Assembly: GCA_030167145.1 (NCBI GenBank)
Contig: CP126532.1
Location: 1,560,001-1,592,000 of the forward strand
Source: Ktedonobacterales bacterium
GTDB taxonomy: Bacteria > Chloroflexota > Ktedonobacteria > Ktedonobacterales > JADMIN01
Length of the DNA: 32,000 bases
Reading direction: 5' to 3'
Shown: one piece after another, positions 1 through 32,000 of the stretch
Position numbering within the stretch: position 1 is the stretch's first letter
How the letters are laid out: each line of letters opens with the position of its first letter
Notes under the pieces: generated by a model
Told to the model about the DNA's origin: nothing
The model's input: only the letters and a program-made list of their open reading frames with translations
Databases searched by the model: none
Program-made: the position numbers and the translations under genes

Positions 1-980
1 TCGCTGGCGCTGGCCTCCTCGATGGCCGTGTCCAGATCTGGGATCTGCGCGCCTCACGCCTGCTCACCACCCTCGCCTTTGGCGGCAGCGCCGGGGCAGG
101 CGTTCTGCAAGAGTTGCGCCTCTCACCCCAGGGTAGCTACGCCGCCGCCTGGGGTCTCAGCCTCGGCACACGCATCTGGAACGTCGCCACCGGCGCCCCC
201 ATCTGGACCGCCGCCATCAACTCCCCCCGCGAGATGATGGACATCGCCCTGCTCGACTCCCCGCCCATCGCCCGGCTTGCCCTGCCCGATGCCCCCGTCG
301 CCCTCGCCGAAGACGACCCCTTCCGCTGGGCCTACGAGGGCCGCCACAGCACCAGCCTCTTCACCCGCCCCCTTGTCGGGCCAGCCGGACCCGCCGCCGC
401 CATTCCTTTGCGCTGCCACGAACCCAACGGCAAACCCCTCAGCGACCGCGACGACCGCTGGCGTATCCAGGTGCGCGCCCTCTCCGCTGATGGTCGCGCC
501 CTCTTCACCGGCTCCTCCGCCCGCACCGAAAAGCTTGCCCCGCCCCGTGTGCTCCACACCTGGGATCTCGAACATCGCAACATCTTCGGCGCGCTCCAGC
601 CCCAGCGCACCGCCCGCGTCGCCGCCCCGCTCGACGCCATCCAGTTCCCGCTCACCGTCACCCCCGACCTCGCCTACGTCGCCGCCAGCTTCCAGGGCGC
701 GGAAGCGCGTGTCCACCGTCTCGCCGGTGGCGACCCATTCGTCATTCCCACCGGCCCCATCCCCGAAGATGCCCTCATCGCCCTCTCACCCGACGCCGCC
801 TACCTCGCCCTTGCCCGCGATACCCACCTCGACCTCTGGCATGTCGCCAGCGGCCAGCATCTCCAGCGCTGGCAGTGCCCCGCCGAATGCACCGCGCTCA
901 CCTTCGCCACCGCCGCCGCCACGCCTACCCTCGCCGTCGGCCTTCGCAACGGCCTCATCGAAATCTGGTCCGTCCGCTAA
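1..980 (+). CDS. WD40-like beta-propeller repeat protein, 5' end outside the window (track ORF 114..980 is its tail)
   Basis: Frame 3 is open from base 3 (..DGRVQIWDL..) to TAA at 978-980. Recurrent blade-end motifs: RIWNVATG, LHTWDLEH, LDLWHVASG, GLIEIWSV. High GC3. Confidence 0.65.
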   Translation, partial: AGAGLLDGRVQIWDLRASRLLTTLAFGGSAGAGVLQELRLSPQGSYAAAWGLSLGTRIWNVATGAPIWTAAINSPREMMDIALLDSPPIARLALPDAPVALAEDDPFRWAYEGRHSTSLFTRPLVGPAGPAAAIPLRCHEPNGKPLSDRDDRWRIQVRALSADGRALFTGSSARTEKLAPPRVLHTWDLEHRNIFGALQPQRTARVAAPLDAIQFPLTVTPDLAYVAASFQGAEARVHRLAGGDPFVIPTGPIPEDALIALSPDAAYLALARDTHLDLWHVASGQHLQRWQCPAECTALTFATAAATPTLAVGLRNGLIEIWSVR

Positions 981-990
981 CCCCGCCACG

Positions 991-1079
991 TCTCCCCTCG
1001 CCCCGTGGGAGAAGGGCCGGGGGTGAGGTCTTTCTCTGTCTCCCCTCGCCTTGTAGGAGAGGGGCTGGGGGTGAGGTCC
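991..1079 (+). repeat. Two tandem copies of a ~40-nt hairpin repeat (TCTCCCCTCGCC..GGGGGTGAGGTC)
   Basis: Copy 1 is 991-1030, copy 2 is 1039-1079. CCTCGCC(CC) pairs with (GG)GGTGAGG only if one G-U pair is allowed, i.e. as + strand RNA. It sits directly after the WD40 stop, so it may act as a terminator. Confidence 0.7.
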
Positions 1080-1085
1080 CCCGCG

Positions 1086-1094
1086 TGATATACT
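1086..1094 (+). promoter_or_regulatory. Extended -10-like element TGATATACT followed by ACCC
   Basis: Fits TGnTAYACT and resembles the CATGCTACACTACCC box seen elsewhere. About 120 nt upstream of the 1216 start. No convincing -35. Confidence 0.3.
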
Positions 1095-1215
1095 ACCCAT
1101 AGATCCGCCGCAAAGGAGCGCAGCGGATTCCCCATGGCGACGCCGGACGCGCGGAGTAGCGCGCCGAAGCCTGACCTGTATCCTGAATCACGGCATACAC
1201 GCCAGGAGGTTCCCC

Positions 1216-1416
1216 ATGCGCTGCGAAAACTGTGGACGCGACATTGACAACGCCGAACTGTGGCGAATCGCCGGCGACCCCAACGCTCCCACCTCGTGGA
1301 CCATGCGCCAGCTCTGCTGGGACTGCCGCCAGGCCCCCCAGCGCGCCGCCGAGCGCGAGCGCGAAGCCCGCCGCGCCGAGGCCAGCCAGCAAAGTGAAAC
1401 GGCGCGTGCCAGCTAA
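1216..1416 (+). CDS. Small zinc-ribbon-like protein (CxxC..CxxC) with Arg/Glu-rich tail
   Basis: AGGAGG 7 nt upstream of the ATG. High GC3. Two CxxC pairs (CENC, CWDC). Preferred over the overlapping minus ORF 1093..1458. Confidence 0.55.
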   Translation: MRCENCGRDIDNAELWRIAGDPNAPTSWTMRQLCWDCRQAPQRAAEREREARRAEASQQSETARAS

Positions 1417-1498
1417 TTCCGACATCCGTAGCGTCGTTGGTCTCTGCTCACCAGGCATCAGACCAGGGTGAGTTGCGGCTTATGCACTCTTGCTTTTT

Positions 1499-1584
1499 AC
1501 GACGGACACCTGTCTGTCCCCAACCCGCGCAGGCCAGTTTCGCTGCCGCAGGCCATTGTAGGGGCGCACGGTGTGCGCCCCACG
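1499..1584 (+). repeat. Composite REP-like element: degenerate GGACA..CCTGTCTG module, AACCCGCGCAGGC..TTTCGC module, and a GGGGCGCAC-GGT-GTGCGCCCC palindrome
   Basis: Modules recur at 13319-13404, 15492-15549 and 25745-25837. Lies in the convergent gap between the 1216 gene and the nirK-like gene. Confidence 0.6.
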
Positions 1585-1684
1585 AGAGCAGCCAACAAAA
1601 GTTGCGGGCCAGGCGACCTTTGCCACCTGACCCGCACGCTATACGAGCGGCTTGATACGAGCGACGTGCGCCCGCTACATGCTC

Positions 1685-2968
1685 CTACTGCACCTCAAGC
1701 ACCCCAACCGCGCCAGTCATCGCGCCTGAGAACGAGTGCGTAACGAAGGGATACTTGCCAGCGTCCGGTATCGTCAGCTCCAGCATCGCCCCACCGCCCG
1801 GCGGAATCGTCACCGTCTGGTCGCCCACCATGTGGTTCGCGGGGTTCCCATCCACGTAGAAATCGCTGAAGATCGCCCCGATCACGTGAAAGGCCGAGAA
1901 CTGAGATGGCCCAGCATTCAGCACGAACAGGCGGATGCGCTCACCGGCTTTGGCCTGAATCGGATCCGTGCGATACTGGTCCGCGTAGCCATTGAAGGTC
2001 ACATAGTCCGGCGTCACCGCCATCAGTTTGTTCTCATCCAGGCTGTATGTCGTGTCGGCGTTCTGCTTGGTGTAGAACTCGCTCTGCACCAGCACATACT
2101 CTTGCGCCGCGCCATTCGGCCAGCCATTGGTCGGATCCACGATGATCACGCCATACATGCCATTCGCCATGTGATCCATCGCTGGTGGCGTCCCACAGTG
2201 ATACATGAAGACACCAGGGTAATTTGCAACCCAGTCAAAACTCTTCGTCTGGCCAGGGCCAATGGACTGATAGTTCTTATCCCAGGGTGTCTGTGCCGCG
2301 TGGAAATCAATCGAGTGCGGCAACGTGCCGTCATTGGTCAGCGTAAAGTGGATCGTCTGCCCCTGGCGCACGTGCAGCACCGGCCCCGGAACCGTTCCGT
2401 TGAACGTCCAGGCGTTGTAGGCTTCGCCCTTCGCGATAGCTAGTAGCTTCTCTTGAGCCGTCAAATTGACGTTCACCACACTGCCCGTCGCCGTCGCTGG
2501 CGCCGCCGCAGGATAGGTGGTATGTGGCGGCATCTTCGCCGCCGCGGTCTTGCCCAGCGTTGCCGCATTCGCGCTATAGTTTGCCATCCCTGGCATACCC
2601 GCCATGCTATTGTTCGAGTTCGCCGCATTCGGCGCAAAAGCGCCATTCGCCGCCAGCGCGATCACTAACGACACCACCGTCAGCGCGACGATCAAGGTGC
2701 CACCAATGACGGCAAGCGCCGCGCTATCGCCGGGATGCCGACGAAACCACCGGCTCGTCAAGCTTTGCGAGCGTGAATCTGCTCTCGGCGAGTAGGTAAT
2801 TCGCTCGGATGATGCAAACTGGGCAGACGCCGATGCTGGCGAATGATGCCGCGACGAAGATGACGTGGTCGCGGCGGATGTATCGGTTGACGTATCAGGA
2901 GATTGCTGAACTGGCGCACTCATAAGATCGGTGATCCTCTCTGCTCTGCTAAACAGACCTGCCGCCAA
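1685..2968 (-). CDS. nirK: Copper-containing nitrite reductase (NirK)-family two-domain multicopper oxidase with Ser/Thr-rich N-terminus and one TM anchor
   Basis: HSIDFHAAQ (T1 His, catalytic Asp, T2 His). YHCGTPPAMDHMANGMYG (T2 His, then T1 Cys..His..Met). FHVIG (catalytic His and Ile). FVTHSF (T2 His of the neighbouring subunit). TM segment LAVIGGTLIVALTVVSLVIALAA. The start could also be the internal MSAPV. Confidence 0.7.
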   Translation of the reverse strand: MAAGLFSRAERITDLMSAPVQQSPDTSTDTSAATTSSSSRHHSPASASAQFASSERITYSPRADSRSQSLTSRWFRRHPGDSAALAVIGGTLIVALTVVSLVIALAANGAFAPNAANSNNSMAGMPGMANYSANAATLGKTAAAKMPPHTTYPAAAPATATGSVVNVNLTAQEKLLAIAKGEAYNAWTFNGTVPGPVLHVRQGQTIHFTLTNDGTLPHSIDFHAAQTPWDKNYQSIGPGQTKSFDWVANYPGVFMYHCGTPPAMDHMANGMYGVIIVDPTNGWPNGAAQEYVLVQSEFYTKQNADTTYSLDENKLMAVTPDYVTFNGYADQYRTDPIQAKAGERIRLFVLNAGPSQFSAFHVIGAIFSDFYVDGNPANHMVGDQTVTIPPGGGAMLELTIPDAGKYPFVTHSFSGAMTGAVGVLEVQ

Positions 2969-3181
2969 AAGTCAGCATCGTTGCCACTCATAGGCCGGTC
3001 CGCGCAAGCCGCACATCAATGCGATCACCACACATCATGACCGATCAGCATCACAGCGCCGTCACTGCGCACCTGCCAGCGCTCACAATGCCATCACGCA
3101 CCCGCCAGCTTCCGCAAGTTCTCTGTGGACCGCGCCCCGCGCTCTCGCGGCGTCTTCGCAACACCTGGCGCTATTTCCCGC

Positions 3182-5284
3182 CTATTCGTGTGGCGCTTGC
3201 TCTGGCTGACGACGCACTATGGACGCATCCATTGCAATACGGCCCGCACGCAGCGCATTGAGAATCACCAGCACATCAATGCCCTCTTGCAAGATGGCCC
3301 CAGCCACCGGTGGAATATAGCCGAATGCCGCCACCACCATCGCGATCACGCTCAGGCCAATCCCCACCCAGATACCCTGCTTGGCGACACGCAGCACACG
3401 CCTTCCCAAATGCACCGCATACACCACCTGCAAAATATCAGTGGAGAGCAGCACCGCATCCGCGATTCCCGTGCTGGCGCCCAATCCCTGCGCGCCGATC
3501 GCCATACCCACCTCCGCCAGTGCCAGGGCAGGCGCGTCGTTGACGCCATCGCCAACCATCAAGGTTCGCTGCCCCTGCCCTTGCAGGTCCGCAATGACCC
3601 GCACCTTCTCGTTCGGCAGGCATTGGGCCACCACGCGATCTACCCCCGCCAATCGCCCCACCGACTCAGCCGCCGCCGGTCCGTCACCCGTCAACAGCAC
3701 GACTTCCTGAATCCCCTCCGCTCGCAACGCCGGACCCAGCGCAGCCACCTGCGGACGCGGAACGTCAGCAAAAACCAGCAAAGCGACGATATGGGTATCG
3801 AGCGCGAGGAAACTCGCGATTTGACCAGCGATGGCCCGCCGTTCCCGCTCCGCCGTCAGATCCACTGGCAGGGCGATTCCAAGTGAACGCATATACGTGC
3901 GATTACCGACGGCAAGCGTGGTAGTGACGCCGCTAGCGGCGCCACCCCGCAGCATAACGGTTCCACTTGCCCCCTTCCCTGCGACCTCTTCAAAGTTTGT
4001 CACCGGCAGCAGCGCTAATCCACGCTCACGGGCTGCCGCCACCACCGCTCGGGCCAGAATGTGCGTCGAATATTGTTCTACGGAGGCAGCCATATCCAGC
4101 CACGCATCCGCCTGCGCTCCATCCTCGGCGCGCTCATTCTGCTCAGCGGCAGGCACGATTTCTACCAGTTCCGGCATGCCAAGCGTGAGTGTCCCCGTCT
4201 TATCGAAGACCGCGGTAGTCACCTCGCCGAGCTGCTCCATCGCCGCCCCGCTTTTGAGGATAATCCCCGACCGCGCCGCACGGTCAATGCCCGACATGAT
4301 CGCAATCGGCGTTGCCAGAATCAGTGGACACGGAGTCGCCACGACCAGCACCGCCAGAGCAAACACGCCATTGCCCGAAGTCGCCCATGCCACGCCCGCG
4401 ATGCTGAGCGTGATCGCCGTGAACCACACCGCATAGCGGTCCGCCAGCCGGTGGATCGGCGCTTTCTGCTGTTGAGCCGCCTCCACCAATTGAACAATCT
4501 GCGCATACTGGCTCTCGGCGCTGCGCCGCGTTGCCCGCACATCCAGCACCCCGTCGAGATTCACACTGCCAGAGAGCACCAGCGCGCCAGGATCTTTGCG
4601 CACCGGCAGCGGCTCGCCCGTGAGATCAGCCTCGCTCACGCTCGCGCTCCCCGCCGTGACCACCCCGTCCACCGGCACAAGCTCACCGGGCAGCACCACA
4701 ACCCCTTCGCCAGCTTCGATGACATCCGCAGATACCGTTTCGAGCGCGTCACCGCTCCGTACATGCGCATGTCGTGGCGCCCGTTCGGCCAGCGCGGAGA
4801 GCGAACTGCGCGCCCGCCGCAGCGCGAATGCCTCCAGCGCCGTACCGCCAGAAAGCATCAGCACGATGATCGCGCCCGCCAGGTATTGCTGCAGCAGCAA
4901 CGCGCCCCCGATGGCGATCAGCGCGATCACATCAACACCAAATTCGCCACGAGCGAGTTGCGTGACGGTCTCCCACAGCAGCGGCACGCCACCAATGACA
5001 ATCACCGCGGCCAGCACCCACTGCGCCATATCTGGCTGCCCAATCAGCGCCAGCACAGCGGCAACGCCCAGCAGCACGACCGTCGCAATCGGCACAGGAT
5101 AGCGGCGCATCGTCCGAAAGGCACGGCGAACATACCCTGTATGAGGCTCTTCGGGTCGCTGTTCGCGCGCGGCCTCACTTCGCGAGGATATGGGACTGGC
5201 TGATGTATGTTGTGAATGCTGAGCGCTGATCATGGAGTTGAACCCTCTTCGACAATCTGATGCCGCGACACACGGTCGCGGCAT
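3182..5284 (-). CDS. Heavy-metal translocating P1B-type ATPase, TPCP metal-site motif, no N-terminal HMA domain
   Basis: LTGEP, DKTGTLT, LLTGDG and GDGVNDAPAL motifs. The helix before DKTGT reads VVATPCPLILATP. The last helix reads LQEGIDVLVILNALR. The start may be the internal MISAQ (about 5233). Confidence 0.85.
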   Translation of the reverse strand: MPRPCVAASDCRRGFNSMISAQHSQHTSASPISSRSEAAREQRPEEPHTGYVRRAFRTMRRYPVPIATVVLLGVAAVLALIGQPDMAQWVLAAVIVIGGVPLLWETVTQLARGEFGVDVIALIAIGGALLLQQYLAGAIIVLMLSGGTALEAFALRRARSSLSALAERAPRHAHVRSGDALETVSADVIEAGEGVVVLPGELVPVDGVVTAGSASVSEADLTGEPLPVRKDPGALVLSGSVNLDGVLDVRATRRSAESQYAQIVQLVEAAQQQKAPIHRLADRYAVWFTAITLSIAGVAWATSGNGVFALAVLVVATPCPLILATPIAIMSGIDRAARSGIILKSGAAMEQLGEVTTAVFDKTGTLTLGMPELVEIVPAAEQNERAEDGAQADAWLDMAASVEQYSTHILARAVVAAARERGLALLPVTNFEEVAGKGASGTVMLRGGAASGVTTTLAVGNRTYMRSLGIALPVDLTAERERRAIAGQIASFLALDTHIVALLVFADVPRPQVAALGPALRAEGIQEVVLLTGDGPAAAESVGRLAGVDRVVAQCLPNEKVRVIADLQGQGQRTLMVGDGVNDAPALALAEVGMAIGAQGLGASTGIADAVLLSTDILQVVYAVHLGRRVLRVAKQGIWVGIGLSVIAMVVAAFGYIPPVAGAILQEGIDVLVILNALRAGRIAMDASIVRRQPEQAPHE

Positions 5285-5419
5285 CTTCTATTCGTACAGC
5301 ATGCGCGTCACATGCGCGTCACAGCGTTTTGCCCAGTTGCTGCTGGCCGCTCTCACATACGCATGCCGCTGGCTCTGCGCCGTCATTCGTCCAAGCGGCC
5401 AGTCGCTCCCACGTGTGTC

Positions 5420-5875
5420 TCAACCCGTCGGCGCGAACGTCCTGGGTTGAGGGGCGCGCATTGGCCCCTGCGGCTGCTGCATCGCCGTCCCATCCGGCCC
5501 GCCGATGATATACGCGATCATCACCGCATACCCCACCAGAGGGAATCCAAACCCCAGCACTCCGGCCACCAACAACATGATGAACCAGAGCTTGTCCTCC
5601 ACGTGGTAGGTGTTGATCAGCGCCCCGATCCACGCGACCGTCTGCGCGATAAAGCCAGCCACGGCAATGGTGAATCCTGCCGCCATCAAGGCGATCGTCG
5701 TCCAGAAGAAGCCGTTGATCTCAGGGGTAAACTCGCTCCCAGTACCCCCTGGCGCTGTGGTGAACTGGCCGCCGAACGCCAGCAACAGCCACACGCCAAT
5801 GCCACCCACGACTAGCCCCGCAACGACGACGATCAGGCCGATGATCCACGTCTTGCTGATGATAGACTTCGTCAT
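5420..5875 (-). CDS. Hypothetical integral membrane protein (about 4 TM)
   Basis: AGGAGG upstream of the ATG on the minus strand (5884-5889). Strongly hydrophobic segments. Preferred over overlapping + strand shadow ORFs. Confidence 0.7.
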   Translation of the reverse strand: MTKSIISKTWIIGLIVVVAGLVVGGIGVWLLLAFGGQFTTAPGGTGSEFTPEINGFFWTTIALMAAGFTIAVAGFIAQTVAWIGALINTYHVEDKLWFIMLLVAGVLGFGFPLVGYAVMIAYIIGGPDGTAMQQPQGPMRAPQPRTFAPTG

Positions 5876-5901
5876 CTTGCTCTACCTCCTAATTCGTTCG
5901 T

Positions 5902-6186
5902 TCATCCCTTTGACCCGCGCATCAGAAAGTTGACCGCGATGGCGAGCAGGGCGACGACCAGCGCCATCACGCCCATGCCGATCAGCCACCCAGTAAAGCC
6001 CATATCGAAGACCACCGACGCACCCAGAGAGATTCCCGCCATCACCACCAGAAACGCCAGCGCCAGTCCTGCCCACGACATCGCTATCGTTTGTCGCTCA
6101 CCCATCGGCGAGATAGCAGGCGAGCTAGGAACACTCCCATTCGCCAGAGATCGCTCTGTCTCGTTGACATGTGCTTGCGGAGTCAT
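5902..6186 (-). CDS. Hypothetical small membrane protein (2 TM), start trimmed to MTPQAHV
   Basis: AAGGAGG lies just upstream of the ATG at 6186. The track ORF start at 6219 has no RBS. Confidence 0.6.
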   Translation of the reverse strand: MTPQAHVNETERSLANGSVPSSPAISPMGERQTIAMSWAGLALAFLVVMAGISLGASVVFDMGFTGWLIGMGVMALVVALLAIAVNFLMRGSKG

Positions 6187-6380
6187 GGTGTCCACCTCCT
6201 TGCCGTGAGATTGCGTCACGCCTGGAAACGACTCGTTTCCACTTCACACTCTCCGCTATGCGCCTCACATGCCCATCTCCCTGGGGCAGATGCCCCTCAC
6301 ACGCGCATCACACCGGCGCGAACTCCTTTCCCATGCGCTGCCCTTTCGGCCTCATCGGCGCAACCACCCATCAACCATCC

Positions 6381-6701
6381 CTATGCCTTCCGCCTTCGCG
6401 GAATCGAGATCAGCGTCCACCCTACGGCGAAGCACACCACCAATAGCACACGCGGCCCCTCGCCCCACGAACTCGTCCACACCGCCGTCCCCAGCATCCA
6501 CGGCAGAAACACCACCCACAACACAATCTGCAAGACCAGCGGGAAATCGCGGATCGCGCTCCACAGCTCATCCAGCCGCCCGGCAAACAGCAGCGCAAAG
6601 AACACCACCCACATGCCAATCATCCAGAGAAACCAGAGCCATGCGCCCAGCGAAGCATGCCGCCGTCGCGCCCGTGGCTGTGGCATTGTAGCCTCACTCA
6701 T
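6381..6701 (-). CDS. Hypothetical small membrane protein (about 3 TM, Trp-rich)
   Basis: AAGGAGGG upstream of the ATG. Six-nt gap to the preceding gene 6707-7021 suggests co-transcription. Confidence 0.6.
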   Translation of the reverse strand: MSEATMPQPRARRRHASLGAWLWFLWMIGMWVVFFALLFAGRLDELWSAIRDFPLVLQIVLWVVFLPWMLGTAVWTSSWGEGPRVLLVVCFAVGWTLISIPRRRKA

Positions 6702-6706
6702 CGCAC

Positions 6707-7021
6707 CTACCCTCCTTGTGCCTGCGACCCGCGCCCAGGCGTTGTATATCCAGAGATCCGACGGCGATTGGCACGCGCGGCTGCGCTATGCGTGCCCAGG
6801 TCGAAGAGAAACGCCAGCGCCACCCAGAACCACCCCCAGCCCGTCACCCCCGTCCCAGGCAGATACACCGCCACATAGGCCAGCGTTGTGAACGGCAAGA
6901 AGATGATGCCCAAGAGGGGCAAAAGCCATCCCCCCTGGAATGCCCGCGTCACCAGCGGCGTCAAGATCCAGACGAAGAGCAACATCAGGCGCGCAAATAG
7001 CGTAAGAAGACAACCGACCAT
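6707..7021 (-). CDS. Hypothetical small membrane protein (about 3 TM), start trimmed to MVGCLLTLF
   Basis: GGGAGG 5 nt upstream of the ATG at 7021. The 54-aa upstream extension in the track is non-hydrophobic and runs over the tandem-repeat and intergenic DNA upstream. Confidence 0.6.
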   Translation of the reverse strand: MVGCLLTLFARLMLLFVWILTPLVTRAFQGGWLLPLLGIIFLPFTTLAYVAVYLPGTGVTGWGWFWVALAFLFDLGTHSAAARANRRRISGYTTPGRGSQAQGG

Positions 7022-7187
7022 AGCTACCTCCCTGTGCGAAAGACCCGCTACCTTGATATCCCATCTATTCCGGGCATGTGGACTGCGCTTGCCTGCGAAT
7101 GCCTCACGCCCACCCTGCCACGCTGGCGCACTGGCGTCACATATCGGTCTCCATCCATCACCCGCATCACACATGCCTGTCACACCC

Positions 7188-7236
7188 GCATCTCACCTCG
7201 CCATCTCACCTCGCCATCTCACCTCGCCATCTCACC
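7188..7236 (+). repeat. 13-nt tandem repeat (CCATCTCACCTCG), about 3.8 copies
   Basis: Read directly: gcatctcacctcg / ccatctcacctcg / ccatctcacctcg / ccatctcacc. It ends 10 nt before the candidate -35 at 7246. Confidence 0.9.
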
Positions 7237-7245
7237 AGCCCAAAG

Positions 7246-7275
7246 TTGACGAATGAACTCTTCACATTCTATAGT
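7246..7275 (+). promoter_or_regulatory. Candidate sigma-70-type promoter for the cox operon (TTGACG, 18-nt spacer, TATAGT)
   Basis: TTGACG at 7246-7251 and TATAGT at 7270-7275, in a locally AT-richer patch. This would give a ~340-nt leader before coxM. Confidence 0.4.
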
Positions 7276-7617
7276 GAACTCAACCCTGCTGATTTCGTTA
7301 TTCATCACCGCGCACAAGGCGCACCCACCACCCGTTCGGGTCGTCTCGCCCGCTCGCTCCGCTGGAGCGATAGCGGGCATCGCCTGATAGGACGTCACGT
7401 AGCGCGACTTGCGTATCACCATTCGCGTATCACCACCCACCTAGCGCGGCCCCCATCGTGCGGCATGGAAGAATTGGCTCCCCACGAGCCACATATGGAA
7501 TCGTCCTCTCGTTTGCCAGACGCGTCTGCTGCGTTCGTCATGGCGCATCACCAGTTCCGTCCGGCCCAGTGTTCACCTGTCGTGCCAGGGTGCAGCCTGC
7601 GCCCAAGGAGGTCGGCC

Positions 7618-8499
7618 GTGATTCCGGAGGACTTCACCTATTTTGCCCCCGGTAGCTTGCCAGAAGTGTGGGATTTGCTACGACAGCATCCCGATGACGC
7701 GAAGATCCTCGCTGGTGGCCAGAGCCTTATCCCGCTCATGAAATTCCGCCTCGCCACCCCCGCTTACCTGATTGATCTGCGCAAAGTCCCTGGCCTCGAT
7801 ACCCTCGCCGAGCGCGATGGCGCTCTCGTCATCGGCGCGATGGTCCGCGAAGCCGCCACCGAACACTCGCAGCTCATCCAGCGTCGCTACCCCGGTATCC
7901 ACGAAGCCAGCGCCGTTGTCGCCGATCCCCTCGTGCGCAACTTCGCCACCATCGGCGGCAATATCGCCCACGCCGACCCCGCCAACGACCACCCCGCCAT
8001 GCTGCTCGCCCTGCGCGCCAGCGTCGTCGCCCACGGCCCCAACGGCCAGCGCACCATCCCCCTCGACGACTTCCTGGTAGACACCATGGAAACCTCGCTC
8101 GCCCCCGACGAAGTGCTCACCGAGATCCATGTGCCACAGCCCGCCCCGCGCAGCGGCTCAACCTATCTCAAGCTAGAGCGCAAAGTCGGCGACTACGCCA
8201 TCGCCGCCGTCGGCGTACAGATCACCCTTGATGGCGACGTATGCACCCAGGCCGGCATCGGCCTCACCAACGTTGGCCCCAAAGCTGTCCGTGCCACCCA
8301 GGCCGAGATGTTCCTCACCGGCAAACAGCCCACCGAGGATGTCATCCGCGAAGCCGCCCGGCTCGCCGCCGCCGCCGCTCAGCCCGTATCCGACCTGCAT
8401 GGCCCCGAAGATTACAAACGCGCGATGATCCGCACCCTCACAGCGCGGGCGCTGCGCGAGGCGACACAGCGCGCACGCGCGGGAGGCGTATCAGCATGA
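7618..8499 (+). CDS. coxM: Aerobic CO dehydrogenase medium (FAD-binding) subunit
   Basis: GTG at 7618, 6 nt after AAGGAGG (7605-7611). [17 protein letters not shown] and [12 protein letters not shown] are FAD-binding motifs of the CoxM/XdhB family. The stop overlaps the coxS start (ATGA). Confidence 0.85.
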
Positions 8500-9013
8500 C
8501 GACCCAGCACGTCCAGATGACCATCAATGGCCAACCGTACGCAGCCGATATCGAACCACGCCTGCTGCTCGTCCACTTCATCCGCGAGGTCGCCAACCTC
8601 ACCGGCACCCACATCGGCTGCGACACCACCAGTTGTGGCGCCTGCACCGTCCTCGTCAACGGCGTCCCCGCCAAATCCTGCACCCTCTTCGCCGTGCAGA
8701 TGGATGGCGCCGCCATCAGCACCGTCGAAGGACTCGAACAGAACGGCGCACTCCATCCCGTGCAAGAAGGCTTCTTCGAGGAGCACGGCCTGCAATGCGG
8801 CTTCTGCACCCCCGGCATGATGATGACCGCCGTGGCCTTCCTCGCCCAGAACCCCAACCCCACCGACGACGAGATTCGCCGCGCCATCTCCGGCAACCTC
8901 TGCCGCTGCACTGGCTATGTCAACATCGTCAAATCCATCCAATATGCGGCCAAGAAGCAGCGCGAGGCGCAGACCGCCCCCGCCGCGCCAGCCGAACCAG
9001 CGGAGGCCATCCG

Positions 9014-9017
<4 letters not shown>
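8496..9017 (+). CDS. coxS: Aerobic CO dehydrogenase small ([2Fe-2S]) subunit
   Basis: [11 protein letters not shown] and CGFCTPG..CRCTGY cluster motifs. ATGA overlaps at both ends. GGGAGG upstream. Confidence 0.9.
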
Positions 9018-11368
<2,351 letters not shown>

Positions 11369-11396
11369 CTGAGATACTGCGGTGGAGGCAGAGACG

Positions 11397-11909
11397 ATGC
11401 AGTTTACCGGTACACAACAAATCAACGCGCCCGCGCAAAAGGTCTGGGATTTCATGCTTGATCCCAACATGGTCGCCAGTTGCGCGCCAGGTTTCCAATC
11501 CATGGAAATCCTCGCGCCCGACCACTTCAAGCCCACCGTCGCCGTGGGCGTCGGCGCGGTGAAAGCCAAATTCACGCTCGACGTTCAGCTCGAAGACGTT
11601 CGCCCACCCGACCACGCTGGCGTCCGTGGCCGGGGCAATGCCGTCGGCAGCGCCGTCGAGTTGCACGGCGCGATGGACCTCACCCCCGTCTCCGACACCG
11701 AAACCACCATGAACTGGACCGCCGACGTCATCGTCAACGGCGTCATCGCCAGCGTCGGCGCACGCCTGCTCGAAGGCACCGCCCAAAAGCTGACGGCACG
11801 CTTCTTCGATTGCTTCCGCCAGAAGCTGGAAGCGCCCGAAACCCCCGCCGCATCGGAAGCACCGGCAACACCATCAACACCGGATGCATCCGATACTGGC
11901 AACACCTGA
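11397..11909 (+). CDS. coxG: CoxG / SRPBCC-family CO dehydrogenase accessory protein
   Basis: GGAGG 8 nt upstream of the ATG at 11397. MQFTGTQQINAPAQKVWDFMLDPN is typical of the CoxG SRPBCC fold. Pro/Ala/Ser/Thr-rich tail. Confidence 0.75.
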   Translation: MQFTGTQQINAPAQKVWDFMLDPNMVASCAPGFQSMEILAPDHFKPTVAVGVGAVKAKFTLDVQLEDVRPPDHAGVRGRGNAVGSAVELHGAMDLTPVSDTETTMNWTADVIVNGVIASVGARLLEGTAQKLTARFFDCFRQKLEAPETPAASEAPATPSTPDASDTGNT

Positions 11910-11941
11910 CCCTTGATCCTGATACGGAAGAGGCTGGCACG

Positions 11942-12913
11942 ATGCGCACCGATCTCCTCGCGAATGCTCAGCAATTGCGCTCTGAGCAGCGCAGCTTCGC
12001 CCTGGCGACCGTCGTCGCGGTCCGCCAGCCTACTTCCGCCACCCCCGGCGCTCGTGCCATCATCCTTCCCGATGGCCGCGTCGAAGGCTGGATCGGCGGC
12101 CACTGCGCCCGCCCCTCCGTCATCCGCCAGGGACTCGACGCGCTCGCCACCGGCACACCGCGGCTCGTCGTCATCAGCCCCGATGCGCGCGAGCCGTCCG
12201 ATCTCACCAACGGCATCGTGGAGGTTCCCATGCTCTGTGCTGGCCAGGGCGAGCTACAGGTCTTCGTCGAGCCATTCCTGCCCCGCACCGCCCTCACCAT
12301 CATCGGCGAATCAGCCGTAGCGCGCTCCCTCGCCAAACTCGCCACCCTGCTGGATTTCGAGGTCTGGGCCTGCGACCCTCTCGCCGACATGGACACCTTC
12401 CCCGATGCCGACCGCCTGGTCCCCACCCTCGACGCCCTCACCCCGCAACTCACCGAGCGCCACTACGTCATCATCGCCACCATCGGCGAATACGACGAAG
12501 ACGCCGCGCTGGTCGCCCTGCGCAGTCCCGCCAGCTACGTCGGCCTCGTCGCCAGCAACAAACGCCTCGCCACCGTCTCAGCCTATCTCACCGAACACGG
12601 CGCCTCCGCTGAGCAGGTCGCGCGGCTCAAGCGCCCGAAAGGCCTCCCTGGCTTCGTCATCAAACCCGAAGAGATTGCCTTCAGCATCCTGGCCGAACTC
12701 ATCGAACTGCGCCATCAGCGTATCGGCCTGCTCCCCACCACTCCCTCGCCCGAACGCGCCACCGCCATTGACCCCATCTGCGGCATGACCGTAGACATCG
12801 CCACCGCCCACCACACCTCCACCCGCAACGGCCAAACCTACTACTTCTGCTCCGCTGGCTGCAAAACCACCTTCGAGTCCTCCCCAACCCCCACAGCCTC
12901 CCCGCATTCGTAG
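11942..12913 (+). CDS. XdhC/CoxI-family molybdoenzyme maturation protein fused to a C-terminal YHS (TRASH-class) metal-binding domain
   Basis: N-terminal FALATVVAVRQPTSATPGARAIILPDGRVEGWIGGHC and central Rossmann-like TIIGESAVARSLAKLA are XdhC-like. C-terminal DPICGMTVDIATAHHTSTRNGQTYYFCSAGCKTTFESSP matches the YHS pattern. Confidence 0.8.
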   Translation: MRTDLLANAQQLRSEQRSFALATVVAVRQPTSATPGARAIILPDGRVEGWIGGHCARPSVIRQGLDALATGTPRLVVISPDAREPSDLTNGIVEVPMLCAGQGELQVFVEPFLPRTALTIIGESAVARSLAKLATLLDFEVWACDPLADMDTFPDADRLVPTLDALTPQLTERHYVIIATIGEYDEDAALVALRSPASYVGLVASNKRLATVSAYLTEHGASAEQVARLKRPKGLPGFVIKPEEIAFSILAELIELRHQRIGLLPTTPSPERATAIDPICGMTVDIATAHHTSTRNGQTYYFCSAGCKTTFESSPTPTASPHS

Positions 12914-12932
12914 GGGCGTCCGGCGGACGCCC
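12914..12932 (+). terminator. GC hairpin immediately after the cox operon stop (GGGCGTCC-GGC-GGACGCCC)
   Basis: Perfect 8-bp stem starting one nt after the TAG. No clear U-tract (GTTCTCGC follows), so intrinsic-terminator function is uncertain. Confidence 0.4.
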
Positions 12933-13248
12933 GTTCTCGCACCGCTTCATCCATCTCACAACGCGAAAATGTCACACATGCCCAAATCACCATCATCTGT
13001 GACATCCCAAAATCCCGAAAAAAGCACTTCCCGTCTACCGAGCGATGATACACTGTGACATTGCCGTGCAAGAACCCGCCCTGCGCAAACGCATCCGGCG
13101 CGGCACACTCCTCTCCATCAAGCATGGCAAACGCTTCTACAGCCATCCCCTCCTTGCCCTCTGATATATCCGGGCGTACACAGCGATAATGCCCATTCCG
13201 CTTCCAAAACGCTCATCACGTATCCCCTCCTTGCCTCCCCATTCTCCG

Positions 13249-13262
13249 CATGCTACACTACC
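13249..13262 (+). promoter_or_regulatory. Conserved box CATGCTACACTACC (extended -10-like TGCTACACT); TTGCCT lies 17 nt upstream
   Basis: The same 14-mer occurs at 15089-15102 and 20366-20379. TTGCCT at 13231-13236 is a possible -35. About 180 nt upstream of the TIR-FGS start. Confidence 0.35.
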
Positions 13263-13318
13263 TTCACACCAGGACTGTAGGGGCATCTACCATTCCAGTT
13301 GTGCAGCCATTCGGTAGA

Positions 13319-13404
13319 GCGGACATTCCTGTCTGCCTCTGCTGGTGGGGCGGACATTCCTGTTTGCCTGCTGGCTACTGGCAGGGCGGACATTCCTGTC
13401 TGCC
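13319..13404 (+). repeat. Three spaced copies of a 20-nt hairpin module (G)GCGGACATTCCTGT(C/T)TGCC
   Basis: Copies at 13319-13337, 13349-13368 and 13385-13404. The stem GGCGGACA/TGTCTGCC needs a G-U pair that exists only on the + strand. An inverted relative lies at 25814-25833. Confidence 0.8.
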
Positions 13405-13441
13405 ATCATGTCACGCGCCCATTGTCGGGAGGTTCGCCGCC

Positions 13442-14869
13442 ATGACATCGCCCGCCGCCTCCGACACCCCGCGCATCTTCGTCAGCCACAGCCACGAAGA
13501 CGACGACTTCTGCCGCACCTACGTGACCGAACTGCGGCGACTCCTTAGCTTCCACGACGCCGTCTGGTACGACGAGCACAACATGGGTTCAGGCGAACTC
13601 CTGCGCGAGATCCAGCGCCAACTGCATCAGCGGCCCATCTTCATCGTCATCCTCTCGCCCGCCGCCCTGCACCGCTCGCGCTGGGTTCCCGACGAATGCG
13701 CCTGGGCCTACGACCTCTACCAGCAAGAAACCGGCCGCACCATCCTCCCCGTCACCGGCGCACCCATCACCGCCAAAGACTTCGTACCCGACTGGATCTA
13801 CCTCCGTGGCTTCCGCCGCATCGAAGCCCCCAACCTCCAACCCTACCCCCCGCAAGAAGCCGCCCGCCGCACCGTCGCCGCCCTCCCTTCTACCGTGCAA
13901 GCCACGCCCACCGCGACACTCACTTCCAATTCAACCTTATCCGCACCTGCTCCTGCCTCACCTCCCAAGCGCCCGCGCGCCAGGGAGGGCGGTCAGGGCG
14001 GTCCGATACTGGTGAAGCCTGTGCTCAGCGCGTCTACGCCTACCCCGAAACCGTCCGCGCCCGCGCTCCCACCAGACCAGTTCCCCCCACGCCTCGCCAG
14101 CCTCGGCTTCACTGTGCAGGCAGCGACCGACACTACTGGCAAGCGCATCCCCTACATCCTCCCACCGCTCTGCTCCGTCCCCGCCGGACTCTTCCGCATG
14201 GGCAGCGACCCCCGCCAGGGCCGTGCCATGCCGGACGAGGAACCGCAGCACGACGTCACCTTGCCCTCCTACCAGATCGCGCGCTACCCCATCACCGTCG
14301 CCGAATACGCCTGCTTTGTCCACTCCGGGCACAATGCCCCTACCGATTGGGCCACGCAGCAGGGCAAGCTCGACCACCCCGTCATATGGGTCTCGTGGCA
14401 CGACGCCGTCGCCTACGCCAAGTGGCTTGCCAAGCTCACTGGCCAGCCGTGGCGGCTGCCCACCGAGGCCGAATGGGAGAAAGCCGCCCGCTGGGATCCG
14501 CCGCGCCGCGTCAGCCGTCTCTATCCCTGGGGCGACACGTTTGACAAAGTCAGCGCCAACACGTCCGAAAGCGGCAATCATGGCACGACGCCCGTGGGCA
14601 CGTACCCCCATGGCGCCAGCCCTTGCGGCGCACAGGATATGGTCGGCAACGTCTTGGAGTGGTGTAGCAGCCTCTATAGACCGTACTCGTACAACAGTTC
14701 ACTTGGAAGAGAGGAGATGGACGATTCTACTGACAGGCGTGTGCTACGGGGCGGCTCGTGGTACGCCGGCACCATGGAGGCGCGAGCGGCCTTCCGCGGC
14801 AACCTCTGGCCGGGTGTCACCGACTACTTTATTGGCTTCCGCTTGGCTCTCGCGATCCCCATCTCATAA
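13442..14869 (+). CDS. TIR domain / FGE-sulfatase (SUMF1-like, cysteine-less) domain fusion protein
   Basis: GGGAGG 9 nt upstream of the ATG at 13442. TIR motifs: RIFVSHSHEDDDF, PIFIVILSPAALHRSRWVPDEC. Pro/Ser/Thr-rich linker. FGE-sulfatase motifs: FRMGSD, WVSWHDAVAYAKWL, RLPTEAEWEKAARW, GNVLEWC, LRGGSW, GFRLA. Confidence 0.8.
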   Translation: MTSPAASDTPRIFVSHSHEDDDFCRTYVTELRRLLSFHDAVWYDEHNMGSGELLREIQRQLHQRPIFIVILSPAALHRSRWVPDECAWAYDLYQQETGRTILPVTGAPITAKDFVPDWIYLRGFRRIEAPNLQPYPPQEAARRTVAALPSTVQATPTATLTSNSTLSAPAPASPPKRPRAREGGQGGPILVKPVLSASTPTPKPSAPALPPDQFPPRLASLGFTVQAATDTTGKRIPYILPPLCSVPAGLFRMGSDPRQGRAMPDEEPQHDVTLPSYQIARYPITVAEYACFVHSGHNAPTDWATQQGKLDHPVIWVSWHDAVAYAKWLAKLTGQPWRLPTEAEWEKAARWDPPRRVSRLYPWGDTFDKVSANTSESGNHGTTPVGTYPHGASPCGAQDMVGNVLEWCSSLYRPYSYNSSLGREEMDDSTDRRVLRGGSWYAGTMEARAAFRGNLWPGVTDYFIGFRLALAIPIS

Positions 14870-15083
14870 CCCAATAGCCGTATTCTGTTACTCTAAAAAT
14901 GTATGCGCATCACCAATGTACAACTTTTGTTGCAAGCGCCCGGTAGCAGTCGGTGCTTCTCTCGTGCGCGAGCATCGCGGCCCTTGACCACAGCCTTCCG
15001 ACCCTTCACGCGCGTCCACCTTTGCCCACCTCGTGTCTGCTTCTGCCCGCCTTCGCCCCCACCTGTCCCCCCGTGCCCTCCCT

Positions 15084-15580
<497 letters not shown>

Positions 15581-15612
15581 GCGCCGTGTCCGTCCTTAAT
15601 TGTGCAACTGCA

Positions 15613-17088
15613 TCACCCGCCCGCAGTCACATTCCGCGTCCCCGCAATCACCGCATTGACCGGACCCGACCCCATCACCACCACCACATCACCAGGGCGA
15701 CGCAGCTCGCGCAGCAGCGCGGCGGTTTCATCGTAATTGCCGCCGTAGCGTGCCGCGCCAGGACGGTCCGCAAATGCCAGACGCTGGGCAATCTTCTCAG
15801 AGAGCGCGCTGCCGTGGATCAGCCCGGTATCGGACTCGCGCGAAGGTTGAATCTCGACAATGATCACCTCATCGGCGAGGTCGAAGGCTTCGGAGAACGG
15901 CGTCAGAAAGCGGTGCAGCCGGGTGTAGAGCGTCGGCTGAAAGACCGCGATCACGCGGCGACCAGGGAAGCGCTCGCGGGCGGTTTCCAGGGTCAGCGCC
16001 ACGGCGTGCGGGTGGTGGGCGTAGTCGTCCACGAACGTCACATCGCCATCCTCGACGATCTCAAATCGGCGGCGCAGCCCCGGCCAGTGGGTGAGCGCCG
16101 GTACCAGCACATCGTGCGAGACGCCCAGCGCATCGGCGGCGCAGGCGGCGGCAACCGCGTTGTAGACATTGTGGCGGCCAGGGGTACTCAGCGTAACGCG
16201 GCCCAGATGCTCGCCACACAGGCAGAGGGTGAAACTGGTCTCGCCGCCCACGAACACCTCCTCGCCGCGCGCATCCACATTCGGCGTGTCCAGGCCGAAC
16301 GTGCGCACCACACCGGGCCAATCGCCAAGCAGACGCAGCACGTCCAGGCAGCCGGGGCTATCGGCATTGAGGATCAGCGTCGGCGGGATCGCCCCGTTGT
16401 CGCCATGTTCAGACATATCCATGCCGCGAATGAACGAGACGAAGGCGTCGCGGATGACCTCATACGAGGGATAGAACTCAGGGTGGTCGTACTCCACGGC
16501 GGTCAGCACCACCACGCGCGGATGGTAGTTGAGGAAGTTGTAGTCCCACTCATCCGCCTCGTTGAGGAAATAGGCGCTGTGGCCGTGGCGGCTGTTCGTC
16601 CCCCATTCCAGCGAGATTGCGCCCACCTCCACCGTAGGATCCAGTCCCCCCGCCACGGCGAGGCTGCCAAGCAGCGCGGTAGTCGAGCCTTTGCCGTGAA
16701 CTCCCGCAACCGAGACCCCCATATAGCCGCTCATCAGATAGCCGAGCAACTCCTGCCACTTGCGCGTGGGGATGCCGCGCTCACGCGCGACGACCAGTTC
16801 CGGCAAATCTGGATTGCGATGCGTAATAAACGGCGTGTACACCACCAGATCAGCATCCGCGCTATGCGTCGCATCGTGGCCCAGCGCCATAGCAATACCA
16901 TCGGATTGCAGCGCGCGAAATCCCGCCGAGGCCGAAATGTCGCAGCCAGAGACCAGCGCGCCATGCTGCCGCGCGAGCCAGATCGCCGACGAGATGCCAG
17001 GGCCGCCCGCACCGATGAAATGGATGCGTTTACCGCTCATCCCCGCAGGAAACAACTCCGCCAGCGAAAGGGTCTCTGTTCCGGCCAT
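15613..17088 (-). CDS. murC: UDP-N-acetylmuramate--L-alanine ligase
   Basis: IHFIGAGGPGISS (N-terminal nucleotide fold), VAGVHGKGSTT (P-loop), DDYAHHPHAV..VFQPTLYTR (MurC C-terminal pattern). 491 aa. Confidence 0.8.
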   Translation of the reverse strand: MAGTETLSLAELFPAGMSGKRIHFIGAGGPGISSAIWLARQHGALVSGCDISASAGFRALQSDGIAMALGHDATHSADADLVVYTPFITHRNPDLPELVVARERGIPTRKWQELLGYLMSGYMGVSVAGVHGKGSTTALLGSLAVAGGLDPTVEVGAISLEWGTNSRHGHSAYFLNEADEWDYNFLNYHPRVVVLTAVEYDHPEFYPSYEVIRDAFVSFIRGMDMSEHGDNGAIPPTLILNADSPGCLDVLRLLGDWPGVVRTFGLDTPNVDARGEEVFVGGETSFTLCLCGEHLGRVTLSTPGRHNVYNAVAAACAADALGVSHDVLVPALTHWPGLRRRFEIVEDGDVTFVDDYAHHPHAVALTLETARERFPGRRVIAVFQPTLYTRLHRFLTPFSEAFDLADEVIIVEIQPSRESDTGLIHGSALSEKIAQRLAFADRPGAARYGGNYDETAALLRELRRPGDVVVVMGSGPVNAVIAGTRNVTAGG

Positions 17089-17518
17089 GAATATCCGCTC
17101 CCGATATGCATCACAATGTGGAAACTGTAGCGGCGCTCGCTAGGGCATCGCACGCCGTCGTCATTTTACCATGCGCGGTTTTCGCGCTAGCCACACAGGC
17201 ACATCACAGTCTCGAACAGAGAGCGGACTGTCTTTTACCCTGCGCGGTCGCATGGGAACGCACCGGCGGACAGTGACAAAGCCGCCAGCCCCTGCGTACC
17301 ACCTCCACTCCCACCATCAACCGGCGCACACCAGCGCATGTGGTACACGATCTGCGAAAGTGAGCGGGAGTATCCGGCTCGCGCCCATGCGTTCCCAGCC
17401 CTTGAAAGTGGTTGTGGTGGTTGGGACCCCTGATTCAATCGGTTGGGCATACCGACGTGCTTGGGTGACAACCTGGATGACGACGTGGGTGTCGGGGTAG
17501 CGAGGAGCCTGAAATACC

Positions 17519-18694
17519 ATGAGTACAGAGTTGCCACCTTCTTCCGCGCTATCGCTCGATTCTGCCGCACCATCACCACCGCCACGCGCGTCCGGCCTCA
17601 TCTCACTGACCCAGAGTACGCTGTGGATGTCGCTGGCGCTGGTCGTGGCCGTGTTGATCGCGCTCGTACTCATCAACCACGCGCTGGGACCCATTATCCT
17701 GCTGCTACTGGCAATCATCATCGGCGAAGCCATCCGCCCCCTCGTAGACTTTCTCACGCGCTACCATATCCCGGCGCCCCTGGCCGTGCTGGCGATCTAC
17801 CTGGTCATCGTCGTCATTTCCGGAGCGCTCTTCTGGCTCCTGGTGAACCCGCTCATCACACAACTCGGCTCGCTGGCCCAGCATCTCCCCCAATATCAGG
17901 AGCAGGTGCAGCGCCAACTCACTGACCTGCAACAGCGGCTCAATGCCCAGGGCAACCTCGGACAAGCCGTATACAGCTTGGCGACGGCGCTCGCGACAGC
18001 GGTACAACAGTCGGCTCCCGCCCTGCTTGCCGTCCCATTCAACTTTCTCAAGGGCATCTTCGGCATCCTGATTAACCTGGTCATCATCCTCACCATGACC
18101 TTATTCTGGCTGCTCAGCTCCCGCAAGCTCAAGCGCTTTGTGGTCGGGCTGCTGCCCACGCGCTCGCAGGCCCATGCCTCCTCGGTCATCGGCGAGGTAG
18201 CCCTGGCCTTTGGCGGCTATGTGCGCGGCACGCTCATCAGCATGCTGGTGATCGGAACAATCACCGCCATCGGGCTGGCGCTCCTTGGCGTGCCCTACGC
18301 GCTGCTGCTGGGGGTGCTGGCTGGATTATGCGAACTGCTGCCCTACCTGGGGCCGTGGATTGCCGGACCGGTCTCGGTCGTACTTGCCCTGATCGCCGTC
18401 GGGCCGCTCAAAGCCGTCGAGGTAGCGATCCTCTTCGTCCTGATTCAGGAGCTAGAAGGCAACGTCGTCGAACCCCTGGTGATGAGCCGCTCCGTGCATA
18501 TAGATCCCCTCCTGGTCATTGTCGCGGTGCTGATCGGCATCAACTTGCTGGGCATCATCGGGGCCATTCTCGCCGTCCCGATTGCCGCCGGTGTGCAGGT
18601 GATTGTCGTGCGGGTCCTGGCTCCGGCCATCCGCAGGAAGTCCGGCAGCCTCGCGCCTGCCACCCTGACGCCTGACCCGGCTCCCAACACGTGA
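17519..18694 (+). CDS. AI-2E family transporter (PerM/UPF0118-like permease)
   Basis: Polytopic. Conserved C-terminal region LAGLCELLPYLGPWIAG..IQELEGNVVEPLVMSRSVHIDPL..AILAVPIAA. Confidence 0.8.
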   Translation: MSTELPPSSALSLDSAAPSPPPRASGLISLTQSTLWMSLALVVAVLIALVLINHALGPIILLLLAIIIGEAIRPLVDFLTRYHIPAPLAVLAIYLVIVVISGALFWLLVNPLITQLGSLAQHLPQYQEQVQRQLTDLQQRLNAQGNLGQAVYSLATALATAVQQSAPALLAVPFNFLKGIFGILINLVIILTMTLFWLLSSRKLKRFVVGLLPTRSQAHASSVIGEVALAFGGYVRGTLISMLVIGTITAIGLALLGVPYALLLGVLAGLCELLPYLGPWIAGPVSVVLALIAVGPLKAVEVAILFVLIQELEGNVVEPLVMSRSVHIDPLLVIVAVLIGINLLGIIGAILAVPIAAGVQVIVVRVLAPAIRRKSGSLAPATLTPDPAPNT

Positions 18695-18890
18695 CAAGAA
18701 TACGCATGACACTGTGAACTGCACGGCCTATACTGGCAGTGAATGTTGAACGTGGGGGCAGGGTGGCTGAGTGTCAGTGGTTGGGTGTTGCCAGGGCCGC
18801 TATTTGGTATGTTTCGTGTGGCTGTGATTGCGTGAGATCCCCCACATATAGCGCAATAGCGTAGGCGCTGCCACGAGCGGATGCGACATC

Positions 18891-19616
18891 TCACTGCCAC
18901 ACGATCTGGAGCTTGGCGATATTCTCGTAGTCTATCTGCACGCTGCGAAACGGCGTGCCGCCGGGCCTGATCGTCGTCACCCGCACCAGCGAGAGCGTTC
19001 CAGGGCCGGGCTGGAAGCCGCTGAACTGGCTGGCCTGCACGCTCAGTGTGCCCGTCTCGCCGAGCGGGAGCGTAAAGGTGATGTGGTTGCGGCTATCCTG
19101 AGCGATAGCCAATATCGTCGTGTTATCCAGTCCGCTGGGCTGATATTGAATCTTCAGCGGGTCCGTGGTGGGAATGGCCACCGTCGCCCCGTTGACCGGC
19201 TGAATCGCCTTGACCGGCGCGTTCACCACCTTGACGGGTATAGTGATGGCAGCGGCGTGGGCGGGTGTATAGGCGATAGTATAGGCGCCGTTCGCGGGCT
19301 GGCGCGCCACCTCGCTGGTATACGCCCCATAATTGACGAGCCGCTGAATCGGGCCGCTGTCATACGCCAGGAACGTCCCGTCACACGCCACCGTCTCGCC
19401 GGAGACGAACTCAACCGTATCGAACGAAGCCGTGGAGAAACGCACCACCACCGGCGTAGTGCCCTGGCCATAATCGTCCAGCCGGATATACACGTTCATC
19501 GCCCCCGGCGTCTGAGGCGCGGTCACCGTCTTGCAGCCGCTAATGGCGATAAGCGCCATACCCATCAACATCACGACGCTGCCGCGAACCCATTGGCGAG
19601 AAAGCGCGATACCCAT
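18891..19616 (-). CDS. Hypothetical lipoprotein
   Basis: Signal peptide with lipobox LIAISGC. GAGGTGG RBS 4 nt upstream of the ATG. Beta-rich mature part with no recognisable domain. Confidence 0.65.
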   Translation of the reverse strand: MGIALSRQWVRGSVVMLMGMALIAISGCKTVTAPQTPGAMNVYIRLDDYGQGTTPVVVRFSTASFDTVEFVSGETVACDGTFLAYDSGPIQRLVNYGAYTSEVARQPANGAYTIAYTPAHAAAITIPVKVVNAPVKAIQPVNGATVAIPTTDPLKIQYQPSGLDNTTILAIAQDSRNHITFTLPLGETGTLSVQASQFSGFQPGPGTLSLVRVTTIRPGGTPFRSVQIDYENIAKLQIVWQ

Positions 19617-19720
19617 AGTTCCACCTCATAGCAATACCCGCAGTGCCACCGGACCTTGCCTCGCCACCAGATGGATCGTCATCCAACAATAGAGTAGGCA
19701 TGATAACGGGCGGACGGACT

Positions 19721-20161
19721 TTAGTTCGATGTGTCATTCTGGAAAGCGCCAGACAACATGATACTGAGAAATCCCAACGGAATAAGGAGGATCAATGCCA
19801 CAGCGAGCGCATTCTGAAGTGCCCCAAAGGGTAATCCAAATATGCCTGGGAAGGACGGCATGAACAACCTGAGCGCAAACGCCAGGATCGCATCTATAGC
19901 GGCAATACCAGGTACGATGCGCGCCCATGCGGGACGGATACCGCCGAGAAATCGGAGAACATACCCAGCAGCGAGTAACAACTCAAGACCAACAACCGAC
20001 CCTAACACGAGCTTCGAATCCCCTATTATGCCTCCCAGGGCGATACAATTTAGTACAAGCAAAAGCGCACCTCGCCGCCGTGCGCGATTTCTGTTCCAGA
20101 CGATCTGCGGCGCTTCTGGTACGCCAACCGGCGCCGCAGGCTCTTCTGCTTCTGATGCCAT
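19721..20161 (-). CDS. Hypothetical integral membrane protein (about 4 TM)
   Basis: Hydrophobic segments after an acidic and then basic N-terminus. Lies in a visibly lower-GC patch. Weak RBS. Confidence 0.5.
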   Translation of the reverse strand: MASEAEEPAAPVGVPEAPQIVWNRNRARRRGALLLVLNCIALGGIIGDSKLVLGSVVGLELLLAAGYVLRFLGGIRPAWARIVPGIAAIDAILAFALRLFMPSFPGIFGLPFGALQNALAVALILLIPLGFLSIMLSGAFQNDTSN

Positions 20162-20316
20162 GCTCGACCCACTCTCAGCACATCTTCCAAATCATAATCT
20201 CACCAACCAAGCTCCATAATCGGAAACGCCCGCAAGAGTTCAGAGTTCAGGATTCAGCCAAACGCTCTTTACGTAGCATGATACACCACATGTGCGCACC
20301 CGTCCGCACTAGTCCA

Positions 20317-21064
20317 CATCTGACCCCATCTGACCCCATCTGACTACCCGCCACCACCGGCCCCACATGCTACACTACCCCTGCACTGCCCCTGCGCTAC
20401 CATGCGCCTCACCGCGAAGGACACGCAACCGTGAACCACCCGCCATGTCAGCACCTATCTGCCATCCAAAAATCGAAAAAACGGCCACATCGGCCACTCC
20501 ACGCGATCCGTTCACACAGGATTACCCGTGGGCTTCAGGCCGAGAGCTTCCTATACCACCTCCGCTCGCCCTTGATGCAAAAATCGGCAGAATCGGCAAC
20601 TCATATCCGCGGCGAAAAATCAAAAATCGGCCACATCGGCCACTGTCATTCTCGTTCGGCCAGCGCGCAAATCGGCAGAATCGGCAACTGTCACACGTTG
20701 GCAACTCCGGCAACTCCGGCAACTCCGGCAACTGCCAAACATGCCCCATCGGCCATTTCGGCCACTATGTTCCGCCCAGGATTACCCGTGGCATTCATGC
20801 TACGTCCTCGCCCTACCACCCTATTCACCACCCGCTGTTTCCTCCGCACGAGATCACCTGCGGCCTTCAGGCCGGGAGCCTCCTTTACCACCCCGCTCGC
20901 CCTCCCACAAAAATCAAAAAAATCGGCAGAATCGGCAACTGCCTTCCTCATTCGGCAACTGCAAAAATTGGCCACTTCGGCCACTGCGGGCATTTATGCC
21001 ATCTCATCTGTGCTCCGGCCATTCATGGCCGAGGTGGGAACCCCGCCCACCATTCATGGCCGAG
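20317..21064 (+). repeat. Non-coding repeat mosaic C: (CATCTGACCC)x3, 20-mer box, hairpin modules, at least 8 A-tract + 9-nt doublets, (GGCAACTCC)x4
   Basis: 10-mer array at 20317-20346. Box at 20361-20380. Hairpin modules at 20517-20571, 20777-20804, 20850-20906 and 21013-21064. Doublets between 20468 and 20986. 9-mer array at 20700-20735. Confidence 0.85.
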
Positions 21065-21200
21065 AGCACGCCCACGATGTTGCCGAATGGCACAAAAACT
21101 GCGGGCCGAACGCGGACAGAAAGTCGTACATCAGCGTACAAACAGGCACACACATGGGATGCTATGGGTCATTCCCGCACGTGGGAGGAAGGAGCGCGGC

Positions 21201-22031
21201 ATGGATACACGAGCACCAGAGGCGCAGCAGTCAACTGCGGATCAGCATAATTGGCGCGCAAGCTTGCTATTGCGGCGACTGATCGTGGATCTGCGCACCA
21301 TCGAGAGCATTGGCGAGGTCGCTGATGTCGTCTTCGACCCGGTAAGTTGCCGCCTGGCGGCGGTTGGTCTGGCGGCGCGGGATACCGAGAGCGCGACCAG
21401 CCCCGTCGTCACGATGGCGCGGCGCATGTTTGGCGGCGTCCACACGCTCACCTATATCAGCGTCGAGCGCATCATCGCCCTCAATGGCGACGTGGTCACG
21501 GTAGATACCGAAGCGCCGCATCCGGGCAATCTCCAGCATGTAGACCGTCTGCCGCATCTCAGCCAAACGCGCGACCTACCGGTAATTACCCTGCGCGGGC
21601 GGCGGCTGGGCAAGCTGGTGGATCTCCTACTGGACAGTGACGGTGGCCGCATAACCGGCTATCTCATCAAGCCCACACGCTTCGCCACGCCGCTCACCAA
21701 CGCCTACGAAGAGCCAGTGTCGGCCAGTGAGGACGACGAAGATCATCGAACCGAAGGCCAGGACGGGCCAGCCGCGCCGGAACTCGCGCCCTCGAAGCTG
21801 CGGGTGATTCCCGCCTCGCCGCAGATTCGTGTGGGCCGCGCACTCATCATCGTCTTCGAGGACGAAGGCTATACCTTCGGCAGCACAGGCTTGATTGGCA
21901 GGGAGCAGCAGACGGATCTACCCGCACTGGATGGCGGCGGCGCTAGCGGTGATGTTGCTGGCTGGTATGCCTCTGATGGCGGCTCCGCCGATGGCAGAGC
22001 CGACCATCAGCCTGAGCAGACGCTGCATTAA
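21201..22031 (+). CDS. PRC-barrel domain protein (two PRC-like modules, acidic tail)
   Basis: GGAGGAAGGAG precedes the ATG at 21201. Module 1: LIVDLRTIESIGEVADVVFDP. Module 2: LPVITLRGRRLGKLVDLLLDSDGGRITGYLI. These are PRC-barrel-like. The upstream 278 codons of the track ORF are repeat DNA. Confidence 0.65.
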   Translation: MDTRAPEAQQSTADQHNWRASLLLRRLIVDLRTIESIGEVADVVFDPVSCRLAAVGLAARDTESATSPVVTMARRMFGGVHTLTYISVERIIALNGDVVTVDTEAPHPGNLQHVDRLPHLSQTRDLPVITLRGRRLGKLVDLLLDSDGGRITGYLIKPTRFATPLTNAYEEPVSASEDDEDHRTEGQDGPAAPELAPSKLRVIPASPQIRVGRALIIVFEDEGYTFGSTGLIGREQQTDLPALDGGGASGDVAGWYASDGGSADGRADHQPEQTLH

Positions 22032-22046
22032 GCCGTGAAACAAGAC

Positions 22047-23102
22047 TCAATCCGTCACGTCGCGGCGCTGCGTCAGCACCAGGCCAAGCACGATCAGCGC
22101 GACACAGTAGAGCGCGACCACAAACAGCGCGTGCGGCAGGCCAAGCGTATTGCCTTCCACGCTGTTCAGCGCGATAGGCGACTCCGAGGCGCGGCTGACC
22201 AGATAGCTGGTGTTGGGGCTGAGGAACCAGTCGGGGATATGGCGCACGATCTCACCAGTTGTTCCCTGGAAGAGCATCCCAATCGCCACCAGAATCGGGC
22301 CGACAATCACCTCGAAGAGGAAGAAGCCCAGCGGGACCGCGATGCCAGCGGCGGTCGAGCGGCCCAGCGTCGCCATGAAGAAGGCGATCACCGCATACGC
22401 GAAGAGCGTCAGCGCGATAGCCAGCCAGTAGAGCAGGATCTCGCCGATGCTCCCAGCGGGCAGCGCCGCAAGTGTGCCGCCGAGCAGTGGGCCAATCGTC
22501 ACGCCGACCAGCGCGCCCAGCGCCAGCATTACAGCGGAGATGAGCAGCGCCAGCAGCACCAGCGCGATCACCTGAGCCGCGACCAACTGCCCGCGCCCGA
22601 CGCCGCGCGAGAACCAGAGGCGAATCGTGCCAGTGCCATATTCACCGCCGACGACCGCGCCAGCGAGAATGGTGAGCAGGATCAACCCGATGAAGGTGGT
22701 GTAGCCTCCAGCGAGCGCCAGCGAATTCGGGAACGTGACTGGTTCGCGTACCGATTCGAGCCGTTGCTGACGAACCTGCTGCTGCTCGGCGGGTGTCAGT
22801 GGCTGGCACTGCTCAGGCGGTGGCCCGTTGACGGTAGTGCCGCCGCCACTGGATTCGGTGGCCGTCACCGGCGCGGACGTGCAGTTCTGCTCGTTGACGG
22901 GGGAATTGGCGGTGACGGCGTAGGCGACCACCACCAGCGCGACGATCACCACGAAGAGGCCGAGCAGCACGCCGCCCAACACCTTCGACATGATGCGCCG
23001 CCGCGCGGAGAAGAGCACCCAACCCGTGAGCCGCACGGTCTGGGTGAAAGCGTTGCCCTGGATGGCGGGCGCGGTGGCGGTTGAGGCAGTTGCCTGGGTC
23101 AT
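22047..23102 (-). CDS. ABC-2 type transporter permease
   Basis: The ATG at 23102 overlaps the ATPase stop (ATGA). N-terminal TM, a large extracytoplasmic loop, then about 5 TM. Confidence 0.75.
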   Translation of the reverse strand: MTQATASTATAPAIQGNAFTQTVRLTGWVLFSARRRIMSKVLGGVLLGLFVVIVALVVVAYAVTANSPVNEQNCTSAPVTATESSGGGTTVNGPPPEQCQPLTPAEQQQVRQQRLESVREPVTFPNSLALAGGYTTFIGLILLTILAGAVVGGEYGTGTIRLWFSRGVGRGQLVAAQVIALVLLALLISAVMLALGALVGVTIGPLLGGTLAALPAGSIGEILLYWLAIALTLFAYAVIAFFMATLGRSTAAGIAVPLGFFLFEVIVGPILVAIGMLFQGTTGEIVRHIPDWFLSPNTSYLVSRASESPIALNSVEGNTLGLPHALFVVALYCVALIVLGLVLTQRRDVTD

Positions 23103-24193
23103 GCCTGGCCTCCCTGCGGCATCGCTGGCGCCGCTGCCGCGCTGGCGGGCGCGGTCATGCCGTTGGTCGCGCCGGTGAGCGCGAGGAAGTATTGTTCGAG
23201 GTTGCCTTCGGAGCGGCGTAGCTCGGCGGCGTAGATGCCCTGGCCCGCCAGCAGCGCATTGATTTCGCCGGAGTGATCGCCCGATGCGTCCACGCGCAAC
23301 AGCCAGCCCCCTGGCGGGGTCCACGCGCCAGGTTCGGGCAGCACGTAGCGCACATCGCGCAGCCACACCGCGCCCGCATCGCGCGCTTGCAGCAGCGCGC
23401 CCGCCGCCCTGGGAAGCTGCTCGGCGTCGGCGAAGCCGATGACCACGCCGGAGGAGGTCGCGAGCAGGTCACTCACCGCGCCCTGCGCCAGCAGATTGCC
23501 CTCCTTGAGGATGGCGACGCGGGTGCAGACCTGCTGCACTTCGTGGAGCAGGTGGCTGGCGAGCATCACGGTCACGCCGCTCGTGGCAAGCTGTCCAATC
23601 AGCGCGCGCACCTCCACCATACCCGCCGGGTCGAGGCCGTTGGTGGGTTCGTCGAGGATCATCATGTCAGGGCTGTTGAGCAGCGCCGCCGCGATGCCCA
23701 GGCGTTGTTTCATGCCCAGGGAGTATTTTCGGTAGCTGTCTTTGTCCCGCTCCGCCAGCCCCACCTGTTCCAGGACTGCGCTGACGCGGGCGCGGGTGGT
23801 TGCGTTATCGGGCATACCCGCGAAGGTGGCGATGCCATGCAGGTTTTCGGGTCCGGTGAGGAATGGATAGAACGATGGCTGCTCGACGATAGCACCGATG
23901 CGCTTCAGCGCGGCGCGGCGGCTCGCGGTGCTGGCCATATTCTCGCCAAAGAGGCTGATGCTGCCCGCAAGCGGCCAGACCAGGCCCAGCAGCATCCGCA
24001 GCGTGGTAGTCTTGCCAGAGCCGTTGGGGCCAAGCAGGCCGAAGACATCGCCCCGGCGCACCTCCAGGGCGAGATTGTTGACGGCGGTGCGCACGCCGTA
24101 GCGTTTGGTCAGCCCTTCGGTTCGCAGCACGACCTCGCGCGCCGCGCCGGGTGGCGTCTCTGGAATCGGCGGTGTCTCCTCAGTCGCGCTCAT
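23099..24193 (-). CDS. ABC transporter ATP-binding protein with C-terminal accessory domain
   Basis: GPNGSGKTT (Walker A), YSLGMKQRLGIA (signature), MILDEPTNGLD (Walker B), ASHLLHE (H-loop). Start trimmed to MSATEE with a GGAGAGGAG RBS. Confidence 0.85.
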   Translation of the reverse strand: MSATEETPPIPETPPGAAREVVLRTEGLTKRYGVRTAVNNLALEVRRGDVFGLLGPNGSGKTTTLRMLLGLVWPLAGSISLFGENMASTASRRAALKRIGAIVEQPSFYPFLTGPENLHGIATFAGMPDNATTRARVSAVLEQVGLAERDKDSYRKYSLGMKQRLGIAAALLNSPDMMILDEPTNGLDPAGMVEVRALIGQLATSGVTVMLASHLLHEVQQVCTRVAILKEGNLLAQGAVSDLLATSSGVVIGFADAEQLPRAAGALLQARDAGAVWLRDVRYVLPEPGAWTPPGGWLLRVDASGDHSGEINALLAGQGIYAAELRRSEGNLEQYFLALTGATNGMTAPASAAAAPAMPQGGQA

Positions 24194-24333
24194 CCTGCCT
24201 CGCTCCTCTCCGTATGCTCCACGACATACCTGCCACAAGGACGGCAAGAAACCATCCACCGCTTCTACGCCGCCGCTCCGGCGGAGTTGCGCAGGTGACA
24301 CAGCGCACGTGTCTCTTCGCCGCCCCTCGACCG

Positions 24334-24339
24334 TATAAT
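24334..24339 (+). promoter_or_regulatory. Perfect TATAAT -10 hexamer upstream of the Fe-S protein gene
   Basis: TATAAT lies 47 nt upstream of the ATG at 24386. No good -35 was found. Confidence 0.35.
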
Positions 24340-24385
24340 AGGGGAGTGCATGCCCACACAGCATACGCAAAAAGGAGACCGAGCA

Positions 24386-25744
24386 ATGCGTGTGGAACCA
24401 CACGCCCAGCCAGAGCTTATCCCGGCATCCCTGCCAGTGCGCACCTTCACCGGCGCGGACCAGCCCGACGTGGATATTCTGCGGCGGTGCATCCGCTGCG
24501 GCCTCTGCCTGCCCTCGTGCCCGACGTATCTGGAGACCTTCAGCGAAGCCTCGTCGCCGCGCGGGCGCATCGCGCTGATCAACGCGGTGAGCGAGGGACA
24601 GCTCGACGTGACCGATTCAGGCTTCGTCGAGCAGATGTACCAATGCCTGGATTGCCGCGCCTGCGAGGCAGTCTGTCCCTCCGGCGTGCAGTACGGCCAA
24701 CTCGTGGAAACCGCCCGGACGCAGATCGAACGAGCGCGGCCCCGCCCTGGCTGGCAGCGCGCGGGACGGGCAGCGGTCTTCGGCGGCATCTTTGGCGAGG
24801 CGCGGCGCTTCCGCGCCGTGAACGCGGCGCTGGCGCTATATCAGCGTACGGGAGCGCAACGGCTGGCGCGGCGGAGCGGCCTGCTGGCGCGGTTCGGGCT
24901 GGCGCGGATGGAATCGCTTGCGCCCGCGCTGCCCGCCACATATGTCGCGCCCGCCGGGCAGGTCTACCCGCCACTCGCGGGGGTAGCGCAGCGAGGGCGG
25001 GTGGCGCTCTTCACCGGCTGTGTGATGAGCACCGCCTTCGCCGAGACAGACCGAGCGACGATCCGCGTGCTGAACGCCAACGGCTTTGAGGTGGTGTTGC
25101 CAGAGGCGCAGCAGTGCTGCGGCGCATTGACGATTCATTCCGGCGAGATGGATGGTGGGCGGGCGCTGGCGATGCGCAATATCGAAGCGTTCGAGGTCAG
25201 CGGCGCGGAGTATATTGCGGTCAACGCAGCGGGCTGTGGCTCAACGCTGAAGGAGTATGGCGCGCTGCTAGCCGATTTTCTGGAATGGGCGGAGCGGGCA
25301 CGCGCGTTCAGCGAGCGGGTGCGCGACATCACCGAACTGCTGGCGGGGCTGCTGGATGAGGGCGCGCTGAACACGCGATTCGCGCCACTGCCGCTGCGGG
25401 TGACGTATCAAGAGCCGTGTCATCTGGCGCATGCCCAGCGCATCACGCGCCAGCCACGCGCACTGCTTGGGGCGCTACCAGGGGTGGAACTGGTGGAGAT
25501 GGAGGAGGCGTCGCTCTGCTGTGGCAGCGCGGGGGTCTACAACGTGACACGCCCGGCGATGGCCGACGCGCTGGGCGACCGCAAGGCGCGGAACATTCTG
25601 GCGAGCGGCGCGCAGGCCGTGGTGACGGCGAATCCAGGCTGCGCGTTGCAGGTGCGCGCGGCGCTGGCCCGCGCGGGGTCAGACATGCCCGTGCTGCACA
25701 TCGTAGACCTGCTCGACGCAGCCTACCGGGGCCGTCTGCCCTGA
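24386..25744 (+). CDS. (Fe-S)-binding protein, GlcF-like / heterodisulfide-reductase-like (two 4Fe-4S motifs plus CCG domains)
   Basis: AAGGAG 8 nt upstream. CIRCGLCLPSCP and CLDCRACEAVCP ferredoxin motifs. Two CCG-type Cys motifs (QQCCGA, LCCGSAG). No glcD or glcE neighbour in the window. Confidence 0.75.
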   Translation: MRVEPHAQPELIPASLPVRTFTGADQPDVDILRRCIRCGLCLPSCPTYLETFSEASSPRGRIALINAVSEGQLDVTDSGFVEQMYQCLDCRACEAVCPSGVQYGQLVETARTQIERARPRPGWQRAGRAAVFGGIFGEARRFRAVNAALALYQRTGAQRLARRSGLLARFGLARMESLAPALPATYVAPAGQVYPPLAGVAQRGRVALFTGCVMSTAFAETDRATIRVLNANGFEVVLPEAQQCCGALTIHSGEMDGGRALAMRNIEAFEVSGAEYIAVNAAGCGSTLKEYGALLADFLEWAERARAFSERVRDITELLAGLLDEGALNTRFAPLPLRVTYQEPCHLAHAQRITRQPRALLGALPGVELVEMEEASLCCGSAGVYNVTRPAMADALGDRKARNILASGAQAVVTANPGCALQVRAALARAGSDMPVLHIVDLLDAAYRGRLP

Positions 25745-25837
25745 AACGGGCGGTTGAAACCGCGCCTGCATGGCCGCTGGCCGCGAAACCCGCCGTCGCG
25801 GGTTGAGGAGCGAGGCAGACAGGAATGCCCGCCCTAC
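25745..25837 (-). repeat. Composite REP-like element filling the whole convergent gap between the Fe-S protein gene and murB
   Basis: On the minus strand: GTAGGGCGGGCATTCCTGTCTGCC, AACCCGCGACGGCGGGTTTCGCGGC, AGGCGCGGTTTCAACCGCCCG. This is the same module order as 15492-15549. G-U pairs form only on the minus strand, which is the murB sense strand. Confidence 0.75.
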
Positions 25838-26844
25838 CAGTCGCCGCGCGGCTCAACCTCAAGCTCCAGCGCGATGCCGAACGTGTCGTAGACGGTGCGG
25901 CGGGCGCGGGCGATCAGCGCGACGACATCGGCAGCCGTCGCGCCGCCGGTATTGACGATGAAGTTGGCATGCTTGGGCGAGATCTGTGCTTTGCCGGAGC
26001 ACGCGCCCTTCAGTCCCACCGCTTCGATCAGCCGCCCAGAGTAGTCGCCAGGGGGGTTCTTGAAGACCGAACCAGCGCTGGCCTGCGGCGGCTGCGTATC
26101 CTTGCGATACTGAAGGTTGTAGGCGACGCGCTCACGCACGCGGGCCGGGTCGTCGCGGCGCAGCACGAAGGTTGCGCCGGTGATGATCTCCGGCGGCTCG
26201 ATGTGTGCGCGCGGCGAGACGCAGGGCTGGCCGTCGTCGTCGAAGATGATTTCGCGGGCGGCGCGGAAGCGGCTGCGACGGTAGCCGAACGCCAGTTCAG
26301 CGGCGGTCAGTTCGCGGATGGCCGGCGGCTCATCGCCCGTGCCGCTGGTAAAGAGCACGCGCGCCGTTTGCAGCGTATCGGAGACGCATTGCTGGTGCGC
26401 GCCCGCGTTGCTGACCACCGCGCCGCCGATGGTGCCAGGCACGCCCGCGCCCCATTCCAGCCCGGAGATGCCGCGCTTGGCCAGGTCGTTGACCAGCTTG
26501 GGCAGGCTGACGCCCGCCCCCGCGATCAGCCGGGGCGTGTCGCTCTCCTCGTCTTCGAGCCGCCAGTCGTTGAGGGCCATGCGGGCGACGATGCCACGCG
26601 CGCCAGCGTCCGAGTAGAGGACGTTGGTGCCGTTACCGACGAGCATCAGCGGCCAGTCGCGCTGTTTTGCCAGCGCCGCCAGCGCGATCAGGTCATCTTC
26701 GCGTTCCACGGCAATCCACACGTCCGCCGGGCCGCCGACGGCGAAGGTGCCATGCCGTGCGAGCGGCTCGCTGGCGCGGGTGCGGTCGCCGAAACGCTGG
26801 CGCAGATCGTCGAACATCGTGGCGGTATCCTGGCGGGTGGGCAT
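25834..26844 (-). CDS. murB: UDP-N-acetylenolpyruvoylglucosamine reductase
   Basis: FAVGGPADVW, LVGNGTNVL, GAGVPGTIGGAVVSNAGAH, SAGSVFKNP and AQISPKHANFIVN motifs. Confidence 0.9.
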   Translation of the reverse strand: MPTRQDTATMFDDLRQRFGDRTRASEPLARHGTFAVGGPADVWIAVEREDDLIALAALAKQRDWPLMLVGNGTNVLYSDAGARGIVARMALNDWRLEDEESDTPRLIAGAGVSLPKLVNDLAKRGISGLEWGAGVPGTIGGAVVSNAGAHQQCVSDTLQTARVLFTSGTGDEPPAIRELTAAELAFGYRRSRFRAAREIIFDDDGQPCVSPRAHIEPPEIITGATFVLRRDDPARVRERVAYNLQYRKDTQPPQASAGSVFKNPPGDYSGRLIEAVGLKGACSGKAQISPKHANFIVNTGGATAADVVALIARARRTVYDTFGIALELEVEPRGDW

Positions 26845-27058
26845 GCGAGCTATCCTCTTCTGGGCGAGATGCAGACATCATGAGGTCGGCTTCCGGGGTC
26901 AAGTTCAGTATACGCGCCCAGGCATAGCGCGTTGCCAACGGATGCGCTAGAGAGGCTACATAAAACGAACTGGCGGACCCTTTGGGCAGGCTGGCGTCGC
27001 GTCTCACCTTCCGCATATGTGAGCTGCCCTAATGGACAGGGCTTCACGCCGCACATTT

Positions 27059-27067
27059 TGCTACAGT
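27059..27067 (+). promoter_or_regulatory. Extended -10-like element TGCTACAGT
   Basis: One mismatch from the TGCTACACT box core. About 60 nt upstream of the 27128 start. Confidence 0.3.
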
Positions 27068-27127
27068 GAGTCGGTAGATCCAATGAGCAGCGCGTTACAC
27101 GGATGCACGTGAGGAGGCGCGAACGAG

Positions 27128-27562
27128 ATGCAAATGAACACGGACCAGCAAGATTTCGAGCAATTCATGAAGCAACGCGCGGAGGCTGCGCGCGCCTACG
27201 TGAGCGGCGAGGCTGCCCCGCTCGGCGAGATCGTTGCTCACCACTCCCCCGCCACTTTCTTTGGCCCCCAGGGAGGCTTCCGCCAGGGCGCTGAAGCAGT
27301 CTGGTCCACATACGAGCATGACGTCACCATCTTCGAGAGCGGCGGCGAGAGCCAGTTTGAGATCCTGCACATGGCGGCCAGCGATGGCCTCGCGTACTGG
27401 GTTGGTTTCCAGCGCGCCACCATCCATATGCGTGGCAGATCAGAAGCTATCCCCTTCAATCTGCGCGTGACCGAGCTTTTCCGCCGCGAAGGCGACACCT
27501 GGAAACTGATTCACCGTCATGCCGATCCGCTCATCGCGAAACCCGACACGGAGCGGCAATAA
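27128..27562 (+). CDS. SnoaL-like / DUF4440 (NTF2-fold) protein
   Basis: GAGGAGG upstream. C-terminal LRVTELFRREGDTWKLIHRHAD is typical of DUF4440/NTF2-like proteins. Confidence 0.7.
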   Translation: MQMNTDQQDFEQFMKQRAEAARAYVSGEAAPLGEIVAHHSPATFFGPQGGFRQGAEAVWSTYEHDVTIFESGGESQFEILHMAASDGLAYWVGFQRATIHMRGRSEAIPFNLRVTELFRREGDTWKLIHRHADPLIAKPDTERQ

Positions 27563-27588
27563 ATAGATCACGTGAAGGCACGTCGGCG

Positions 27589-28902
27589 CTAGCTATTGGG
27601 CAGCGAGTACTTGTAGTCCTTCGGCACAATCAGCGCGGTTCTGCCGGTGAACATGGCGTTGAACACATCTATCGGCAGATAGTGGATGTAGTACTCGGAA
27701 GAGTCTACGATCTTCACGCCCTGGCTGTCGCCGCCGGTCAACACCAGGAAATGTCCGGTGTCGAAATAATGGTAGTAGCCGTAGGAGATGCGAACATTGA
27801 CGATCAGCGGCAGCCCCAGATAGTTGGTGATGTAGAGCATCTGCTGATAGGTGAGGCTGGAACTGATGTCGGCGCGATAGCCGAAATGCTCCGCACCGCG
27901 CTGGAAGCCGTGATAGTTGAGCAGACCGCCATACATGGCGATGTCGGGCTGCATGTAGTCAATCAGCTTGCCGATGTTGGCGCCCTTCATGCCCCAGGCG
28001 GTCAGTATCTCGGCGGAGGTGGCGGCGCTGCATGCGGCATCGCCCCAATCCAGGCACTGCTGATACGAATCGTACTGGTCGCAGGCCTTGAGTTGGGTAA
28101 CAGGTATCACCTTGCTGGCAATGGTGGGTAGGGATTTAGTGTTGAGGGTGGCGCGCCACGCCGCCATGAGCGGTTGCGACGGTTCGCCCATTCGGTGGTA
28201 CGTGGAGGTGAAGGCGACGAAGAGCGCGGCCAGCGCCAGCACGAAGCGCACGATCACCCACGGACTGGTGGCCTTGTGGACCAGCCGCTGCGTATTTACT
28301 CGCACGCGCCGCCCGATACCGGTTGCCGCACGATATGCGGCGAGTTCCGGCGCGCTAAATGCTAGCGAGGGGGTAGGCGGCATGCGGGCGGGAACCAACG
28401 CGCGCTGTGTCTCGCGCTCAGGTGGTGGCTCGTCGTCCCACGACGCCCACTGGTCGCGCTCATGCCATTCCGGGCGTTGATCCCGCTGTTCGGGCTGATC
28501 CCAGTCGTTCCAGTCGTCTGTATCTGGCGCGACTCGTGTCTCCTGGTCGGGCAGAGGGTTGCGGAAGAGGCCAAGTGGCCGTGCCGCTGAGCGGGTGCGC
28601 TCGCGTCCGCGCGGCTGCGGGTCGCGCGCTGTGCGTGGTGCGGCGGCGTGGTGAGCGGTCGCGCCAGCCAGAATCGTGCGCCGCCGCCCCGTGGAAGCGC
28701 CGGGGTCACTATGGGTATCGGTGCGCCGGGCATTTGGGGGCGGCGCGGGCCGCTGTGGTGGGCTGGCGGGGACCTTCAACGTGGCGAAGGGGTCATCGGG
28801 GTTATGCTCATCCAGCCAGGATTGCCGGGGCGAAGCGGAAGCGTTGGAATAGGGAGGCGTGGGTGATTGCGCGGGACTACGCTTACGGCGAACGTCGCGC
28901 AT
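27589..28902 (-). CDS. Membrane-anchored protein with disordered Arg/Pro/Asp/Trp-rich N-terminus and C-terminal C39-like (papain-fold) peptidase domain
   Basis: AGGAGG 8 nt upstream. Single TM WVIVRFVLALAALFVAFTS. The C-terminal domain has a candidate Cys (GDAACSAATSAEIL) and His (DTGHFLVLTGGD) in the spacing seen in Peptidase_C39_2-type domains. Confidence 0.65.
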   Translation of the reverse strand: MRDVRRKRSPAQSPTPPYSNASASPRQSWLDEHNPDDPFATLKVPASPPQRPAPPPNARRTDTHSDPGASTGRRRTILAGATAHHAAAPRTARDPQPRGRERTRSAARPLGLFRNPLPDQETRVAPDTDDWNDWDQPEQRDQRPEWHERDQWASWDDEPPPERETQRALVPARMPPTPSLAFSAPELAAYRAATGIGRRVRVNTQRLVHKATSPWVIVRFVLALAALFVAFTSTYHRMGEPSQPLMAAWRATLNTKSLPTIASKVIPVTQLKACDQYDSYQQCLDWGDAACSAATSAEILTAWGMKGANIGKLIDYMQPDIAMYGGLLNYHGFQRGAEHFGYRADISSSLTYQQMLYITNYLGLPLIVNVRISYGYYHYFDTGHFLVLTGGDSQGVKIVDSSEYYIHYLPIDVFNAMFTGRTALIVPKDYKYSLPNS

Positions 28903-29034
28903 GGAGCCAGCCTCCTCTCTCCTCTGCCATCACGCCCATCTGTAGCGGCATCATAGACGGCCAGCCGTGAGCGCGTCAAGTTCGCCGCCGGAGGTACTTG
29001 ACGCGGACAGTGAAGTGTGGTTGCACGATGGTAC

Positions 29035-29063
29035 TTGCTGAGTATCGCCACGTCATTTATACT
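29035..29063 (+). promoter_or_regulatory. Candidate promoter for the EcsC-family operon (TTGCTG, 17-nt spacer, TATACT)
   Basis: TTGCTG at 29035-29040 and TATACT at 29058-29063. A ~190-nt purine-rich leader follows. Confidence 0.4.
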
Positions 29064-29256
29064 AGGCGCGGACTGAAGAGGTAATCGCGAGTGGACGGGA
29101 TAGAGATTCGTGGAAGGTGGGCGCGATAGGCATGGTGGTAGGCGCGGAGAACCGTCGCGTGAAGCGAATCTAGCCCATCAAGCGTATAAAGCGCAGTGAG
29201 CGGTCAGGGTCAGGGTCAGGGCGGGGGCAGCCTCGCGTGGAGAAGGGGAGAAACGC

Positions 29257-30396
29257 ATGACGACTCCAGGGAATCCCGGTGATGGACAGGGTGGATCGGC
29301 GCTCGGGGGTGTAGCCGGGGCTTTCGCGAAAGAGGCAATTGCCGCCGCGCTGCCTCCAGAAGTGCAGGATCTGCTGAAGCCCGGCAAGACACCAGATCGC
29401 ATTCAGCGAGCGATTAGCTGGGCGGCGCAACTCGATCCCTCGGTGATGGCGGCGCATAGGTCACATGGCCATGCCGTCAAGACATTCCAGGACATCCGTG
29501 CCCTGAACCTAAAGGACATGGATCATGTCGCGCGGCACTTCGCGCGCAAGTACCGGCATCGTGCGGCGCTGACCGGCGCGGTGACGGGGTTGCCGGGCGG
29601 CCTGTGGGCTGTGGTGGCGGCGGGCGCGGATGTGCAGTTGACGGCGATCTATGCGGTGCGCATGGTATCGGATATCGCGCAGTCGTATGGCTATGACACC
29701 GGACTGATAGACGAGCAGACCCATCTCGCGGAAGTGCTGGCATTGGCCGCGGGGATAGATAGTCTGCGCGGCATCGGCAATATGCTGGCGCGCGAGGGCC
29801 TGAGCCGCCTGTTGCCAGAGGTGCTGCCCCGCTTGTTGATGCGGCTGAGCTTGAAGCTGACGGAGGAACAGGCGGCCAAGTGGATTGGACGCATCATTCC
29901 TGGCGTGGGCGCGGCGGTCGGCGGAGCGATTGACTATACCTTCCTGCGCGCGGCGGGCGAGCGGGCGATGGCGTACTACCACAACCGCTATCTAATCGAG
30001 CATGGGCTGCCAGCGGATAATAGTAAGCTGAGTGCGGCGTCGCGCGTCTTCACTGCGCTCGCGGAGCCGGGCGCGCCCGCGCAATTGCCAATGCCGGGGC
30101 AGCAGCCGAATATCGTGGAAGGCAGCATCGTCGCCCCTGGCTCGCACCAGTTGCCCGCGCCACAAGTTGGCGTACCACACCCAGCGACACCAGGAGAGGT
30201 GTTGCAGCGCATTCCCGCGCCGCACCCGAAGCACAAAGCGCCGGAACGGTTCGGTATCTACCTGGCGATCTTCGCCGTCTTCGCGCTCTTCGCGACCATC
30301 GCCGCCTGCGCCGCGCTCTACCTGATTCTCGCCGATGTGGTGAATAGCCTGCACCTGACGGGGATGCTCGCGGGGCTGCCGCTGCTTCTGAGGTAG
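29257..30396 (+). CDS. EcsC-family protein with Pro-rich linker and C-terminal TM anchor
   Basis: AALTGAVTGLPGGLWAVVAAGADVQLTAIYAVRMVSDIAQSYGYD and GRIIPGVGAAVGGAIDYTFL resemble the EcsC family core. C-terminal hydrophobic helix FGIYLAIFAVFALFATIAACAALYLIL. Confidence 0.65.
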   Translation: MTTPGNPGDGQGGSALGGVAGAFAKEAIAAALPPEVQDLLKPGKTPDRIQRAISWAAQLDPSVMAAHRSHGHAVKTFQDIRALNLKDMDHVARHFARKYRHRAALTGAVTGLPGGLWAVVAAGADVQLTAIYAVRMVSDIAQSYGYDTGLIDEQTHLAEVLALAAGIDSLRGIGNMLAREGLSRLLPEVLPRLLMRLSLKLTEEQAAKWIGRIIPGVGAAVGGAIDYTFLRAAGERAMAYYHNRYLIEHGLPADNSKLSAASRVFTALAEPGAPAQLPMPGQQPNIVEGSIVAPGSHQLPAPQVGVPHPATPGEVLQRIPAPHPKHKAPERFGIYLAIFAVFALFATIAACAALYLILADVVNSLHLTGMLAGLPLLLR

Positions 30397-30406
30397 AGAA
30401 GTACAG

Positions 30407-31471
30407 ATGGGCTTCTTGTCTGCCACATCATATTTGGTACTCGGCCTCTATCTCTACTCTCTGGGCCGCATCGGCTATGCTGCCTTCAAAGAGATGCGCA
30501 TGGGCCGGGGGCAACTGCGCGCGGTGAAGCTCAGCCCGACGAGTCTCGCGGATTGGACACGCTCGCTGCATACCTTGCAAGTGCTCAACCCAGAGCATGA
30601 TGCCGAGCCAGCACTGTGCCAGGAGTTGAGCCTCAATTGGATGCATGTGACTGGCAGCATGCACGTATCCGCGGCGTGGGGCGCGATTCTGGCATGCCTC
30701 GTCTCTATACCAGTCGCGCTGCTGACGGCATTGCCGTTGCTGGGCACGACTGGCCCCCTGCCCACCTTCACTTTGCTGCTGGTGGGAGTAACCAACGTGC
30801 TCTTGCTCGATGCGTTACGCACCTTGTTTGGAGCAATTCTTGGTTACACCGCTGGCTATCTGCGCGGCCTGTCGCGCCTGGAGCCATTCCCCAGCCAGAA
30901 GTCCGCGACCCCTGAAATCGCAACGCCGCACGTGAGCGATTATCGCGCGTCAGCGTTGGGGCTAGCGCCGGTGGCGATGCTCGTATTAGCGGTGGGAATC
31001 GCGGGCGTCTACGCTCCGTTTGGACTGTTGCCAGCAAGCGGAAATGTCATCTTCGCGCCACTGGAATCTGTCCAGAATGCCATGTTGGGCGTCTCGCTGA
31101 TATTCGCTGTGCTGGTGGTGATCGCAGGTGAGATAGCCATCCATCGGGTTGCGGTCTCCAGCCGTCGCCTCTTCATCTGGAGTCTGCCCATCGCGCAGCG
31201 CGCCGATGAGAAGTGGCGCGCGCTGGCTATCGGTAATCTGTTTGCCGCTGAGATACAGATGGCAGGTACGTTGCTGATCGCGCCTGCGCTGCTCATATTG
31301 CTCGTGCGCGTGTCAGGGTTATCGGGCACACAACTCATTGTGGTACTGTTCGCCTACTTCATCCTGACGATGCTGTCCACATCACTCGCGCGGGGTATTC
31401 TGAAGATGCACGGCAGGCTGGGTGGGCGGCTCACCGGCTGGCCTGCACGGAAACGCGGGCGCGCGGCATAG
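30407..31471 (+). CDS. Hypothetical polytopic membrane protein
   Basis: 10-nt gap after the EcsC-family gene. About 7 hydrophobic segments. No recognisable domain. Confidence 0.55.
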   Translation: MGFLSATSYLVLGLYLYSLGRIGYAAFKEMRMGRGQLRAVKLSPTSLADWTRSLHTLQVLNPEHDAEPALCQELSLNWMHVTGSMHVSAAWGAILACLVSIPVALLTALPLLGTTGPLPTFTLLLVGVTNVLLLDALRTLFGAILGYTAGYLRGLSRLEPFPSQKSATPEIATPHVSDYRASALGLAPVAMLVLAVGIAGVYAPFGLLPASGNVIFAPLESVQNAMLGVSLIFAVLVVIAGEIAIHRVAVSSRRLFIWSLPIAQRADEKWRALAIGNLFAAEIQMAGTLLIAPALLILLVRVSGLSGTQLIVVLFAYFILTMLSTSLARGILKMHGRLGGRLTGWPARKRGRAA

Positions 31472-31491
31472 CACTGCGGGGAAGTCGAGCG

Positions 31492-32000
31492 GATGGAAGA
31501 TACAGCCACAGCCTTTTTTGTAGCCATCATCATCGCGCTGTTCGTGATCTATGGCGTCGGCATCGCGTGGTTTGCATACGATCTGCGCCGCCCACTGAGC
31601 AATCATACCTTCCGGCGCTATCTCAAGAAGCTGGGGCTGCGAGACACTCTGGCGCAAGTCGGCAACCCGGAGACTCGCGAGTTGGAAACGCTCGTCACTG
31701 CCTGGCGGCGCGCGCATCATCGGATTTCCATAGGTGCGGGCATAGGCGGGCTGAGCTTCATGCTCTGCTCTTTGTCCATCGCGCTGACTCTACCCGTCTC
31801 AAACGTTGGATTGCTACCAGTGGCTTTCGCCCGCACTATACTGACCATTTACGTCTGTGTGTCCACAGGTTTCATTGGTTTGTCGATTGGCAGGGCCATT
31901 GCGACACACGCCGTGCTTCGCGCTATGCCACCAGTAGAGAGACGCGAGCCTGTGGAGATAACCCAACCGCCGATCATGAGCAACCCCAGGTCGCTATGGA
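31492..32000 (+). CDS. Hypothetical membrane protein, 3' end outside the window (absent from the ORF track because it has no stop)
   Basis: ATG at 31492. I read the frame to base 32000 and found no stop (MEDTATAFFVAIIIALFVIYGVGIAWFAYDL..). Hydrophobic segments. 20-nt gap after the previous gene. Confidence 0.45.

What the first reader, a model, noticed from the sequence alone, without database searches (positions are those of the whole stretch)
13442..14869. Stand-alone TIR / cysteine-less FGE-sulfatase fusion: candidate single-chain sensor-effector
Seen in the sequence:
- The first ~130 aa read as a TIR fold (PRIFVSHSHEDDDF .. PIFIVILSPAALHRSRWVPDECAWA). The Glu in W-x-x-x-E sits where NADase-type TIR domains carry their catalytic Glu.
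- A ~100-aa Pro/Ser/Thr/Ala-rich linker follows.
- The last ~235 aa are an FGE-sulfatase fold. Its final segment (RVLRGGSWYAGTMEARAAFRGNLWPGVTDYFIGFRLA) has no Cys where true formylglycine-generating enzymes carry their catalytic Cys pair.

Established knowledge: bacterial TIR domains are NAD+-consuming effectors in several immune systems, and non-catalytic FGE-sulfatase folds serve as ligand-binding modules.

Inference: this is a one-protein sensor (FGS) plus effector (TIR). The gene is a singleton wedged between the cox operon and murC, with no co-oriented partner, and is flanked on both sides by repeat-rich non-coding DNA. From memory, FGS domains have been noted as C-terminal sensors in conflict-system proteins of multicellular bacteria. 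I cannot verify that here, and I do not know whether this exact two-domain protein has been studied.
Basis: partly seen in the sequence, partly recalled or inferred. Interest (0 to 1): 0.72.

Follow-up and report, generated by a model that had tools for sequence, protein, structure and literature searches.

The report
TIR–lectin receptor, paralog of DGR targets
This gene encodes a cytoplasmic two-domain protein with an NAD-cleaving-type TIR domain joined to a non-enzymatic lectin-like binding domain. It belongs to a large Ktedonobacterales family whose binding pocket is rewritten by a hypermutating retroelement, but this copy looks frozen rather than actively mutated.

Summary
Window 13442-14869 (+) encodes a 475-aa protein with a TIR_2 domain (E 2e-11), a disordered Pro/Ser/Thr/Ala linker of about 57 aa, and an FGE-sulfatase (FGS, C-type-lectin-fold) domain (E 1.7e-55). 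The TIR keeps the WxxxE glutamate (E85, equivalent to AbTir E208) and four other NADase-critical residues. The FGS domain has no cysteine after residue 408 and misses every enzyme-family cutoff.

In the same genome, a TIR-TPR-FGS paralog sits directly beside a diversity-generating retroelement (DGR): reverse transcriptase, Avd and template repeat (TR). The hypervariable positions of the family fall on the adenine-containing codons of that TR. Two near-identical alleles of a short TIR-FGS homolog differ by a DGR-type rewrite of this region.

The window copy does not pass the criteria for a current DGR target. It has 10-11 non-adenine mismatches to the TR and a diverged 3' homing tail. No RT or TR lies in the window.

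It is a singleton in a non-syntenic context. I read it as a ligand-triggered TIR effector, a frozen member of a known receptor class. The immune role and NADase activity are inferred, not shown.

The parts
13442..14869 (+). TIR-linker-FGS gene (475 aa plus stop), identical to OJF49_001463
13427..13432 (+). GGGAGG Shine-Dalgarno, 9 nt before the ATG
   Evidence: read directly from the sequence
13472..13885 (+). TIR domain (aa 11-148): five-stranded flavodoxin-like fold, NADase type
   Evidence: Pfam TIR_2; model pLDDT 92; PDB matches SARM1, AbTir, RUN1 and SPARTA
13694..13696 (+). GAA codon of E85, the WxxxE glutamate (W81 at 13682-13684); equivalent to AbTir E208
   Evidence: alignment; PMC11374754; E in 86 of 88 homologs
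13886..14056 (+). Disordered P/S/T/A-rich linker (aa 149-205)
   Evidence: pLDDT 44-51; 61% P/S/T/A
14057..14851 (+). FGS / C-type-lectin-fold domain with an N-terminal beta extension (aa 206-470), non-catalytic
   Evidence: Pfam FGE-sulfatase E 1.7e-55; fold matches including TvpA; all NCBIfam enzyme equivalogs far below cutoff; no Cys after residue 408
14741..14848 (+). VR-like segment (aa 434-469): constant scaffold (RGGSW..R.A.R....P.......GFRLA) interleaved with family-hypervariable positions. Homologous to the genome's DGR template repeat (L001 14181-14288).
   Evidence: Best PDB sequence hit of the last 80 aa is the DGR variable protein TvpA.
14849..14869 (+). 3' tail where a DGR target would carry its IMH. 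Here it is diverged (LAIPIS* against the paralog's LLAAAGS*).
13249..13262 (+). CATGCTACACTACC, a promoter-like 14-mer (extended -10-like TGcTACACT), 193 nt upstream of the ATG. The same 14-mer precedes the DGR-adjacent paralog.
13318..13404 (+). Three copies of the hairpin repeat GGCGGACATTCCTGTCTGCC in the 5' leader. It is a dispersed genome repeat.
14870..15612 (.). Non-coding spacer to the convergent murC. It holds a second copy of the 14-mer (15089), dispersed repeats (15231, 15416 and others) and (CCGCTCT)x4.9 at 15547-15580.

Best explanation
**What is shown**
- The gene encodes a cytoplasmic protein with no signal peptide or transmembrane segment: TIR, flexible linker, FGS domain.
- The TIR carries the full residue set that AbTir needs for NAD+ cleavage.
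- The FGS domain is the non-enzymatic lectin-fold type used as the variable ligand-binding module of DGR target proteins.
- It is one of three TIR-FGS paralogs found in this genome. One of them, TIR-TPR-FGS, is the cognate target of a chromosomal DGR (RT with IGNQTSQ/YVDD motifs, Avd, TR).
- Across the family, the hypervariable positions are exactly those encoded by adenine-containing TR codons.
- DGR-type rewriting of this region is visible between two alleles of a short TIR-FGS homolog.
- The window copy does not match its genome's TR at non-adenine positions any better than foreign homologs do, and it has lost the 3' homing tail.

**What is inferred**
- The window copy is a frozen receptor, a former DGR target or a duplicate of one. 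Its pocket specificity is now fixed.
- Binding of a cognate, probably multivalent, invader-derived or danger ligand by the FGS pocket brings TIR domains together.
- TIR-TIR assembly forms the composite active site, and NAD+ is cleaved. This depletes NAD+ or produces an ADPR-derived signal.
- The outcome is growth arrest or death of the infected cell in a filamentous, multicellular host.
For: **Domains and residues:**

**FGS is not an enzyme.** EgtB scores 119.7 bits against a cutoff of 360, SenA 96.6 against 420, PvdO 87.2 against 500, and GldK 72.2 against 350. There is no Cys pair.

**DGR in the same genome.** P0014 (L001 10001-12475) is followed by RVT_1 (12483-13766), bAvd (13732-14130) and the TR (about 14181-14310). 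The TR differs from the adjacent VR at 15 of 23 A positions and 2 of 89 non-A positions, and about 45 nt of the 3' end are identical.

**Family link.**
- The window FGS domain is 78% identical to P0014 and 74% to P0039 in amino acids.
- Entropy exceeds 3 bits at aa 441-443, 445-446, 453-456 and 458-464. R448, A450, R452, P457, G465, F466 and R467 are fixed.

**Allele pair L086 versus L087.** There are 22 nt differences in the VR, all at codon positions 1 and 2 (10, 12, 0). The rest of the gene shows 6, 8, 28. Of the 22 sites, 21 are TR-adenine positions.

**Frozen status.**
- The window VR has 10-11 non-A mismatches to the TR, the same as VRs from other genomes.
- Codon identity in the scaffold is no higher than in the rest of the domain.
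- The 3' tail is diverged.
- 8 of 10 clusters of near-identical homologs have invariant VRs.

**Context and literature.** The gene is a singleton and not syntenic with its closest homologs. The literature reads FGS domains as invader sensors fused to TIR and other effectors: PMC7159879, PMC8195603, PMC10907252 and PMC7517822.
Against: - There is no functional data for any TIR-FGS protein.
- No defence genes lie in the neighbourhood, which is cox, murC and an AI-2E transporter.
- There is no NTPase or other switch, and no recognisable oligomerisation element, so the activation step is conjecture.
- Conserved catalytic residues do not prove NADase activity.
- I could not scan the rest of the 5.07-Mb genome. 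Neither public contig collection returned the window itself, so those scans say nothing here. A second TR that matches this VR cannot be excluded.
- The adenine bias of the window-to-TR mismatches is confounded with the binding-site positions. Retention of NNC codons is not significant (9 of 11, p = 0.08, given 57% C at third positions).
Confidence: 0.55

Rival explanations
1. The gene is an active remote DGR target. Its VR is still being rewritten, either by the L001 DGR under relaxed homology requirements or by a second template repeat elsewhere in the genome.
For: - It is 72% identical to the TR over 108 nt at the very 3' end of the gene. That passes the lenient threshold of more than 50% TR identity used for cyanobacterial remote targets (PMC7517822).
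- 20 of 29 A positions are mismatched against 10 of 78 non-A positions.
- The 5' leader is shared with the DGR-adjacent paralog.
- Short TIR-FGS genes with no RT on the short contigs available (2.7-2.8 kb) do get rewritten.
- Non-canonical, non-A changes are known for some DGRs (PMC5758913).
Against: - It fails the stricter criterion of only A-to-N differences. It has 10-11 non-A mismatches, no fewer than VRs from unrelated genomes.
- The scaffold shows no excess of synonymous identity.
- The IMH-equivalent tail is diverged.
- Only one RT from this contig appears among the best 120 RT homologs, all 58% identical or more.
- There is no second TR within 10 kb of the DGR.
Confidence: 0.17
2. It is a non-immune signalling or developmental receptor. 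The FGS domain senses an endogenous or environmental ligand, and the TIR acts as a signalling or scaffold domain. Possible roles are programmed cell death, differentiation or kin recognition in a filamentous, spore-forming Ktedonobacterium.
For: - Cyanobacterial CLec paralog families fused to kinase, TIR-like, GAF and CHAT domains have been interpreted as regulatory-pathway tuning (PMC7517822).
- The gene sits among housekeeping genes with no defence island.
- VRs are stable within most lineages.
Against: - The NADase-critical residues are retained and nearly invariant across the family. That is typical of effector TIRs, not scaffold TIRs.
- Pocket hypervariability between lineages and the DGR association point to an arms race.
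Confidence: 0.18
3. The TIR is a Thoeris-like signal generator of ThsB type. Its ADPR-derived product activates a separate effector encoded elsewhere, rather than killing by NAD+ depletion itself.
For: - PADLOC ThsB models hit the TIR weakly (E 1e-5 to 5e-4).
- Pfam ThsB_TIR scores 17.7 bits.
- Several homologs carry a precomputed ThsB_TIR hit.
Against: - ThsB_TIR is below its cutoff (17.7 against 21.2 bits).
- No ThsA-like (SIR2/SLOG or Macro) gene is in the window.
- The best structural matches are self-sufficient NADases.
Confidence: 0.12
4. It is an enzyme, as the database name says (SUMF1/EgtB/PvdO family non-haem iron enzyme, or formylglycine-generating enzyme).
For: Database names. The closest PDB sequences are ToxD, EgtB and CalU17.
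Against: - There is no catalytic Cys pair.
- There is no DinB-like iron-binding domain.
- Every NCBIfam enzyme equivalog is 3- to 6-fold below its cutoff.
- The would-be active-site segment is the most variable part of the family.
Confidence: 0.03

Closest known systems
DGR variable proteins with the FGE-sulfatase / C-type-lectin fold (Treponema denticola TvpA, PDB 2y3c; Bordetella phage Mtd)
   Same: - Same fold: Foldseek E 5e-14 to 2y3c.
- The last 80 aa hit TvpA best among all PDB sequences.
- The VR scaffold is C-terminal, with variable residues at the AAC-type codon positions of a TR.
   Different: - TvpA and Mtd are surface or tail proteins with no effector domain.
- Here the module is cytoplasmic and fused to a TIR.
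- This copy lacks a matching TR and IMH.
DGR-diversified putative antigen sensors of multicellular bacteria (Thiohalocapsa PB-PSB1 targets, such as the DGR 2 target with CHAT + TIR + CLec; PMC10907252), and cyanobacterial CLec paralogs with N-terminal TIR-like domains (PMC7517822)
   Same: - Effector or signalling domain at the N-terminus, CLec/FGS at the C-terminus.
- Paralog families with DGR-internal, remote and non-diversified members.
- The host is multicellular.
   Different: - A different phylum (Chloroflexota, Ktedonobacterales).
- A minimal two-domain architecture.
- The window copy is not adjacent to the DGR and is not TR-matched.
STAND/NACHT NTPase-FGS 'antigen-receptor type' proteins (PMC8195603; bioRxiv 10.1101/2022.07.19.500537; PMC13581612)
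   Same: The FGS domain is the C-terminal sensor, TIR is among the N-terminal effectors, and there is an occasional DGR link.
   Different: There is no NTPase switch between effector and sensor. Pfam finds only TIR_2 and FGE-sulfatase.
NADase TIR effectors (AbTir, SARM1, plant TNL TIRs, SPARTA TIR-APAZ, TIR-SAVED, ThsB)
   Same: The fold and the S/R/D/W/E catalytic constellation.
   Different: The sensor partner is a lectin-fold domain on the same chain. Activation has not been studied.

Membership tests
TIR domain, NADase type | TIR (flavodoxin-like) fold | tested here: met
   Pfam TIR_2 44.9 bits against a cutoff of 28. Model pLDDT 92. Foldseek hits SARM1, AbTir, RUN1 and SPARTA, E 3.5e-5 to 1e-3.
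TIR domain, NADase type | Catalytic glutamate in the alpha-C WxxxE motif, plus other residues required for AbTir NADase activity | tested here: met
   W81/E85 align with AbTir W204/E208. S15, R25 and D44 align with S140, R151 and D167. E85 is present in 86 of 88 homologs.
TIR domain, NADase type | NAD+ cleavage activity that depends on self-association | not testable with these tools
   Needs biochemistry.
Formylglycine-generating enzyme (SUMF1/FGE) | FGE-sulfatase fold | tested here: met
   Pfam E 1.7e-55. Foldseek to FGE structures, E about 1e-17.
Formylglycine-generating enzyme (SUMF1/FGE) | Copper-binding catalytic Cys pair after the RGGS[WFY] motif (human C336/C341, from established knowledge) | tested here: not met
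   There is no Cys after residue 408. The segment reads RGGSWYAGTMEARAAFR.
EgtB / SenA / OvoA / PvdO / GldK equivalogs | Score above the NCBIfam curated cutoff; DinB-like N-terminal domain for EgtB | tested here: not met
   119.7 against 360, 96.6 against 420, 46.4 against 400, 87.2 against 500, and 72.2 against 350 bits. No DinB domain.
DGR target (variable) protein | CLec/FGS fold with a C-terminal VR scaffold | tested here: met
DGR target (variable) protein | A DGR (RT with [ILV]GxxxSQ, Avd, TR) in the same genome | tested here: met
   L001 12483-14310, on the same 5.07-Mb contig. IGNQTSQ and YVDD motifs. Avd by Pfam and NCBIfam, the latter 71.7 bits, just under its cutoff of 80.
DGR target (variable) protein | VR differs from a TR only (or almost only) at TR adenines | tested here: not met
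   10-11 non-A mismatches in about 80 positions against the only TR I could reach, no better than foreign VRs. The rest of the genome could not be scanned.
DGR target (variable) protein | IMH-like constant sequence shared with the TR at the 3' end of the VR | tested here: not met
   Homology ends about 17 nt after the last variable codon. The tail is LAIPIS*, against LLAAAGS* in the cognate target.
DGR target (variable) protein | Observed A-directed variation among alleles | tested here: inconclusive
   Shown for a homolog (L086 versus L087). The window protein's cluster has a single member, so this could not be tested.
Thoeris (ThsA/ThsB) | ThsB-type TIR plus an adjacent ThsA effector | tested here: not met
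   ThsB_TIR scores 17.7 bits, under its cutoff of 21.2. There is no SIR2/SLOG or Macro gene in the window.
STAND / NLR-like receptor | Central NTPase (NACHT / NB-ARC / nSTAND) domain | tested here: not met
   No such Pfam hit. The inter-domain segment is a 57-aa disordered linker.

The most novel reading that the evidence does not exclude
The three TIR-FGS paralogs form a two-tier receptor repertoire. One 'hot' locus is kept next to the DGR and continually rewritten. Successful specificities are duplicated or converted into dispersed copies, such as the window gene, that lose the homing tail and are thereby fixed. That would be a bacterial analogue of turning somatic hypermutation products into germline-encoded receptors, each wired directly to a TIR NADase with no NTPase switch.
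Probability: 0.12. Interest if true: 0.85.

Novelty: new member of a known kind. Interest (0 to 1): 0.45.

Why it matters
FGS domains fused to death effectors have been proposed as bacterial counterparts of hypermutating antigen receptors, but none has been tested.

The Ktedonobacterales TIR-FGS family is the simplest version, one sensor and one effector on one chain. It is abundant: nearly all of the best 120 database hits share the architecture. The data here include a natural allele pair showing DGR-type pocket replacement.

That makes the family a tractable system for two questions. Can lectin-fold binding alone switch on a TIR NADase? How do diversified and fixed receptor copies coexist in one genome?

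For annotation, it shows that the label 'SUMF1/EgtB/PvdO family nonheme iron enzyme' is wrong for these proteins.

Tried and rejected
1. **TR in the window.** I looked for a TR or RT inside the window and found none.
2. **Cognate TR for the window VR.** I ran degenerate-pattern scans of metagenome contigs and genome contigs. Both returned nothing, not even the window itself, although the first pattern matches the window (the second was not checked against it). These collections therefore do not hold this MAG, and the tests say nothing.
3. **GTDB scan.** Only 6 of 80 had an RT within 10 kb. It was of little use for synteny.
4. **Third-position test.** I asked whether third-position C is retained at the AAC codons of the TR. 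It is in 9 of 11, but the gene has 57% C at third positions, so p = 0.08. I rejected this as evidence.
5. **Recent overwriting test.** I compared synonymous codon identity in the VR scaffold (0.47-0.69) with the rest of the FGS domain (0.51-0.72). There is no excess.
6. **A-bias control.** VRs from other genomes (L003, L005) show the same adenine bias against this TR. The bias is therefore a family property and does not prove targeting.
7. **9m0n.** This 824-aa PDB 'tetratricopeptide repeat protein' with a TIR has the same length as P0014, but a PDB search with P0014 does not return it, so the equal length is a coincidence.
8. **Rfam scan of 12800-15700.** The only hit is a sub-threshold CRISPR-DR28 match (33.6 against 35 bits), and there is no array.
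9. **afdb50 fold search.** The library was not available.
10. **Small ORFs in the flanks.** 12841-13146 (-) and 15151-15600 (+) have no family hits.
Full report
**1. What is there**

The open frame covering the finding runs 13250..14869 on the + strand. I take 13442 as the start for three reasons. A GGGAGG lies 9 nt upstream. 88 homologs begin at the equivalent position (consensus MxxxxPRxFVSHSH). The 475-aa product is 100% identical to OJF49_001463 of a Ktedonobacterales MAG with a 5.07-Mb contig.

Pfam gives TIR_2 at aa 12-107 (E 2e-11) and FGE-sulfatase at aa 244-469 (E 1.7e-55). AlphaFold2 with an 88-sequence alignment gives pLDDT 87 overall. It shows a TIR at aa 11-148, a disordered stretch at aa 149-205 (pLDDT 44-51; 61% P/S/T/A), and a beta-rich extension plus FGS fold at aa 206-470.

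**2. The TIR domain**

A separate model of aa 1-150 (pLDDT 92) matches catalytically active TIRs best:
- SARM1.
- Flax L6.
- AbTir bound to the NAD analogue 3AD (7uxu; TM 0.73/0.80; rmsd 3.1 Å).
- RUN1.
- SPARTA TIR-APAZ.

The phmmer alignment to AbTir chain 7uwg_A has a constant numbering offset of 130. It places window F13, S15, H16, R25, D44, W81 and E85 on AbTir F138, S140, H141, R151, D167, W204 and E208. PMC11374754 states that bacterial TIR NADase activity depends on the Glu of the alpha-C WxxxE motif. It also reports that S140A, R151A, D167A, W204A and E208A inhibit AbTir.

Across the 88 homologs, F13 and S15 are invariant. D44 is present in 85 of 88, E85 in 86 of 88, and W81 is W or Y in 85 of 88. 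Activity itself is untested.

**3. The FGS domain is not an enzyme**

- The protein has no Cys after residue 408, so the Cys pair that FGEs carry after RGGS[WFY] is absent.
- There is no DinB-like domain.
- All NCBIfam enzyme or lipoprotein equivalogs score 3- to 6-fold below their cutoffs. These are EgtB, SenA, OvoA, PvdO and GldK.
- The fold search recovers CalU17, ToxD, EgtB, FGE, PvdO and the DGR variable protein TvpA.
- With only the last 80 residues as query, TvpA is the best PDB sequence hit (E 2.7e-6).

**4. The retroelement link**

Two paralogs from the same contig appear among the homologs: P0014 (TIR-TPR-FGS, 824 aa) and P0039 (TIR-x-FGS, 687 aa).

P0014 (L001 10001-12475) is followed at once by three elements:
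- An RVT_1 reverse transcriptase (12483-13766) with the DGR-typical IGNQTSQ and YVDD motifs.
- A bAvd / DivGenRetAVD protein (13732-14130).
- A template repeat at about 14181-14310, which encodes [36 protein letters not shown].

Against its adjacent VR, the TR is mismatched at 15 of 23 adenines but at only 2 of 89 other positions. About 45 nt of 3' sequence are shared. The VR also carries -1 and -17 nt indels. These may be real, since VR indels are documented in PMC5758913, or they may be a MAG assembly artefact.

The neighbours of this DGR are housekeeping genes (F420 biosynthesis, mnmG, MgtE, Nramp). It is therefore chromosomal, not prophage-borne.

**5. Is the window gene a DGR target?**

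Evidence for a link:
- Its FGS domain upstream of the VR is 78% identical in amino acids to P0014 and 74% to P0039. That is closer than to its best full-length homologs, at about 65%.
- Window 14741-14848 aligns without gaps to the TR. 20 of 29 TR adenines are mismatched, against 10 of 78 other positions (Fisher p = 4e-8).

Three controls weaken this as evidence of current targeting:
- VRs of homologs from other metagenomes (L003, L005) show the same bias against this TR: 19 of 29 against 10 of 77, and 19 of 29 against 9 of 78.
- Codon identity at conserved residues is no higher in the VR scaffold than in the rest of the domain.
- C-ending codons at the TR's AAC positions (9 of 11) are not significant, given 57% C at third positions (p = 0.08).

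The 3' constant tail that would serve as the IMH is also diverged. Homology to the TR stops about 17 nt after the last variable codon. By the criterion of Wu et al. (only A-to-N differences), the gene is not a target of this TR. By the lenient threshold used for cyanobacteria (more than 50% TR identity), it would be listed as a remote variable protein.

I could not scan the rest of the genome. Only one RT from this contig appears among the best 120 RT homologs.

**6. The family as a whole is DGR-shaped**

In the 88-sequence alignment, entropy exceeds 3 bits at aa 441-443, 445-446, 453-456 and 458-464. R448, A450, R452, P457, G465, F466 and R467 are fixed. The variable positions are those encoded by adenine-containing TR codons.

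In 8 of 10 clusters of homologs that are at least 90% identical, the VR is invariant even though other columns vary. Rewriting is therefore episodic.

In the P0010 cluster, two alleles from sister samples (L086, L087) are 92% identical in protein. At the DNA level:
- They differ at 22 nt in the VR, all at codon positions 1 and 2 (10, 12, 0).
- The rest of the gene differs mostly at third positions (6, 8, 28).
- 21 of the 22 sites correspond to TR adenines.

This is a direct footprint of mutagenic retrohoming in a short TIR-FGS gene.

At least three further TIR-FGS proteins probably share a contig with an RT homolog. I inferred this from matching contig lengths (4226, 25284 and 6721 nt). It is an inference, not a direct observation.

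**7. Context**

- Upstream, on the same strand, lies the cox cluster: coxM, coxS, coxL, coxG and an XdhC-YHS gene. A 528-nt gap follows it.
- Downstream lies a 743-nt spacer and then the convergent murC.
- Further on is an AI-2E transporter.
- The window holds no RT, TR, NTPase, ThsA or other recognised defence gene.
- The closest homologs sit elsewhere. L003 is next to smpB. L004 and L005 are divergent from a large AAA_11/AAA_12 helicase. L086 is next to a DDE transposase.

The gene is a dispersed, non-syntenic singleton.

**8. The flanking repeats**

The 5' leader holds an exact 14-mer, CATGCTACACTACC, which contains an extended -10-like TGcTACACT. After it come three hairpin repeats, GGCGGACATTCCTGTCTGCC.

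The same 14-mer plus hairpin precedes P0014, and a degenerate version precedes P0039. Both elements also occur at other, unrelated places in the window and in L001. The downstream spacer shares short dispersed repeats with window 20200-21100 and L001 14300-16000.

These are genome-wide REP/MITE-like elements. A regulatory role for the shared leader is possible but untested. The leader's fold z-score is only -1.84.

**9. Mechanism**

Shown: an effector-competent TIR joined by a flexible tether to a lectin-fold pocket of the DGR type.

Inferred: ligand binding by the pocket concentrates or orders the TIRs. These then assemble and cleave NAD+, giving abortive-infection-like arrest.

With no NTPase switch, the simplest trigger is a multivalent or polymeric ligand. 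I put the overall model at about 0.55. The alternatives are:
- Active remote DGR target: 0.17.
- Non-immune signalling receptor: 0.18.
- Thoeris-like signal generator: 0.12.
- Enzyme: 0.03.

These overlap in part, because the first and third are variants of the same receptor model.

**10. Comparison and novelty**

FGS domains as invader sensors, their fusion to TIR and other effectors, and their diversification by DGRs are described in PMC7159879, PMC8195603, PMC10907252, PMC7517822 and the bNACHT preprint. Those descriptions mostly involve a STAND NTPase or a ternary system.

The direct TIR-linker-FGS form, its expansion in Ktedonobacterales, and its presence in other Chloroflexota (L006, L083) add a member to this kind. 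They do not add a new kind. The window copy is the less remarkable, apparently fixed, paralog.

Interest: 0.45.

Noticed in passing
L001 10001-14310 (same genome, about 1.0 Mb into the contig): A complete chromosomal DGR in the order target, RT, Avd, TR. The target is TIR-TPR-FGS. The adjacent VR carries a -1 nt and a -17 nt indel relative to the TR. These shift the frame across the conserved ARAAYR scaffold and then restore it. This is either a real aberrant homing product or an assembly artefact in a polymorphic region.
   Followed up: partly
window 13249, 15089, 20366; L001 9811, 14757; L002 9870: An exact 14-mer, CATGCTACACTACC (extended -10-like), recurs on the + strand upstream of all three TIR-FGS paralogs (degenerate in L002) and at other sites. 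It may be a shared promoter or regulon element.
   Followed up: partly
window 13318-13404 (+), 25814 (-); L001 9881, 14875, 14971, 19052; L002 8594, 9934, 13236: A dispersed 20-nt hairpin repeat, GGCGGACATTCCTGTCTGCC. It forms an 8-bp stem with a G.U pair and a UUCC loop on the + strand RNA. It is mostly intergenic and mostly in one orientation, and is absent from the homolog loci of other genomes.
   Followed up: partly
window 14870-15612 and 20200-21100; L001 14300-16000: Intergenic stretches share short dispersed repeats, for example CCAGGATTACCCGYGGCATTCATGC. The gene calls over them (244 aa in L001; the N-terminus of the 554-aa PRC-barrel ORF at window 20367) have no family hits there and are probably partly spurious.
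   Followed up: partly
window 15491-15514 (-) and 15547-15580: An isolated sub-threshold CRISPR-DR28 match (33.6 against 35 bits) with no array, next to a (CCGCTCT)x4.9 tandem repeat just past the murC stop codon.
   Followed up: no
L004 1-1462 and L005 6295-9513: Two of the closest TIR-FGS homologs are each divergently paired with a large SF1 helicase (AAA_11/AAA_12/MTES_1575). This may be a partner gene in that sub-lineage. It is absent from the window.
   Followed up: no
window 11903-12913: The XdhC/CoxI-type maturation protein at the end of the cox cluster carries a C-terminal YHS (metal-binding) domain.
   Followed up: no
window 1-1000: GC is 71% with a strongly negative GC skew (-0.30). 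The 249-aa ORF at 277-1026 has no Pfam hit.
   Followed up: no
L001 15734-17977: A 747-aa TPR-only protein (MalT-like TPR, TPR_12) lies about 1.4 kb downstream of the DGR template repeat. The DGR target itself contains TPRs.
   Followed up: no

Follow-up and report, generated by a model that had tools for sequence, protein, structure and literature searches.

A lineage-specific header and repeat array, poor in forward stop codons, ahead of a PRC-barrel gene in a Ktedonobacterales bacterium

Where does a protein begin if its reading frame stays open through hundreds of nucleotides of repeat DNA, and what is that DNA doing there? In a 32,000-nucleotide stretch of a Ktedonobacterales genome (contig CP126532.1; the window), a PRC-barrel gene lies behind such a region, termed mosaic C, and a mechanical ORF call joins the two in a single frame of 554 codons. 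The original prediction, made from the letters of the sequence, held that the upstream half of this frame is repeat DNA and not protein, and that, if its 20-mer box is a promoter, it would form a structured leader of the messenger RNA.

The PRC-barrel protein begins at ATG 21201

The downstream part of the locus comprises three features:

20367..21200, + strand: 278 codons wrongly joined to the protein's N-terminus in the mechanical 554-aa ORF; none of the three frames is coding, no homologue
21183..21194, + strand: the PRC-barrel gene's own ribosome-binding site (RBS) GGGAGGAAGGAG, 6 nt 5′ of ATG 21201, recognized by sequence
21201..22031, + strand: PRC-barrel gene, 276 aa (Pfam PF05239, 37 bits); the public gene call agrees

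Per-codon log-likelihood ratios (LLRs) over 20367-21200 are -0.15, -0.09 and -0.20 in the three frames, while 21201-22028 scores +0.21, with a genome mean of 0.23. A gene-finder run in this analysis and the public gene call both place the start at 21201, no gene is called over the upstream ORF in the public annotation, and the product of 20367-21200 has no homologue among 5.8 billion protein clusters. The homologue from the same genus begins at a methionine aligned with 21201, and its frame is closed upstream. No homologue was found with a conserved counterpart of the 554-aa N-terminus; the relatives begin at the aligned methionine. Taken together, the codon statistics, the start called in the public annotation, the eight homologues and two protein-cluster searches without a match uphold what had been proposed: the PRC-barrel protein begins at ATG 21201 and the first half of the 554-codon ORF is not protein. 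ORF-based annotation of these genomes will yield false long proteins, of which the 554-aa ORF is one example.

Header and array body

How much of the upstream DNA is repeat? The whole of 20162-21200 had been taken as such. A genome-wide repeat comparison confines the DNA with copies elsewhere in the genome to 20317-21065, about 750 bp. The claim holds for this part and fails for 20162-20316 and for 21066-21200, which are both single-copy. Every element that had been listed for mosaic C is present, within trimmed boundaries. An independent short-read contig matches 20917-21230 at 100% identity and breaks at a D module; mosaic C is therefore not an assembly artefact. Short-read assemblies break at arrays of this kind. 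The layout is as follows:

20162..20316, no strand: single-copy spacer between a divergent small ORF (start 20161, minus strand) and the header; no genomic copies elsewhere, forward stop codons at normal level
20312..20348, + strand: (C/T)TGACC repeats phased at 10 bp, including (CATCTGACCC)x2.8 at 20317-20344 (TRF)
20361..20380, + strand: 20-mer box with extended -10 (TG 20368-20369, TACACT 20371-20376), invariant in header alignment A1
20416..20421, + strand: Shine-Dalgarno (SD)-like GAAGGA, 9 nt 5′ of GTG 20431, aligned with the CGCAAGGAGC motif of other headers
20431..21282, + strand: header-linked ORF of 283 codons, from its GTG to a TGA at 21280, spanning the whole array
20469..20985, + strand: seven A-tract + 9-nt doublets of D type (AAAATCGGCAGAATCGGCAAC) and E type (AAAATCGGCCACATCGGCCAC), with up to ~155 genomic matches per module
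20516..20569, + strand: H module 1, with GATTACCC flank, 7-bp stem and TTCA loop
20700..20733, + strand: tandem (GGCAACTCC)x3.8 with a frame-preserving period of 9 nt (TRF)
20776..20829, + strand: H module 2, carrying a 28-mer common to mosaic B
20848..20901, + strand: H module 3, a CGGCC-TTCA-GGCCG variant
20987..21065, + strand: K module, a double hairpin GGGCA-TTTA-TGCC + CCGGCCA-TTCA-TGGCCG (20987-21032) followed by a partial extra copy
21066..21182, + strand: single-copy spacer without stops in any forward frame

The header, conserved over about 150 nt, opens some 29 of the roughly 52 repeat clusters in this genome (about 29-33 copies genome-wide). Its order is phased CTGACC repeats, extended -10 TGcTACACT, Shine-Dalgarno-like motif and start codon, the last being GTG 20431 in mosaic C. 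The ATG at 20367 that starts the mechanical 554-aa ORF falls within the 20-mer box. That this box might be a promoter had been raised as a condition, and two observations bear it out: non-array copies of TGCTACACT are found at 25-86 nt from gene starts, a -35 TTGACN standing 17-18 nt away in some of them, and the phased repeats with the box also precede ordinary SD+ATG genes in other genera (G015, G024). TGcTACACT at 20368-20376 follows the extended -10 pattern of sigma-70-type promoters, TGnTAnnnT, at a promoter-appropriate distance from genes. Judged by its sequence context, the box is a genuine promoter element, and the phased repeats, which hold register in 17-29 headers and also in other genera, would be the upstream promoter element, a candidate activator site. 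For the Ktedonobacterales this defines a conserved promoter type of phased CTGACC repeats and TGCTACACT. The order of header, SD, ATG and first doublet is kept in G015; SD and start are thus conserved in two genera.

Behind the header, array bodies combine modules of types D, E, H, K and T, whose order varies. The doublets of mosaic C start at 20469, 20572, 20615, 20660, 20737, 20911 and 20956, all co-oriented and at irregular distances of 43-251 nt, and a period of 9 nt is found in 92 of the 107 tandem repeats across arrays. H stems show compensatory changes (A-T 64 and C-G 30 at position 1, C-G 55 and T-A 21 at position 5) and a G·U bias on the sense strand, with 73 G·T against 17 A·C pairs, and many genera of the family have the K module as a solitary double hairpin. 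For the Ktedonobacterales this defines a conserved hairpin motif with a TTCA loop that Rfam does not contain; an Rfam scan of the window gave no match in the mosaic C region. Conservation is at the nucleotide and not the protein level, as had been suggested: in mosaic B the 28-mer is at 15232, 142 nt beyond the box ATG at 15090, and in mosaic C at 20777, 410 nt beyond the box ATG at 20367, so that the frames differ, and a single ORF reads the D module in two frames.

Could such an array act as DNA, iteron-like or as a binding array for nucleoid proteins? Direct 9-bp doublets with A-tracts do resemble multi-site protein-binding arrays. Against this stand the irregular spacing, the distribution over ~52 loci beside housekeeping genes and none with an associated replication gene, and an orientation that follows gene direction. 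Sense-strand G·U bias and stop avoidance likewise have no DNA-level rationale, and we consider the idea very improbable.

At the RNA level, doublets and TTCA hairpins might form a multi-site docking platform for an RNA-binding protein, making the leader sponge-like or a site of chaperone loading. That two or three short motifs recur many times per array, always in one orientation, would suit this, as would the constant loop on a covarying stem, the G·U bias and the conservation of hairpin modules in many genera. The comparison with CsrB/RsmZ-type sponge RNAs fails, however, on the TTCA loops, on AGGA and GGAG, neither of which is enriched in the arrays, and on the missing Rfam match and plus-strand terminator. 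The mosaic C locus has neither a terminator nor the architecture of a stand-alone transcript, an SD with start codon and stop avoidance are unexpected in a sponge RNA, and the hairpins of relatives are solitary and REP-like. All this makes docking decidedly improbable.

A family of stop-poor arrays

Mosaic C is one of ~52 repeat clusters in this Ktedonobacterales genome. D doublets number 132, E doublets 57 and H modules ~112, while a pattern read backwards as a control has 0 genome matches; the repeats of mosaic C are far above chance. Within clusters the modules are co-oriented in 50 of 52 cases, with the box always at the 5′ end. On the gene map used for genome-wide comparisons, which is crude, arrays are mostly upstream of genes, and clusters between tandem genes are co-directional with them in 22 cases and opposite in 3 (p = 8e-5). 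Replication-strand polarity was rejected as the cause of the way the modules point: both orientations occur along the chromosome, and they track gene direction. The search for the same modules before other genes, which the original prediction had called for, thus found many clusters ahead of unrelated housekeeping genes, and these share no common functional theme.

The mosaic is missing upstream of all 8 PRC-barrel homologues in other genomes and is therefore a lineage-specific add-on. A control region specific to the PRC-barrel gene is not supported by these homologues, nor by the presence of header + array units before unrelated genes. The orthologues of PRC-barrel, rplU and gyrA in relatives are all without arrays, and at the rplU locus of this genome the native promoter is kept, downstream of the array.

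A property that runs through the family is the rarity of forward stop codons. The sense strand of mosaic C has 2 stops where 13.5±2.7 are expected, a depletion of about 6-fold, and the reverse strand has 31 against 26.5 expected; the module consensus sequences contain 0 forward and 10 reverse stops. Across 26 arrays, stops per frame are 17, 29 and 30, with ~85 expected in each. Even single-copy DNA within arrays, delimited by unique 16-mers, holds 48 forward stops against 80±7 expected, its reverse strand being normal. The depletion covers all frames. The SD-linked frame is wholly open in 16 of the 26 arrays and the other frames in 8 and 11 (zero-stop test p = 0.008), a surplus openness that is modest (chi-square p = 0.13). 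Behind the headers of G015, in assemblies that break inside arrays, stops are down by ~34% on both strands, so that strand specificity is not replicated there. At rplU the header ORF ends after 20 codons and the next 800 nt are still stop-poor; stop-freeness may therefore be an inherited module property and not the mark of ongoing translation.

What of the header-linked ORF itself? Its stop (21280-21282) lies 82 nt inside the PRC-barrel gene in a different frame. At other loci the corresponding stop falls between -137 and +106 nt relative to the downstream start, and only 2 of 21 loci have header ORF and downstream gene in one frame (p = 0.013). With a per-codon LLR of -0.09, no Pfam match and no relative among the 5.8 billion protein clusters, the ORF is not a conserved protein; it is probably read by ribosomes all the same. 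An ~830-nt leader that is simply untranslated, as the original prediction implied, is probably not the case, given the SD-like motif and GTG 20431 after the box, the stop depletion and the frame open to 21282.

A real protein in this place would be either a PRC-barrel protein that a long stretch at the N-terminus extends to 554 aa (or 528 aa from ATG 20445), or a repetitive protein of 283 aa in its own right. Long open frames, the SD-like motif before GTG 20431 and the in-frame position of ATG 20445 relative to the PRC-barrel gene would agree with it. Codon usage that is non-coding in all frames, one module read in different frames within one ORF, the absence of protein-cluster and Pfam matches, the aligned start of the homologues and the public annotation leave it barely credible.

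Proposed ribosome read-through and its alternatives

The leader RNA would be rich in C and poor in G (293 C and 185 G in 820 nt of mosaic C; GC skew in arrays -0.11 to -0.38), and its overall fold is only weak (z = -2.3), which speaks against the structured leader that had been envisaged. No plus-strand intrinsic terminator was found upstream of 21201, and the spacer 21066..21182 shows neither a consensus promoter nor a plus-strand terminator. The genome encodes Rho (Rho_RNA_bind, 116.8 bits), and C-rich, G-poor, weakly structured leader RNA together with Rho is the combination expected of a Rho-dependent translated leader. Masking of the gene's RBS by anti-SD-like CCUCC tracts was also considered and rejected, CCTCC not being enriched (26 against 33.7 expected).

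With a probability of about one in two, we read 20317-21065 as one copy of a lineage-specific header + array unit added before the PRC-barrel gene, transcribed and open to ribosome read-through. The header would supply an activator-type upstream element, the extended -10, the SD-like motif (20416-20421) and the start codon GTG 20431. The body would be a co-oriented patchwork of dispersed families, namely 9-nt doublets and TTCA-loop hairpins folding on the sense strand, with all module families stop-free in every forward frame. Since no plus-strand intrinsic terminator lies between, transcription from the header would continue into the PRC-barrel gene. Ribosomes starting at 20431 could traverse all of the C-rich array before terminating at 21280-21282, so that the long insert would leave no naked Rho-prone RNA and no block on downstream expression. 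Synthesis of the PRC-barrel protein would begin independently, at the RBS of that gene. The array would most likely have grown by 9-nt slippage and exchange between copies, and would persist because it does not obstruct translation. Two points count against read-through: translating ~280 junk codons per transcript is costly, and the selection on hairpins hints at an RNA-level role that it leaves unused.

If so, repeat DNA may spread ahead of essential genes by leaving ribosomes unobstructed. The host may, in addition, have put the array family to a putative regulatory use, as a layer of control coupled to translation. One form of such control would be a genome-wide Rho-dependent attenuator, a loading zone for Rho guarded only while the header ORF is translated, which ties the PRC-barrel gene and ~30-50 others to translational capacity. 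The skew and weak sense-strand folding, the presence of Rho, an SD and start conserved in two genera, the depleted forward stops and the rarity of in-frame fusions are consistent with this, and polarity through Rho acting on untranslated RNA is established (review PMC12548453). On the other side, the downstream genes have no functional theme, the PRC-barrel, rplU and gyrA orthologues of relatives manage without arrays, and rplU has its native promoter downstream of an array whose header ORF is cut after 20 codons. Attenuation is thus a tentative and on balance unlikely reading. A further version appears more doubtful, in which dozens of housekeeping genes would sit behind long, C-rich leaders made of self-propagating repeats and free of stops in all frames, header-driven translation would be required against Rho, output would scale genome-wide with ribosome availability, and TTCA hairpins would serve as an RNA-level control point.

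Translated leaders that control Rho-dependent termination are known from Salmonella mgtA/mgtL and E. coli topAI/toiL, where the leader ORFs are short and belong to single genes. The putative likeness is a leader ORF on Rho-prone leader RNA before a separately initiated gene; the difference lies in length and number, with repeat DNA of ~100-300 codons standing before dozens of genes that are unrelated to one another.

Do other repeat families behave in this way? Mycobacterial interspersed repetitive units (MIRUs) are dispersed intergenic repeats of variable tandem number that carry an ORF and disturb expression little when inserted near a gene start (review PMC12548453). The mosaic C family is likewise dispersed, intergenic, variable in repeat number and ORF-bearing. 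The MIRU ORF, however, overlaps the downstream start by 4 nt, whereas the stop of the header ORF varies in position from locus to locus, and header + array units come with a promoter, stay open in each of the three frames and combine several module families. A near-identical promoter segment before unrelated genes, in one genome and in related genera, recalls the reused or 'mobile' promoters described in Promoter reuse in prokaryotes (PMC3575422). Here, in contrast, the reused segment comes together with an SD, a start codon and an extended array of repeats.

Rickettsia palindromic elements sit within genes, in frame, and are translated into the gene product. Both they and the arrays are selfish and stop-avoiding, hence tolerant of translation, but the array does not belong to the conserved protein and is seldom in frame with the downstream gene. 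Pneumococcal BOX elements follow the scheme boxA-boxB(n)-boxC, with fixed boxA and boxC ends and variable boxB number. They share with the arrays a modular build, dispersal near genes and a fixed end module with variable internal ones, whereas the arrays have no common 3′ module, a header consisting of promoter, SD and start, and modules from several unrelated families. We know of no BOX counterpart to stop-codon avoidance and C-rich strand bias. The published literature on Ktedonobacteria repeats and on stop-free bacterial repeats yielded nothing relevant; as far as the literature was searched, the header + array family is apparently undescribed, and there is no earlier description of a repeat family that itself provides promoter, ribosome-binding site and start codon and avoids stops in all frames.

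The arrays could, finally, be unconstrained junk, left by slippage and by REP/MITE-like selfish repeats in a permissive gap and not specifically transcribed or translated. The families differ in age and spread (hairpins family-wide, doublets and headers in few genera), tandem stutter such as that of 9 nt is a typical product of slippage, and relatives lack the mosaic at this locus. Co-orientation within clusters and with downstream genes (22:3), strand-specific stop depletion even in single-copy DNA inside arrays, the conserved promoter, SD and start of the header, and compensatory stem changes are at odds with it and render it improbable. Classical REP/BIME clusters of enterobacteria alternate in orientation. 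With these the arrays share an extragenic position and a mosaic build from linker motifs and short hairpin repeats, in hundreds of copies, and the genome has Y1-transposase genes, but the modules are co-oriented instead of alternating and lie mostly upstream of genes, and the H and K hairpins are flanked by GATTACCC or other sequence and lack a GTAG tag. Of the three Y1_Tnp genes, which would favor the junk reading, one adjoins H+K modules, on one side only and with an HUH motif that looks degenerate; this single one-sided case of RAYT association is not significant. A separate palindrome family that does bear GTAG exists elsewhere in this genome.

Repeat DNA ahead of the PRC-barrel gene

The 554-aa ORF (20367-22031) is an artefact. 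Codon scores, gene calls, Pfam and homologues all agree with the original prediction that 20367-21200 is not the N-terminus of the PRC-barrel protein. With a codon model trained on the long ORFs of this genome, the three frames of 20367-21200 score -0.15, -0.09 and -0.20 per codon (GC3 ~0.58), as against +0.21 and a GC3 of 0.71 for 21201-22028 and a genome mean score of 0.23. The start at 21201 is picked both by a simple gene-finder and by the public gene call for the contig, and Pfam confines the PRC-barrel domain to the C-terminal part of the ORF. Alignments with eight same-family homologues begin at residues 1-18 of the 276-aa form; in a same-genus homologue the start is the aligned Met, and the frame is closed 21 codons upstream. 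A search of 5.8 billion protein clusters with residues 1-278 returned nothing similar. Taken together, these lines of evidence show that 20367-21200 is non-coding. It belongs to a family of units composed of a header, a conserved 5' part of ~150 nt, and an array, the repeat body behind it.

The repeat elements previously described for this member, mosaic C, were all recovered in place.

Elements of mosaic C (window positions)
20317-20344: (CATCTGACCC)x2.8 repeat
20361-20380: 20-mer box CCCCACATGCTACACTACCC
between 20469 and 20985: seven A-tract + 9-nt doublets
starts at 20516, 20776 and 20848: three H modules (TTCA-loop hairpins)
20700-20733: (GGCAACTCC)x3.8 repeat
20987-21032: double hairpin
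21183-21194: ribosome-binding site GGGAGGAAGGAG, 6 nt ahead of ATG 21201

A 28-mer common to mosaic C and a second mosaic, B, does lie at different offsets from the box ATG, 410 nt and 142 nt respectively, so that the frames differ. The extent first proposed, 20162-21200, had to be narrowed: when the region was compared with the complete genome by BLAST, only 20317-21065 proved to be repeated, and 20162-20316 and 21066-21200 each have a single copy. In independent short-read data (Logan SRR22113990), one contig matches 20917-21230 without a difference and breaks off right at a D module, one of the doublets; the identity implies that the mosaic C sequence is real, and the break that it is repetitive enough to disrupt assemblies. 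Divergent from mosaic C lies a 146-aa ORF (19721-20161, minus strand) with a low GC content (~53%) and a hydrophobic product without Pfam match, which is a gene in the public annotation and is not called by the codon-based gene-finder.

A dispersed family with a promoter-type header

The same modules are dispersed over the whole genome (5.07 Mb, single contig, 62.6% GC) in 52 multi-module clusters. Counts reach 132 for the D doublet, 57 for the related E doublet, ~112 for the H hairpin and 17 for exact copies of the box, although many copies are related by descent and these counts overstate independence. All modules are co-oriented in 50 of the 52 clusters, and a box, where present, is at the 5' end every time. 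Arrays are also co-oriented with genes: by the coordinates of a crude gene-finder made for this analysis, 22 clusters in tandem-gene gaps follow the gene direction and 3 oppose it (p = 8e-5), and divergent gaps are preferred over convergent ones (20 versus 7). The genes behind headers are unrelated housekeeping genes, among them L21, GyrA, KsgA, urocanase, asparagine synthase, NAD(P)HX repair and aminotransferases. Mosaic B (15035-15600) has a complete header (box at 15084, AAGGAG, ATG 15151) and an array, and has no gene to serve; it lies between the convergent FGE-sulfatase/TIR (end 14869) and MurC-like (minus strand, 15613-17088) genes, and its header ORF extends 1977 nt without a stop, antisense to murC.

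An alignment of every box copy and its flanking DNA yields a conserved header order: three to four 10-bp-phased (C/T)TGACC repeats, a C-rich spacer of ~25 nt, CATGCTACACTACC, ~25-35 nt, a CGCAAGGAGC-like motif, 7-10 nt, ATG and usually the first doublet. The phased repeats correspond to the CATCTGACCC repeat of mosaic C, whose SD-like motif is GAAGGA (20416-20421) and whose aligned start is GTG 20431; ATG 20367 falls inside the -10 element, and ATG 20445 lies 23 nt from the SD-like motif. An HMM (E < 1e-5) detects 29 header copies in the genome and a sequence-only covariance model 33.

Copies of TGCTACACT elsewhere precede gene starts by 25-86 nt, and for some of them TTGACN forms a -35 at 17-18 nt; in other genera (G015 and G024), phased repeats and box lie 40-60 nt ahead of ordinary SD+ATG genes. 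This sequence context supports TACACT as the -10 and the header as holding a genuine promoter-type element. Mosaic-type headers have no -35, and their phased repeats end ~25 nt before the -10, an arrangement that would fit an activator-dependent extended -10 promoter. A simple sigma-70 scan of 20162-21200 gave no other promoter, and no plus-strand terminator was found ahead of the PRC-barrel gene.

Sense-strand structure and stop-codon avoidance

The idea of a structured leader holds locally, in the H hairpin, but not overall: the 832-nt sense RNA, C-rich and G-poor, folds barely better than shuffles (-276 versus -256.5±8.7 kcal/mol, z = -2.3; antisense z = -1.5). The 96 TTCA-loop copies of H carry 64 distinct 7-bp stems with compensatory changes, for example at positions 1 (A-T 64, C-G 30), 5 (C-G 55, T-A 21, T·G 11) and 6 (G-C 34, C-G 14, T-A 4). 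G·T pairs outnumber A·C mismatches by 73 to 17, hence the stem is complete on the sense strand only. Such a pattern indicates selection for the hairpin on this strand, and would fit RNA or single-stranded DNA read from header into array.

Stop codons are scarce on the sense strand: 20381-21200 has only 2 in its three forward frames combined (20432, 20573), where 1000 dinucleotide-preserving shuffles give 13.5±2.7 and never fewer than 6; the reverse strand has 31 (26.5 expected). From 20576 to at least 21248 no forward frame is interrupted. Across 26 headed arrays (15.5 kb) there are 17 stops in the SD-linked frame and 29 and 30 in the others, with ~85 expected in each. Since modules that are copies of one another do not count as independent, the DNA composed of 16-mers unique in the genome was analysed on its own, and it too is depleted (48 forward stops versus 80.4±6.6; reverse normal, 193 versus 204), with 19 versus 82 in the repeat DNA. 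Ordinary upstream regions are depleted by ~10% only. The consensus sequences of eight module families hold no forward stops and 10 reverse ones, and the period is 9 nt, which keeps the reading frame, in 92 of the 107 tandem repeats within arrays. Avoidance of stops is most pronounced on the sense strand, and freedom from stops seems, at least in part, built into the modules.

Frame specificity is modest: the SD-linked frame has no stop at all in 16 of 26 arrays, and the other two frames have none in 8 and 11 (p = 0.008), but the raw numbers of stops show no significant difference among frames (p = 0.13). The SD-linked ORF of most arrays spans the full array and terminates no more than about 140 nt to either side of the start of the next gene; it shares the frame of that gene in only 2 of 21 arrays (p = 0.013). 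That of mosaic C (20431-21282, 283 codons) reaches 82 nt into the PRC-barrel gene, whose frame is a different one. Its product belongs to no protein family: it has no Pfam match and no relatives in the protein collection, and the D module is read within it as both KSAESAT and IGRIGN.

We give roughly even odds (about 0.5) to mosaic C being a "translationally transparent add-on". Transcription would begin just past 20376 and read on into the PRC-barrel gene; ribosomes would start at GTG 20431 and translate through to 21280, which would keep the long C-rich RNA from being naked, and the PRC-barrel protein would start independently from its own strong ribosome-binding site. Rho, for which the genome has a gene, targets RNA that is not being translated (PMC12548453). 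A purposeful attenuator coupling Rho to translation seems unlikely, and plain junk, an RNA docking platform, a DNA-binding array or a real protein less likely still.

Distribution, known systems and neighbouring repeats

H hairpins and K double hairpins occur in many genera of the family, the copies examined there being solitary double hairpins. The D doublet is abundant in this genome alone: it has 132 copies here, two assemblies of the same genus have none, and three further genomes have 1-4. Header copies number 31 in G015 and a few in G017 and G023. G015 retains the order header, SD, ATG, D-like doublet; behind its headers stop depletion is equal on both strands. Several of its contigs end just past a header, C99, C172, C4 and C139 (loci L055, L056, L063, L066) within ~300 nt, which suggests that the repeat arrays of that genome break short-read assemblies and are under-represented in MAGs.

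Upstream of the eight PRC-barrel homologues there is no box, doublet, TTCA hairpin or stop-poor region, and the rplU and gyrA orthologues of five relatives lack arrays. In this genome the native rplU promoter (TTGACACC...GGTATGCT, kept in relatives) is intact at -173, with header and array upstream of it. Array-free orthologues and this intact promoter argue that arrays are add-ons and not ancestral control regions; the mosaic C locus is lineage-specific. The rplU header and array span 900 nt upstream of the conserved native promoter and leader (G000:C1 ~2,136,800-2,138,030, in the genome studied here); G002, G015 and G017 have the native promoter only. The rplU header ORF stops after 20 codons, and the next 800 nt contain a single stop.

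Among known systems, MIRUs are the most alike in working, being repeats with an ORF whose insertion close to a start does little harm, but the mosaic units lack the -4 coupling. BOX and BIME mosaics are likewise modular; the mosaic units have neither the A-B(n)-C ends of the former nor the GTAG tag and alternating orientation of the latter. All three lack two features of the mosaic units: an own promoter, SD and start, and openness in all frames. "Promoter reuse" (PMC3575422) covers the header aspect only, and our literature search turned up no account of repeats of this kind in Ktedonobacteria, nor of bacterial repeat arrays free of stops.

Further short repeat families in the genome include GTAG-tagged palindromes, TTCC-loop hairpins and other doublets. 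One REP-like palindrome with a GTAG tag (GTAGGGGCGTCCGGCGGACGCCC, ~114 genomic copies) lies at 12911-12934, directly past the upstream gene's stop; it represents a classical REP-type family that is separate from the mosaic modules. Three tandem copies of another hairpin repeat, T (GGCGGACATTCCTGTCTGCC, ~100 genomic copies), occupy 13308-13404, with a box copy (13249) on one side and the TIR/FGE-sulfatase gene on the other; an inverted copy is at 25812-25845. A near-threshold Rfam CRISPR-DR28 match at 15491-15514 (33.6 bits, cut-off 35) was rejected as a CRISPR array, being a member of a ~39-copy dispersed hairpin repeat (CGCGAAACCCGCCTGCGCGGGTT). At 7158-7236, (CATCTCACCTCGC)x3.7 forms another short tandem repeat in a C-rich stretch of the promoter-proximal gap upstream of a gene starting at 7618 (gene-finder). 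Finally, a Y1-transposase-like gene (G000:C1:3971690-3972390; Pfam Y1_Tnp, 61 bits) whose HUH motif (PDRVYM) looks degenerate has an H module and a K double hairpin ahead of it, on one side only, and is a possible RAYT-like partner of the hairpin repeats.
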